Shown piece after piece: positions 1-64,000 of a DNA stretch of 64,000 nucleotides. Under the pieces are notes generated by a model. That model saw only the letters and a list, made by a program, of their open reading frames with translations, was not told where the DNA came from and did not search any database. The first letter of the stretch is position 1; the number at the start of each line of letters is the position of its first letter. The DNA comes from Pseudomonadota bacterium (GTDB lineage: Bacteria > Pseudomonadota > Gammaproteobacteria > Burkholderiales > Thiobacillaceae): contig JAJZPG010000014.1 of assembly GCA_021811235.1 (NCBI GenBank), positions 5,102 to 69,101 on the forward strand. The letters run 5' to 3'. A program made the translations under genes and the position numbers.

Positions 1-1529
1 TCGTCAGCCGCCTGCGCGCGTTCCATCGGGCGGTCGCGCGGGTCCTGCACCGACAGCGCGCTGGCGATGATCAGCACCTCGCGCACGCAGCGCTGCTGCT
101 CGGCCGCCAGCAGCATGCGGGCGATGCGCGGGTCGAGCGGCAGCTTGGAGAGCTTGCTGCCGATCTTCGTCAGCTGCCCCGCGTCGTCGAGCGCGTGGAG
201 TTCCGCCAGCAGCTGGTAGCCGTCGGTGACGAGCCGCGGGCTCGGCGGATCGATGAAGGGAAAGCTGACGACGTCGCCGAGGCCGAGCGACTTCATGCGC
301 AGGATGACGCCAGCGAGCGAGGAGCGCAGCAGTTCGGGGTCGGTGAAGCGCGGCCGGTTGGCGAAGTCGGCCTCGTCGTAGAGGCGGATGCACACGCCGT
401 CGGCCACCCGCCCGCAGCGCCCGGCACGCTGGTTGGCCGACGCCTGCGACACCTTCTCGATCAGCAGCTGCTCGACCTTGTTGCGTGCCGAATAACGCTT
501 CACCCGCGCGGTGCCGGGGTCGATCACGTAGCGGATGCCCGGCACGGTGAGCGAGGTCTCGGCGACGTTGGTGGCGAGCACGATGCGCCGCAGCGCGCTG
601 GTCGGCTTGAAGATCGCGTCCTGCTCGGCCACCGACAGGCGGGAGAACAGCGGCAGGATCTCGGTGCCGGGCGGATGGTGCTTCCTGAGCGCCTCGGCGG
701 TGTCGCGGATCTCGCGCTCGCCCGGCAGGAACACCAGGATGTCGCCGGGGCCGAGCCGCGCCAGTTCGTCGGTGGCGTCGAGGATGGCCTCCGTCAAATC
801 GCTCTGGGCATCACGTTTGCTCCCTCTCCCGCTGGCGGGAGAGGCTTGGGAAGAAGGCCTGCCGCCGCGAGCAGCTTTTCCCTCTCCCCCTCCCCCGCTT
901 GCGGGGGAGGGGAGGTCCTCCTGCTCACTGCGTTCAATGGGCCGCCAGCGGATTTCCACCGGATAGGTGCGGCCCGACACCTCGATCACCGGCGCGTCGT
1001 TGAAGTGCTTCGAGAAACGCTCGGCGTCGATGGTGGCCGAGGTGATGACCACGCGCAGATCGCTGCGCTTTTCCACCAGCGTCTTCAGGTAGCCGAGCAG
1101 GAAATCGATGTTGAGGCTGCGCTCGTGCGCCTCGTCGATGATGATCGTGTCGTAGCGCGACAGCAGCGGGTCGCCCTGGCTTTCGGCGAGCAGGATGCCG
1201 TCGGTCATCACCTTGATCGCGGTGTCTTCGCGCACGGTGTCGGTGAAGCGCACCTTGTAGCCGACCAGGCCGCCGAGTTCGCCGCCCAGTTCCTGCGCGA
1301 TGCGCGCCGCCACCGAGCGCGCGGCGATGCGGCGCGGCTGGGTGCAGCCGATCAGCTTGCCGGGACGAACGCCTACCTCCAGGCACATCTTGGGAATCTG
1401 CGTGGTCTTGCCGGAACCGGTCTCGCCGCACAGGATCAGCACGCGGTTCTTTTGCAGCGCGGCAAGGATGTCCTCGCGGCGCGCGGAAACCGGCAGGTCG
1501 GGATAATGGATAGGCAAAAGAGTATTCAC
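1..1529 (-). CDS. hrpA: ATP-dependent RNA helicase HrpA, N-terminal part (runs off the window start)
   Basis: Manual translation from GTG at 1529: ...[18 protein letters not shown]...TQPRRIAAR...MTDGILL...[18 protein letters not shown]...SATID...[13 protein letters not shown]...[19 protein letters not shown]. These are the DEAH-box motifs. Missing from the ORF track because no stop codon lies in the window. Confidence 0.93.
821..915. repeat. Double-palindrome REP/MITE-like element inside the hrpA reading frame
   Basis: CCTCTCCCGC-TG-GCGGGAGAGG (823-844) and CCCCTCCCCCGC-TT-GCGGGGGAGGGG (887-912). Confidence 0.8.
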
Positions 1530-1641
1530 AATTCAAAAAAGACCCTCCACGCAGGACACGAAGAAGGCGATCGATCCGCTCGGCGGCTGCCTGCACCGGT
1601 TTGCTTCGTGTTTATTCGTGTCCTTCGCGGGAAAGAAAGGT

Positions 1642-2310
1642 TTACTTGTTCTGGATATACCGGGCGTCGTCGAAGGTTTCCAGCCAGGCCGGACGGTACA
1701 CCGCCATCACGGTGATCGCCATGCCGGTCGAGAAGGCCTCGGCCCAGCTGATCAGCAGCGTGGCGTACGGCGTGTAGTAAGCCAGCAGGTAATCGATCGA
1801 ATACGCGCCGGCCAGCGCCATCACCGCGGTGGTGACCAGGCCGATCGTTGCCACCGACAGCGCAGCACCGAAAAAACCGTTGCCCAGCACGTAGATGAAG
1901 AAATGGTTCGGCAACCGGCGGTCGAGCAGGCGGAACACGGCCCAGCTTACCGCCGCCGGCAGCGCCGCCATCAGCAGCGCGTCGACGCCCAGCGAGGTCC
2001 AGCTGCTGCGGCCGAAGGCCGCGTTCGCCAGCAGCACCAGCACGCCGGCGAAGCTGGCGCGCCAGAAGCCGAACATCAGCGTCAGCGCGGCGATGCCGTA
2101 GAGATGGAACGCCAGGCCCGGCTTCACGCCGGTGCGGATCTGCCACAGCGCCAGCACGGCGACGGTGGCGCCGAGGAACAGGTTCAGGCGCACCGGTTCC
2201 AGCAGGCGCCGCCAGTCGCCCGACCGCATCCAGCGCCAGGCAAGGAAGGCGAGTCCCAGCCAGCCGGCAAGATGAAATGATTCGGGCAGGACAAGCGCGG
2301 TAAAATTCAT
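1642..2310 (-). CDS. Energy-coupling-factor-type permease (CbiM-like S component)
   Basis: 222 aa with about 6 hydrophobic helices; G..FHLYG and NHFFIYVLGNGF segments typical of this proteobacterial family. Confidence 0.7.
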   Translation of the reverse strand: MNFTALVLPESFHLAGWLGLAFLAWRWMRSGDWRRLLEPVRLNLFLGATVAVLALWQIRTGVKPGLAFHLYGIAALTLMFGFWRASFAGVLVLLANAAFGRSSWTSLGVDALLMAALPAAVSWAVFRLLDRRLPNHFFIYVLGNGFFGAALSVATIGLVTTAVMALAGAYSIDYLLAYYTPYATLLISWAEAFSTGMAITVMAVYRPAWLETFDDARYIQNK

Positions 2311-2359
2311 GGGCCGATTTTACGCGATGCGCCGCCCCCTTACTTCTTCGAGCCCTGCC

Positions 2360-3028
2360 ATGCCCGTCACGCCCCATACCCCGCTCAGCGACGCCGACAT
2401 CGATGCGCTGGCCGACCTGGTCGATCTCATCGACGAGCGCACCGACGTGCCGGTCTCGCTCGAAGGTCTCGACGGCTTTCTCCTGGCGCTCGCCTGCAGC
2501 CCGCGCGCCATCCCGCCTGGAGAATTCTTCCCGGTGCTGCTCGAACGCGCCGACGGCGTCGACGCCGTATTCGAGGACGCAGCCGACGCGGCCCGCTTTC
2601 TCGCCCTGTTCGAGCGCCGCCGCAACGAAATCGCCCGGGCGCTCGCGGCCCCCATCGAGAACCTCGCCGACCCGCGCGCCCTGTCGCCGCTGATCATGGA
2701 CTGGCAGGGCCTGCTGGCCGAGCTGCCGCCGGCCGAGGCGAAACAGCTGAAGACGGCCGGCATCCCGCCCTACGCCCAGCTGTGGGCCGGCGGCTTCCTG
2801 CTGGCGGTGGAACACTGGGAAAACGACTGGAACCTGCCCGCGGGCAGCAAGGACGAAGCCTACGTCGACGAGATGCTCGATCCTTTTTATATCCTGGCCG
2901 CCCCGCTCGACGAGCTCAGCCCGGAAGAACGCAACACCCGCCGCGAGGATCACGTCGCCCTCGCCCTCTGGGGCGCCTACGAGCTGCGCGAATTCTGGCT
3001 CGACCGCGGCCAGGGCGTGCGCAACTGA
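2360..3028 (+). CDS. UPF0149/YecA-family protein (no SEC-C tail)
   Basis: PLSD..ID.L...SLEGLDGFLLALACSP...F..L..RRNEI...WAGGF. ATG 2360 is preferred because ATG 2309 overlaps the divergent start codon. Confidence 0.7.
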   Translation: MPVTPHTPLSDADIDALADLVDLIDERTDVPVSLEGLDGFLLALACSPRAIPPGEFFPVLLERADGVDAVFEDAADAARFLALFERRRNEIARALAAPIENLADPRALSPLIMDWQGLLAELPPAEAKQLKTAGIPPYAQLWAGGFLLAVEHWENDWNLPAGSKDEAYVDEMLDPFYILAAPLDELSPEERNTRREDHVALALWGAYELREFWLDRGQGVRN

Positions 3029-3072
3029 ATATTCTGAATATTTTGTAACGTGATTCTTGTAAGCTGTAGCCG

Positions 3073-3744
3073 ATGAAACTCGTTCTCTTCGACCTCGACA
3101 ACACCCTGCTCGCCGGTGACTCCGACTACGAATGGGGGCAGTTCCTCATCGCCAAGGGCGCGGTCGACGGGGCCCACTACGAAGCCAAGAACAAGGCGTT
3201 CTACGAGGACTACAAGGCCGGCCGGCTCGACATCTACGCCTTCCTCGCCTTCGCGCTGCGCCCGCTCGCCACCCACGCGCGCGCGCAGCTCGACGCCTGG
3301 CGCACCGAATACGTCGCCACCCGCATCAGGCCGATGATCAACCAGGCGGCGCGCGACCTGGTCAACAAACACCTCGACACCGCCGACCTCGTCGCCGTCA
3401 TCACCGCCACCAACAGCTTCGTCACCGGGCCGATCGCCAGGGAATTCGGCATTCCGCACCTGATCGCCACCGACCCCGAGGAAATCGACGGCCATTTCAC
3501 CGGCGAGGTTGCCGGCACGCCCTGCTTCCGCGAAGGTAAGGTCGTCCGCCTCGAGCACTTCCTCGAGGCCCACGGCACCCGGCTCGACTGCCTCGACACC
3601 AGCTGGTTCTACAGCGACTCGCACAACGACCTGCCGCTGCTGGAAAAAGTCCGCCACCCCGTTGCCGTCGACCCCGACCCCACGCTGCGCGCCCACGCCG
3701 AGGGCAAGGGCTGGCCCGTCATCTCGCTGCGCCATCCATCATGA
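3073..3744 (+). CDS. HAD-IB family phosphatase (histidinol-phosphatase/SerB-like)
   Basis: DLDNTL motif I, ITAT motif II, GK, YSDSHNDLPLL motif IV. Confidence 0.85.
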   Translation: MKLVLFDLDNTLLAGDSDYEWGQFLIAKGAVDGAHYEAKNKAFYEDYKAGRLDIYAFLAFALRPLATHARAQLDAWRTEYVATRIRPMINQAARDLVNKHLDTADLVAVITATNSFVTGPIAREFGIPHLIATDPEEIDGHFTGEVAGTPCFREGKVVRLEHFLEAHGTRLDCLDTSWFYSDSHNDLPLLEKVRHPVAVDPDPTLRAHAEGKGWPVISLRHPS

Positions 3745-4751
3745 TGAAGGCGACCTTTCCGGATCGGTCGCCCCTGTCCGCTCCCACCACGCTTGCCGAA
3801 AGCGTCATCCAGCAGCGTGAAGCGCTGGCCAATCTCCTGCGCGAACCGCTGGCGCTGGCCGCACAGGCATGCAGCCGGTCTTGGCCCAGTCGCGCCGGCC
3901 TCAACGCCGCGCTGACGCATGCGCTGGCCGGCCTGCCGGCCTGCAAGTACCTGTATGCGCTGGATACGCGGGCGATCCAGCTGTCGGACAACGTCAGCCA
4001 CCAGGGCCTGATCGAGATCGACTACGGGCGCGACCGCTCCGACCGCCCCTACATGCGCGAGGCGGTGCCGAACCAGGGTTTCCTGCTGTCGCAGGCCTAC
4101 ATCAGCCTGCGCATGAAGCGGCCGTCGCTCACCGCGATCCAGATCGTGCGCGACGACGACGGCCGCGTGCTCGGTTTCGTCGGCGCCGACTTCGACCTGC
4201 GCGACCTGCCGATCACCGGCAAGCTGTACGACGAACCGACCTATTGGCGGCAGATCAAGGGCGACCCGGCGATCCGCGGCGCGGTGTTCCACCAGACGCG
4301 CAGCGACAGCCAGATGGACCTCAACATCGACACCGTGCTCGGCGTGATGGAGGAACTGATGACCGATCGCGGAATCTTCCACGGCAAGCTGCACTTTTCC
4401 AGCAGCCGCGCAACCATCTGGCTGGTCGACGACCCGTATTACTACCGGCTGCTCGACATCGACGCGCTGACCGACCCCGACACCTGCCTCACCTACCCCC
4501 GCCGCCCCTACCCGAACACAGCCGCGGTGCCGAAGGACAAGATCCGTCCGGTGCTGGACAGCCTGCGCGCGCTGCGCTTCATGGACGAGACCTTCTATCT
4601 GCGCGCCGGCTCGCTCAACATCTTCAACGGCATGGTCGGCCTCACCTTCTCGTGCGACGGCTCGCACTACCTGCCGTGGGACGAGTTTCTCTCCAAGGGC
4701 TACGATTTCTGGGCCCCCGTCAATCTGGGCGGGCAAAGCTGCCCGGTCTGA
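3741..4751 (+). CDS. Soluble PDC/Cache-like sensor-domain protein
   Basis: YLYALD...DRSDRPY...SQAYIS....PSLTAIQIVRDDDGRVLGFVGADF resembles a PDC/Cache fold; ATGA overlap with the HAD gene; no TM helix. Confidence 0.6.
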   Translation: MMKATFPDRSPLSAPTTLAESVIQQREALANLLREPLALAAQACSRSWPSRAGLNAALTHALAGLPACKYLYALDTRAIQLSDNVSHQGLIEIDYGRDRSDRPYMREAVPNQGFLLSQAYISLRMKRPSLTAIQIVRDDDGRVLGFVGADFDLRDLPITGKLYDEPTYWRQIKGDPAIRGAVFHQTRSDSQMDLNIDTVLGVMEELMTDRGIFHGKLHFSSSRATIWLVDDPYYYRLLDIDALTDPDTCLTYPRRPYPNTAAVPKDKIRPVLDSLRALRFMDETFYLRAGSLNIFNGMVGLTFSCDGSHYLPWDEFLSKGYDFWAPVNLGGQSCPV

Positions 4752-4833
4752 CCGCACGCCGCCCCGCGCTCCGCGGGGAACGCCCATAAAAGAACCCCGC
4801 CACGCCGGCGGGGTGACGCGTGCCCGTCCGGGT

Positions 4834-5676
4834 TCAGCCGCGGGGTGTGCGCCGGGCCCTCAGGCGCAAACCGACCAAGCCCAGGCCCACAAGCAGCATC
4901 GCCCACTCGCCCGGTTCCGGAACGGAGGCCACCGCCAGCGTATCGCCCTGCGCAAGCGTGAGGTCGAAGGTGGCCGTGTTGTAGAAATCCGAGGTGCCGC
5001 TGTTGCCGCCCGCGCCGGTCAGAAGTAGCGCGCCGATATAGAAGGGCGTGTCGTAGGTGAAGCCGAAGCTGCCGGTGAAGCTCAGGTCGATCGTCTTGTC
5101 GGTGGTCACCGGGACGGGGAGGCCGTTCACATACGTGATCTCGGGCACGCTATCGATATGGCTGGCCAGCACCTGGGCGCCGTTCTGCCCGCCATAGATG
5201 GCGAGCTGGTCGGCCAGCCATGCCTCGGCATTGCCGGCGCTCAGCGTGGTGAAGTCGATGTCGAAGCTGGCCGGCAAGGTCGTCGAAATCGCCAGCACAT
5301 AGCCCACGCCCGCGCTTGCAAGGCCGGAGGCGGAAAGGTAGCCGTCGAGCGCCGCGGAGAAGCTTGCGCTGCCGGCACCGGTCCCGCCGCTGATGGTGTA
5401 GCGGTCCCACCACAGGCTGCCGGCATAGGCGAGGGTATTGGACGTCGTGCCGCTGGTGGCCTGGTTGATGCCGTAGTCGGTCACCGCACCGGCCGAGTAG
5501 CCGGTTCCGCTCACGCTGACCGGGGAATTGTCGTAGGCCCATTGGGTGGTGGCATTCCACGCCCCCGCTGCGGATATCAGCCCATAGTCGGGAAGTGCGG
5601 CCGCAGCCGAAGACGCCTGGAAAACCAGTATGCCGGCCAGCACCGCACCGGCTACGCCGGGATGTGACGTTTTCAT
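4834..5676 (-). CDS. PEP-CTERM sorting-domain surface protein
   Basis: N-terminal signal peptide, Ser/Gly/Thr-rich body, C-terminal VPEPGEWAMLLVGLGLVGLRLRARR. Confidence 0.92.
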   Translation of the reverse strand: MKTSHPGVAGAVLAGILVFQASSAAAALPDYGLISAAGAWNATTQWAYDNSPVSVSGTGYSAGAVTDYGINQATSGTTSNTLAYAGSLWWDRYTISGGTGAGSASFSAALDGYLSASGLASAGVGYVLAISTTLPASFDIDFTTLSAGNAEAWLADQLAIYGGQNGAQVLASHIDSVPEITYVNGLPVPVTTDKTIDLSFTGSFGFTYDTPFYIGALLLTGAGGNSGTSDFYNTATFDLTLAQGDTLAVASVPEPGEWAMLLVGLGLVGLRLRARRTPRG

Positions 5677-5723
5677 CGTTTCTCCTCCTGTATTTTTATC
5701 GTGCAGCGCACGGGGCGAATTGG

Positions 5724-5740
5724 AGCAAAAAACAGTCCGA
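5724..5740 (-). promoter_or_regulatory. sigma54-type -24/-12 site for the PEP-CTERM gene
   Basis: Minus strand TCGGACTGTTTTTTGCT = GG-N10-GC with TTGCT at -12, 48 bp upstream of the ATG. Confidence 0.55.
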
Positions 5741-5958
5741 ATTCTTAGCCGATTGTTTATAAATGGTATTTATGCACCACGTCAACAGGATTCAATAATT
5801 TTGCAAAGAAATCCGACGCAGCGCCTGGCCGATTCCGGTTTGCCATGCCGGCACGTCAAAAAATCCGGCGCGTCCGTTCAACGACGGGCGGCCTCTGCAA
5901 CCGCCTCTCCCAGGCGCGCCCTGCGAGCGGATCGGACAAACCGCTCATGCGCCCAGGG

Positions 5959-5988
5959 TTGAACCGACGGCCCCCGGCGGCGGATAAT
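5959..5988 (+). promoter_or_regulatory. sigma70-like promoter of the rnf operon
   Basis: TTGAAC-N18-GATAAT, 25 bp before the TTG start. Confidence 0.45.
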
Positions 5989-6012
5989 GCTGCATTGCGT
6001 CGGGCTGCTGCT

Positions 6013-6588
6013 TTGGAAACCTACCTCCTCATCCTCATTTCCACGGTGTTCGTCAACAACATCGTGATGGCCAAGATCCTCGGGCTGTGCCCCTTCATGG
6101 GCGTATCGAAAAAGCTGGAAACGGCGATCGGCATGGGACTGGCGACGACCTTCGTGCTGACGCTGGCCTCGGGTGCGAGCTACCTCATCAACGAATACCT
6201 GCTCGGCACCGAGCTGTTCTACCTGCGCACGCTGTCGTTCATCGTGGTGATCGCCGGGATCGTGCAGTTCACCGAGATGTTCATCCACAAGACCAGCCCG
6301 GTGCTGTACCAGGTGTTGGGCATCTACCTGCCGCTCATCACGACCAACTGCGCGGTGCTGGGGATTCCGCTGCTCAACGTGCAGGCGCAGCACGGTTTCG
6401 TCGAGTCGCTGTTCTTCGGCGCCGGCGGCGCGATCGGCTTCACCCTGGTGCTGATCCTGTTCGCCGGCATCCGCGAGCGCCTCGACACCTGCGACGTGCC
6501 CGCCCCATTCAAGGGCACCAGCATCGCGATGGTCACCGCCGGCCTGATGTCGCTCGCCTTCATGGGCTTCTCCGGGCTGGTGAAATAA
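6013..6588 (+). CDS. rnfA: Rnf/Rsx electron transport complex subunit A
   Basis: [31 protein letters not shown]; probable TTG start at 6013. Confidence 0.93.
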
Positions 6589-7151
6589 TGCTCACCGCGA
6601 TCGGCGTGATGGTCGCCATCGCGGTCGTGACCGGCCTCGTGCTCGGCTGGTCGGCGATCCGCTTCAAGGTCGAAGGCAACCCGCTGGCGGAAAAGATCGA
6701 CGCCATCCTGCCGCAGACGCAATGCGGCCAGTGTGGCTTCCCTGGCTGCAAGCCCTACGCCGAGGCGATCGCCAAGGGCGAGGCCGACATCAACCAGTGC
6801 CCGCCCGGCGGCGAGGAAGGCGTGAAGAAACTCGCTGAACTGCTGGGCGTGGAGCCCAAGCCGCTCGACGAGGCCCACGGCACGCCCAAGCCCAAATCGG
6901 TCGCCTTCATCGACGAAAACACCTGCATCGGCTGCACCCTGTGCATCCAGGCCTGCCCGGTCGACGCGATTTCAGGCGCAGCCAAGCAGATGCACACCAT
7001 CATCGCCGCCGAATGCACCGGCTGCGAACTGTGCCTGCCGCCGTGCCCGGTCGATTGCATCACCATGGTGCCGATCGCCGAAGACCTGCCGCACTGGAAA
7101 TGGAAGCATCCGGTGGTGATGCTGAAGCAGGTCGAGGAGGAGCACGCATGA
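6588..7151 (+). CDS. rnfB: Rnf/Rsx subunit B (Fe-S)
   Basis: [18 protein letters not shown], two CxxCxxCxxxCP ferredoxin motifs; TAATG coupling to rnfA. Confidence 0.95.
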
Positions 7152-8812
7152 GCCGCGAACTCTTCAAGTTCAAGGGCGGCGTGCACCCGCCCGGGCACAA
7201 GTCCGAATCGAATTCGCGCCCGATCCATGCCGCGCCGTTGCCGAAGAAGCTGGTCATCCCGCTGCGCCAGCACATCGGCAACCCGGCCAAGCCGGTGGTC
7301 GAGGTCGGCGAGCGGGTGAAGAAGGGCCAGCTGATCGGCGAAGCCGACGGCTACATCTCCTGCGCGGTCCACGCGTCGAGTTCGGGCACGGTCACCGCCA
7401 TCGACATGCAGACCATGCCGCACGCCTCCGGCCTGCCCGACCTCTGCATCACGATCGAGACCGACGGCCGCGACGAATGGATCGCCCACGCGCCGCTCGA
7501 CTATCGGGCGATGGTCCCCGCCGAGCTGCGCATGCGGCTGCGCGACATGGGCATCGCCGGCCTTGGCGGCGCGGTCTTCCCCAGCGCGGTCAAGCTCGAC
7601 CCCGGTGCCGCGCAAGCCTGCCCCACCCTCATCATCAACGGCGGCGAATGCGAGCCGTGGATCACCTGCGACGACGTGCTGATGCGTCATCGCGCCGACG
7701 AGATCCTGCAGGGCGTGACGGTGATGCGCCATCTCCTGGGCAGCACCGAGATCCTGGTCGGCATCGAGGACAACAAGCCGGAAGCCGTCGCCGCGATGCA
7801 GGCGGCTGCGGCCAAGATGGATTTCGCGGTGGAAGTCGTCGCGGTGCCGGCACGCTACCCTGGCGGTGGCGCCAAGCAGATGATCGAAACGCTCACCGGC
7901 AAGCAGGTGCCGTCCGGCAAGCTCTCCACCGACATCGGCATCCAGGTGTTCAACGTCGGCACCACCTATGCGCTCGCGCGTGCGGTGCATCACGGCGAGC
8001 CGCTGATCTCGCGCCTGGTCACCGTCACCGGCCACGTGTTGCGCCCGCAGAATTTCGAGGTGCTGATCGGCACGCCGATGCACACGCTGATCACCTTGGC
8101 CGGCGACCGCGACGGCACCACCGGCGTGCTGATGGGCGGGCCGATGATGGGCGTGCCGATGCCCGACCTCGAGGTACCGGTGGTCAAGGCGACCAACTGC
8201 ATCCTGGTCAAATCGAACGAACTGTTCCCGCCGCTGCCCAGGGCGCTGCCGTGCATCCGCTGCACCCGCTGCGCCGACGCCTGTCCGGCCGAGCTGCAGC
8301 CGCAGGAGCTGTTCCGTTTCGCCAAGGCGGGCGACTTCGGCCGCGCGCAGGAATACCACCTGTTTGACTGCATCGAATGCGGCTGCTGCAGCTACGTCTG
8401 CCCCAGCCACATTCCGCTGGTCGATTACTACCGCTACGCCAAGGGCGAAATCTGGGCACGCGAAAAGGAAAAACGCGCCGCCGACCTGGCGCGCGAACGC
8501 CACGAATTCCGCCTGTTCCGCCTCGAGCGCGAGAAGAAGGAAAAGGCCGAGAAGCTCGCCGCCAAGGCGCAGGCCAAACGTGCCGAACTCGCCGCGGATC
8601 CCTCGGCATCCGGCGCCCCGGACGCCGACGCCAAGAAGGCGCTGATCGCCGCCGCGCTGGCGCGCGCGCAAGCGAAAAAGGCCGAGGTCGCGCCGAAGAA
8701 CGTCGACCACCTGACGCCCGAGCAGCAGCACTCGATCGAGGAGATCGAGGCGCGCCGGGCTAAAATCCGCGAACTGGCACACCAGCCGCTGGAATCCGAA
8801 GAGAAGCCCTAA
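7148..8812 (+). CDS. rnfC: Rnf/Rsx subunit C
   Basis: [54 protein letters not shown]. Confidence 0.95.
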
Positions 8813-8835
8813 GGCGCCCAGAAAGAAGACGAATA

Positions 8836-9870
8836 ATGCCCTCCCCTTTCATTCTCGACCGCAGCAGCGTCACCCAGGTCATGGCCTGGGTGCTGGCGGC
8901 CCTGTTGCCCGGTGTCCTGGTGTACGTCTGGCTGTTCGGCCCGGGCATCCTGGTGACGCTGTCGCTCGCCACCGTCACCGCACTGGCGGCCGAGGCGGCG
9001 ATGCTGAAAGCGCGTGGCTATCCGGCCAAGCCCTTCCTCACCGATCTGTCCGCGATCGTCACCGCCTGGCTCTTGGCGCTCTCCTTGCCTTCGCTGGCGC
9101 CGTGGTGGCTGATCGTCACCGGCACCCTGTTCGCCATCGTGGTCGCCAAGCACCTGTACGGGGGGCTGGGACAGAACATCTTCAACCCGGCGATGGTCGG
9201 CTACGCGGTGCTGATCGTGTCGTTCCCGGTGCAGATGACGCAATGGGCGGGCCCGCTCGAACTGACCACGGCGCACCTCACGCTGGCGCAGAGCGCGAGC
9301 GTGATCTTCGGCGGCGACCTCCCCAAGACCACGCTCGACGCCGTCACCATGGCCACCCCGCTGGACGCGCTGCGCACCGGCCTGCTGCAGCAGCACACGG
9401 TGGACGAGATCATGACGCAGCCGATTTTCGGCCACTACGGCGGCACCGGCTTCGAGTGGCTGGCGGCGGCCTTCCTGCTCGGCGGGCTCGTGCTGTGGGC
9501 GCTGCGCATCATCAGCTGGCACGTGCCGCTGGCGTTTCTCGCCGGCATCTGGCTCACCGCCGGCTTCCTGCATTTCTTCGACGCCGGCCGCTTCGGCGCG
9601 CCGTGGTTCCACCTGTTCGCACCGTCGGTCATGCTCGGCGCCTTCTTCATCGCCACCGACCCGGTGTCGGGTGCCACCACGCCGCGCGGCAAGCTGATCT
9701 TCGGCCTCGGCGCCGGCTTCCTCACCATCGCCATCCGCACCTGGGGCGGCTTCCCCGACGGCGTGGCCTTCGCCATCCTGCTGATGAACCTGTGCGTGCC
9801 GCTGATCGATCAGTACACCCAGCCGCGCATCTACGGCGGGGCGTCCAGAACCAAGGAACCGCCGGCATGA
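8836..9870 (+). CDS. rnfD: Rnf/Rsx subunit D
   Basis: KHLYGGLGQNIFNPAMVG, TMATPL (FMN-binding Thr), FFIATDPVS. Confidence 0.95.
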   Translation: MPSPFILDRSSVTQVMAWVLAALLPGVLVYVWLFGPGILVTLSLATVTALAAEAAMLKARGYPAKPFLTDLSAIVTAWLLALSLPSLAPWWLIVTGTLFAIVVAKHLYGGLGQNIFNPAMVGYAVLIVSFPVQMTQWAGPLELTTAHLTLAQSASVIFGGDLPKTTLDAVTMATPLDALRTGLLQQHTVDEIMTQPIFGHYGGTGFEWLAAAFLLGGLVLWALRIISWHVPLAFLAGIWLTAGFLHFFDAGRFGAPWFHLFAPSVMLGAFFIATDPVSGATTPRGKLIFGLGAGFLTIAIRTWGGFPDGVAFAILLMNLCVPLIDQYTQPRIYGGASRTKEPPA

Positions 9871-10559
9871 ACTCGCAGATTCAGCCTGCCCTGAAGAACG
9901 CGCTGCGCACCGGCGCGATCCTGCTGGTATTCGCGCTCATCGGCACTGCCATGCTGGCATTCACCCACGGCCGCACCGAACCCGTCATCACGCGCGGCCA
10001 GCTGGACGCGAAGCGCGCCCTGCTGGATCAGGTACTGCCCACCACGCTGTACGACAACGATCTGGTGGCCAGCCAGCAAAGCGTGCCGCCGGACGATCTG
10101 CTGGGCACGCGCCAGTCTTCGGCGCTGTGGGTCGCGCGCCGCGGGGGCGAGTTCAGCGGCGTGGTGCTGGAGGCGGTCGCGCCCGATGGCTACAGCGGCG
10201 ACATCTTCCTGCTGATCGGCATCGACGCCGACGGCAAGGTCACCGGCGTGCGCGTCACCGCCCACCGTGAAACGCCCGGCCTGGGCGACTACATCGACCG
10301 CGCCAAGAGCGGGTGGATCGATCAATTTGCCGGCAAGTCGCTCATGGCGCCGGAACCCAAGCACTGGAAGGTCGCCAAGGACGGCGGCGTGTTCGATGCC
10401 CGTGCCGGCGCCACCATCACCCCGCGCGCGGTGGTCAAGGCAGTCAAGAGCGCGCTCGATTATTTTGCGCGGCACCGCGCGGCATTCGCCGTCCCCGTTC
10501 GGGGACAAGCCCCCGTTCGGGGACAAGCGCCGTCCGCTGGCGAGGAGAAAGACGCATGA
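9867..10559 (+). CDS. rnfG: Rnf/Rsx subunit G
   Basis: APDGYSGDI, HRETPGLGD, AGATITPRAVV (FMN-binding Thr). Confidence 0.93.
   Translation: MNSQIQPALKNALRTGAILLVFALIGTAMLAFTHGRTEPVITRGQLDAKRALLDQVLPTTLYDNDLVASQQSVPPDDLLGTRQSSALWVARRGGEFSGVVLEAVAPDGYSGDIFLLIGIDADGKVTGVRVTAHRETPGLGDYIDRAKSGWIDQFAGKSLMAPEPKHWKVAKDGGVFDARAGATITPRAVVKAVKSALDYFARHRAAFAVPVRGQAPVRGQAPSAGEEKDA
10493..10528 (+). repeat. Perfect 18-bp tandem duplication in the rnfG 3' end
   Basis: CCCCGTTCGGGGACAAGC twice; encodes PVRGQA-PVRGQA. Confidence 0.9.
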
Positions 10560-11233
10560 TGACGATGAACGAATTCCGCAGCCTGTTCCACAACGGCCTC
10601 GTCAAGCAGAACACCGGCCTGGTTCAGCTGCTCGGCCTGTGCCCGCTGCTGGCGATCAGCAATAACGTGGTCAACGCCCTGTCGCTCGGGCTGGCGACGA
10701 TGCTGGTGATGGCGGCCTCGAGCGGCGCGGTGTCCGGCGTGCGCAACTTCGTGCCGAACGAAATCCGCATCCCGGTGTTCGTGCTCATCATCGCCGCGCT
10801 GGTCACCGTGATCGACCTGGCGATGAACGCCTTCGTGCATCCGCTCTACCTGGTTCTGGGCATCTTCATTCCGCTCATCACCACCAACTGCATCGTGCTG
10901 GCACGCGCCGACGCCTTCGCCTCCAAGAACCGGCCGCTGCACAGCGTGATCGACGCCGTCGCCATGGGATTCGGCCTGACGCTGGTGCTGATCGTGCTGG
11001 GCGCGATCCGCGAACTGGCCGGCCAGGGCACGCTGTTCTCCGGGATCGAGCTGGTGTTCGGCGAGGAGGCGAAGCGGTTCGTGCTGCATGTCCTGCCGGA
11101 TTATCGGGGCTTCCTGCTTGCCATCCTGCCGCCCGGCGCCTTCATCGCACTGGGCCTCCTGATCGCCGCGCACAACTGGAACAAGGCGCGCGCCGAGCAG
11201 CGCGCCCGCGCCGCGGTGCCGGCTGCGGCATGA
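10556..11233 (+). CDS. rnfE: Rnf/Rsx subunit E
   Basis: QLLGLCPLLAIS, IRIPVFVLIIA, FIPLITTNCIV, LPPGAF. Confidence 0.95.
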   Translation: MMTMNEFRSLFHNGLVKQNTGLVQLLGLCPLLAISNNVVNALSLGLATMLVMAASSGAVSGVRNFVPNEIRIPVFVLIIAALVTVIDLAMNAFVHPLYLVLGIFIPLITTNCIVLARADAFASKNRPLHSVIDAVAMGFGLTLVLIVLGAIRELAGQGTLFSGIELVFGEEAKRFVLHVLPDYRGFLLAILPPGAFIALGLLIAAHNWNKARAEQRARAAVPAAA

Positions 11234-11382
11234 AGCCGCCCCTGAAGCGGCGCGTGCCGAAGCCGCGCAATCCGTACGTGCCGCTGGTGCTCGCCCGCAA
11301 GGCCGGGGAGCACGAAAAAACGCCGGGCGCCCGGCGCCAGGCAGAAAAGCGCGCCCTGAAGAAACGTCTCGCCGAGCAGTGA
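11230..11382 (+). CDS. Small basic hypothetical protein (50 aa)
   Basis: MKPPLKRRVPKPRNPYVPLVLARKAGEHEKTPGARRQAEKRALKKRLAEQ; ATGA overlap with rnfE; fills the rnfE-nth gap; below the ORF-track cutoff. Confidence 0.6.
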   Translation: MKPPLKRRVPKPRNPYVPLVLARKAGEHEKTPGARRQAEKRALKKRLAEQ

Positions 11383-11392
11383 GCCGGGCACG

Positions 11393-12025
11393 ATGAACGC
11401 CGCCAAACGTCACGAAATCTTCAGCCGCCTGCGCGCGGCCAACCCCCATCCCACCACCGAACTCGAATACACGTCGCCGTTCGAGCTGCTGGTCGCGGTG
11501 GTGCTGTCGGCACAGGCGACCGACAAGGGCGTCAATTTCGCCACCCGCAGGCTGTTCCCGGTCGCCAACACGCCGGAGGCGATCTACGCGCTGGGCGAAG
11601 CAGGCCTCGCCGACATCATCCGGACCATCGGCCTCTACAAGAGCAAGGCCAAGCACCTGATCGCCACCTGCAAGTTGCTGATCGAGCGGCATGGCAGCCA
11701 GGTACCGGCCGAACGCGCCGCGCTCGAAGCCTTGCCCGGCGTGGGGCGCAAGACCGCGAACGTGATCCTCAACACCGCGTTCGGCCAGCCGACCATGGCG
11801 GTCGACACCCACATCTTCCGCGTCGCCAACCGCACCGGGCTCGCCCCCGGCAAGACGGTGCTGGAGGTGGAAAAGAAGCTGCTGCGCGCCGTCCCCAAGG
11901 AGTTCCTGGTCGACGCCCACCACTGGCTGATCCTGCATGGGCGCTACGTGTGCCAGGCGAGAAAGCCGAAATGCGGCGAATGCATCATCGTCGACCTCTG
12001 CGAATTCAAGGGGAAAAGTGTTTAA
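11393..12025 (+). CDS. nth: Endonuclease III
   Basis: LVAVVLSAQATD, HhH LPGVGRKTANV, DTH, C-x6-C-x2-C-x5-C Fe-S motif. Confidence 0.97.
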   Translation: MNAAKRHEIFSRLRAANPHPTTELEYTSPFELLVAVVLSAQATDKGVNFATRRLFPVANTPEAIYALGEAGLADIIRTIGLYKSKAKHLIATCKLLIERHGSQVPAERAALEALPGVGRKTANVILNTAFGQPTMAVDTHIFRVANRTGLAPGKTVLEVEKKLLRAVPKEFLVDAHHWLILHGRYVCQARKPKCGECIIVDLCEFKGKSV

Positions 12026-12452
12026 CCCCAGCCGCGATCAGGTCCGCCAGTTCTTCTTCGACGTCTGGACCAAGTACCGCGCCGGGCAGCCGCTGGTGGG
12101 CGCCGAGCAGCCCGCGCTGGAAGCCGTGCTGACGCACCCCGAATACCATGCCCTGCTGGAGCAGCCGGAACGCTACAAGGAACGCGACTACCTGCCCGAG
12201 GCCGGCGAGATCAATCCCTTCCTGCACCTGTCCATGCACCTGGCGGTGGCCGAGCAGTTGTCGGTCGACCAGCCGCCCGGCATCCGCGCTCGCTACCAGC
12301 AGCTGCTCGCGCGCCACGGCAACGCAATGGATGCCCAGCATGAGGTCATGGACTGCCTGGCCGAGATGATCTGGCAGGGGCAACGCCACCAGACGGCCTT
12401 CGATTCCGCGGCTTATTTGCGCTGCCTCGACAACAAGCTCGGCCAAGCCTGA
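12018..12452 (+). CDS. DUF1841-family protein
   Basis: GTG start; RDQVRQFF..W, HPEYH, NPFLHLSMHLAV.EQ. Confidence 0.75.
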   Translation: MFNPSRDQVRQFFFDVWTKYRAGQPLVGAEQPALEAVLTHPEYHALLEQPERYKERDYLPEAGEINPFLHLSMHLAVAEQLSVDQPPGIRARYQQLLARHGNAMDAQHEVMDCLAEMIWQGQRHQTAFDSAAYLRCLDNKLGQA

Positions 12453-12670
12453 ACCGTCCGAACGCGGGTAGTACTTTCGGCGCGAGCGACTTCATTTTGT
12501 CCAAAGCCGGTCGATATAAGCTTATACGAATGTACTGCAGCACCCTCTGCTGACAGTCCGCCACCCCGGTCATCGATCGATCCGGCAGGATCCGGCCACG
12601 GCAGACTGCGCCCGCAGTTCGGGAACGATAAAGGCCGCACGGGGTGTATCCGCTCAGGGAAACAGGTTGA

Positions 12671-14569
12671 TTGATGACACAGGTTGAACAACTCAAACTC
12701 AGCGGTCAGCTGCCCTCGCCCCGGGGAGTCGCCCTGGCGGTGCTTGAATTATCCCAGCGCGAAAACGCCACCCTCGGTGAAATCGCGCGCGTCGTGCAGA
12801 CCGACCCCGCGCTGTCGGGGCGGCTGATCAAGCTCGCCAACACCGCCTCGCACGCCACCCGTCCGGTGGTTTCGGTGCAGGAAGCCGTCGTGCGCCAGGG
12901 CATGTCCACGGTGCGCCAGCTGGCGCTCGGTTTTTCCCTGCTCGACCAATACCGCGACGGCGCTTGCGAAGCCTTCGACTACCAGGGCTACTGGTCGCAC
13001 TCGCTGCTGATGGCGCTGTGCATGCAGGCGCTGGGCGCACGCGTGCACGTTGCCGCCGCGGACGAACTGTTCATCTGCGGGCTGCTGGCGCAGGTGGGGC
13101 AGCTGGCACTGGCTACCGCCTACCCCGACGAATACAACACGGTGCTCAACGCACAGCGCGCCGACCCCGCGCAGCCCTTCGTCACCCACGAACGGGCCCG
13201 TCTGGAAACCGACCACATCGAACTGGGCATCGTCCTGATGACCGACTGGGGCATGCCCAAGGTCTTCACCGTGCCGCTCGCCCACTACGAAGACCCGGAA
13301 TACCAGGCCCCCTCCCACGACTCGCGTTCCCGCAACCTGATGCTGATGCTGCGCCTGTCGCATCGCCTGGCCGACCTCGGACTGGCCCGGGCCGATGCAC
13401 GTCCGCGGCTGGCGCGGGAATGGACGACGCTGGCTGCCGAACTCGACATCTCGCAGGAGGCGGCCGGCCGCTTCATCGACGAAGTCGTCGCCAGCTGGCA
13501 CGACTGGGGCGCGCAGTTGAAGATCCCGACCTCGATCCTGCCACCCTTCGCCGAGATCGACCACGGCCACGCCGAACCCTCCGAAGACGAATCGCCGTTG
13601 CGCATCGTGGTGGCGGACGGCAATGCCTTCACCCGCCGCAAGACCATGGCGCTACTGGTGGAGGACAGCAGCCATGTCGTCTATCCGGCGGACAACGGCA
13701 ACACCGCGCTGGCTCTGGCAATGGAAGTGTTGCCGCACGTACTCATCGCGCACTACAACCTGCCGCAGCTCGACGGCCTGGAATTGTGCCAGGCCCTGCG
13801 CGCCACCGACGAAGGCCGGCGCATGCACATCCTGCTGATGGACGACGGCAACGACGAGGCGCAGCTGGCGTATGCCTACGAGGCGGGAGCGGACGGTTAC
13901 GTCCCCAGCGCCCTCAGCGCCAAGGGCCTGCGCACGCGATTGAGCGCGGCACAGCGCCTGGTGCAGCTGCAGAACGCCTGGGAGCGCGACCGCGCCCAGC
14001 TGCGCCAGATCGCCGCCGAGCTGGCGGTGGCCAACCGGCGGCTCGCCAATGCCGCACTGAGCGACTCGCTGACCGGCCTGCCCAACCGCCGCTCCGCCAT
14101 GGACCAGCTGGAACAGGCCTGGAGCGCGGCGTCGCGTACCGGTGCGCCGCTGGCCGTCATGGTGATCGACATCGACCACTTCAAGCACATCAACGACACC
14201 TACGGCCATGCCGCGGGCGACATGGTGCTGCGCGAGGCGGCGTCGGTCCTGCGCACCTCGGCACGCCGCGAGGACAGCGTCTGCCGCATCGGCGGGGAAG
14301 AATTCCTGGTCATCTGTCCCAACACCGATCTCGAGGCCGCGCTGCAGTCGGCCGAGCGCCTGCGGACCACGCTGGGCGCCCGGCGCATCGTCATCGGACA
14401 GACCGAAAGCAGCATCACCACCAGCATCGGCGTGGCCGTGCGCGAAGCCGATACGGCCGACCTCGATGCGCTGGTCAGCACCGCCGACCAGGCGCTCTAC
14501 GCGGCCAAGGAAGCCGGGCGCAACCGCGTCCGCAGCGGGCCGCCCGCCTGTTCGCTCGAATCGCCCTAG
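12671..14569 (+). CDS. HDOD-REC-GGDEF diguanylate cyclase
   Basis: N-terminal HDOD (LPSP...DPALSGRLIKLAN...YWSHS), degenerate receiver domain, DIDHFK.INDTYGH..GD, RIGGEEF with an RxxD I-site. Confidence 0.88.
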   Translation: MMTQVEQLKLSGQLPSPRGVALAVLELSQRENATLGEIARVVQTDPALSGRLIKLANTASHATRPVVSVQEAVVRQGMSTVRQLALGFSLLDQYRDGACEAFDYQGYWSHSLLMALCMQALGARVHVAAADELFICGLLAQVGQLALATAYPDEYNTVLNAQRADPAQPFVTHERARLETDHIELGIVLMTDWGMPKVFTVPLAHYEDPEYQAPSHDSRSRNLMLMLRLSHRLADLGLARADARPRLAREWTTLAAELDISQEAAGRFIDEVVASWHDWGAQLKIPTSILPPFAEIDHGHAEPSEDESPLRIVVADGNAFTRRKTMALLVEDSSHVVYPADNGNTALALAMEVLPHVLIAHYNLPQLDGLELCQALRATDEGRRMHILLMDDGNDEAQLAYAYEAGADGYVPSALSAKGLRTRLSAAQRLVQLQNAWERDRAQLRQIAAELAVANRRLANAALSDSLTGLPNRRSAMDQLEQAWSAASRTGAPLAVMVIDIDHFKHINDTYGHAAGDMVLREAASVLRTSARREDSVCRIGGEEFLVICPNTDLEAALQSAERLRTTLGARRIVIGQTESSITTSIGVAVREADTADLDALVSTADQALYAAKEAGRNRVRSGPPACSLESP

Positions 14570-14573
14570 CGCC

Positions 14574-17252
14574 TCACAGCACGCGCGCAACCCGGCGCAC
14601 CGCATGGTCCTCGGGATGCGCTTCGATGCGGAAGCCGAGACCCTCCACCAGCTTCAGCATCGGCCGATTGGTCTTCAGCACCTCGCCCTCCATCGCCTTC
14701 AAGCCCTTGCCGCGCGCCACGTCCATCAGCACGTCCATCAGCTTGTGGCCGATGCCCTGTTTCTGCCATGCATCGCTCACCACCAGCGCGAACTCGCAGG
14801 ACTCGCCGTCCGGATTGACGGCGTAGCGCGCCACCCCGAGCTCGACCTCGCGGCCGTCGATCTCGGTCAGCGCCAGGAGCGCCATCTCGCGCGTGTAGTC
14901 GATCTGGGTGAGGCGCGCCAGCGCCAACGGCGACAGTTCGCTCACCGCATCCATGAAGCGGAAATAGCGGCTTTCCTCCGACAGGCCGCGCACGAAGCCC
15001 TGAGTCAGCTCGGCGTCTTCCGGACGGATCGGGCGGATGACGACGTTCTCGCCGCTGGGCAGCTGCCAGTGCGTCACCAGGTGTGCCGGATAGGGGTGGA
15101 TCGCCATGTGGCCGTAGCGGTCGGCGGTCGGCACCCGCGGCGCGATGACGATGCGCGCGTCCAGCGCCAGCGCGCCGTGTTCGTCGACCAGCAGCGGGTT
15201 GATGTCGAGTTCGGCCAGCCAGGGCAGTTCGCAGACCATTTCCGACAGCCGCAGCAGGACGTTCTCGAGCGCATCGAGGTCGGCCGGCGGGCGGTTGCGG
15301 AACGCACCCAGCAGCGTGGCGGCGCGGGTACGCCCGATGAGGTCGCGCGCCAGGTAGCGGTTGAGCGGCGGCAGCGTCACGGCACGGTCCTGGAAAGCCT
15401 CGACGTCGACGCCGCCGGCACCGAACACGATCACCGGACCCAGCACCGGATCGGAGATCATGCCCAGCAGCACCTCGCGCGCGTGCGGCCGCGCCGCCAT
15501 CGGTTCGATGACGACACCGTCCAGCACCGCGTCGGGTCGCAGGCGCTTGACCTCGGCCTGCATCTCGCCGAAGGCGGCGCGCACAGCCTGGCCGCTAGAA
15601 AGCCCCAGGCGCACGCCGTTGACGTCGGATTTGTGGGTGATGTCCGGCGAGTTGATCTTCATCGCCACCGGGAAACCCATCTGCTGCGCCATCAGCATCG
15701 CCTCCATCGGCGTGCGCGCGATCAGCGTCTGCGCCACCGGGATGTGGAAGGCCGACAGCAGCGCCTTCGACTCCACCTCGTTCAGCAGGTGCCGCCCGTG
15801 CGCCAGCGCGCTCTCGATGATCAGGCGCGCGCCCTCGACGTCCGGCTCGGCCTGCTGCGACAGCGGCCCCGGCGTCTGCATCAACTGGCGCTGGTTCTCG
15901 TAGAAGGCGGAGAGGAAGGAAAACACCTCGACCGCCGGTTCCGGCGTGGTGAAGAAGGGGATGCCCGCCGCCTTGAACAGGCGCCGTCCCTCGGCCACCT
16001 GCGCATCGCCCATCCAGCAGGTCAGCACCGGCTTGCTCGACGCCCGCGCCACGTCCACCACCGCCTGCGCCACCGCAGTCGGCCGGGTCATCGCCTGCGG
16101 CGTCAGCATCACCAGCACGCCGTCGACGGCGGCGTCGGCAAGGCAGGCCTCGACGGCTGTGCGGTAGCGCTCGGCGGTGGCGTCGCCGATGATGTCGAGC
16201 GGGTTGCCGTGTGACCAGGTCGCGGGCAGCCGGGCATCGAGCGCCGCCAGGGTCGCTGGCGCCAGCTCGGCCATGCGCACGCCGAGGTCGACCGCGAGGT
16301 CGGTCGCCATGACGCCGGGACCGCCGCCGTTGGTGACGATGGCAAGCCGGTTGCCGGTCGGGCGGATGTGCGTCGCCAGCGCGCGCGCCGAAGCGAACAG
16401 CTGCAGGATGGTGTTCACCCGCACCACGCCGGCACGCCGCACCAGCGCGTCGAACACCGCGTCCGACCCCACCAGCGCGCCGGTGTGCGACTGCACCGCC
16501 TTCGACCCCGCCTCGTGACGCCCCACCTTGACCATGACGATGGGCTTGAAGCGGGCGGTGGCGCGCAGCGCGCTCATGAAGCGGCGCGCGTCGCGGATGC
16601 CCTCGATGTAGAGCAGGATGCCCTTGGTCTGCGTGTCGTAGGCGAGGTAGTCGAGGATCTCGCCGAAATCGAGATCGGCCGACGCACCGGTGGAGATCAC
16701 GCTGGAAAAACCGATGCCATTGGATTCCGCCCAGTCCAGCATGGCGGTGCAGAGCGCACCGGACTGCGACACCAGCGCGAGTTCGCCGGCCATCGTGGCG
16801 CCCTGGCTGAAGGTGGCGTTGAGCCCGATCGCCGGTCGCTGGATGCCGAGGCAGTTGGGGCCGATGAAGCGGATGCCGTATTTTTCCGCCACCCGCTTGA
16901 CGGTTTCCTCGAGCGCCGCGCCCTTGGCGCCGGTTTCACGGAAACCGGCCGACAGCACGATGGCATGGCGGATGCCGCGCTGGCCGCAGTCCTCCATGAT
17001 CTGCGCCACCGTCGGCGCAGGCGTCGCGATCAGCGCGAGTTCGGGAATGGCCGGCAGATCGCTGGCGTAGGCATAGCAGCGCTCGCCGAACACCGTCTCG
17101 TGCTTGGGATTGACCGGGTAGACTTCGCCCTGGTAGCCGGCGTGGCGCAGGTTGCGGAACAGGGTGCCGGCGACCGAGTCTTCGCGCTCGCTGGCGCCGA
17201 AGACCGCCACCGAACGGGCATTGAACAGGGGATGCAGATAGTGCTGGGGCAT
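14574..17252 (-). CDS. pat: Acetate-CoA-ligase-like/GNAT protein lysine acetyltransferase (Pat/PatZ type)
   Basis: CoA-binding domain (GPNCLG, SQSGAL), SHTGAL, TNGGGPGVMA, ATP-grasp (DINPL), C-terminal GNAT (EFALVVSDAWQKQGIG). Confidence 0.88.
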   Translation of the reverse strand: MPQHYLHPLFNARSVAVFGASEREDSVAGTLFRNLRHAGYQGEVYPVNPKHETVFGERCYAYASDLPAIPELALIATPAPTVAQIMEDCGQRGIRHAIVLSAGFRETGAKGAALEETVKRVAEKYGIRFIGPNCLGIQRPAIGLNATFSQGATMAGELALVSQSGALCTAMLDWAESNGIGFSSVISTGASADLDFGEILDYLAYDTQTKGILLYIEGIRDARRFMSALRATARFKPIVMVKVGRHEAGSKAVQSHTGALVGSDAVFDALVRRAGVVRVNTILQLFASARALATHIRPTGNRLAIVTNGGGPGVMATDLAVDLGVRMAELAPATLAALDARLPATWSHGNPLDIIGDATAERYRTAVEACLADAAVDGVLVMLTPQAMTRPTAVAQAVVDVARASSKPVLTCWMGDAQVAEGRRLFKAAGIPFFTTPEPAVEVFSFLSAFYENQRQLMQTPGPLSQQAEPDVEGARLIIESALAHGRHLLNEVESKALLSAFHIPVAQTLIARTPMEAMLMAQQMGFPVAMKINSPDITHKSDVNGVRLGLSSGQAVRAAFGEMQAEVKRLRPDAVLDGVVIEPMAARPHAREVLLGMISDPVLGPVIVFGAGGVDVEAFQDRAVTLPPLNRYLARDLIGRTRAATLLGAFRNRPPADLDALENVLLRLSEMVCELPWLAELDINPLLVDEHGALALDARIVIAPRVPTADRYGHMAIHPYPAHLVTHWQLPSGENVVIRPIRPEDAELTQGFVRGLSEESRYFRFMDAVSELSPLALARLTQIDYTREMALLALTEIDGREVELGVARYAVNPDGESCEFALVVSDAWQKQGIGHKLMDVLMDVARGKGLKAMEGEVLKTNRPMLKLVEGLGFRIEAHPEDHAVRRVARVL

Positions 17253-17365
17253 GATGGTGATGAGGTGGCCGCCACAAGCAGGCAGGACCTATCCTAGGCC
17301 CTTCCCTGTTACGACGCCAAGCGCACGGGCGTATAGTGGGCGGCGAATTCACTGCTGCAGCTGCC

Positions 17366-18289
17366 ATGCACACCGCCTACCTCACCCATCCCAGCTGCCT
17401 CGAACACGACATGGGCAGCTGGCATCCCGAAAGCCCGGCACGCCTGCGCGCCATCGACGACCGCCTGCACGCCGCCCACCTGTTCGATTTTCTGGCCCAT
17501 CACGAGGCGCCGGAGGCGACGCGCGAGCAGCTGCTCCGCGTGCACACCGCCGCCCATGTCGATTTCATCGAATCCGCCGCGCCGGCCGCGGGCATCCGTG
17601 CGCTCGACCCCGACACCAGCATGAATCCGCACACGCTGAGCGCCGCGCGCCACGCCGCCGGCGGCGCCGTGCGGGCGGCCGACCTGGTGATGCGCGGCGA
17701 GGTGGCGAACGCCTTCGTCGCCTGTCGCCCCCCCGGCCATCACGCCACGCGCGACCAGGCCATGGGGTTTTGCATCTTCAACAACGTCGCCGTGGCGGCG
17801 GCGCACGCGCTGGCGGCGCACGGGCTCGAACGGGTCGCCATCGTCGATTTCGACGTCCATCACGGCAACGGCACCGAGGACATCTTCCGCGACGACCCGC
17901 GCGCGATGCTGTGCTCCACCTTCCAGCATCCCTTCTACCCCCACTGCGGCGCCGACACCGTGAGCGATCACATCGTCAACGTGCCGCTGCCCGCCGGCAC
18001 TGCGGGCGGCGCCTACCGCGAAGCCTTCAGCGCGCGCATCCTGCCGCGGCTCGACGCCTTCCGCCCGCAGATGCTGTTCTTTTCCGCCGGCTTCGACGGC
18101 CACCGCGAGGACGACATGGCGCAGTTCGCGCTGGTGGAAGCGGATTACGCCTGGATCACCGCGCAGGTCATGGAGGTGGCCGCGCGCCACGCCGCAGGCC
18201 GCATCGTCTCGGTGCTCGAGGGCGGCTATGATCTCAGCGCGCTGGGACGCAGCGTCGCCGCGCACATCAAGACGCTGGCGGCGTTGTGA
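17366..18289 (+). CDS. Zn-dependent histone-deacetylase-family protein
   Basis: HPESPARL, RPPGHHA, GFCIFNN, DFDVHHGNGT, SAGFDGH, LEGGY. Confidence 0.93.
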   Translation: MHTAYLTHPSCLEHDMGSWHPESPARLRAIDDRLHAAHLFDFLAHHEAPEATREQLLRVHTAAHVDFIESAAPAAGIRALDPDTSMNPHTLSAARHAAGGAVRAADLVMRGEVANAFVACRPPGHHATRDQAMGFCIFNNVAVAAAHALAAHGLERVAIVDFDVHHGNGTEDIFRDDPRAMLCSTFQHPFYPHCGADTVSDHIVNVPLPAGTAGGAYREAFSARILPRLDAFRPQMLFFSAGFDGHREDDMAQFALVEADYAWITAQVMEVAARHAAGRIVSVLEGGYDLSALGRSVAAHIKTLAAL

Positions 18290-18357
18290 GCGGCCCGTGG
18301 TCTGCCGCGGAACAGGCGGGGCCTCAGAATTGAGGCGCACCTACCGATAAGGCATAC

Positions 18358-20229
18358 ATGAAGGACAAGCGTTTCTACGACTTTCTGCACCGCCAGATCC
18401 TGGTGCTGATTTTTCTCTCGTTGCTCCCCGGACTTGGATATCTCTTTCTCGGCTGGCTGAACGGCGTGTTCGTGCCCGCCTTCGTCTGGTACCTGCTGAT
18501 CGTCGCCGTCTCGATCTGGGGCAGGCAGCTCTACCGCAACTTCGACTTCGGGACGATGAGCGAACGCCGGCGCGAAGGCTGGTACCGGCAGTGCACCTGG
18601 TTCATCTATGCGTTCTTCCTGCTGTGGATGCTGATCTTCCTGCTCTACGTCGGGCAGAGCGCCACCAAGCTGCACTACATCGCCATCTTCACCGAAATCG
18701 GCGCATCGGTCGTGGCGTCCTCGCTGCTGGCCTCGGACAAGCGCCTGTTCCGGCCGACCATCTTCCTCCTGATGGTGCCGCTGATCGTCTACTTCTTGCT
18801 CATCGGCGAATGGTACGGCCATGTGCTCAGCCTGTTCGCCGCCACCCTGACCTGGGTGCTGCTCTACTCCGCCAACAGCACGCACCAGCTGCTGATGAAG
18901 GCCAGCCACCAGGCCACGCACGATGCGCTCACCTCCCTCTACAATCGCCAGTACTTCATCGAACACCTGCAGCAACGGATGAATTCCCTCGGCGAAAGCG
19001 GCGAATACTCCTATCTCCTGCTCATCGACCTGGATCACTTCAAGACCGTCAACGACTCCCTCGGGCACGATGTCGGCGACCGCCTGCTGCAAAGCGTCGT
19101 CGCGCGCCTCGAACAACAGATCCCGGAAAACTGCGTGGTGGCGCGGCTCGGAGGCGACGAATTCATCATCACCGGCAGCGATTTCTCCGACCGGCAGGCA
19201 TGCGAGCAGGCCGCGCTGGACATCTCGGAACGGCTCGTCGTGGGCCTCAAGGAGCCGTATATCGTCGACCAGCACCATCTCTACATCAGCGCCAGCATCG
19301 GCGCGAGCATCATCAGCGGCCGCTGCGCCAACGCCAACCGCTTCATCAAGGAAGCCGACATCGCGATGTACGAAGTCAAGGCGAAAGGACGCGACGGCGT
19401 CTTCATGTTCAACGAGGAAATGGCCAGTCGCGTCGAAGGCAACCTGGAGATCGAGCGCCTGCTGCATTTCGCCCTCTCCGACGGGGAAATCACGCTGCAT
19501 TACCAGCCGCAGCTGAATCGCGACGGCCGCGTCATCGGCGCGGAAGCGCTGGTGCGCTGGCACAGTCCGATCCTCGGCGAGATTCCCCCTACCCGCTTCA
19601 TTCCCATCGCGGAACACACCGGCCTCATCGTCGAGCTCGGCAACCACATCCTCGAAACCGGCTTCCGCACGCTGCGCGCCTGGCACGATGCCGGCATCGA
19701 ACTCGACCAGTTCTCGCTCAACATCAGCATGCGGCAATTCACCCACCATGCCTTCGCGGCGCAGGTCGAGAAACTGGTGCAGCGCCATCTCGACCAAGTC
19801 CTTGCACGCAAGCTGATGTTCGAGATCACCGAATCGATCGTCGCCGAGGACATCCAGCGCGTCATTCTGGTCATGAAGCGGCTGAAGACGCTGGGGATCC
19901 GCTTTTCCATGGACGATTTCGGTACCGGCTATTCCTCCCTCAGCTACCTGAACCGGCTTCCGCTCGACGAGATCAAGATCGACCGTGCCTTCGTCAGCGC
20001 GCTCGGGCTGAACGAAGGCGACCGCGCCATGGTGACCACCATTCTCAACATGGCCGGCATCCTCAAGCTGAACATCGTGGCGGAGGGGGTGGAAACCTCG
20101 GAGCAGCTCGACTTCCTGCTGCAGCACGGCTGCCAGTTCTTCCAGGGCTACTACTTTTCGCGGCCGCTGCCGCAGGAGCAGTTCGAATCCTATTTCAGCA
20201 GCCGCTCTGGAACGCCGTCCGGGCTGTAA
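18358..20229 (+). CDS. Membrane-anchored GGDEF-EAL protein
   Basis: Multiple N-terminal TM helices, ARLGGDEF, AEALVRW, DDFGTGYSSL, EGVET. Confidence 0.9.
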   Translation: MKDKRFYDFLHRQILVLIFLSLLPGLGYLFLGWLNGVFVPAFVWYLLIVAVSIWGRQLYRNFDFGTMSERRREGWYRQCTWFIYAFFLLWMLIFLLYVGQSATKLHYIAIFTEIGASVVASSLLASDKRLFRPTIFLLMVPLIVYFLLIGEWYGHVLSLFAATLTWVLLYSANSTHQLLMKASHQATHDALTSLYNRQYFIEHLQQRMNSLGESGEYSYLLLIDLDHFKTVNDSLGHDVGDRLLQSVVARLEQQIPENCVVARLGGDEFIITGSDFSDRQACEQAALDISERLVVGLKEPYIVDQHHLYISASIGASIISGRCANANRFIKEADIAMYEVKAKGRDGVFMFNEEMASRVEGNLEIERLLHFALSDGEITLHYQPQLNRDGRVIGAEALVRWHSPILGEIPPTRFIPIAEHTGLIVELGNHILETGFRTLRAWHDAGIELDQFSLNISMRQFTHHAFAAQVEKLVQRHLDQVLARKLMFEITESIVAEDIQRVILVMKRLKTLGIRFSMDDFGTGYSSLSYLNRLPLDEIKIDRAFVSALGLNEGDRAMVTTILNMAGILKLNIVAEGVETSEQLDFLLQHGCQFFQGYYFSRPLPQEQFESYFSSRSGTPSGL

Positions 20230-20329
20230 GGGACGCGTGGCGGCCTGCCGTAGCCGGGGAAACGGACGGAGGATCCTGGCGGGAATGTGCTTTTAGAATG
20301 ATCGAAGACGGGCTGATCCCATCGACACC

Positions 20330-21544
20330 GTGCTGAAGAAAATCAAAACCAGCGAGCTGAGACCGGGTATGTACCTGCACGAACTATGCGGTTCGTGGAT
20401 GGAGCATCCGTTCTGGCGCAGCAAGTTCACCCTGAGCGCACCGGAGGACATCCGGCACATCCTCGAGAGCGGCATCGCCGAGGCCTGGATCGATGTCTCC
20501 AAAGGCCTGGACGTTGCGGACGAGGGCAAGCGGGAACCCGGCAAGTCGGTCACCGAAGTGCTGATGGAAGCCGAGATCGCGCGGCGCATCGAGACACCCC
20601 GGCAGGTGCCGATCAGCGAAGAACTCAAGCGGGCCGCGATGATCTGCGCCAAGGCCAAGCACGCGGTGGTCTCCATGTTCCAGGAAGTGCGCATGGGCAA
20701 GGCCATCTGCGCCGAAGACGCCGGCGAGCTGGTCGAGGCAATCTCGTCGTCGGTGCTGCGCAACCCGGGCGCGCTGATCAGCCTTGCGCGCCTCAAGACC
20801 GCAGACGAATACACCTACATGCACTCCGTCGCCGTGTGCGCGCTGATGGTGTCGCTGGCGCGGCAACTGGGCCTGAACGAAACCGAGGTGCGCGAGGCCG
20901 GCATGGCGGGCCTGCTGCATGACCTCGGCAAGGCGCTGATGCCGATGGACGTGCTCAACAAGCCCGGCCGGCTGACCGACGAGGAATTCCGCATCATCAA
21001 GAACCATCCCGTCGAGGGGCACCGCCTGCTGGTCGAGGGCAAGACGGCCAGCGCCATCGTGCTCGACGTCTGCCTGCACCACCACGAGAAGGTCGACGGC
21101 AGCGGCTATCCCGATCGCCTCCCGGGCGACCGGATCAGCCTGTTCGCCAAGATGGGGGCGGTCTGCGACGTCTACGATGCGATCACGTCCAACCGCCCCT
21201 ACAAGGCCGGCTGGGACCCGGCCGAATCCATCCGGAAAATGACCGAATGGAGCCAGGGACACTTCGACGAACGCGTGTTCCAGGCCTTCATCAAGAGCAT
21301 CGGCATCTACCCGGTCGGCTCGCTGGTGAGGCTCAGCTCCGGCCGCCTCGCGGTGGTGATCGAACAGTCGGAAAAGTCGCTGCTGGCGCCGCGCGTCAAG
21401 GTGTTCTTCTCGACCAAATCGCAAGCCTACATCCTGCCCGAGATCATCGATCTGTCGCGTCCGGGCGTCGTGGAGAAGATCGCCGGCCGCGAGGACGCGG
21501 CCCGGTGGGGAATCAAGAACCTGGACGAATTCTGGACCACCTGA
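20330..21544 (+). CDS. HD-GYP c-di-GMP phosphodiesterase with a DUF3391-like N-terminus
   Basis: GTG start; LRPGMY, LLHDLGK, HHEKVDGSGYP, DVYDAITSNRPYK. Confidence 0.9.
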   Translation: MLKKIKTSELRPGMYLHELCGSWMEHPFWRSKFTLSAPEDIRHILESGIAEAWIDVSKGLDVADEGKREPGKSVTEVLMEAEIARRIETPRQVPISEELKRAAMICAKAKHAVVSMFQEVRMGKAICAEDAGELVEAISSSVLRNPGALISLARLKTADEYTYMHSVAVCALMVSLARQLGLNETEVREAGMAGLLHDLGKALMPMDVLNKPGRLTDEEFRIIKNHPVEGHRLLVEGKTASAIVLDVCLHHHEKVDGSGYPDRLPGDRISLFAKMGAVCDVYDAITSNRPYKAGWDPAESIRKMTEWSQGHFDERVFQAFIKSIGIYPVGSLVRLSSGRLAVVIEQSEKSLLAPRVKVFFSTKSQAYILPEIIDLSRPGVVEKIAGREDAARWGIKNLDEFWTT

Positions 21545-21577
21545 ACCGTACGCCTGCTTCATGCCGCATACGCCGGC

Positions 21578-21901
21578 TCAGTACTTGATGCTCAGCCCCT
21601 TCTGTGCCGAAAACCAGGCGGCCAGATCGGCCATGTCGGCGTCCGACAGGTTCTTCACCTGCTCGGCCATGATGGGATTCTTGCGCTTGCCCGACTGGTA
21701 TTCCTTGAGCGCGTGAACCAGATAGTCGCGATGCTGGCCGGCCAGCTTGGGGAAGGACGGGATCTTGCTGACGCCGTCTTCGCCATGGCAGGCGGCGCAG
21801 GCGGTGGACTTGGCCTTGCCGGCCTCGGCGTTGCCCTTGCTGGCGTGGGCCGGCAGGGCGAAGACGAGGACGGCGGCGAGGACGATCGGTGATGTTTTCA
21901 T
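21578..21901 (-). CDS. Monoheme class I cytochrome c (c553/c4-half-like)
   Basis: Signal peptide, CAACHG, FPKLAGQ, axial Met in NPIM. Confidence 0.9.
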   Translation of the reverse strand: MKTSPIVLAAVLVFALPAHASKGNAEAGKAKSTACAACHGEDGVSKIPSFPKLAGQHRDYLVHALKEYQSGKRKNPIMAEQVKNLSDADMADLAAWFSAQKGLSIKY

Positions 21902-21912
21902 GGTGTCTCCCC

Positions 21913-22248
21913 TCACTTGGCCGGACCGCTGTAGGACGATGCGTAGTACGCCGCGAGATCCTCCATGTCCTGTTCGGACAGGCTGCCCGCGATGCCCACC
22001 ATGCTCGGATGGCTGCGCTCGCCGCTCTTGTAGGCCTTCAGCGCCGCCACGATATAATCGGCGTGCTGCCCGCCCAGCTTGGGCACGCTGTATACGCTGG
22101 GATAGGCGGTACGCCAGCCGGGGATGCCGTGACAACCGGCACACATCGAGGTTTTGAGTTGTCCGGCCTTGGGGTCGCCCGCTGCCTGAACCGGCACGGA
22201 CAACGCCATCAGCACGGACGCGCACAGCGTCATCGTGATGGTTTTCAT
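21913..22248 (-). CDS. Monoheme class I cytochrome c
   Basis: Signal peptide, CAGCHG, VPKLGGQ, HPSM. Confidence 0.9.
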   Translation of the reverse strand: MKTITMTLCASVLMALSVPVQAAGDPKAGQLKTSMCAGCHGIPGWRTAYPSVYSVPKLGGQHADYIVAALKAYKSGERSHPSMVGIAGSLSEQDMEDLAAYYASSYSGPAK

Positions 22249-22417
22249 CTTGCTCGCTCTCTCTTTGGTGGTTGATTGTCGATGCAACCCCGTCTGACGC
22301 AGGGCTTGCGATCGATTATAAAACCGGATACACCACCCGCCATGCGCACGGTGGGCAAAAAATCCTTTTATGACAACGAGTTATAACATTATTCGTTAAT
22401 ATGCTTCTGGAGCTGAC

Positions 22418-24223
22418 GTGATCGATCTCAAGGCCTGCCCGCTGTGGCTGTACCGCCTCCTGCCCTTTCTGCGCTGGTGGCCCTTCGTCACGCCGCAGAC
22501 GTTCAAGGCCGACAGCATCGCCGCCCTCACCGGCGCGATGGTCGTGCTGCCGCAGGCGGTGGCGTTCGCCACCATCGCCGGGCTGCCGCCCGAATACGGC
22601 CTCTATGCGGCGATGGTGCCCGCCATCGTCGGTGCGCTGTGGGGGTCGAGCTGGCATCTGGTATCGGGACCGACGACCGCCATCTCGATCGTGGTATTCG
22701 CCTCGATCAGCCCGCTGGCCGAGCCCGGCAGTCCGCAGTTCATCGGCCTGGTGCTCACCCTCACCCTGCTGACCGGCCTGATCCAGCTGGCGATGGGCCT
22801 GGCGCGGCTGGGCGCACTGGTGAACTTCATCTCGCACACCGTCATCATCGGCTTCACCGCAGGCGCGGCCATCCTCATCGCCGCCAGCCAGATCAAGAAC
22901 TTCTTCGGGCTCGACATGCCGCGCGGCGCGCACTTCCACGAAGTGCTGATCCACTTCGGCACCCACGTCATGGACATCCAGCCCTGGGTCCTCGCAGTCG
23001 GCGTGGTCACACTGGTGTCGGGCATGCTCGCCAAACGCTATCTGCAGAAACTGCCCTACATGATCGTCGCCATGGTGATGGGCAGCGTGGTGGCGGCTCT
23101 CATCAATGCGCAATACGGTGCCGAGCAAACCGGCATCCGCACCGTCGGCGCGCTGGTGGCCTCGTTCCCGCCGTTCTCGGTGCCGGATTTCTCGCTCACC
23201 GCGATCAAGCAGACCCTGTTTCCCGCCACCATCATCGCGATCCTCGCGCTGACCGAAGCGGTGGCGATCGCGCGCTCGGTCGCGATCAAGTCCGACCAGC
23301 GCATCGACAGCAACCAGGAATTCGTCGGCCAGGGCCTGTCCAACATCGCCGGCAGCTTCTTCTCCGGCTACGCCTCCAGCGGCTCGTTCAACCGCAGCGG
23401 CGTCAACTATGCCTCGGGCGCGAAGACGCCGCTCGCCGCCGCGCTGTCGGCGGTGTTCCTGCTCGCCATCGTGCTGCTGGTGGCGCCGCTCGCCGCCTAC
23501 CTGCCGGTGCCTTCGATGGCCGCCATCCTGTTCATCGTGGCATGGAGCCTGATCGACTTCCATCACATCGGCGAAATCTTCAAGCGCCACAAGCGCGAAC
23601 GCATCGTCCTCGGGCTGACCTTCGTCGGCACCCTGATCGACCTGGAGAAGGGCATCTTCCTAGGCATCCTGGTGTCGCTGCTGTTCTATCTCTACCGCAC
23701 CTCGCAGCCGTCGATCCGCGAACTGGTCCCGGAGCCGTCCGAACTCGACAATCCGCGCCGCAAGTTCGTGCCCGCCACGCTCGCCACCCCCAGCTGCCCG
23801 CAGATGGCCATGCTGCGCGTCGAGGGCTCGATCTTCTTCGGTGCGGTCGAGCACGTGCAGCAGGCCTTCCGCAACGTCGACGAGGCCGATCCGCAGAAGA
23901 AGAACCTGCTGATCACCTCGCGCGCGATCGGTTTCATCGATCTCGCCGGCGCCGAACTGCTGGCGAAGGAAGCGACCCGCCGCCGCAAGCTCGGCGGCGG
24001 GCTGTATCTGGTGGGGGTGCAGCCGGATTTCTGCGAGATGCTGCGCCGCAGCGGCCAGGTGGATACCGTCGGCGAGGACCAGATCTTCAAGCACAAGGGC
24101 GAGGCGATCCAGGCGATCTACCCGCGCCTCGACAACGCGATCTGCCGCACCTGCACCGCCCGGATCTTCCAGGAATGCCACGTCGCGCTGCCGGACGGCA
24201 CGCCGCGCTCGGTCAGCGGCTGA
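22418..24223 (+). CDS. SulP/SLC26 anion permease with a STAS domain
   Basis: GAMVVLPQAVAFA.IAGLPPEYGLYAA, SGPTTAIS, NQEFVGQGLSNI, STAS (GSIFFGA). Confidence 0.93.
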   Translation: MIDLKACPLWLYRLLPFLRWWPFVTPQTFKADSIAALTGAMVVLPQAVAFATIAGLPPEYGLYAAMVPAIVGALWGSSWHLVSGPTTAISIVVFASISPLAEPGSPQFIGLVLTLTLLTGLIQLAMGLARLGALVNFISHTVIIGFTAGAAILIAASQIKNFFGLDMPRGAHFHEVLIHFGTHVMDIQPWVLAVGVVTLVSGMLAKRYLQKLPYMIVAMVMGSVVAALINAQYGAEQTGIRTVGALVASFPPFSVPDFSLTAIKQTLFPATIIAILALTEAVAIARSVAIKSDQRIDSNQEFVGQGLSNIAGSFFSGYASSGSFNRSGVNYASGAKTPLAAALSAVFLLAIVLLVAPLAAYLPVPSMAAILFIVAWSLIDFHHIGEIFKRHKRERIVLGLTFVGTLIDLEKGIFLGILVSLLFYLYRTSQPSIRELVPEPSELDNPRRKFVPATLATPSCPQMAMLRVEGSIFFGAVEHVQQAFRNVDEADPQKKNLLITSRAIGFIDLAGAELLAKEATRRRKLGGGLYLVGVQPDFCEMLRRSGQVDTVGEDQIFKHKGEAIQAIYPRLDNAICRTCTARIFQECHVALPDGTPRSVSG

Positions 24224-24716
24224 GCGTTCCGTTCATCCCGGCCGCATGCGCGCGCCGCCACTTCCAGGGCGGAACCGGATCGGCCGCCTGCCACAGGCCG
24301 ATCCGCATGCGCCGCGCCTCGCGCTGCAGCATGCGCGCCGGATCATCCGCACTGCGCGAAGACGACCACGCATGGCCGCGCCGCACCAGTTCCACATTCA
24401 CCGGCACGGATTCAACCATGAGCATTCCGAGCTTGCGGCCGTAGCCATCGGTGGCGACGACGTCGAGTGTCGCGCGCCGCTTCAGCGCCATGTCCTTCAA
24501 CGCGCGCGTCGCCGTCCCGCCGTGCGGCTGATCCTTCTCGGGGGCGTCGATGCCGGCAAGGCGCACCTTGAGAAAGGCGCGCGACGCAGGACGCCAGGAG
24601 TCGGGCTTGAACAGCACGGTGTCGCCGTCGATCACCACGATGACGACGCCCTGCAGCGTGTCCGCGCCTGACGCAGCAGCAACGAACAGCAGGCTTAGCG
24701 CGAAAAGGAATCTCAC
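24213..24716 (-). CDS. Secreted thermonuclease (SNase-like)
   Basis: Signal peptide, DGDT, RLAGIDAPE, DGYGR, GLW...P.PPWKWR; GTGA overlap with recN. Confidence 0.88.
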   Translation of the reverse strand: MRFLFALSLLFVAAASGADTLQGVVIVVIDGDTVLFKPDSWRPASRAFLKVRLAGIDAPEKDQPHGGTATRALKDMALKRRATLDVVATDGYGRKLGMLMVESVPVNVELVRRGHAWSSSRSADDPARMLQREARRMRIGLWQAADPVPPWKWRRAHAAGMNGTLSR

Positions 24717-26368
24717 CCGGCGAGCATTTCGGCGGCGTGCTGCCGCGTCGTCGCGGTAATTTTCAGGCCGCCCAGCATGCGGGCGATCTCCTCCACCCGC
24801 GCGGCCTCATCCAGCGCCTCGATGTTGGACGAGACGAAGCCGCCGTTGGCCTGCTTGGCGACGCGCAGATGCTGCGTGCCGCGCGCCGCCACCTGCGGCA
24901 GGTGGGTGATGACCAGCACCTGGCGGGTCTCACCGAGTTTCGCCAACCGCCGCCCCACCGCTTCGGCGACGCTGCCGCCGATGCCGACGTCGACCTCGTC
25001 GAAGATCAGCGTCGGCACCCCGGCCACGCCCGACAGCGCAGTCTGGATCGCCAGGCTGATGCGAGACAGTTCGCCGCCCGACGCCACCTTGCCCAGCGGA
25101 CCCGGCGGCAGGCCGGGATGGCTGGCGACGAGAAAGCCCGCGTCTTCCAGCCCGTACGCACGCGGCTCGGGGGTCGCCTGTAGCTGGATGTCGAGATGGC
25201 CGCCGGCGAGTGCGAGTTCGTGCATCGCCGTCGTCACCTGTTTCGACAGCGCGGCGGCCGCCTTGCGGCGCTGGTCGCCGAGCTGCTTCGCGCCCTTCCG
25301 GTACTGCGCGAGGGCGGCCTCCTCGGCCGCCTGCAGCGCATCGAGATCGTCGCCAGCGGCGAGTTCGACCAGCCGCGCCGCGAACTGCTCCAGCAAGCCG
25401 GCCAGCGCGTCGGGCTGCACCCGATGCTTGCGTGCCAGCCGGTGCATGTCGGCGAGCCGCCGATCGAGCTCGGCGAGGCGCTCGGGATCGAGGTTGAGAT
25501 GGCCGGCGTAGCGGCGCAAGGCGTGCACCGCCTCGGCCACATCGGCACTCGCCGCATCGAGTAGCGCAACGACCTCCTTCAGGCTGTCGTCGACCGCCTG
25601 CATGGCGTCGAGTCGCGCGCGCATGTCGCCGAGCTGGCTCGACACCGCCGATTCGCCTTCGTCCAGCCCCTCGATCAGTGCATGGCTGCCCTCGAGCAGC
25701 GTGGTCACGTGGGCCAGCCGCGCGTGTTCGGTCTGGATCTCGTCCCAACGTGCGAGATCGTCGCCCAGCGCGCGCAATTCCTCCACCGCCAGCGTGAGCC
25801 CCTCGCGTTCGATCTGCCGCGCCTGGCCGTGGGTCTCGGCCTCCAACCGATGCTGCCGCGCGGCCTGCCAGGCATGCCAGGCCGCGCTCACGGCGGCGGC
25901 CTGCGGCTGCGCGCCGGCATAGGCGTCGAGCACCTCGCGCTGGGTCTGCGGACGCAACAGCGCGTGATGCGCGTGCTGGCCGTGGATGTCGAGCAGGAAT
26001 TCGGCAGCGTCCTTCAGTTGTGCGAGCGTCGCGGCGCTACCGTTGATGAAGGCGCGTGAACGGCCGCCGGCGTCGATCACCCGGCGCAGGATCAGCGCGC
26101 CGTCGTCCGAGGCGAAGCCGGCTTCATCGAGCCAGTCCACAAGCGCCGGCAGGCCGTCGATGGTGAATTCGGCGGCGATCTCGGCACGCGGCGCGCCCTG
26201 GCGCACCACCCCGCCCTCGGCGCGGTCGCCCAGCGCCAGCGCCAGCGCGTCGATCAGGATGGATTTTCCGGCGCCGGTCTCGCCGGTGAGCACGGTCAGC
26301 CCCGGCGCGAAATCGAGCTCGACCGATTCGACCAGGAGATAGTTGCGGATGGATAAATGAACGAGCAT
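24713..26368 (-). CDS. recN: DNA repair protein RecN
   Basis: GETGAGKS, IHGQH, SGGELSR, IFDEVDVGIGG, ITHLPQVAA. Confidence 0.97.
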   Translation of the reverse strand: MLVHLSIRNYLLVESVELDFAPGLTVLTGETGAGKSILIDALALALGDRAEGGVVRQGAPRAEIAAEFTIDGLPALVDWLDEAGFASDDGALILRRVIDAGGRSRAFINGSAATLAQLKDAAEFLLDIHGQHAHHALLRPQTQREVLDAYAGAQPQAAAVSAAWHAWQAARQHRLEAETHGQARQIEREGLTLAVEELRALGDDLARWDEIQTEHARLAHVTTLLEGSHALIEGLDEGESAVSSQLGDMRARLDAMQAVDDSLKEVVALLDAASADVAEAVHALRRYAGHLNLDPERLAELDRRLADMHRLARKHRVQPDALAGLLEQFAARLVELAAGDDLDALQAAEEAALAQYRKGAKQLGDQRRKAAAALSKQVTTAMHELALAGGHLDIQLQATPEPRAYGLEDAGFLVASHPGLPPGPLGKVASGGELSRISLAIQTALSGVAGVPTLIFDEVDVGIGGSVAEAVGRRLAKLGETRQVLVITHLPQVAARGTQHLRVAKQANGGFVSSNIEALDEAARVEEIARMLGGLKITATTRQHAAEMLAG

Positions 26369-26375
26369 GAACTGC

Positions 26376-27248
26376 TCAGAGTTTCTTGCCCCAGTGCAGC
26401 TTCTGCCTGAGGGTGTCGTAGTAGCTGTAGGAATGCGGATGCAGCAGGGTGACCGGCCGGCTGGCGCGGGTGATCCACACGTGGTCGCCGCTGAGCAGGT
26501 CGAAATGGTGCTGGCCGTCGAAGTGGACGCGCGCGTCGTCGGCGTAGGTCAGGTGCAGCTCGATGCGCGAATGGCTGCTGACCACGATGGGACGCGCCGA
26601 CAGGGTGTGCGGGCAGATCGGCACCAGGGCGACGGCTTCCAGCGTCGGGTGCACGATCGGGCCGCCGGCCGACAGCGCATAGGCCGTGGTGCCGGTCGGG
26701 CTGGTGACCACCAGGCCGTCGGCGCGCTGGCTGTAGACGAATTCGCTGTTGATGGCGATTTCCAGGTCGATCAGGCGGCCCGAACCGCCCTTGCCGACCA
26801 CCACGTCGTTGAACGCGGTGGCCTCGAACACGCGCTCGCCGTTGCGGCGGATCTGCCCGTTGAGCAGGATGCGCTCTTCCGCCACGTATTGGCCGCTGAG
26901 GATTTCCGCCACCGCGTCGTACATGTCGTCGACCGTGATGTCGGTGAGAAAGCCCAGCCGGCCCTGATTGATGCCGATCAACGGCGCGCCGTGCGGCGCC
27001 AGTTCGCGCGCGATCGACAGCATGGTGCCGTCCCCCCCCAGCACCACCACGGCATCGCTTTCGCTCGCCAGCTGGTGCAGGTTGCGGGTGGGGAAATCCG
27101 CGATCCCGAAATGTTCTGCGGTCTGGCTGGCAAGCAGGACCGCATGCCCGCGCCCGCGCAGAAATTCGGCCAGCGCCCGCACGGAGGCTTCCATGCCCTG
27201 ATTATCGTATTTGCCGACGAGGCCGACGGTATGGAAAGGGGTTTGCAT
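26376..27248 (-). CDS. nadK: NAD kinase
   Basis: GGDGTML, NQGRLGFL, FNDVV, DGLVVTSPTGTTAYALSAGGP. Confidence 0.97.
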   Translation of the reverse strand: MQTPFHTVGLVGKYDNQGMEASVRALAEFLRGRGHAVLLASQTAEHFGIADFPTRNLHQLASESDAVVVLGGDGTMLSIARELAPHGAPLIGINQGRLGFLTDITVDDMYDAVAEILSGQYVAEERILLNGQIRRNGERVFEATAFNDVVVGKGGSGRLIDLEIAINSEFVYSQRADGLVVTSPTGTTAYALSAGGPIVHPTLEAVALVPICPHTLSARPIVVSSHSRIELHLTYADDARVHFDGQHHFDLLSGDHVWITRASRPVTLLHPHSYSYYDTLRQKLHWGKKL

Positions 27249-27256
27249 GAGGGGCG

Positions 27257-27357
27257 ATTATATAGGGCTCAGGGGCCAGGATTCAGGGGTCAGGGGGTTT
27301 TGATTCGTGGCCTTCGGCCGCTCATTCCCTGAATCCTGAATCCTGTCCCCTTATAAT
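27257..27357. promoter_or_regulatory. Divergent sigma70 -10 boxes for nadK (minus, 27257-27262) and hrcA (plus, 27352-27357)
   Basis: Perfect TATAAT on each strand directly upstream of each start codon. Confidence 0.6.
27264..27350. repeat. Heptad-based inverted repeat element (GGATTCAGG...CCTGAATCC), copy 1
   Basis: AGGATTCAGGGGTCAGGGGGTTTTG ... CCCTGAATCCTGAATCCTG with an inner GGCC-TTC-GGCC hairpin; a related copy lies at 51490-51595. Confidence 0.75.
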
Positions 27358-27363
27358 GACCCC

Positions 27364-28380
27364 ATGCTCACCGACCGCGCCCGCATCCTGCTGAAAACCC
27401 TGGTTGAACGGTATATCGCCGAAGGCGAACCGGTGGGTTCGCGTACCCTGTCGAAGCACTCGGGGCTGGATCTGTCGCCGGCGAGCATCCGCAACGTCAT
27501 GGCCGACCTCGAGGACATGGGCTTCGTCACCAGTCCGCACACCTCGGCCGGGCGCGTGCCGACGCCGCGCGGCTACCGCTTCTTCGTCGACACCCTGCTG
27601 ACCGTGCGCCCGCTCGACCAGCGCGCAGTCAGCCAGCTCGAATCCAGCCTGACGCCGTCCGACCCGCAGCGCCTGATGACCGCGGCGTCCACCCTGCTGT
27701 CCGATCTCAGCCAGTTCGCCGGGCTGGTGATGACGCCGCGCCGCAGCCCGGCGTTCCGCCAGATCGAATTCCTCAGCCTGTCGGACAAGCGCATCCTGCT
27801 CATCATCGTCACCATGGAAGGCGAGGTCGAGAACCGCGTCATCCTCACCGAGCAGCCCTACAGCGCCTCCGCGCTGGCCGAGGCGGCCAACTACTTCAAC
27901 CAGAACTTCGCCGGCTTCACCTTCGACCAGGTGCGCGCCAAGCTGCGCGACGAGCTCGGCCGCATGCGCGACGACATCACCCGGCTGATGAGCGCCGCGG
28001 TCGACGCCGGCAGCCAGGCGCACGACGCCAGCCAGGACAACGTGGTGGTGTCCGGCAGCCGCAAGCTGCTCGACGTCGAGGAACTCTCCAGCAACATGGG
28101 CAGCCTGCGCCGCCTATTCGACGCCTTCGAGCAGAAGACCGGCCTGCTGCAACTGCTCGACCAGTCGCGCAGCGCCGCCGGCGTGCAGATCTTCATCGGC
28201 GGCGAATCCGAGCTGCTGCCGCTCGACGAATGCAGCCTCGTCACCGCGCCCTACTCGGTCGACGGCCAGGTGGTCGGCACGCTCGGCGTGGTCGGCCCCA
28301 CCCGCATGGCCTACGAGCGCGTGGTACCGATCGTCGATATCACCGCCAAACTTCTATCGAGCGCGCTGTCGCACCATTGA
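27364..28380 (+). CDS. hrcA: Heat-inducible transcription repressor HrcA
   Basis: [50 protein letters not shown]. Confidence 0.97.
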
Positions 28381-29483
28381 TGAGCTATCTCAAGGAACCC
28401 GAGTACACCCACGGGCAACAAGCGCGCACCGGCATCCTGCTGGTCAACCTCGGCACCCCCGAGGCGCCCACGGCCCAGGCGCTTCGCCCCTACCTCAAGG
28501 AGTTCCTGTCCGACCCGCGCGTGGTCGAGATCCCGCGCGCCCTCTGGTGGCTGATCCTCAACGGCATTATCCTCAACACCCGGCCGAAGAAATCGGCCGG
28601 GAAATACGCCGCGATCTGGACCGCCGACGGTTCGCCGCTCAAGGTCCACACCGAGAAGCAGGCCAAGCTCCTGAAGGGCTGGCTGGGCGAGAAGATCGCC
28701 TCGCCCTTCATGGTCGAGTACGCAATGCGCTACGGCAATCCCTCGATTCCCGACACGCTGGCGAAGATGAAGGCCGCCGGCTGCGACCGCATCCTCCTCC
28801 TGCCGGCCTACCCGCAGTACGCCGCGTCCTCCACCGCCACCGCCTTCGACATGGCGTTCGACTGGTTTAGGAAGACGCGCAACCAGCCGGCGCTGCGCAC
28901 GCTCAAGCACTACCACGACCACCCCGCCTACATCCACGCGCTCGCCGCCAACATCCGCGACACCTGGCAGATGCACGGCCGCCCCGACGTGCTCGTGATG
29001 AGTTTCCACGGCGTGCCGCGCTACACGCTGGACAAGGGCGACCCCTACCACTGCGAATGCCACAAGACCGGCCGCCTGCTGGCCGAGGCGCTGGGACTCG
29101 AACCGAAGCAATACCGGATCACCTTCCAGTCGCGCTTCGGCCGCGCCGAATGGCTGCAGCCCTACACCGACAAAACGCTGACCGAACTCGGCCGCGAAGG
29201 CGTGGGCCGGGTCGACGTCGTCGCCCCCGGCTTCACCGCCGACTGCCTGGAAACCTTGGAAGAACTGGCGATGGAAGGCCGCGCCAGTTTTCTCGCGGCA
29301 GGCGGCAAGGCCTTCCACTACATCCCCGCCCTCAACGAGCATCCGCAATGGATCGACGCGCTGGGCCAGATCGCCCTCGACAACCTGGGCGGCTGGGTCA
29401 GCGGCAGCTGGGACCGCGACGCCGACGAACAGGCGCGCCAGACCGGCAAGCGCCTCGCCCTGAATCTGGGCGCGCAGCGCTGA
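28380..29483 (+). CDS. hemH: Ferrochelatase
   Basis: [53 protein letters not shown]; TGATG coupling. Confidence 0.97.
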
Positions 29484-29550
29484 AAAAACCCGCTATAAAA
29501 AAATATCCCTTCTGCACGCCGAAAACCGGGGCTATATAAGAACCCGCTTG

Positions 29551-29579
29551 TTGACAGGGTTTTTCCGCTGGCGAATGAT
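29551..29579 (+). promoter_or_regulatory. sigma70-like promoter of fccAB
   Basis: TTGACA-N17-AATGAT. Confidence 0.5.
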
Positions 29580-29589
29580 TCGGGCCTGA

Positions 29590-29694
29590 ACGGGAAACCA
29601 GGAAGCCCGTTTCAATAGCAACTTCATGACGGTGTCGGACGGGAAACCAAGAAGCCCGTAACAACCGCAGCTTCGGGAATCCGCAAGGTTCCCG
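29590..29694 (+). repeat. Two near-identical 21-nt hairpin units plus a GNRA-capped hairpin in the fccA leader
   Basis: ACGGGAAACCAGGAAGCCCGT (29590-29610), ACGGGAAACCAAGAAGCCCGT (29639-29659), CGGGAATCC-GCAA-GGTTCCCG (29674-29694). Confidence 0.8.
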
Positions 29695-29719
29695 GTTCTT
29701 CATTCGTTTGGAGGAGTCT

Positions 29720-30022
29720 ATGAACAGAAAAACCACCCTGGTGCTCGCGGGTTTCGTGGGCCTCGCCGTCTCCGGCCTGGCCAGCGCCGCCGATATGCAC
29801 ACCCAGTCCATCGCATCCACCTGCATGTCCTGCCATGGCCCCGGCGGCAAGAGCCAGGGCGCCATTCCCAGCCTGGCAGGCCTGGAGAAGGATTACTTCG
29901 TGAAGTCGATGAAGGACTTCAAGGCCGGGACGCGCGCCGCGTCCATCATGAAGCGCCACGCCAACGGCTACACCGACGCTGAAGTCGAAGCCATGGCCGC
30001 CTACTTTGCCAGCCTGAAGTAA
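29720..30022 (+). CDS. fccA: Flavocytochrome c sulfide dehydrogenase, monoheme cytochrome subunit
   Basis: GGAGG RBS, signal peptide, CMSCHG, IPSLAG, SIMKRHA; directly upstream of fccB. Confidence 0.88.
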   Translation: MNRKTTLVLAGFVGLAVSGLASAADMHTQSIASTCMSCHGPGGKSQGAIPSLAGLEKDYFVKSMKDFKAGTRAASIMKRHANGYTDAEVEAMAAYFASLK

Positions 30023-30043
30023 TCCATCGAGGAGACAAGAATC

Positions 30044-31309
30044 ATGACAATCAATCGTCGCGACTTCCTGAAAATTTCCGGCGCCGGCGCCGCCGCAGCC
30101 GCGTTCAGCGGCTGCGCTTCCGTGTCCGGTTCCGCCGCCCGCCCCCACGTCGTCGTGGTCGGTGCCGGCTTCGGCGGCGCCACCTGCGCCAAATACCTGC
30201 GCAAGTGGGGCCCCGACATCGACGTCACCCTGATCGAGCCGAACGACAAGTTCGTGTCCTGTCCGCTCTCCAACTGGGTGCTCGGCGGCCTGCGCAACAT
30301 GGACGACATCACCCACGGCTACGACAGGCTGCCCGGCCACGGCATCAAGATGGTCAAGGACTACGTGGTCGCCATCGACGTCGACAAGCGCGTGGTCAAG
30401 ACCCAGGGCGGCGCCAGCATCGGCTACGACCGCCTCGTGCTCGCCCCCGGCATCGAGATCCTCACCGACACCGTGCGCGGCTTCAAGGAAGCCGAAGCCG
30501 CCGGCAAGGTCGTCCACGCCTGGAAGGCCGGCCCGCAGACCGCGCATCTGCGCAAGCAGCTCGAAGCCATGCCGGACGGCGGCACCTTCGTCATGTCGGT
30601 CCCGGCCGCGCCCTACCGCTGCCCGCCCGGCCCCTACGAGCGCGCCTGCATGGTCGCCCACTACCTCAAGCAGGCCAAGCCCAAGTCCAAGATCATCCTG
30701 CTCGACGGCAATCCCGACATCGTGTCGAAGAAGCCCCTGTTCATGGACGCCTGGAACACCTTCTATCCGGGCATGGTCGACTACCGCCCCAACAACGCCC
30801 CGCTCGCGGTCGACGGCGGCAAGATGACCGTCTCCACCGAGTTCGACGACGTCAAGGGCGACGTGCTGAACGTCGTGCCGAAACAGCGCGCAGGCGCCGT
30901 GTGCGATCTCGTCGGCGCGCGCAACGACAGCAACAAGGCCTGGTGCACCGTCAACCTCGCCACCTTCGAGTCGACCGCGGCGCCCAACGTGCACATCATC
31001 GGCGACTCGGTGCTGTCCAACCTGCCGAAGTCCGGCCACATGGCGACCAACCACGCGAAAGTGTGCGCCGCCGCCATCGTCGAACTGCTCGCCGGCCGCC
31101 AGCCCGACCCCATCCCGGTCGTCGCCAACACCTGCTACTCGGCCACCTCCGGCAGCACCTCCGGCTACGTCGCCAACGTGTTCCGCTACGAAGCCGGCAA
31201 GGGCTACGTCAGCGCACCCGAAGGCGGCGCCACGCCCAAGGGCGACGAGCTCAACTTCACCTACAACGAATCGTGGGCGAAGAACATCTGGGCCGAAGTG
31301 CTGAGTTGA
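30044..31309 (+). CDS. fccB: Flavocytochrome c sulfide dehydrogenase, flavoprotein subunit
   Basis: Tat signal RRDFLK, VVVVGAGFGG, SCPLSN, YRCPPGPYERA, KSGHMA, NTCYS. Confidence 0.92.
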   Translation: MTINRRDFLKISGAGAAAAAFSGCASVSGSAARPHVVVVGAGFGGATCAKYLRKWGPDIDVTLIEPNDKFVSCPLSNWVLGGLRNMDDITHGYDRLPGHGIKMVKDYVVAIDVDKRVVKTQGGASIGYDRLVLAPGIEILTDTVRGFKEAEAAGKVVHAWKAGPQTAHLRKQLEAMPDGGTFVMSVPAAPYRCPPGPYERACMVAHYLKQAKPKSKIILLDGNPDIVSKKPLFMDAWNTFYPGMVDYRPNNAPLAVDGGKMTVSTEFDDVKGDVLNVVPKQRAGAVCDLVGARNDSNKAWCTVNLATFESTAAPNVHIIGDSVLSNLPKSGHMATNHAKVCAAAIVELLAGRQPDPIPVVANTCYSATSGSTSGYVANVFRYEAGKGYVSAPEGGATPKGDELNFTYNESWAKNIWAEVLS

Positions 31310-31325
31310 TCGCGTTGTTGCTGGA

Positions 31326-31359
31326 AATAAAAAACGGGGCTGCGGCCCCGTTTTTTATT
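31326..31359. terminator. Bidirectional intrinsic terminator
   Basis: AATAAAAAACGGGGC-TGCG-GCCCCGTTTTTTATT between convergent genes. Confidence 0.9.
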
Positions 31360-31390
31360 GGTGACGGCGATGGGATCCGTGCCCCGGCAC

Positions 31391-31633
31391 TCAGGGACGC
31401 CTGTCTGCATCCAGCGCGTCGCTCCAGATGTCGTAGGGGCCCTTGGGACGCGGGACCAACGTCAGCAACAGCGACAGATCGGAATACACGTCGGCCGGGA
31501 ATCCGTGGCGGCCGCCCCGGGTGTCGACCAGCAGGTCCTCCAGCTTCGCATAGCATTCGGCCGTGCCCCAGTAGGCCTGTATCTCGGATGCCAGACGTGG
31601 AAACTGCGCTTCGAGCGGACTCAGATCGGACAT
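31391..31633 (-). CDS. Small conserved-looking hypothetical protein (80 aa)
   Basis: FPRL...I..YWGT.EC..KLEDLLVDTRGGRHGFP.DV.S.L pattern; AAGGGG RBS. Confidence 0.65.
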   Translation of the reverse strand: MSDLSPLEAQFPRLASEIQAYWGTAECYAKLEDLLVDTRGGRHGFPADVYSDLSLLLTLVPRPKGPYDIWSDALDADRRP

Positions 31634-31715
31634 GGCTTTCCCCCTTCTGATGCAACTATCCCACTATTTCCTGCATGGCGATTACCGGACCACGGCGGAC
31701 AAACCTGCCCCCTGC

Positions 31716-32216
31716 CTAGGTCCGCTCGTACACCACAAAATCGAACCGCAGCGCATCGCCCTTCTCGCCCAAGTGCGACTCGCGCGAGACTTCCCTGAAC
31801 GCGCTCTTGTCGTACTCCGGAAACCAGGCGTCGCCCGTTGCCTCGAGGTCGACTTCGGTGAGATACAGGCGGTCGGCGAGCGGGATCGCCTGGGCGTAGA
31901 GTTCGGCGCCGCCGATGAAGAAAATTTCGCCGGCGCCCTGGCACAAGGCGATGGCGGCTGGGAGGGAGGCGGCGACGAGGCAGCCGTCCTTGCAGTAGTC
32001 CGGGTTGCGGGTGATGACGATGTTGGTGCGCCCGGGCAGCGGGCGGCCGAGCGACTCGAAGGTCTTGCGGCCCATCAGGATGGGGTGGCCCAGCGTCAGC
32101 GCCTTGAAGTGGGCGAGGTCTTCCGGCAGGCGCCAGGGCAGGCGGTTTTCGATGCCGATGACGCGGTTTCTGGCGAGGGCGGCGATGACGCTGATGCGGG
32201 GTTTGTTCTCGGTCAT
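31716..32216 (-). CDS. folA: Dihydrofolate reductase
   Basis: IAALARNRVIG.EN.LPW.LPEDLAHFK, MGRKTFESLGRPLPGR, IGGAELY. Confidence 0.97.
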   Translation of the reverse strand: MTENKPRISVIAALARNRVIGIENRLPWRLPEDLAHFKALTLGHPILMGRKTFESLGRPLPGRTNIVITRNPDYCKDGCLVAASLPAAIALCQGAGEIFFIGGAELYAQAIPLADRLYLTEVDLEATGDAWFPEYDKSAFREVSRESHLGEKGDALRFDFVVYERT

Positions 32217-32246
32217 GTTTTCTCGATATTTATGCGGAGCACTTGG

Positions 32247-32313
32247 CCTTCGACAAGCCCGGCCAATCAAAGGACTTTTCCAGACAGTCCTTCGACAGGC
32301 TCAGGGCGAACGG
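32247..32313 (+). repeat. CTTCGACA-GCTCAG-type REP elements (one complete, one degenerate)
   Basis: CCTTCGACAAGC (32247-32258) and CCTTCGACAGGCTCAGGGCGAACGG (32289-32313). Confidence 0.7.
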
Positions 32314-32358
32314 TGGTGAGGTTAGTGCCAATTCACACCCCCTTCACCCTTCACGCCT

Positions 32359-33153
32359 TCACACCGCCACCGGCGCCTTGATCGCGGGATGCGGGTCGTA
32401 GCCACTCAAGCTGAAGTCCTCGAAGCGGAAGTCGAAGATATCCTTCACGTCCGGATTGATCGTCATGGTCGGCAGCGGGCGCGGTTCGCGGGAGAGCTGC
32501 TCGCGCGCCTGGTCGAGGTGGTTGAGATACAGGTGGGCGTCGCCCAGGGTGTGGACGAAGTCGCCGGGCTTCAGCCCCGTGACCTGCGCCATCATCAGCG
32601 TGAGCAAGGCGTAGCTGGCGATGTTGAACGGCACGCCGAGGAAGATGTCGGCGCTGCGCTGATACAGCTGGCAGGAGAGCTTGCCGTCGGCGACGTAGAA
32701 CTGGAAGAAGGCATGGCACGGCGCCAGCGCCATCTTGTCGAGGTCGGCGACGTTCCACGCCGAGACGATGATGCGGCGCGAATCGGGGTTGGTCTTGAGC
32801 GTTTTCACCACTTCGCTGATCTGGTCGATCGTTCCGCCGTCGGGCCGGGGCCAGCTGCGCCACTGGTGGCCGTAGACCGGGCCGAGGTTGCCGTTCTCGT
32901 CGGCCCATTCGTCCCAGATCGAGACGCCGTTTTCCTTGAGATATTTGATGTTGGTATCGCCCTGCAGGAACCACAGGAGCTCGTGGATGATCGAGCGCAG
33001 ATGGCACTTCTTGGTGGTGACGAGCGGGAAGCCGTCGGCGAGCGTGTAGCGCATCTGCCAGCCGAACACCGAGAGGGTGCCGGTTCCGGTGCGGTCGTCT
33101 TTGCGGGTGCCGTGCTCGAGCACGTGGCGCATGAGGTCGAGGTAGGGTTTCAT
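32359..33153 (-). CDS. thyA: Thymidylate synthase
   Basis: [51 protein letters not shown]. Confidence 0.98.
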
Positions 33154-33164
33154 GGCGGGTCTGG

Positions 33165-34007
33165 TTAGGGTTGTGCGGGTGCGGCCTGGACCGGCAGATT
33201 ATCGGCGGATACGGTGCTTGCGTTCGGCGCGCCGTCGAAAAACCCCGCCAGGCGGGCGGCCGGTGCCTGGCCGTAGATGTTCCAGAAGGCAATCTCGAAG
33301 TCGGTGTCCGCCTGAATGGCCAGCGCCAGCTGGCGGAAGCGTGCTTCGTCCTGTGCCTTCAGCCAGCCGACCAGCATCATGGATTGGCGGTAGAACTCGA
33401 AGACCTTGAGGTTGGACGCGCTGGCGCGATGGCGCTTGTCGGGCACGTCGCGCACGGCGAGATTGACGCGCTTGCCGGCGCGGATCGCGGCCCAGGCCTG
33501 CGACTCGCTTGCGTATTCGGCGCCGCCGCCGTCGGCGACGAGCGAGGCCCAGCCTTCGTGGAACCATACCGGCAGGGTGCTGTGGTAGTGGCCGATGCGC
33601 TGGCCGAGGTGCAGATGCGCGAGTTCGTGGGTGAGCAGCGCGGGCAGGCGCTGTTTCTCGCGGCCGTCGAGGTTGGGCGACAGGATCAGGCGGTTGTCGG
33701 GCACGACGGCGGCGGACAGCCTGGGCGTCATCACGTAGCGCCGGAAGCAGTCCTCGCTGCCGCACACATGGACGCGCGGGGATCGGGCAAAGGGCAGGTA
33801 GTGCGCCGCCTCGACCTTCGCGATGGCGGCCGGCAACGCGGCGGCGACGCGCGCGCCGTAGGCTTCGTAACCGGGCTCGACCCAGACGCGCGCGTCGTCG
33901 GCCGACTGCACGAAGCTGTCGATGGGGATGCGCGCGCGCGGATCGCTCACGCCGAGCGCGCAGCCCTGCAGCACCGCCAGCACGGCGGCGAGCGCCCACA
34001 GCCTCAT
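33165..34007 (-). CDS. Predicted lipoprotein with an HExxH zinc-peptidase motif (peptidase MA-like)
   Basis: Lipobox [14 protein letters not shown]...PVWFHEGWA; ATGA overlap with bpt. Confidence 0.7.
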
Positions 34008-34726
34008 GCGTCGAGCACCTGCCAGCGGCCGTCGACCAGTCCTTCCAGCGGCGGGTACTGCTTCTTGTAGGCCATCTTGCGGCTCTCGGCGATCCAGTAG
34101 CCGAGGTAGAGGTAGGGCAGCTCCAGCCGCTTCGCCAGCTCGATCTGCCATAGCACGCCGTATACGCCGAGGCTCTGCTGCTCGCGCGCCGGATCGAAGA
34201 AGGTGTAGACGGCGGAGATGCCGTCGTCGACCTGGTCGATCACCGCGATCATCACCAGTTCGTCGCCGTCGCGGAATTCGACCAGCACGGAATCGACGTT
34301 GGACGACAGCAGGAACTGGGTGTACTGGTCGGGGCCGTCGCGGTCCATGCCGCCGCCGGCGTGACGGCTGCCGAGGTAGCGGCGGTACAGTGCGTAGTGC
34401 TCTTCCTTGAAGTCGAGCGGCAGGAAGCGCGCCGCCAGGTCGCGGTTGCGTTTGAGGCAGCGGCGCTGGGTGCGGTTGGGCACGAAGTGCGCGACGTCGA
34501 CGCGCACCGGCACGCAGGCTTGGCAGTGTTCGCAGTGCGGGCGGTAGGTGAACTGGCCGCTGCGGCGGAAGCCGGCGCGGATCAGGGCGCCGTAGGCATG
34601 GCGGTCGATCAGGTGCGTGGGCGTGGCGACCTGCGAGCGCGCCTGCCGTCCGGGCAGGTAGCTGCAGTCGTAGTGCGCGGTCAGGTAGAACTGGATGCGC
34701 TGGAAGGGAGGTTCGGTCGGATGCAT
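34004..34726 (-). CDS. bpt: Arginyl-tRNA-protein transferase family / Asp-Glu leucyltransferase Bpt
   Basis: CSYLPGR, GFRRSG...[14 protein letters not shown]...[27 protein letters not shown]. Confidence 0.92.
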
Positions 34727-35413
34727 TTAAGCGTCAAACGTCCAGGGCCCGGACAGATGAGGCAAGTTTACCAATTCCGCCAGCCTTGCCGTGAACTCGG
34801 CGCGGGGCAGGGCGCGCGCGCCCATGCTGGCGAGGTGGGCGGTTTCCATCTGGCAGTCGATGAGGCCGAATCCCCACTGCTGCAGCTGCCGCGCCAGCCT
34901 CACCAGCGCGACCTTGGAGGCATCGGGTTCGCGGCTGAACATCGACTCGCCGTAGAACATGCGGCCGATCGCCACGCCGTAGAGGCCGCCGACCAGGCGG
35001 CCGTTGCGCCAGGTCTCGATCGAATGGGCGTAGCCGGCGTCGAACAGGCGGGTATAGGCCGCGATCATCGCCGGCGAGATCCAGGTGCCCGCGGCGCCCT
35101 CGCGCGGTGCGCCACAGGCGCGCATCACCTCGGCGAAGGCGCTATCTACGCGCAGCTCGAAGCCGGCGTTGCGCAGACGCTTGGCGAGCGAACGGGTGAC
35201 GCGCACCTCGCCCGGCACCAGCACCATGCGCGGGTCCGGGCTCCACCACAGGATGGGCTCGCCGGGGTTGAACCAGGGGAAGATGCCGTGGCGGTAGGCG
35301 TCGAGCAGGCGCGCCGGCGACAGGTCGCCGCCCATCGCCAGGAGGCCGTTGGGATCGGCGAGCGCGGTTTCGACCGGGGGAAAGTACGAGGCGGTCTGAA
35401 AACGTTCGGTCAT
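34727..35413 (-). CDS. aat: Leucyl/phenylalanyl-tRNA-protein transferase
   Basis: GLLAMGGDLS, AYRHGIFPW, WWSPDPR, GGLYGV..G.MFYGESMFS, DCQM. Confidence 0.96.
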   Translation of the reverse strand: MTERFQTASYFPPVETALADPNGLLAMGGDLSPARLLDAYRHGIFPWFNPGEPILWWSPDPRMVLVPGEVRVTRSLAKRLRNAGFELRVDSAFAEVMRACGAPREGAAGTWISPAMIAAYTRLFDAGYAHSIETWRNGRLVGGLYGVAIGRMFYGESMFSREPDASKVALVRLARQLQQWGFGLIDCQMETAHLASMGARALPRAEFTARLAELVNLPHLSGPWTFDA

Positions 35414-35635
35414 GCCGTCATGGTAGCGGAATCGCGGGCCTGCCGAATGGGCTTGCATTCCAAACAGCGTCTATATTATGATATGTATATCTTCAATGCT
35501 GCTATCGTGCTTGCGACACGGTTAGACGGAAAACGGGTCCCTCCCCTGCCCGCTCCTATAATGACCGGTTTGACAGTGAGCACGGATGAACCCTCGCAGG
35601 GCGCATTCCAGCCGGGAACAGGGCAGTAAGGAAGA

Positions 35636-35851
35636 ATGGCGACAGCAACCGCAACGTGTAAACCAACCGGAGTGACGCCGGAGCCACAAGCATCGGCGTC
35701 AGGCTTGCCGACCCGGGCATCTACCCGATGCCCCGGGATGCCGGCTTCCGATTCCGGAATTGAAAACGAGTTGTTCTTGACGCCAGCGACCCGCCCGACC
35801 TCTCTCCCGGGCCCGTCGCGCTACAGCGTCCTCTTGCGGGGCGATTCGTGA
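35636..35851 (+). CDS. Possible small ORF upstream of ccoI (71 aa)
   Basis: AAGGAAG RBS before the ATG and GTGA overlap with the ATPase start, but low-complexity sequence. Confidence 0.3.
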   Translation: MATATATCKPTGVTPEPQASASGLPTRASTRCPGMPASDSGIENELFLTPATRPTSLPGPSRYSVLLRGDS

Positions 35852-38343
35852 GTTCCTCTCCTACGCTCACGGACGCCCCGGTTTTTTCGGACGGCTGTTT
35901 CCATTGCGGCCTGCCGGTGCCCGCAGGCGCCCACTACCCCATCCAGTTCGAAGGCCAGACCAGGGAAGCCTGTTGTCGCGGCTGCCAGGCGGTGGCGCAG
36001 ACCATCATCGACAGCGGCCAGGGCGCCTATTACACCCATCGCACCGCGCTGCCCGCCACCCCGCGCGAGGCCGAGGCCGAACTGGCGCAGCTGGGCCTGT
36101 ACGACCTGCCCGAGATCCAGGAAAGCTTCGTGCGGGTGGAAGCGGAGAACATCCGCGAGGCGGCGCTCATCCTGGAAAACATCGTCTGCGCCGCGTGCAT
36201 CTGGCTCAACGAGCGCCACATCGCGGGGCTGCCGGGGGTGCTGTCGGTCGAGATCAACTATGCCACCCGCCGCGCGCGGGTGCGCTGGGACAACAGCCGC
36301 ATCCAGCTGTCGGCCATTTTGAAGGCCGTGTCCGACATCGGCTACATCGCCCACCCCTTCGACCCGGGCCGCTCCGACGACGTCTACAAGCGCGAGCGCA
36401 ACACCGCGATCAAGCGCCTGGCGATCGCCGGCCTCGGGATGATGCAGGTGATGATGTACGCGCTGCCGGCCTACACCGCGACCGACATGACCGACGAGAT
36501 CCGGCTCCTGATGCGCTGGGCGAGCCTGATCCTGACCATCCCGGTGGTGGTGTATTCGGCGTGGCCGTTCTTCATCGGCGCCTGGCGCGACCTCAAGCGC
36601 CGCACGCTGGGCATGGACGTGCCGGTCGCGCTCGGCGTCGGCACCGCCTTCGTCGCCAGCGTCTACAGCACCTTCTCCGGCCACGGCGAGGTCTACTACG
36701 ATTCGGTCACCATGTTCATCTTTTTGCTGCTCACCGGGCGCTTCCTCGAGATGAACGCGCGCCGGCGCGCCGGCGCCGCGGTCGAGGAACTGGTCAAGCT
36801 CATCCCCGCCGCCACCACGCGGCTGCCCAACTGGCCCGCCCGCGACGAGGAACAGGTGCCGGTCGCGCGGCTGACGGTCGGCGACCACGTGCTGGTGCGC
36901 CCCGGCGAGACCCTGCCCGCCGACGGTGTGGTGGTCGAGGGCGTCAGCGCGGTGAGCGAGGCGATGCTCACCGGCGAATCGCTGCCGGTGTCGAAAAGCG
37001 TCGATGCGAAGGTGGTCGGCGGCAGCCTCAACCAGGCGAGCCCGCTGGTGGTGCAGGTGGAGAAGCTCGGCGCCGACACCCGGCTGGCCTCGATCGTGCG
37101 CCTGCTCGACCGCGCGCAGAGCGAGAAGCCGCGCATCGGCCAGCTCGCCGACCGCGCCGCGGCGTGGTTCGTCGGCCTGCTGCTCGTGATCACCGCGGCG
37201 GTCGGCGTGGCGTGGTACGTCGTCGATCCGTCGAAGGTGCTGTGGATCGTGGTGTCGATCCTGGTCGTCACCTGCCCCTGCGCGCTCGGCCTCGCCACCC
37301 CCGCCGCGCTCACCACCGGCACCGGGCGCCTGACGCGGCTGGGCCTCTTGACCACGCGCGGCCACGCGCTGGAGACGCTGGCTAGGGCGACGGATCTGGT
37401 GTTCGACAAAACCGGTACCCTCACCCACGGCCGCCTGTCGGTGCGCCGCGTGGTGCCGCTGGGCGGGCGCAATGCGGACGAGGTGAGCGCGATCGCCGCC
37501 GCGCTGGAAGCCGGCTCCGAGCACCCGATCGCGCGTGCGCTGCGCGACGCCTGCAGTTCGGTGCTCACCGCCAGCGGCATCCGCAACACGCCGGGGCGCG
37601 GCGTCGAGGGCACGATCGACGGCCGCAACTACCGTCTCGGCACGCCGCGCTTCGCCGCCAATGGCGACGCCCCGCCTGCGGCGCCGGCTTCCGACTCCGG
37701 GGAAAGCTGGGTCGCGCTCGCCGCGGAAAGCGAACTGATCGCCTGGTTCGCGCTCGCCGACACGCCACGGCCGGACGCCGCCGCCGCGCTCGCCGCGCTG
37801 CAGAAGCAGGGCCTGCGCCTGCACCTGCTGTCGGGCGACGCCGAGCCCGCCGTCAAGGCGGTGGCGCAGCAACTCGGCATCGCCGATTGGCACGCCGGCG
37901 CGCTGCCGGAAGACAAGCTCGCCTACGTGAAAATGCTGCAGGACGACGGCCGCATCGTCGCCATGGTCGGCGACGGCATCAACGACGCCCCGGTGCTCGC
38001 CGGCGCGCAGGTGTCGATCGCGATGGGCGAAGGCGCCGACGTCGCACAGGCCGCCGCCGACATGGTGATGCTCGGCAGCCGGTTGGGGACCCTGTCCGAA
38101 GGCGTCGCCCTGGCGCGCAAGACGCAGCGCATCATCCGCGAAAACCTCGGCTGGGCGCTCGCCTACAACCTCGTCGCCATCCCCGCCGCCGCGCTCGGTC
38201 ACGTCACGCCCTGGATCGCCGGCATCGGCATGTCGGCCAGCTCGCTGCTGGTGGTGCTGAACGCGCTGAGGCTGTCCGACTTCAAGTCCGGCGCCGCCCC
38301 CTCGGCCGCGCCTACCGGCTCACCGCTCACCGCTTCCCGCTAA
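35848..38343 (+). CDS. ccoI: Cu-translocating P1B ATPase, CcoI/FixI type
   Basis: CFHCGLPV...CCRGC, HMA CAAC, TGES, CPC, DKTGT, SEHP, GDGINDAP. Confidence 0.9.
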   Translation: MSSSPTLTDAPVFSDGCFHCGLPVPAGAHYPIQFEGQTREACCRGCQAVAQTIIDSGQGAYYTHRTALPATPREAEAELAQLGLYDLPEIQESFVRVEAENIREAALILENIVCAACIWLNERHIAGLPGVLSVEINYATRRARVRWDNSRIQLSAILKAVSDIGYIAHPFDPGRSDDVYKRERNTAIKRLAIAGLGMMQVMMYALPAYTATDMTDEIRLLMRWASLILTIPVVVYSAWPFFIGAWRDLKRRTLGMDVPVALGVGTAFVASVYSTFSGHGEVYYDSVTMFIFLLLTGRFLEMNARRRAGAAVEELVKLIPAATTRLPNWPARDEEQVPVARLTVGDHVLVRPGETLPADGVVVEGVSAVSEAMLTGESLPVSKSVDAKVVGGSLNQASPLVVQVEKLGADTRLASIVRLLDRAQSEKPRIGQLADRAAAWFVGLLLVITAAVGVAWYVVDPSKVLWIVVSILVVTCPCALGLATPAALTTGTGRLTRLGLLTTRGHALETLARATDLVFDKTGTLTHGRLSVRRVVPLGGRNADEVSAIAAALEAGSEHPIARALRDACSSVLTASGIRNTPGRGVEGTIDGRNYRLGTPRFAANGDAPPAAPASDSGESWVALAAESELIAWFALADTPRPDAAAALAALQKQGLRLHLLSGDAEPAVKAVAQQLGIADWHAGALPEDKLAYVKMLQDDGRIVAMVGDGINDAPVLAGAQVSIAMGEGADVAQAAADMVMLGSRLGTLSEGVALARKTQRIIRENLGWALAYNLVAIPAAALGHVTPWIAGIGMSASSLLVVLNALRLSDFKSGAAPSAAPTGSPLTASR

Positions 38344-38348
38344 CCGCC

Positions 38349-38558
38349 GTGGACATCCTGCTCCTGCTCATCCCGCTCAGTCTCGTCATCGTCGGCATCA
38401 TCGCCTGGATCATGCTGTGGGCGGCGAAAAGCGGCCAGTTCGACGACCTCGAAGGCCCGGCGCACAGCGTGATCATGGACGACGACAGCCCGCCCAAACC
38501 CCAGGCCGCATCGTCTCCCTCCGGCACCCCCCAATCCGACGACTCCTCCCAGTCCTGA
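38349..38558 (+). CDS. ccoS: cbb3-type oxidase maturation protein CcoS/FixS
   Basis: GTG start; LLLLIPLSL...WAAKSGQFDDLEGPAHSVIMDDD. Confidence 0.92.
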   Translation: MDILLLLIPLSLVIVGIIAWIMLWAAKSGQFDDLEGPAHSVIMDDDSPPKPQAASSPSGTPQSDDSSQS

Positions 38559-38609
38559 ACGGATCGATCGCCTAGGCTGTGAGCAGCCCTCCCTGAACAG
38601 CGCCGCGAC

Positions 38610-39233
38610 ATGAACCTGCCCATCCTCTGGTATTTCGCCGACCCCATGTGTTCGTGGTGCTGGGGATTTTCGCCGGTGATCGAAACGCTGCGCGAGCACG
38701 ATCGCGATCGCATGAAAATCGCGCTGGTGCTGGGCGGGCTGAGGCACGAGACGGCGCCGATGCCGGCCGCCCAGCGCGACGATATCCTGCATCACTGGCA
38801 CGCGGTGCACGAACGCACCGGCCAGGCCTTCCGCTTCGACGGCGCGCTGCCCGATGGCTTCGTGTACGACACCGAGCCCGCCTGCCGCGCGGTGGTGGCG
38901 ATGGGCGGACTCGACCCTGCGCTGATCTTCGCCCTGTTCAAGGCGATCCAGACCGCGTTCTACGCCGAAGGGCGCGATGTCACCCAAGCGGACGTGCTGG
39001 CCGGCCTCGCCGCCGGGCTCGGCGTCGAGGCCGCACGCTTCCGGCAGGCATTCGACAGCGACGACGCCCGCGCCAGGACCCAGGCGCATTTCCGGCAGAC
39101 GCGCCAGGCCTGCGTGCGCGGCTTCCCCACCCTGATCCTGCAACAGGACACGCAGCTGCATACGGTGAGCACCGGCTGCGAGACGCTCGACTCGGTGCGC
39201 GACGCGATCGCACGGCATCTGCCACCCGCATGA
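38610..39233 (+). CDS. DsbA-family thioredoxin-fold protein
   Basis: DPMCSWCWGF, YDTEPACRA, VRGFPTL. Confidence 0.85.
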   Translation: MNLPILWYFADPMCSWCWGFSPVIETLREHDRDRMKIALVLGGLRHETAPMPAAQRDDILHHWHAVHERTGQAFRFDGALPDGFVYDTEPACRAVVAMGGLDPALIFALFKAIQTAFYAEGRDVTQADVLAGLAAGLGVEAARFRQAFDSDDARARTQAHFRQTRQACVRGFPTLILQQDTQLHTVSTGCETLDSVRDAIARHLPPA

Positions 39234-39255
39234 CAGCAGCCACGGTCGCATTGCC

Positions 39256-39304
39256 CCGTTCGCATGGGCTCTTCGACCTTGCTCAGGACAAGCCTGTCGA
39301 AGCG
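39256..39304 (+). repeat. Nested CTTCGAC/GCTCAG REP element (intergenic)
   Basis: CCGTTCGCATGGGCTCTTCGACCTTGCTCAGGACAAGCCTGTCGAAG. Confidence 0.75.
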
Positions 39305-39392
39305 CCGCACCGATCGCCAGGCGGCGTCGACCGGGTTGGGCTGCAAGCCGCCCGCCAGTAGAATCCCCCTACCATTTGCCTGGAGCGCCCCG

Positions 39393-40109
39393 ATGACCCG
39401 CCTCTCCCTCATGTCCACCACGCTGTTTCTCGGCGCGCTGCTGCTCGGCATCTCCGGCTGCAGCGCCCAGGAACCCGGCAAGCAGACCGTCTCCACCGCG
39501 CCCGCCGCCGGCCAGCCGGCCAATCCGCGCGTGCTGATCGAGACCAGCAAGGGCACCATCACCGTCGAGGTGTTCCCCGGCAATGCGCCGAAATCGGCGG
39601 CGAATTTCCTCGATTACGTGAAGCGCGGCTACTACGACGGCACGATCTTCCACCGCGTCATCCCGGGCTTCATGATCCAGGGCGGCGGCATGCTGCCGGA
39701 CATGCGTGAAAAACCGCGCGGCACCCCGATCGAGAACGAGGCCGACAACGGCCTCAAGAACCTGCGCGGCACCCTGGCAATGGCGCGCACCGGCGACCCG
39801 CATTCAGCAACCTCGCAGTTCTTCGTCAACGTCGCCGACAACTATTTCCTCAACCACCGCGGCAAGAGCGTCGAAGGCTGGGGCTACGCCGTATTCGGCC
39901 AGGTGGTCGACGGCATGGACGTGGTCGACGCCATCGTCGCCGTGCCGCGCGGCAATCGCGGCCCGCACGACGACGTTCCCATCGAACCCATCGTGATGCA
40001 GCGCGTCACCCTGCTGCCCACGGCCGCGCCCGCCGTTCGGCCTGAGCCCTTCGACAAAGCTCAGGACAGGCCTGTCGAAGGCCAAAATCCCGCAAGCCAG
40101 AACAAATAA
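39393..40109 (+). CDS. ppiA: Cyclophilin-type peptidyl-prolyl isomerase (lipoprotein)
   Basis: Lipobox [49 protein letters not shown]. Confidence 0.9.
40033..40081 (+). repeat. Nested CTTCGAC/GCTCAG REP element translated as the cyclophilin C-terminus
   Basis: CCGTTCGGCCTGAGCCCTTCGACAAAGCTCAGGACAGGCCTGTCGAAGG; reads [16 protein letters not shown]. Confidence 0.8.
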
Positions 40110-40117
40110 GGCCCGTC

Positions 40118-41044
40118 CTGAACGCTTCCACCAAACTCCTGCTGCTCGGCCTCGCTGCGCCCACATCGATCGCGCTCGCCCTGCTGGCCGGCGCGCTGCC
40201 CGCCGACCGCGAACTAGCGATGCAGATTCTCACCGAACTGCGCGGTCCTCGCGTCGCAGCCGCCTTCGCCTGCGGCGGCCTGCTGGCGCTCGCCGGCGCG
40301 CTGATGCAGACCCTGTTCCGCAACCCGCTCGCCGAGCCCTACCTGCTCGGCGTCTCCGGCGGCGCGGGCCTCCTGGCGCTGCTCGGCATGGCGGCAGGGC
40401 TGGCGTGGCCCTGGATCTCCCTGCTCGCCTTCGCCGGCAGCCTGCTCGCGCTCGGCCTTGCCGCCGCATTGGGCGGCCGCATGCTGGCACGCGACCACAC
40501 CCCGCTCCTGCTCGCCGGCGTCATGCTCGCCGCCGGCTTCGGCGCGCTGATCGCGCTGGTATTGAGCGTCGCGCCGGCCGAGCGCCTGCCCGGCATGCTG
40601 TTCTTCCTGATGGGCGACCTCGCCTGGACCGGCAACGCGCCGCTTCTCCTGGCCGCGCTGGGGCTTGCCATCGCCGCCGCGCTGGCGCTGTCGCGCCGGC
40701 TCGACGTGCTGCAGCTGTCGCCGCTCAAGGCCGCGTCGCTCGGCGTCGCCGTCGCCCCCACGCGCTGGACGCTGTTCGGGCTGGCCGGCGCCTGCACCTC
40801 ATTGGTGGTGGCGCAGGCCGGCAGCATCGGCTTCGTCGGCCTGATGGTGCCGCACGCGTTGAGGAAGCTCGGCTTTACCGGCCACCGCGTCCTGCTGCCC
40901 GCCGCCGCGCTCGCCGGCGGCAGCCTCTTGGTACTCGCCGACGCGCTGGCGCGCACCGTGATCGAGCCGCGCGAACTGCCGGTGGGCGTGCTGACTGCGC
41001 TGCTCGGGGTGCCGATGATGTTGTGGTTGCTGCGCAGGCCATGA
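40118..41044 (+). CDS. FecCD/BtuC-family ABC permease
   Basis: LRGPRV..A...G..LA.AG..MQ.LFRNPLAEPYLLGVSGGA, GSIGFVGLMVPH, ELPVGVLT. The frame stays open upstream of ATG 40220 to CTG 40118; the start is uncertain. Confidence 0.88.
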   Translation: MNASTKLLLLGLAAPTSIALALLAGALPADRELAMQILTELRGPRVAAAFACGGLLALAGALMQTLFRNPLAEPYLLGVSGGAGLLALLGMAAGLAWPWISLLAFAGSLLALGLAAALGGRMLARDHTPLLLAGVMLAAGFGALIALVLSVAPAERLPGMLFFLMGDLAWTGNAPLLLAALGLAIAAALALSRRLDVLQLSPLKAASLGVAVAPTRWTLFGLAGACTSLVVAQAGSIGFVGLMVPHALRKLGFTGHRVLLPAAALAGGSLLVLADALARTVIEPRELPVGVLTALLGVPMMLWLLRRP

Positions 41045-41045
41045 G

Positions 41046-41913
41046 ATGACAGATGCCGCAGCAGAACTACTGTCTAATTTTCGTTAGGCGTCTTGAATTT
41101 TCTGGGCTCACACTCAATGACGATAGAGCGAAAAAAACTACTGCAACAAGAGCCGCGTCTCATTGAGAGGTATGTGCGCTTGCAAATGCACAGGAACGCC
41201 AAACGGGCATCTCGGTTCATCATGCGGCGAGTGCTTACGCTCAAAGAGAAGGAAAGAGAAAGAGCTATCGCGAACACTCTTGCTGAGGTTGCGAAGCAGG
41301 CAGCAAAAAGTCGGAGGTATAAATTTGAGTCATCAGCCGCCCTTTTCAACCTCGCCCTGTTCTTTCTTATTGCCGATAGAGATATTCAAGCCGTAAAGAT
41401 TGACGCACTTACACATCCAGACCCCTGGAAGCGTCAGCTTTGTGCCCGAATTATTCTCCTGACAATTCATGAACTCGACATGGACAAAGTGGCCGGAGGA
41501 AAATTACGAGCTGCGCTTGCGAATGCGGGGGTTTCTGAGGAAGCAAAACGTCAAGCTACGCAAGCATTGCGGTCCATTCGTAGTTCGCAGCAGAAAGCGC
41601 AAAAGCAGTTCGTTATTCTACGGAACGCTACTATTGCACATAGAGACCCGGACGCTCTCCTACAGTACCGTTCAATAACGCAAATCGATGAGATCGAAGT
41701 ACTTCGAATTGCCAGCGATTTCTATGATGGCACCCGTTTGTTCCTTGACGTTCTACCGAACCTAGTGCTCCAAGCGGGCGCGTGGTCTGGACTCCTTAAC
41801 CAATTAAGGGCTCGCTCGAACATGAATGCCGAGGAGCCCAATGTATAAATTCGATCAACACAAGCCACACCCAACATTGCAGGGAGCTTGGTGCATAACC
41901 CCCACTAACAACT
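41046..41913. mobile_element. 868-bp AT-rich insert bounded by a 9-bp direct repeat
   Basis: GGCCATGAG at 41037-41045 and 41914-41922. G+C is 25/60 and 31/60 in two sampled lines versus 43/60 in the flank. No transposase or terminal inverted repeats. Confidence 0.75.
41117..41848 (+). CDS. Hypothetical helical protein with a HEPN-like RNATIAH motif
   Basis: Single long ORF filling the insert (alternative TTG start at 41093); R-N-x3-A-H at 41621-41641. Confidence 0.65.
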   Translation: MTIERKKLLQQEPRLIERYVRLQMHRNAKRASRFIMRRVLTLKEKERERAIANTLAEVAKQAAKSRRYKFESSAALFNLALFFLIADRDIQAVKIDALTHPDPWKRQLCARIILLTIHELDMDKVAGGKLRAALANAGVSEEAKRQATQALRSIRSSQQKAQKQFVILRNATIAHRDPDALLQYRSITQIDEIEVLRIASDFYDGTRLFLDVLPNLVLQAGAWSGLLNQLRARSNMNAEEPNV

Positions 41914-41917
41914 GGCC

Positions 41918-42652
41918 ATGAGCCTGACCACCCAACAACTCTCCCTCCGCACCGGCACCCGCGCCTTGGTCGACACCCTCGACCTCGCGCTCGAACCCGG
42001 CGAAGTCCTCGGCATCCTCGGTGCCAACGGCGCCGGCAAGTCGACGCTGCTGACGGTGCTGGCCGGCCTCGCGCGGCCTGCGCAGGGGCAGGTCTTGCTT
42101 GACGGCCAATCGCTCGCCGACCTGCCGCCGCTCACCCGCGCGCAGCACATCGGCCTACTGCCACAGGGCGACGAAGGCGGCTTCTTTGGCAGCGTCGCCG
42201 ACTTCGTCGCGCTCGGGCATTTCCCCTTCAGTGGGCCAGTGCCTGATCTCGCCCCGCACCTCGCCGCCTGGGAACTCACCGATCTCGCTAACCGCCCGCT
42301 CGACACCCTCTCCGGTGGCGAGCGCCAGCGCGCACGGCTGGCGCAGCTGGCGGTGCAGCAGCCGCGCATCGCGCTGCTCGACGAGCCGCTGACCCATCTC
42401 GACCCGGCGCATCAGGCGCGCCTCTTGGCCTGGGCGCGCAGCGAGGCCGACGCCGGGAGGACGGTGGTACTGACGCTGCACGACCCCAACTGGGCCGCCT
42501 GCCACTGCGACCGCCTGCTGTTCCTGCACGGCGACGGCCGCTGGCAGCTGGGCACGCCTGCCGGGCTGCTGACGCCGGACTCGCTCGAAGCCCTGTATGG
42601 CCCCGGAACGGCTGCGCTGTGGCGGCAGGGCGGCCGGGGCCAGACTGTATAA
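41918..42652 (+). CDS. FecE/BtuD-family ABC ATP-binding protein
   Basis: GANGAGKS, LSGGERQR, LLDEP, LHD. Confidence 0.92.
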   Translation: MSLTTQQLSLRTGTRALVDTLDLALEPGEVLGILGANGAGKSTLLTVLAGLARPAQGQVLLDGQSLADLPPLTRAQHIGLLPQGDEGGFFGSVADFVALGHFPFSGPVPDLAPHLAAWELTDLANRPLDTLSGGERQRARLAQLAVQQPRIALLDEPLTHLDPAHQARLLAWARSEADAGRTVVLTLHDPNWAACHCDRLLFLHGDGRWQLGTPAGLLTPDSLEALYGPGTAALWRQGGRGQTV

Positions 42653-42693
42653 TCGCGCTTTAGGTTTTTGAGGTCCCTGTCCGCGCGCTCCCC

Positions 42694-44085
42694 ATGATCC
42701 GTCGCATCATCAACAAAGTATTCGGCCGCAAGCCCCGCGTCGCCTCCAAGGGCGTGCACATCCTGCCGCTCGCCGCGCACGGCATCCGCCGCGACCAGCT
42801 CGACGACTGCGCGCTCAAGGTCTGCGAGACCCTGTCCGCCTCCGGATTCAAGGGGTACGTGGTCGGCGGCGCGGTGCGCGACCTGCTGGTGGGCAAGACG
42901 CCCAAGGATTTCGACGTCGCCACCGACGCCACCCCGGAAGAGGTGCGGCGCCTGTTCCGCCGCTCGCGCATCATCGGCCGCCGCTTCCAGATCGTGCACG
43001 TGATGTGCGGGCGCGAGACCATCGAGGTCACCACTTTCCGCTCCAACGGCCAGAAGGAAGTCGAGGACGAGGACGAGCAGTCTGCCGGCGGCAAGTCGCC
43101 GGCAGAGCACAAGCGCCAGACCGACGAGCACGGCCGGCTGCTGTCCGACAACGTGTTCGGCAGCATGGAGGACGACGCCGCGCGGCGCGACTTCACCATC
43201 AACGCCTTGTACTACGACCCCGCGCGCGAGGAAGTGCACGACTATTTCGGCGGCGTGGCCGACTGCAAGGCGCGCATGCTGCGCATGATCGGCGACCCCG
43301 AGACGCGCTTCCGCGAGGATCCGGTGCGCATGCTGCGCGCCGCGCGTTTCGCCGCCAAGCTCGACTTCCACATCGACGAGGCGACGCGCAAGCCGGTCGC
43401 CACGCTGGCGCCGCTCTTGGCCAACATTCCGCGCGCGCGCATCTTCGACGAGGCGCTGAAACTGCTGCTGTCCGGCCACGCCCTGCGCGGCGTACACCAG
43501 CTGCGCGCCGAGGGCCTGCACCACGGCATGCTGCCGCTGCTCGACACCATCCTCGACGACCCCACCGGCGAGCGCTTCATCAACGCCGCGCTGAAGAGCA
43601 CCGACGAGCGCATCCAGTCCGACCGCCCGTCGTCGCCCGCCTTCCTCTTCGCCACCCTGCTGTGGCCGCAGGTGGTGAAGCGCTGGCACGCGCTCGAGGC
43701 CGCCGGCGAACGGCCGCAACCCGCCCTGTTCGTGGCGATGGACGAGGTGCTCGACGCACAGCGCAGCCAGCTCGCCATCCCGCGCCGCTACGACGGCATG
43801 ATGAAGGAGATCTGGGGGCTGCAGCCGCGCTTCGAGCAACGCGGCGGGCAGCGCCCGTACCGTCTGCTGGAGCATCCGCGTTTCCGCGCCGCCTACGACT
43901 TCCTGCTGCTGCGCGCGGAATCCGGCGAGGTGGACCGCGAACTCGGCGACTGGTGGACGCGCTTCCAGGACGCCGATGAAGACGAGCGTGCGGGCATGCT
44001 GATGGCCGACAGCGGGCCCAAGCCGCGCCGCCGCCGCAAGCGCAGGAAGCCGGGCGAGACCGGCGGCGAGGCGCAGCCGGCATGA
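42694..44085 (+). CDS. pcnB: Poly(A) polymerase I
   Basis: VGGAVRDLL..K.PKDFDVAT, RIIGRRF, RRDFTINALYY, EDPVRMLRA, HPRFRAAYDFL; TATAAT at 42648-42653. Confidence 0.97.
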   Translation: MIRRIINKVFGRKPRVASKGVHILPLAAHGIRRDQLDDCALKVCETLSASGFKGYVVGGAVRDLLVGKTPKDFDVATDATPEEVRRLFRRSRIIGRRFQIVHVMCGRETIEVTTFRSNGQKEVEDEDEQSAGGKSPAEHKRQTDEHGRLLSDNVFGSMEDDAARRDFTINALYYDPAREEVHDYFGGVADCKARMLRMIGDPETRFREDPVRMLRAARFAAKLDFHIDEATRKPVATLAPLLANIPRARIFDEALKLLLSGHALRGVHQLRAEGLHHGMLPLLDTILDDPTGERFINAALKSTDERIQSDRPSSPAFLFATLLWPQVVKRWHALEAAGERPQPALFVAMDEVLDAQRSQLAIPRRYDGMMKEIWGLQPRFEQRGGQRPYRLLEHPRFRAAYDFLLLRAESGEVDRELGDWWTRFQDADEDERAGMLMADSGPKPRRRRKRRKPGETGGEAQPA

Positions 44086-44588
44086 AAGTGATCGCCACCA
44101 TCGGACTGGGCGCCAACCTCAACGACCCGGCCGCGCAGGTGGAGTACGCCCTGGCCGAGCTCGACCGCCTGCCCGACACGAAGCTGCTCGCGCGTTCCAG
44201 CCTGTATGCCTCGGCACCGGTCGGCTACGTCGACCAGCCCGACTTCATCAACGCGGTGGCCCAGGTCGAAACCGGACTCGCGCCGCGCGCCCTGCTCGCC
44301 GCGTTGCTCGATATCGAGCACCGCCACGGCCGCGAGCGCAGCTTCCGCAACGCGCCGCGCACGCTCGACCTCGACCTGCTGCTCTACGGCGGCGCGCATT
44401 TCCACGAGGAAGGCCTGACGCTGCCTCATCCGCGCATGCACGAACGCGGCTTCGTGCTGCTGCCGCTGCTGGAAATCGCGCCCGACACCGCGATCCCCGG
44501 CCGCGGCCGCGCCGCCGACTGGCTCGCCGCCTGCGACGATCAGCAGGTCGTCGCCCTGCCCCCACCTCCTGCCGCCGTCAACGCATGA
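44082..44588 (+). CDS. folK: 2-amino-4-hydroxy-6-hydroxymethyldihydropteridine pyrophosphokinase
   Basis: IGLGANL, QPDFINAV, RTLDLDLL, LPHPRM.ER.FVL.PL. Confidence 0.97.
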   Translation: MKVIATIGLGANLNDPAAQVEYALAELDRLPDTKLLARSSLYASAPVGYVDQPDFINAVAQVETGLAPRALLAALLDIEHRHGRERSFRNAPRTLDLDLLLYGGAHFHEEGLTLPHPRMHERGFVLLPLLEIAPDTAIPGRGRAADWLAACDDQQVVALPPPPAAVNA

Positions 44589-45226
44589 CCCTGTCCCGCT
44601 ATCGCTACCTCGTCGTCGAAGGCCCGATCGGTGCCGGCAAGACCAGCCTCACCCACAAGCTGGCCGAGCGCCTGGAGGCCGACACCCTGCTGGAAAACGC
44701 CAGCGACAATCCCTTCCTGCCGCGCTTCTACCAGGAGCCCAGGCGCTACGCGCTGCCGGCGCAGCTGCACTTCCTGTTCGACCGCACGCGCCAGCTGCGC
44801 GATCTGGCGCAGGGCGACCTGTTCCGCGCCGGCACGGTGTCGGACTTCCTGATCGACAAGGACATGCTGTTCGCGCGCATGAACCTCGACGACGACGAGT
44901 TCGAGCTGTACCAGAAGGTCTACGCCGACCTCGCGCCGCAGGCGCCGACGCCCGACCTGGTGATCTACCTGCAGGCGCCGATCGATGCGCTGCAGGAACG
45001 CGTGCGCCGCCGCGGCGTCGAATACGAGCGCAGCATGGACGCGGCCTACCTGCAGCGTCTGGCCAACAGCTACAGCGAGTTCTTCCACCGCTACGACGCG
45101 GCGCCGCTGCTGATCGTCAACACCACGAACCTCAACTTCGCGCAGAGCGAGGCCGACTTCGAACTGCTGCTCGAGCGCATCGAAAAGATGCGCGGCCCGC
45201 GCGAGTTCTTCAGCCGGGCGGCCTGA
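44585..45226 (+). CDS. Deoxynucleoside kinase family protein
   Basis: [20 protein letters not shown]...KD, PDLVIYL, RRG..YE. Confidence 0.9.
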
Positions 45227-45227
45227 G

Positions 45228-46016
45228 ATGAACGTCACCCTCTCCACCCTCAAGGCGATGCGCAACAACGGCGAGAAGATCGCCGTGCTCACCTGCTACG
45301 ACGCCAGCTTCGCGCGCGTGCTCTGCGCCGCCGGGGTCGACGTGCTGCTGGTCGGCGACTCGCTCGGCATGGTGGTGCAGGGCCACGACTCGACGCTGCC
45401 GGTGAAGCTCGCCGAGATGACCTACCACACGCGCTGCGTCGCCGCCGGCACCGAGCGTGCCTTCATCGTCGCCGACCTGCCCTTCGGCAGCTACCAGCCC
45501 TCGCCTGCGCACGCGTTCTCGGCCTCCGCCCGGCTGATGGCGGCGGGCGCGCACATGGTCAAGCTGGAAGGCGGCGCGGTGATGGTCGACACCGTTGCCT
45601 TCCTCACCCAGCGCGGCATTCCGGTGTGCGCGCACCTCGGCCTGCTGCCGCAGTCGGTCAACCAGCTCGGCGGCTACCGGGTGCAGGGGCGCGACGACGC
45701 GGCCGCCGCGCAGCTGATCGCCGACGCGCGCGCGCTGGAAGCCGCGGGCGCCGGCCTGATCGTGCTGGAGATGGTACCCGCCGCCCTGGCAAAAACCGTC
45801 ACCGAGGCGCTGACGATTCCCACCATCGGCATCGGGGCGGGAGGCGACTGCTCGGGCCAGGTGCTGGTGCTGTACGACATGCTGGGGCTGTATCCGCGCG
45901 CACCGAAATTCTCGAAGAACTTCCTCGCCGGCGCCGACGGCATCGAGGCGGCGGCGCGCGCCTACGTCACGGCGGTGAAGGACGGCAGCTTCCCGGCTCC
46001 CGAACACAGCTTCTGA
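45228..46016 (+). CDS. panB: 3-methyl-2-oxobutanoate hydroxymethyltransferase
   Basis: [40 protein letters not shown]. Confidence 0.97.
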
Positions 46017-46861
46017 TGCAGGTCGTCCACACCGCAACCGAGCTGCGCGCCGCGCTCGCCGGCGCCACCGAGACCGCCTTCGTGCCCACCATGGGCAATC
46101 TGCACGCCGGGCACATCGCGCTGGTCGAGCGGGCAAAGCGGCTCGGCCGCCCGGTGGTCGCGAGCATCTTCGTCAACCCGCTGCAGTTCGGCGCCGGCGA
46201 GGACTTCGAGCGCTATCCGCGCACCCTCGCCGCCGACTGCGGGAAGCTCGAAGCCGCCGGCTGCGACTTGGTATTCGCGCCCGACGTCGCCGAAATGTAT
46301 CCGGTGCCGCAGACCTATGCCGTGCACGTGCCCGAGGCCATGGCGAACGACCTCTGCGGCGCCTTCCGACCCGGCCATTTCAGCGGCGTGGCGACGGTGG
46401 TGCTGAAGCTCTTCAACCTGGTGCAGCCGCGCGTCGCGGTGTTCGGCAAGAAGGATTTCCAGCAGCTGCAGGTGATCCGCGACCTGGTGCGCCAGTTCAA
46501 CCTGCCGCTCGACATCGAGGGCGTCGACACCCTGCGCGAAGCCGACGGCCTGGCGATGAGTTCGCGCAACGGTTATCTGTCGGCGGCCGAACGCATGCAG
46601 GCGCCGCAGCTGCAGCGCGAGCTCGCCGCCATCGCCGCCGCCATCCTGGCCGGCGAACGCGATTTCGCGGCGCTCACGGCGACCGCGCGACGCCACCTCA
46701 ACATGGCGGGCTGGCGCGTCGATTACGTCGAGCTGCGCGACGCCGCGACCCTCGCGGTGCCGACGGCAGACAGCCGGCGCCTGGTCGTGCTGGGTGCGGC
46801 CTGGCTGGGCTCGACCCGCCTGATCGACAACCTCGATTTCGCTCCCGACGCAGACCGCTGA
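46016..46861 (+). CDS. panC: Pantoate-beta-alanine ligase
   Basis: FVPTMGNLHAGH, SIFVNPLQF, RPGHF.GV, FGKKDFQQ, DGLAMSSRN, RLIDN. Confidence 0.97.
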   Translation: MQVVHTATELRAALAGATETAFVPTMGNLHAGHIALVERAKRLGRPVVASIFVNPLQFGAGEDFERYPRTLAADCGKLEAAGCDLVFAPDVAEMYPVPQTYAVHVPEAMANDLCGAFRPGHFSGVATVVLKLFNLVQPRVAVFGKKDFQQLQVIRDLVRQFNLPLDIEGVDTLREADGLAMSSRNGYLSAAERMQAPQLQRELAAIAAAILAGERDFAALTATARRHLNMAGWRVDYVELRDAATLAVPTADSRRLVVLGAAWLGSTRLIDNLDFAPDADR

Positions 46862-46940
46862 AGCGGGTGAACCGCCTTGGGGAATCCGGGTCAAAGAAAG
46901 TATAATGTTCGTCCTTTTTTGTGATTGAGAGGGCACCGTC

Positions 46941-47321
46941 ATGCAAAGAACGATGCTCAAGTCCAAGCTGCACCGGGCGACCGTCACGCATTCCGAGCTG
47001 CATTACGAAGGCTCCTGCGCGATCGACGAAACCCTGCTGGACGCGGCCAACATCCACGAGTACGAGCAGATCCAGATCTACAACGTCACCAATGGCGAGC
47101 GCTTCACCACCTACGCCATCCGTGCGGCGCGCGATTCGGGGATCATCTCGGTGAACGGCGCCGCCGCGCACAAGGCGAACCCGGGCGACCTCGTGATCAT
47201 CGCCACCTATGCGACGTACAACGAACTGGAGCTGGCGCGCTACGCGCCGGAACTGGTCTACGTCGACGCCGACAACCGCATCATGGACACGCGCCGGGCG
47301 ATTCCGGTGCAGGCGGCATAA
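46941..47321 (+). CDS. panD: Aspartate 1-decarboxylase
   Basis: [31 protein letters not shown]; TATAAT at 46901-46906. Confidence 0.98.
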
Positions 47322-47340
47322 AGCGAATGGAATCGGAATG

Positions 47341-47368
47341 AAAAAGGCCGGGGGGACCCGGCCTTTTT
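47341..47368. terminator. Bidirectional intrinsic terminator between panD and glgP
   Basis: AAAAAGGCCGGG-GGGA-CCCGGCCTTTTT. Confidence 0.9.
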
Positions 47369-47523
47369 CATTCGGCATCTCGACTGACTTGTTCTGAATC
47401 GCTCCCAGCTTACCAGACACCTTTGAGCCTTAAATTTGCGTGCCCGAAATGGCCGACACGCCTCACTCAGCACACGCCATCCATTTCTGACTGACCACCT
47501 CGCCTATTACGCGTCTGCCAGTC

Positions 47524-49992
<2,469 letters not shown>

Positions 49993-50009
49993 GGCGGTTC
50001 CCGCTGGGT

Positions 50010-51467
50010 TCACATCGAATAGAGTGAAAGGTAATGGCCGGCGCTCTCCGACCAGTCGAACGACTGGCGCATGCCGGTCTGCTGCAGCCGGCGCCACAGG
50101 GCGGGCTGGCGGTAGAGGTCGAGCGCGCGGCGGATGGCATCGAGAAAAGCCGTCACCTCGGGCGTGTCGAACACGAAGCCGTTGGCGGTGACGTCCTCCA
50201 GCGTGGCCGCGTTCGCATCGACCACGGTATCGGCCAGCCCGCCGGTCTTGAAGACGATGGGCGGCGTGCCGTAGCGCAGGCTGTACATCTGATTCAGGCC
50301 GCACGGTTCGAAACGCGAGGGCATCAGGAACAGGTCCGCTCCGGCTTCGATCTGATGCGCCAGCGGCTCGTTGTAGCCGATCTCGACGAACACCCGGTCC
50401 GGATGCTGCTTCGCCAGCCGCACCAGCTTCTGCTCGTATGCAGGCTGCCCGCTGCCGAGCAGCACGAAACGCGCATCGGTCTCGGCAAGCAACTGCGGAA
50501 TCGCCGCCAGCACCCAGTCGATGCCCTTCTGCTCGACCAGCCGGCCGACCAGTCCCAGCAGCGGCGCCCCCATCGCCGCGTCGTCGGCGGGCAGCCGGGT
50601 ACGTTCGAGCAGGGCCTGCTTGTTGCGCCGCTTGCCGGGCAGGATGCGGCCAGCCGAATAGTGGGCGGCCAGATGCGCATCGGTGGCCGGATTCCAGGTC
50701 GTCGAATCGATGCCGTTGAGGATGCCGTGCAGCTTGTAGCGGCGCGACAGCAGCAGGCCGTCGAGGCCATAGCCGAATTCCGGCGTGCAGATTTCCTCGG
50801 CATAGGTGGGACTCACCGTGGTGACGGCGTCGGCATACACGATGCCCGCCTTCAGCATCGAGAGTCCGCCATGGAATTCGACGCCCTCGGGCGACCACCA
50901 GTGGCTGGGCAGCTGCAGCCGCACGAAATCGCCATGCGAAAAGTAGCCGCCATAGGCGAGGTTGTGGATGGTGAAGACGCTCTTCGGCCGCACCGGCAGA
51001 TCGGCCAGAAAGGCGGGCAGCAGGCCTGCCTGCCAGTCGTGCGCATGCACCACTTCAGGCTGCCAGTCGAGGTCGAGCGCATCCTGCGCCAGCAGCGCCG
51101 CCGCCCGCGCGAACACCGTGAAGCGCTCGGCATTGTCCGGCCAGTCCTGGCCGCCGGCATCGACGTAGGGATTCCCGGGACGGTCGAACAGCGACGGGCA
51201 GTCGACGACCCACAGCGGGAAGTCCAGGGCGGCATGACGCGTCTCCAGGATGCGCACGCTGACCATGCCTTCGGCGCCGCGCACGTCGAACCAGCCGAGG
51301 ATGCGCACCTGGCCGAGCTGCTGCAGCAGCGCGCGATAACCCGGCAGCAGCAGCCGGATGTCGGCGCCACGCGCATGCAGGGCATGCGGCAGGCCGTACA
51401 GCACGTCGCCGAGCCCGCCGGTCTTCACCAGCGGATAGGCTTCGCTGGCCACAAACAGAATTTTCAT
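50010..51467 (-). CDS. glgA: Glycogen synthase
   Basis: [37 protein letters not shown]. Confidence 0.97.
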
Positions 51468-51489
51468 CGCTCCGCGTTTCATTTTTCTT

Positions 51490-51595
51490 AGGGACTAGGA
51501 TTCAGGGATTAGGGGTCAGGGGGTTTTGTGCTTCGCGTCTTTGACTATACGCGGCCAAGGCCGCGCACACCCTGGCCCCTGAATCCTGATCTCTT
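51490..51595. repeat. Heptad-based inverted repeat element, copy 2
   Basis: AGGATTCAGGGATTAGGGGTCAGGGGGTTTTG ... GCGGCC-AA-GGCCGC ... CCCCTGAATCCTGA. Confidence 0.75.
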
Positions 51596-51598
51596 GTA

Positions 51599-53796
<2,198 letters not shown>

Positions 53797-53800
<4 letters not shown>

Positions 53801-55149
53801 GGAGAGGGGGGCGTCTCGCATCGATGGGCTTTCTGCAATTGTTGTAGTAAATGGCTTGCCAGACCAGCCGGCAGCGTTTCCCAGTCGAAGCGCCAGGTCC
53901 AGTTGCCGGCATCGGTTCCGGGCGTGTTCATGCGCGCCTCGCTGCCCAAATGCAGGACATCCTGCAGCGGCAGCACGGCGAGGATGGCGCGGCTTTCCAG
54001 CACCGTGGTGATCATCGCGTCCGGCACCGCGGCGGGATCCTCGACGCCGAGCTGCTGCATGACTTGCAGGCGTGCATGGTCGGGCAGCGACCGCCACCAG
54101 CCGGGTGTGGTGTCGTTGTCGTGGGTGCCCGTGTAGTAGACGGTCTCGACCGGCACATTATCCGGCTTGTGCGGATTGTCGGCATGCTGGTCGAACGCGA
54201 ATTGCAGCACGGCCATGCCGGGCAGGCCGAACTGGTGGCGCAGCGCAGTGACGTCGGGCGTGATGATGCCGAGATCTTCGGCAACCAGAGGAAGTTTGCC
54301 CATCTCGTCGATGATCGCCTGCAGCAGCGCCGCGCCGGGTGCATCGCGCCACTCGCCGTGGATGGCGGTCGGCTCCTGGGCGGGAATCGCCCACGCCGCC
54401 GCCAGCCCGCGGAAATGATCGATGCGCACCAGGTCGAACCATTCGAAATGCGCAGCGAGCCGCGCCCGCCACCAGGCGAAGCCGTCGGTCTGCATGGCCT
54501 CCCAGTTGTAGTGCGGGTTGCCCCAGCGCTGCCCGGTTTCGGAAAAATAATCCGGCGGCACGCCCGCCACCACCGTGGGATGGCCCTCCGCGTCCAGCAG
54601 AAAAAGGTGGCGGTGGGCCCACACGTCGGCACTGTCGTGCGCGACGAAGATCGGCATGTCGCCGAACAGGCGTATGCCGCGTTCAGCCGCCATCGCGCGT
54701 ATGCCCTGCCAGGCCACGGCAGCACGATACTGCTCGGCCATCACGGCCTTCAGCGCGTCGGCGTGGCGGGCGTCGAACTCCGCCAGCGCGTGCTCATCGC
54801 GGTCGCGCAGCGGCTTCGGCCAGTCGGTCCATGGCGCACCGCCCTGCTCCGCCTTGATGACCATGAAGCGCGCGAAATCGTCGAGCCAGTGGTGCTGCTG
54901 CTTGTGCCAGGCGGGAAAACGGCGCATGTCCGCCCGCGCTGCGTGGAACAGTGCCGGATTGACGGCAAAGGCCGACGCGCACTGGTAGGGCGACAGGCCG
55001 ACCAGGGGCAAGCCCAGCGGCAACATCTGCCACACGCCGAACCCCGCCGCCTGCAGGAAATCGAGCCAGCGCCCGGCATCGGCCAGGGTGCCGGACGGCA
55101 GCGAGGTCGGATGCAACAGCAGGCCGGCGCGGCGCGTCTCGAGACTCAT
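53797..55149 (-). CDS. malQ: 4-alpha-glucanotransferase (GH77)
   Basis: [61 protein letters not shown]. Confidence 0.95.
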
Positions 55150-56870
55150 CAGGCATTCCTGCGCATGGTGCCGGCGTTCTCCGCCCAGCCGCCGCCGGAG
55201 GACACCGGCACATCGAGCAGCGCGGGCGGCGCGATGCCGAGCAGACGATACAGCTCGCGCAACTGGGTGCGATAGAGCTGTTCGAAATCGCTGACGCTGC
55301 CTGCCGGATTGTAGTCACCGAACCACCAGAACCAGTCCGACCCCTCGCACACGGCCAGCTGCCGGGTGGCGAGCGCGAGCTGGTCGGCGTTCAGCTTGCC
55401 GGCGGCCACCACGCCGTCGTAGGCCTGCTTGGCGGCGACCAGATAATCCCAGCCGCGATTCTTGTCGTCCGAGCCGATCCAGGTCGAGAAGCTGCCGTAC
55501 ACCCAGCTGCCGGCCGACAGCCGTTTCATCGCGCGAGCCGGCGTGCGCGCGGCCTGCTCGGCAAAGGTGCTGACCTTGAGCGTGGGGTGGCCGGACAGTG
55601 TCGAGTACAGCGCGTCGAGGAAATGATGGCCGTTGTCGGGGTAGTACTCCCAGGCATTCTCGCCGTCGAGGATGACCGAGACCACATGGCGGTTGGCATC
55701 CTTGCCGAAGAAGCTGGCGATGTTTTCCAGATGCTGCACGAAATCGCCCACCGCGTCGTCGGCGTGCCACTCGCTGTACTTGAAGCCGATCAGATCGGAC
55801 AGGCCGTCGTCGCGGAAAAACACGCGCGTCTTGAACCCGTCGATGTGCGCCGGCGAGAACAGCCCGCGCTTGGTGCGGGTCTCGTCCTCCGGACAACCCG
55901 ACTTGGCGCAGCTGTTGCGCCACACCCCCTCGCCCGAGGCGGTCCACGCGATCCCCAGTTCGTCGAGCTGGGCCAGCGCGTCCTCGCTCACCCCGCCTTC
56001 CGAGAGCCACACGCCCGCCGGCTTGAAGCCGAAATAGCGCTCGAACACCTCGGCGCCATGCTGCAGGTGCCAACGCGCACGCTCGCTGCCGCCGGGATAG
56101 GCCGGGGCGTCGGGCACGGGAACGTCGTGCAGCGCGTCGTGCAGGTTGGAAAAATCGTTCAGCAGCGGCACGATGGGATGGCCATAGGGGGTCATCGACA
56201 ATTCGACCTGGCCGCGCTCGGCGAGCGCCCGATAGCGCGGAATCAGCCCGGCCATGCAGTGCTGCATCAGGTGCAGCAGTTCGTGGCGGTCGGCGGCGGA
56301 GTATCCCTTCTCCTGCATCATCAGCCGCTGCACCAGGGGCAGCTGCCGCAACGAATGCCCCTGCCAGGCGAGGTGATACCAGGTCAGCAGGTCGAGAAAA
56401 TACTGCTCGGACAGGTAGCCCAGATGCAGCTGCAGCCCGGCGCTGCCGATCCCGGCCTCGTCGGTCGCGCCGATCATGCGCAGCAGGCGATGGAAGGCCG
56501 GATAGGGATGGATCATCCGCGGCGCATGGCAACGCTGGCAATCCTGCACGATGCGCAGGCGGCTGGCGACGTCCGAGGGAATGCGCTCGATGCCGGCGAA
56601 CAGGTTCAGCATGTGGTCCTGGGTCGGCTTGCCGTGCTTCAGCAGCGCGTCGAGTTGCTGGGCGTAGTCGTCGAGCTGTTCGAGCAGCACGGGCGCGAAG
56701 TTCACCACCGCACGCATCGCCGGGTGCCGCTCCAGGTGCGCCGCCATGTCGCTGTAATCCTTGATGCCGTGCAGATAGACCCACGGCAGATGGTAGGCAC
56801 CCTTGAGGCCCTCGCGGTAATACGGCTGGTGCATGTGCCAGCACAGCACCACGTTGAGCGATTTAGCCAT
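55149..56870 (-). CDS. GH57-family glycoside hydrolase (amylopullulanase/alpha-amylase-like)
   Basis: WHMHQP, TPYGHPI.PLL, WLSEG (nucleophile), LDGENAW (acid/base), EGSDWFWW. Confidence 0.9.
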
Positions 56871-58182
56871 CGTATTCGTCCTGCCATCTGGCATAGAGGT
56901 TTTGCCCGAGCATCGCGGGCGTCACCAGCACGATGCCCTCGGGGGTGACGTGAAAGCGCTTGGCGTCTTCGGCCAGGTTTTCGCCGATGACCGTGCCGTC
57001 CGGAATCACCGTGCCCTTGTCGATGATGGCGCGATTGATGCGGCAGTTCCGGCCGACGGCGACCTTGGGCAGGATCACGCTGTCCTTGATGAGGCTGTAG
57101 CTTTCCGCCGTGGTGGCGAAGAACAGCACCGAGCGCTTGACCCGCGCGCCCGACAGGATGCAGCCGCCGGCGATCAGCGAGTCGATCGCCTCGCCGCGGC
57201 GCCCCTCGTCGTCGAAGATGAACTTGGCGGGCGGGTACTGCGGCTGGTAGGTCCAGATCGGCCAGTCGCGGTTGTAGAGGTTGAGCTCGGGCTCGACCGA
57301 GCACAGTTCCATGTTGGTCTGCCAGTACGAATGCAGCGTGCCGACGTCGCGCCAGTAGGCCGGCCCGCCGTCGCGATTGCGGAAGGGAAAGGCCATCGCG
57401 CGCGCCTCGGCGATCTGGGCCGGGATGATGTCCTTGCCGAAGTCGTGCGAGGAATGCGTGTCGCCGGCATCCTCGATCAGCGTCTTGTAGAGGAAATCCT
57501 TGGAGAAGATGTAGATGCCCATCGACACCAGCGCGGTGCCGGGCTTGCCCGGGATGCTGTCGGGGTGCTTCGGCTTTTCGGTGAAGCGGGTGATGCGCAT
57601 CGACTCGTCGACCGACATGACGCCGAACGAACTGGCCTCCGACACCGGCACCTCGATGCTGCCGACGGTGAAGTCGGCGCCGGTCTGCACGTGATAGAGC
57701 AGCATCTCCGAGTAGTCCATGGTGTAGACGTGGTCGCCGCCGAGCACCAGCACGTATTCGGGATGGTGGCGCTGCATGATGTCGATGTTCTGGAACAGCG
57801 CGTCGGCAGTGCCCTGGTACCACTCCTTCTTGTGGGTGCGCTGCTGCGCGGGCAGGATTTCCACGAACTCGCCGATCTCGGCGCGCATGAAGCCCCATGC
57901 GCGCTGCAGGTGGCGGATCAGCGAATGTGACTTGTACTGGGTCAGCACGCCGACGCGGCGGATGCCCGAGTTGACGCAGTTGGACAGCGGAAAATCGATG
58001 ATGCGGTACTTGCCTCCGATCGGCACCGCCGGCTTGGCGCGCCAGGCGGTCAGATCCTTCAGCCGCGAGCCCTCGCCGCCCGCCAGCACCAGCGCCAGCG
58101 TCCTGCGGGTCAGCTCGGTCACCATCTTCGGCTCGGTGTAATAGCGATAGAGACGCGCCTGTTCGTCCTTGGAAATGGTCAT
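56863..58182 (-). CDS. glgC: Glucose-1-phosphate adenylyltransferase
   Basis: [65 protein letters not shown]. Confidence 0.97.
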
Positions 58183-58216
58183 CAGCAGTTCCTCGTCGTA
58201 TGTATCATTGGTTTAA

Positions 58217-59221
58217 TTATTGGATCGCAATGGCCGCAGCGGCGCCTGTTTCGTGCAGCGTCGCTTCGCGCACGGCCAGCGCGCCCTGCACGCCCAGCCG
58301 TGCACTGGTGATCAGAAAGATCGGCGTCCGCTCCACCTCGCCGCGCATGCGCCCCTTGTTTGCGGCGGCAGCCAGGAAGCGCGGCCCACGCAAACGCGCC
58401 TGCAAGTGTGCCGTCACCCCGCCGGCGACGTACAGGCCGCCCCGCGGCTGGTACAGCAGCGCCACGTTGCCCACCCAGGCGCCATAGAGGTCGACGAACA
58501 GATCGAGTGCAGCGCCAGCCACGGGGTTCCCGGCGTCGGCGGCGGCCGACAGCCAGGCACCGTCGCACGGCGTGTCCGGCGGCCTGGTGCCGAGTTCGGC
58601 GCAGCAGAATTCATACAGGTCGGGCAGCGCCGATCCCGACGCCACGCGCTCCCACGACACGTGGCCATGGCGGCGGCGGATACGCTCGAGCAAACGCAAT
58701 TGCAGGGCGTTGGTCGGCGCGAAGTCGGTATGCCCCCCCTCGGTGGCAAAACTCCTGTAACGCCCGCCCACGCCTGGGGTCATGAACGCCAGGCCCAGTC
58801 CCGTCCCTGCTCCCGTGACGGCTTGCACGCCGCCGGGTTCGACCGGCCGCGCGTTGATGGCGACCAGATCGGCCGCGGTCAGCCTGGCCACGCCGGCGGC
58901 GGCGGCCTCGAAGTCGTTGACCAGCCGCACGTCGGCAATTCCCAGCCCGGCCTGCAACTCGGCCGCATCCAGTATCCAGTCGAGATTGGTGAGCCGCACG
59001 CGTTGCAGATGCACGGGGCCCGGCACCGCCAGGATCATGGAGTGGGGCCGCACCGTCATCTGCGCGTCGGCCATGAAGCGGCGCAGCAGGGCATCCGCCG
59101 AGCCGAATCCGGCACTGGCATAGACGCCCTCGAAACGCAGGTTGTGCACGCCGTCTGCGGCCACCGTCACCCACGCCAGCCGGCATTTCGTCCCGCCTAT
59201 GTCTCCCGCGATCCACTCCAT
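58217..59221 (-). CDS. glk: Glucokinase
   Basis: IAGDIGGTK, TNLDW, LVNDF, GAGTGLG, EGGH, SWERV.SG. Confidence 0.92.
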   Translation of the reverse strand: MEWIAGDIGGTKCRLAWVTVAADGVHNLRFEGVYASAGFGSADALLRRFMADAQMTVRPHSMILAVPGPVHLQRVRLTNLDWILDAAELQAGLGIADVRLVNDFEAAAAGVARLTAADLVAINARPVEPGGVQAVTGAGTGLGLAFMTPGVGGRYRSFATEGGHTDFAPTNALQLRLLERIRRRHGHVSWERVASGSALPDLYEFCCAELGTRPPDTPCDGAWLSAAADAGNPVAGAALDLFVDLYGAWVGNVALLYQPRGGLYVAGGVTAHLQARLRGPRFLAAAANKGRMRGEVERTPIFLITSARLGVQGALAVREATLHETGAAAAIAIQ

Positions 59222-59229
59222 TTTCACAA

Positions 59230-60897
59230 CTATAGGCCAGTGCGCGGATGGCTCATACGCCGGTAGTAATTGATGAGCGCATTGGTCGAGGCGTCGTGCC
59301 CCGCCACCGGTGCGTCGGCGTGCAGTTCGGGCAGGATGCGGCTGGCGAGCTGCTTGCCGAGTTCGACGCCCCACTGGTCGTAGGAATTCAGATTCCAGAT
59401 CACGCCCTGCACGAAAATCTTGTGCTCGTACAGCGCGATCAGCATGCCCAGCGTGCGCGGGGTGAGCTTCTGCAGCAGGATGGCATTGCTCGGGTGGTTG
59501 CCCTCGAACACCTTGTGCGAGACGAACTGGCCGGTCTGCGCCTGCGTTTCCTCGCGCGTGCGCCCGCGCATCAGCGCCTCGGTCTGGGCGAGAAAATTGG
59601 CGATCAGGATGTCGTGGTGCTCCTGCAGTTCGGTATGCGGCGTAACCGAGACGATGAAATCGGCCGGGATCATCTTGGTGCCCTGGTGCAGCAGCTGGTA
59701 GAAGGCATGCTGGCCGTTGATGCCGGTCGCGCCCCAGATGATCTGGCCGGTGGGGTAGTCGACGGCGTTGCCCTCGCGGTCGACCGACTTGCCGTTCGAC
59801 TCCATGTCGGCCTGTTCGAGATAGGCCGGAAGGCTCCTGAGGTAGTGGTCGTAGGGCAGGATCGCGTGCGATTCGGCGCCGAAGAAGTTGTTGTACCAGA
59901 TGCCCAGCAGCGCGAGGATCACCGGCATGTTCCTGTCGAGCGGCGCATGGCGGAAGTGCTCGTCCATCTCGTGCGCGCCTTCCAGCAGTTCGACGAAGCG
60001 CTCCGCACCCACCGCGAGCACGATCGACAGTCCGATCGCCGACCACAGCGAATAGCGTCCGCCCACCCAGTCCCAGAATACGAACATGTTGGCCGGGTCG
60101 ATGCCGAATGACGCCACCGCCTCGCGGTTGGTCGACACCGCGACGAAATGCCTGGCGATGTGCTTGACCGCCTGCGACTGCACCAGGAACCACTCGCGCG
60201 CATAGTGCGCGTTGGTCATCGTCTCCTGCGTGGTGAAGGTCTTCGACGACACGATGAACAGCGTCGTCTCGGGGTTCAGCGACTCCAGCGTCTCCTTGAC
60301 GTGGGCGCCGTCGACGTTGGAAATGAAGTGCAGCTTGAGGCGCGGATGGCGATAGGGCTTGAGCGCCTGTACCACCATCTGCGGGCCGAGGTCGGAGCCG
60401 CCGATGCCGATGTTCACCACGTCGGTGATGCGCTCGCCGGTATAGCCGCGCCATTCGCCGCTCCTCACCTGTTCGGCGAACGTGCCCATGCGTTCGATCA
60501 CCGCGTTGACCTTCGGCATCACGTCCTCGCCGTCGACCAGGACCGGTCGGTTGCTGCGGTTGCGCAGCGCCACGTGCAGCACGGCGCGGTTCTCCGTGTG
60601 GTTGATCTTGTCGCCGCTGAACATGCGTTCGCGCCAGCCGGCCACGTCCGCCTCCTCGGCCAGCCGCACCAGGAGCGCCATGGTTTCCTCGGTGATGCGG
60701 TTCTTCGAGTAGTCCAGCAGCACGTCGCCCACCTGCAGCGAAAAACGCTCGAATCGCGCCGGATCGGCCGCGAACAGCTCGCGCATGTGCGCCGCCGCCA
60801 TCTGCACCTGATGGGCTCGCAACTGCTGGCAAACCTGCCGGTGCAAAGGCCCTGGAACCTCGCCCTGATCGTGTATCGCGAATACCGTCGAAGCCAT
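59230..60897 (-). CDS. pgi: Glucose-6-phosphate isomerase (start position uncertain)
   Basis: [64 protein letters not shown]. Confidence 0.97.
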
Positions 60898-61171
60898 GCA
60901 AATTCCTCTCGTTCCATTGCAGTGCAGGTACTACGCCACCCCGCCCGGAGCGGCATTCACGGCCTTCTCTCGCCATCAAGCAACGGCTGTGCCATGGATC
61001 GCAGAAAAAGCGCCGTTCCCTTTACTCACCATAGGAAAATTTGGTGATGCACAGATGACATGGATGAAGACGCGTCCTAAAAATGCGCCAAAAAAATCCG
61101 CTCTGTGTCCGAATGGGATCGCACATGCACCCGAATGGTGCCCGGACCACCCGCCGGACCCCCTGCAGCTT

Positions 61172-61187
61172 GGGTACGCTATTTGCA
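61172..61187 (+). promoter_or_regulatory. sigma54-type -24/-12 site upstream of the epimerase-GT2-TPR operon
   Basis: GGGTACG-CTAT-TTGCA versus the consensus TGGCACG-N4-TTGCW. Confidence 0.55.
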
Positions 61188-61325
61188 GTATGTCAGACAG
61201 TCCCGCCAGCCATGGGCCAACGGGGCCACCTAACAAAAACAAGCTGTTGTTTTTATTGGGCATTGATTTTTTACTCGCGGTGGGCGTGTTAGGCATTCGG
61301 CACCTGCTGGCGAGAACTCGGAAAG

Positions 61326-62318
61326 GTGGCTGACATGCATGTTTTGATCACGGGCGGCGCAGGCTTCATCGGTTCGCATCTGGCCGAGCACCATCTGGCA
61401 CGCGGCGATCAGGTTTACGTAGTGGACAACCTGAGCACCGGCTCCCTCACCAACCTCAAGCCGTTCCGCGGCAATCCGGCCTTCCGCTTCGCCGAAGCCG
61501 ACATCCTGCACTGGAACGGGCTGAGCGAAGCCGTCGCCTGGGCCGATCGCATCTACCACATGGCGGCCGTCGTCGGCGTCAAGAAAGTGCTGGAAGACCC
61601 GGTCGCCGTGATGGCGACCAACATGACCGGAACGGAGCGGATCCTGCGCGCCCTCCACCACGGCGGCTGGAACCCGCAGGTCGTCATCGCCTCGACCTCC
61701 GAGGTCTACGGTTTCAACCCCCAGAGCAGCTTTGCCGAGACCGACTACATCGTGCTGCCGTCCGCCGGACGCCTGCGCTGGGCCTATGCGGTGACCAAGC
61801 TGGCGGACGAGTTCCTCGCCTTTTCCTATGCCCGCAAATACGGCCTCAATATCGTCGTCGTACGCCTGTTCAACACCATCGGACCGAACCAGGTGGGCCA
61901 TTACGGCATGGTCGTACCCAGCTTCGTCAAGCAGGCCGTGCACAACGAGCCGCTCACCGTCTACGGCGAAGGCAACCAGACGCGTTCCTTCTGCGACGTG
62001 CGCGACACCGTGGTGGCGCTGGACCGCCTGGCCGGCTGCCCGGAGGCCTGGGGCGAGGTGGTGAACGTCGGCAACGATCAGGAGATCCCGATCCGCGACC
62101 TGGCCGAGCTGATCATCCAGCGCGCCCAAAGCGCTTCTCCCCTGCACTACCTGTCCTACAAGGATGCCTATGGCGAGGAATTCGAGGACGTGACGCACCG
62201 GCGCCCGGTGCTCAACAAACTGCGCGCCCTGACCGGTTTCACGCCGGAATGGACGCTCACCGACACGCTGGACGACCTGATCGAAAGAGAACGCACACAA
62301 AATCTGCGCGTAGCCTAG
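61326..62318 (+). CDS. NAD-dependent nucleotide-sugar epimerase/dehydratase (extended SDR)
   Basis: GTG start; ITGGAGFIGSH, YHMAA.VG, ASTSEVYG, YAVTK (YxxxK), RLFNTIGP, QTRSFC.V.D. Confidence 0.9.
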   Translation: MADMHVLITGGAGFIGSHLAEHHLARGDQVYVVDNLSTGSLTNLKPFRGNPAFRFAEADILHWNGLSEAVAWADRIYHMAAVVGVKKVLEDPVAVMATNMTGTERILRALHHGGWNPQVVIASTSEVYGFNPQSSFAETDYIVLPSAGRLRWAYAVTKLADEFLAFSYARKYGLNIVVVRLFNTIGPNQVGHYGMVVPSFVKQAVHNEPLTVYGEGNQTRSFCDVRDTVVALDRLAGCPEAWGEVVNVGNDQEIPIRDLAELIIQRAQSASPLHYLSYKDAYGEEFEDVTHRRPVLNKLRALTGFTPEWTLTDTLDDLIERERTQNLRVA

Positions 62319-62329
62319 AATAGGCCCTC

Positions 62330-63721
62330 ATGGCTACGACGCCCTATTTCATCCTCAGCCCGAATACGGTGCTGAGCATCATCGGCCTGATCCACGGGCC
62401 GGACAAGACCATTCCCAATCCGGCGCAGGACTGGCGCGACGCCACCGTCGACGTGGTGATTCCCGCCTTCAACGAGGAAAGCAACATCCCCTTGTGCCTG
62501 GCCGCGCTGGCGCGCCAGACCCGCAAGCCGACCCGCATCATCCTGATCGACGACGGCAGCCGCGACCGCACGGTCGAATACGCGCAGACCTTCTGCGACC
62601 TCAACGGCATGGATCTCATCACGATCCGGCGCGCGCAGTCGATCGGCAAGACGCCGACGCTGAAACGGCAGTCGCGCGAATTCGACTCCGACGTCGAATT
62701 CATCCTCGACGGCGACACCGTGCTGGAATCGGACAACTACATCGACCGCGTGGTGGAGGAACTCTACCAGGGCGCCGGCATCGCCAGCGCCTGCGGCACC
62801 GTGCTGCCGCTGCGCGACCGCGACCGCCGCGCCATGCTCGAAACGGACGCCCTGCAGAAATTCCTCGGCAGCCACCCCGAAGCCTCGATCTATCCCAAGG
62901 TGGGGTGGTTCCACCACCTGCAGCGCGGCATCACCGACATGTACCGCGACGTGCTGTACTACTTCCTGCAGAAGTTCGTGTACGTGGGACAGATGACCTT
63001 CTTCGGCAGCATCCTCAATCCGGTGGGTTGCGCCGTCGCCTATCGCCGCGACGTCCTGAAGACCATCGTGTTCGACCGCTACGAGCCGGTCCTCGGCGAC
63101 GACCTCACCAACTCGGAGGACATCTTCATCGGCTTCGCGATGAACGACAACGGCTACCGCAACATCCAGCTCACCGACGTGACCGCCCGCTCGCAGGAGC
63201 CGGAAGTCGGCCGCGTGCCGGGGCAGATCTACCTGTGGTCCTCGTCCTTCCTGCAAAGCTGCTACTACTTCGACGAACTGATGAAGAGCCCCCTGAAGGC
63301 CTTCAGGCGCTACCGCAAGAAGAAGCAGGAAGCCGCCGAACTGGAAGCCGGCCTCGCGGAAAAGCGCGTGCACCACGAGCAGTACCGCCAGCCCTTCGGC
63401 ACCGACTACACCATGAAATACGGCCGCCCGATCGGCTGGGTGCTGTTCATGTCGGCGTTCGAGAAGGTGGCCTTTCCGACCGCGCTGCTGATCATGATCC
63501 TGCTGCAGATGTGGGAGCCCCTGGCGATCACGCTCATCGCGGAAACCGCCGTCGCCACCGGCATCCTGGTCGCGGTGGCCAAGGGTCACCGGCTGGAATA
63601 CTTCCTCAAGGGCCTGCTGGTGACGCCGCTGCGCTACGCCGTGCTGCTGTTCGACCTCGTCACCATCGGCCGCTTCGCCGCCGACCTGTGGATCTTCCGT
63701 AACCGGCGGTGGCGCAAATGA
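62330..63721 (+). CDS. GT2 glycosyltransferase with synthase-like architecture and C-terminal TM helices
   Basis: VVIPAFNEE, IDDGS.D, LDGD, SED, QIYLW in the QxxRW position, then about 3 hydrophobic helices. Confidence 0.82.
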   Translation: MATTPYFILSPNTVLSIIGLIHGPDKTIPNPAQDWRDATVDVVIPAFNEESNIPLCLAALARQTRKPTRIILIDDGSRDRTVEYAQTFCDLNGMDLITIRRAQSIGKTPTLKRQSREFDSDVEFILDGDTVLESDNYIDRVVEELYQGAGIASACGTVLPLRDRDRRAMLETDALQKFLGSHPEASIYPKVGWFHHLQRGITDMYRDVLYYFLQKFVYVGQMTFFGSILNPVGCAVAYRRDVLKTIVFDRYEPVLGDDLTNSEDIFIGFAMNDNGYRNIQLTDVTARSQEPEVGRVPGQIYLWSSSFLQSCYYFDELMKSPLKAFRRYRKKKQEAAELEAGLAEKRVHHEQYRQPFGTDYTMKYGRPIGWVLFMSAFEKVAFPTALLIMILLQMWEPLAITLIAETAVATGILVAVAKGHRLEYFLKGLLVTPLRYAVLLFDLVTIGRFAADLWIFRNRRWRK

Positions 63722-64000
63722 AGCTGCACAGTCTGATTGCCCTCACCTTCCTCGCCGCAACCGCGCTGCCGGCTGCCGCGCAGACCGTTCCCGACGCCGG
63801 ACTGCGCGCCGAAATGCAGGGCCAGTGGGCCGACGCGGTGGAAGTCTACAAACAGGCGCTGAAGGCCAACCCGGCGCAGGCCCACCTGTGGGAACGCATC
63901 GCCGACATCCGCGCCACGCAACTGAAGGATCCCGCCCGTGCTGCCGACGCCCTGCACGAGGCAGTGAAATACGCCCCCATGGATGCCCGCCTGCACCACA
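63718..64000 (+). CDS. Secreted TPR-repeat protein, N-terminal part (runs off the window end)
   Basis: MKLHSLIALTFLAATALPAAAQ signal peptide; A...YKQALKANPAQAHLWERIA and A..AL.EAVKYAP.DARLH TPR patterns; ATGA overlap with the GT2 gene. Confidence 0.8.
   Translation, partial: MKLHSLIALTFLAATALPAAAQTVPDAGLRAEMQGQWADAVEVYKQALKANPAQAHLWERIADIRATQLKDPARAADALHEAVKYAPMDARLHH

Follow-up and report, generated by a model that had tools for sequence, protein, structure and literature searches.

A probable fossil integron cassette in an older landing pad between the permease and ATPase genes of a Thiobacillaceae transporter operon

The window analysed here, a 64,000-nucleotide stretch of a Thiobacillaceae genome (contig JAJZPG010000014.1), contains adjacent genes for the permease and the ATPase of an ABC transporter, which are separated by a segment of foreign appearance bordered by two copies of a 9-mer (Table 1). 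How did this segment come to lie exactly at the junction, and what does its gene encode? The original prediction described a foreign single-gene insertion that had left both host genes intact, and in these points it was correct. The 868 bp between the repeats have a GC content of ~49% (0.48-0.51) against 0.70-0.75 in the flanks and ~72% in the host, and carry a single ORF, whose product contains the sequence LRNATIAH. The permease and the ATPase genes retain their own stop and start codons, and the permease is 84-97% identical to its orthologs in sister loci. Two contigs from independent metagenomes, of 971 nt (X1) and 1087 nt (X4), contain the insert with both junctions and show 0 differences; variant joints (41045->41913, 41054->41903 and 41056->41913) were present in the metagenomes X1 and X2.

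Table 1. Features of the permease/ATPase junction (positions refer to the window)
Feature	Position	Strand	Remarks
FecCD-family ABC permease gene, intact	40220-41044	+	stop TGA 41042-41044; Pfam FecCD E 9.5e-69
Left copy of the 9-bp direct repeat GGCCATGAG	41037-41045	+	spans the last permease codons, the stop and 1 extra base
Left arm (LE) of the landing pad	41046-41083	+	~11 nt shorter than in sister loci; small hairpin inside
GTTAGGC, integron core site (GTTRRRY), cassette 5' boundary	41084-41090	+	sister-locus similarity stops here
Cassette 5' leader GTCTTGAAT...	41091-41116	+	related to homolog-cassette leader AGCTTGAAT; no predicted promoter
Cargo ORF, 243 aa, all-alpha protein of an uncharacterised family	41117-41848	+	start ATG, 378 homologs; AlphaFold pLDDT 88.7
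Codons R169-H175 (RNATIAH), R-x5-H motif	41621-41641	+	inside invariant LRNxTIAHRD
ACCCAAC, R''-like inverse core (RYYYAAC)	41869-41875	+	sole remainder of the cassette's own attC
Remnant ATTGCAGGGAGCTTGGTGCATAAC, probably the 3' end of an earlier cassette	41876-41899	+	suggested by by-eye comparison with L029
Right arm (RE) of the landing pad, CCCCACTAACAACT	41900-41913	+	alignment; weak nhmmer match 41896-41916
Right copy of GGCCATGAG	41914-41922	+	supplies the ATPase start codon
ABC transporter ATPase gene, intact	41918-42652	+	ATG at 41918; Pfam ABC_tran E 1.5e-27

The predicted 9-bp duplication was confirmed as exact, and the 9-mer occurs exactly twice in the window. This copy number alone is unremarkable (expected 0.94; at least two copies in 22 of 100 shuffles), and the duplication is notable because of its placement at the permease/ATPase junction. 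An empty site, expected if the insert and one copy of the repeat were absent, was found in 18-19 sister Thiobacillus/Hydrogenophilales loci, in which the stop of the permease gene and the start of the ATPase gene share the sequence ATGA (for example ...TTGCGCAGGCC/ATGAGGCTC in L052). Six further sister genomes (L007, L008, L029, L048, L015 and L010) have conserved left and right arms at the junction, each with a different cargo, and in these the 9-bp duplication is mostly identical to that of the window and otherwise near-identical. The sister cargo, for which PADLOC returned noise only, includes a P-loop kinase-like protein and proteins of no assigned family, and in other genomes the junction is occupied by toxin-antitoxin pairs. 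Because the duplication and the arms are common to loci with unrelated cargo, they predate the gene present in the window, and the duplication cannot be read, as it had been, as the footprint of this gene's own insertion.

An nhmmer profile of the left arm built from sister loci matched positions 41048-41088 (E 5.8e-9). The arm does not fold like an attC site, forming a small hairpin only (z -2.6). The right arm of the window is without the GTTGG core seen in sister loci. Similarity around the cargo breaks at ...AAC/GTTAG on the left and at AAC/GTTGGCC on the right, and the remnant preceding the right arm ends in R''-like GCATAAC, as does the corresponding sequence in L029.

The cargo gene is a member of a family found in circulation as integron cassettes. 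In the window the core site GTTAGGC is located 34 nt upstream of the cargo ATG, and ACCCAAC, 20 nt past the stop codon, corresponds in alignment to GCCCAAC, the first element of the attC in homolog cassettes. These share a common attC family, GCCCAAC-CCATCATTCCACCGG...AAGCCGCG...GGTGAATTCAAAC-GTTRRRY; the bottom strand of the L088 site folds with -18.1 kcal/mol (z -3.98) into a typical attC shape. Among 50 non-redundant homolog loci, 17 had a GTTRRRY no more than 80 nt upstream of the start and 15 had RYYYAAC at the stop, the corresponding frequencies at random positions being 6.1% and 4.0%; all three cassette features occurred jointly in 5/50 homolog loci and in 0/2320 of the comparison set. 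A divergent intI, with IntI homologs at 46-52% identity, adjoins the homolog gene in four loci (L112, L133, L141 and L163), as the suggested inspection of homolog neighbourhoods for integrons revealed, and some loci have the gene as the first cassette beside it. Members of the cassette family also lie flush at other operon junctions, between prfA and prmC (L091) and after a pyrC-like dihydroorotase gene (L088). The movement of the gene had been ascribed to an unknown mechanism; since the cargo is an integron-type cassette, its way of moving is a known one.

Our own attC scanner (R''/R' complementarity and MFE pairing) gave 22 matches in the window against 10-13 in shuffles. Because it did not discriminate in DNA of 70% GC and was too strict on real sites, it was replaced by a covariance model trained on 8 attC sites. 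The model also matches sites outside its training set, for example L007:3915-3984, whose end coincides exactly with the start of the right arm. In the window there was no covariance-model match and no foldable attC downstream of ACCCAAC (z +1.5 and +0.3). Since an attC is lacking in the window but present in homologs (L088 and the covariance-model matches), the window copy is taken to be a decayed cassette.

Searches of the 64-kb window and the sister loci detected no integrase or IntI-like sequence. The predicted absence of a transposase, an integrase, a long terminal inverted repeat and an antitoxin partner held for the insert and, for the first three, for the sequence adjoining it. No promoter was predicted to serve the gene: the sole promoter-like match in the insert (41475-41504) falls within the ORF, past the start codon, and the coding strand gave no terminator-like match. 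Scanning with Rfam, at gathering thresholds for the window and at E<=10 for the insert, yielded nothing relevant. The RNA evidence, a single 206-nt contig from one soil metatranscriptome, is too weak for a claim of expression.

Taken together, these observations make it probable that the insert is a fixed ("fossil") integron cassette in an older landing pad at the permease/ATPase stop/start overlap. The pad's core site would once have received the cassette through an integron integrase acting in trans; the filled allele may instead, or also, have been imported by homologous recombination via the flanking transporter genes. The attC would have decayed afterwards, probably through hairpin collapse. 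With its attC decayed the cassette would no longer be mobile, and with no integrase nearby it would be fixed in place and is probably read through from the operon. Having neither promoter nor terminator of its own, the gene would share the operon's transcript, in the way that a cassette is read from Pc. Against this reading stand the lack of a foldable attC and of an integrase in the window, and the poor folding of the 3' ends of the cargo in sister loci (z -1.2 to +0.8), which makes active cassette exchange at the pad no more than putative.

Import of the allele could, however, be the whole explanation: left arm, cassette and right arm may have arrived ready-made from another Thiobacillus, the permease and ATPase genes serving as regions of homologous recombination, with no site-specific event in this lineage. 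We regard this as a serious possibility, while leaning somewhat against it. The identity profile of the ATPase gene is mosaic, its first ~150 nt being nearer to the landing-pad-bearing lineages (90-92%) than to L052 (84%) and the next 150 nt being 93% identical to L052, differences that amount to ~10 nt per 150-nt segment. In a pcnB tree, genomes with a pad are interspersed with empty ones, in L015 the left arm comes immediately after a diverged pseudo-permease fragment, and variant alleles occur together within the same metagenomes, all of which fits spread by recombination. Yet the cargo of the window was found at this junction in no other sampled genome, and import accounts for the spread of an allele, not for its origin.

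Neither import nor a fossil cassette explains the pad itself. Integrase-mediated recombination creates no target duplications, so the origin of the 9-bp repeat and the arms is not accounted for by cassette insertion. Arms and duplication might together constitute a previously undescribed, integrase-less "landing pad", a small docking site that is itself mobile or spread by recombination; such a site would have an attI/attC-like core and would have been installed at the operon stop/start overlap. We consider this reading unlikely. If true, the docking site would allow the capture of integron cassettes and their expression from housekeeping transcripts, with no harm to the host genes.

Even less credible, in our judgement, is a transposition-like event, in which a novel single-gene element, autonomous or mobilised in trans, inserted at a staggered cut and thereby made the 9-bp target-site duplication. 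Like an IS or MITE, the insert is foreign DNA between exact 9-bp direct repeats, a length typical of several IS families, and the pad has a short inverted repeat at its very ends (AGTTGGCA...TGCCAACT in L015). Unlike in such elements, these termini match over only ~8 bp and imperfectly in most loci, there is no transposase, and searches of the window and the collected loci with exact and near-exact patterns and with nhmmer found the arms only at this junction. The cargo between the arms varies, at core-site boundaries, and the gene bears the hallmarks of a cassette; as noted above, duplication and arms are older than the gene.

A homing site, with free-standing homing nucleases copying themselves into empty alleles, we practically dismiss: its precise position between conserved genes and weak, below-threshold nuclease matches in sister cargo (HNH in L007, GIY-YIG in L015) would fit, but the cargo is heterogeneous (the kinase-like protein, the unassigned proteins and the toxin-antitoxin pairs), HEPN proteins are RNases and not DNA endonucleases, and cassette boundaries account for the precision.

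The preferred reading, a fossil cassette, has close relatives among known systems. According to Loot et al. (bioRxiv 10.1101/2022.09.11.507474), IntI also places cassettes at genomic attG sites of a non-classical kind, a resident promoter nearby leads to expression of such cassettes, and solitary attC sites that lack an integrase (SALINs) are common. Like SALINs, CALINs and the products of attC x attG insertion, the insert has a single promoterless ORF, with a GTTRRRY core on one side and a 3' end derived from an attC on the other; it is chromosomal, has no nearby integrase, can be read by a resident promoter, and has relatives in true integrons. It differs from them in the reduction of its attC to an R'' box, in its conserved landing pad and 9-bp duplication, which is not an integrase product, in the absence of the GWT motif of attG from the target GGCCATGAGCC, and in the reuse of the junction by several cassettes across species.

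What the cassette encodes was approached through its protein family, which is widespread and comprises 429 clusters at 50% identity. The R-x4-6-H motif, from which the original prediction had derived a HEPN RNase, was upheld: within LRNxTIAHRD, all 50 aligned homologs retain R169 and H175, across ~50% sequence divergence. The HEPN assignment as such found less backing. HEPN_AbiU2 (Pfam) was matched below threshold by 4 of the 50 members (best E 0.012). A Pfam search with 10 remote representatives, intended as a bridge to HEPN_AbiU2, added one sub-threshold match, in the C-terminal part of P0229 (E 8e-4; 19.3 bits against a cutoff of 26.8), and a homolog search started from this protein gave 6 relatives, none of them annotated. 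The cargo protein had no match in PADLOC (a check that had been proposed), NCBIfam or PHROGs, and 0 matches in a sequence-profile search of the PDB. Foldseek with the pLDDT 88.7 model gave nothing at E<=0.001, the best values being 0.24 against PDB and 0.31 against BFVD (viral).

As judged from sequence, the cargo protein is most likely a HEPN-like (AbiU2-like) RNase using R169 and H175. Like HEPN RNases (AbiU2, AbiD/F, HEPN-MNT toxins, Cas13/Csm6 domains) it is all-alpha, with an invariant R-x5-H and an N following the R, and like other genes of the superfamily those of its family are mobile and have defence-like neighbours. It differs from them in having an extra N-terminal basic helix of ~55 residues, no Foldseek-detectable HEPN fold and no MNT or other antitoxin partner; no conserved adjacent gene was found among the homologs, whose neighbours differ in every context.

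The R-x5-H could instead serve another role in an unrelated helical protein that is no HEPN nuclease, for example in nucleic-acid or membrane binding or in a Con-6-like stress function (names taken from databases). We think this possible, though less likely than not. A confident model with no match in PDB or BFVD, HEPN profile matches that all stay below threshold, a borderline match to the Con-6 profile (24.8 bits against a cutoff of 25) and the missing antitoxin, unusual for a HEPN toxin, speak for it. Against it stand the invariance of RNxxxAH followed by RD across so diverged a family, the fact that AbiU2 is the sole recurrent and functionally meaningful profile match, C-terminal in P0229, and the existence of single-gene HEPN AbiU2 cassettes with a defence phenotype (bioRxiv 10.64898/2026.03.17.712381).

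If the protein is an AbiU2-like RNase, it may act as a single-gene defence of the abortive-infection or toxin type; this step draws on the conserved motif and the sub-threshold profiles. Such a module had been thought undescribed, but integron cassettes are already a described source of single-gene phage defence, as shown by the BRiCs (Kieffer et al. 10.1101/2024.07.02.601719) and by the V. mimicus HEPN AbiU2 cassette HNPBCG_15845, reported in 2026 to give T4/T7 resistance (bioRxiv 10.64898/2026.03.17.712381). The cargo would resemble these as a single-gene cassette with an AbiU2-like HEPN signature and a proposed abortive-infection function, a likeness to HNPBCG_15845 drawn from its description; the cargo family reaches AbiU2 only below threshold.

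The locus provides a natural and well-resolved case of cassette capture away from an integron, with the cassette now part of a housekeeping operon, and the empty, filled and differently filled alleles across Thiobacillus complement the laboratory evidence for genomic attG insertion. The integron-carried family, with its ~430 clusters and invariant R-x5-H, is a compact candidate for single-gene phage defence or a toxin. The 9-bp duplication and the conserved arms could indicate a cassette-docking step outside current integron models.

The 9-mer GGCCATGAG is found in the window at two places only, one over the stop codon of the permease gene and one over the start codon of the ATPase gene, a count unremarkable by itself (0.94 copies expected per window; at least two copies in 22% of shuffles). 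Between the copies lies an 868-bp segment containing the cargo gene, whose product carries a HEPN-like motif. GC content drops sharply from 0.70-0.75 in the flanks to 0.48-0.51 in this segment. Contigs in metagenomes of different studies span both junctions with 0 differences, and an assembly artefact can therefore be excluded for the filled allele. The permease, like those of all sister loci, is short (274 aa, the Pfam profile matching only from position 36), and no substrate-binding protein gene adjoins it in the approximately 3 kb checked on either side. A cyclophilin-like ORF is located upstream of the transporter genes, and pcnB, folK, panB and panC downstream.

Features of the window and of the reference-genome loci (L numbers) compared with it
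Locus	Feature	Position	Size	Remark
Window	FecCD permease gene	40220-41044		stop codon inside left GGCCATGAG copy
Window	GGCCATGAG, left and right copy	41037-41045, 41914-41922	9 bp	
Window	GTTAGGC core	41084-41090		cassette feature retained
Window	cassette leader GTCTTGAAT			related to homolog leader AGCTTGAAT
Window	cargo ORF	41117-41848	243 aa	sole ORF of the segment
Window	Con-6 match	41486-41575		protein residues 124-153
Window	R''-like ACCCAAC	41869-41875		cassette feature retained
Window	ABC ATPase gene	41918-42652		start codon inside right GGCCATGAG copy
L007	junction insert		650 bp	weak HNH match
L007	attC site	3915-3984		
L008	junction insert		714 bp	unknown
L029	junction insert		682 bp	P-loop kinase-like
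L048	junction insert		590 bp	unknown
L015	junction insert	1945-4001	2052 bp	vapBC, diverged pseudo-permease fragment, GIY-YIG-like ORF
L015	permease 3'-end duplicate	2672-2862		
L047	junction insert	3223-4001		vapBC
L035	junction insert	252-1017		Phd-like antitoxin, PIN
L050	junction insert	1264-2119		PIN, ribbon-helix-helix antitoxin
L031	junction insert	111-904		TumE, HTH protein
L043	junction insert			HiPIP-like protein (by eye, without Pfam scan)
L021, L038, L053	junction inserts			larger
L046	stop-to-start spacer	3992-4001	5 bp	
L051	stop-to-start spacer	3986-4001	11 bp	
L037	stop-to-start spacer	3941-4001	56 bp	
L001	inverted repeats	5540-5800, 6950-7210	~260 bp	
L091	family member	4950-5710		
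L088	family member and second ORF	4920-7440		

With the ATPase protein as query, a scan of reference genomes yielded approximately 50 orthologous loci and identified the host as Thiobacillus-like. An empty site had been predicted in relatives, and it was found: in 18-19 of these loci the stop codon of the permease gene shares an ATGA with the ATPase start codon, for example at L052 (TTGCGCAGGCC/ATGAGGCTC), whose permease is 97% identical. In many sister genomes other DNA, including toxin-antitoxin genes, fills the same junction (see the table), and the cargo gene of the window was absent from all sister-genome inserts compared. At L014 a ribbon-helix-helix antitoxin is reduced to a remnant. 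In 13 genomes (L011, L012, L016, L017, L020, L021, L023, L025, L028, L038, L040, L043, L049) the ATPase N-terminus differs (MESIAPR...), and a conserved GTGCTGCTATGCTCGG stands before it, approximately 60 nt ahead of the ATPase match. To the left of this sequence lie variable larger inserts encoding, as judged by eye from translations, PEP-CTERM proteins, a HiPIP-like protein and a gamma-glutamyltranspeptidase-like ORF. Here the junction has become a variable islet, possibly with a new promoter.

The original prediction took the 9-bp duplication as the footprint of this gene's insertion. Two conserved arms, located by profile searches at this junction only, are common to the window, L007, L029, L048 and L015, and partly to L008 and L010. 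The left arm lies directly behind the stop codon of the permease gene (GTTGGCAGATGCAaCCgGGTTATGCGGCAGAAtTGcCGTCtAATTAAC/GTTAG), the right arm in front of the ATG of the ATPase gene (AAC/GTTGGCCCTCACTAACAACTTGGCC). The sequences between the arms are unrelated; on the left, similarity breaks off at the GTTAG core, and on the right it returns at AAC/GTT. L008 has the duplicated 9-mer unchanged, L007 agrees with it at 8 of 9 bases, and in L029, L048 and L015 it can still be recognised. Since the 9-mer and the arms surround unrelated cargo, the duplication belongs to this landing pad and did not arise when the HEPN-motif gene arrived. Other insert types, too, have parts of the permease end duplicated beside them (CAAGCC(C/A)TG in L037, G(G/A)CC(G/A)TG in L047, CTTGAG in L014). 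The short spacers of L046, L051 and L037 contain partial repeats of the permease end, and that of L037 closes with a stretch resembling the right arm (CCCACCCAAGCC); these spacers may be footprints of lost inserts. At its outermost bases the pad has short inverted repeats (in L015, AGTTGGCA...TGCCAACT), which read like the 5' TTRRRY of a cassette and its R''. The origin of the arms and of the duplication goes beyond what integrase chemistry explains; the three candidate causes are an ancient event resembling transposition, an aberrant reaction of an integrase, and selection restoring stop and start.

Movement of the gene, originally ascribed to an unknown mechanism, turned out to be of a known kind, that of an integron cassette outside an integron, as indicated by the core site and R''-like box of the window and by the attC and intI of homologs. 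The cargo protein has 378 homologs of approximately 243 aa in Beta- and Gammaproteobacteria, and the family comprises 429 cluster representatives at 50% identity. Cassette boundaries recur in their contexts: G/TTGGGC or GTTAGGC stands 15-60 nt ahead of the start, and the stop is followed by a site opening with GCCCAAC or GCCTAAC and closing with GTTRRRY. At L088 the closing sequence directly abuts the next ORF, and the site has a textbook attC bottom-strand fold (-18.1 kcal/mol, z -3.98). When 50 non-redundant homolog loci were compared with random positions in the same loci, the upstream core site (GTTRRRY) was present in 17 (6.1% of random positions), the inverse core at the stop (RYYYAAC) in 15 (4.0%) and all three cassette features in 5 (0/2320). 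A covariance model trained on eight attC sites of the family found extra sites outside the training set. One of them, in L007, forms the 3' end of the cargo with the HNH match at the Thiobacillus junction and stops exactly at the right-arm start. With an approximate IntI1 query sequence, divergent IntI homologs of 46-52% identity were found adjoining the cargo homolog at L112, L133, L141 and L163, a classical integron layout with the homolog as a proximal cassette.

The family also occupies other housekeeping operon junctions, fitting flush in both cases noted. At L091 a member lies between prfA and prmC in the same orientation, its shortened ORF overlapping prmC as ATGA. At L088 another follows a pyrC-like dihydroorotase gene, again in the same orientation, with another cassette-like ORF (349 aa) behind it. 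In Methylomonas sp. EFPC1 (L001) inverted repeats flank a homolog that has GTTAGGC upstream and sits between fkbP and cheD; it looks like a MITE-flanked unit.

In the window the rest of the attC is missing, the region yielding neither a fold nor a covariance model match. By comparison with L029, the window sequence ...GCATAAC/CCCCACTAACAACT resembles an L029-type attC minus its hairpin. The 3' ends of sister cargos fold poorly too, and neither the window nor any of the sister loci has an integrase. The pad contents are now fossils. Recombination of a circular cassette by the integron integrase at the G/TT core, shown for the family, would account for the window copy; arrival by recombination of an already filled allele is equally possible. 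Non-classical genomic attG sites accept IntI-inserted cassettes, which are expressed if close to resident promoters, and SALINs, isolated attC sites without integrase, are common (bioRxiv 10.1101/2022.09.11.507474). The cargo would be transcribed by operon read-through; promoter and terminator prediction in the insert yielded none, and RNA evidence consists of one weak contig.

In a tree built from pcnB, a gene near the transporter, genomes with the pad do not group together but lie dispersed among those with an empty junction. Over its first 150 nt the window ATPase gene is 90-92% identical to pad-bearing loci and 84% to L052, whereas over the next 150 nt it is closer to L052. Because of this scatter and mosaicism, the sequences suggest that junction alleles spread through homologous recombination in the flanks. 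At L015 the vapBC insert is separated from the left arm by the diverged second copy of the permease 3' end (50-56% aa identity), suggesting that this pad was imported along with foreign flanking DNA. Among the metagenomes with the filled allele, two (X1, X2) also have contigs that join window positions 41045 to 41913, 41054 to 41903 and 41056 to 41913, linking the permease end or first left-arm bases to the last right-arm bases; these joints may represent alleles with other cargo, pads free of cargo, or footprints of excision.

The HEPN claim held for the motif. LRNxTIAHRD is invariant in the alignment, R169 and H175 forming the R-x5-H motif, as are the block K94-R106 and E119, D123 and K124. 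The AlphaFold model is all-alpha and of good confidence (pLDDT 88.7, pTM 0.80), Foldseek of this model against PDB and BFVD gave no match at E<=0.001, and a sequence-profile search of the PDB was empty. Pfam HEPN_AbiU2 matches stayed below threshold (4/50 members), as in the remote relative P0229 (E 8e-4, residues 143-185). The borderline Con-6 match (24.8 bits, cutoff 25) is the likely source of the NCBI name 'Con-6 family protein' for homologs, and is probably local sequence resemblance, not homology. No conserved partner gene was found across homolog contexts. A 2026 preprint describes resistance to T4 and T7 conferred by an integron cassette of V. mimicus that encodes a HEPN AbiU2 domain (bioRxiv 10.64898/2026.03.17.712381), and integron cassettes are now seen in the literature as defence libraries. 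On these grounds a putative HEPN-like abortive-infection RNase is the most likely function, at slightly less than an even chance.

The inserted gene is a real observation; it belongs to a family that is carried on cassettes and has a HEPN-like motif, and is itself uncharacterised. What is left as new is that a conserved landing pad, together with its duplication, sits where the stop and start codons of an operon overlap.
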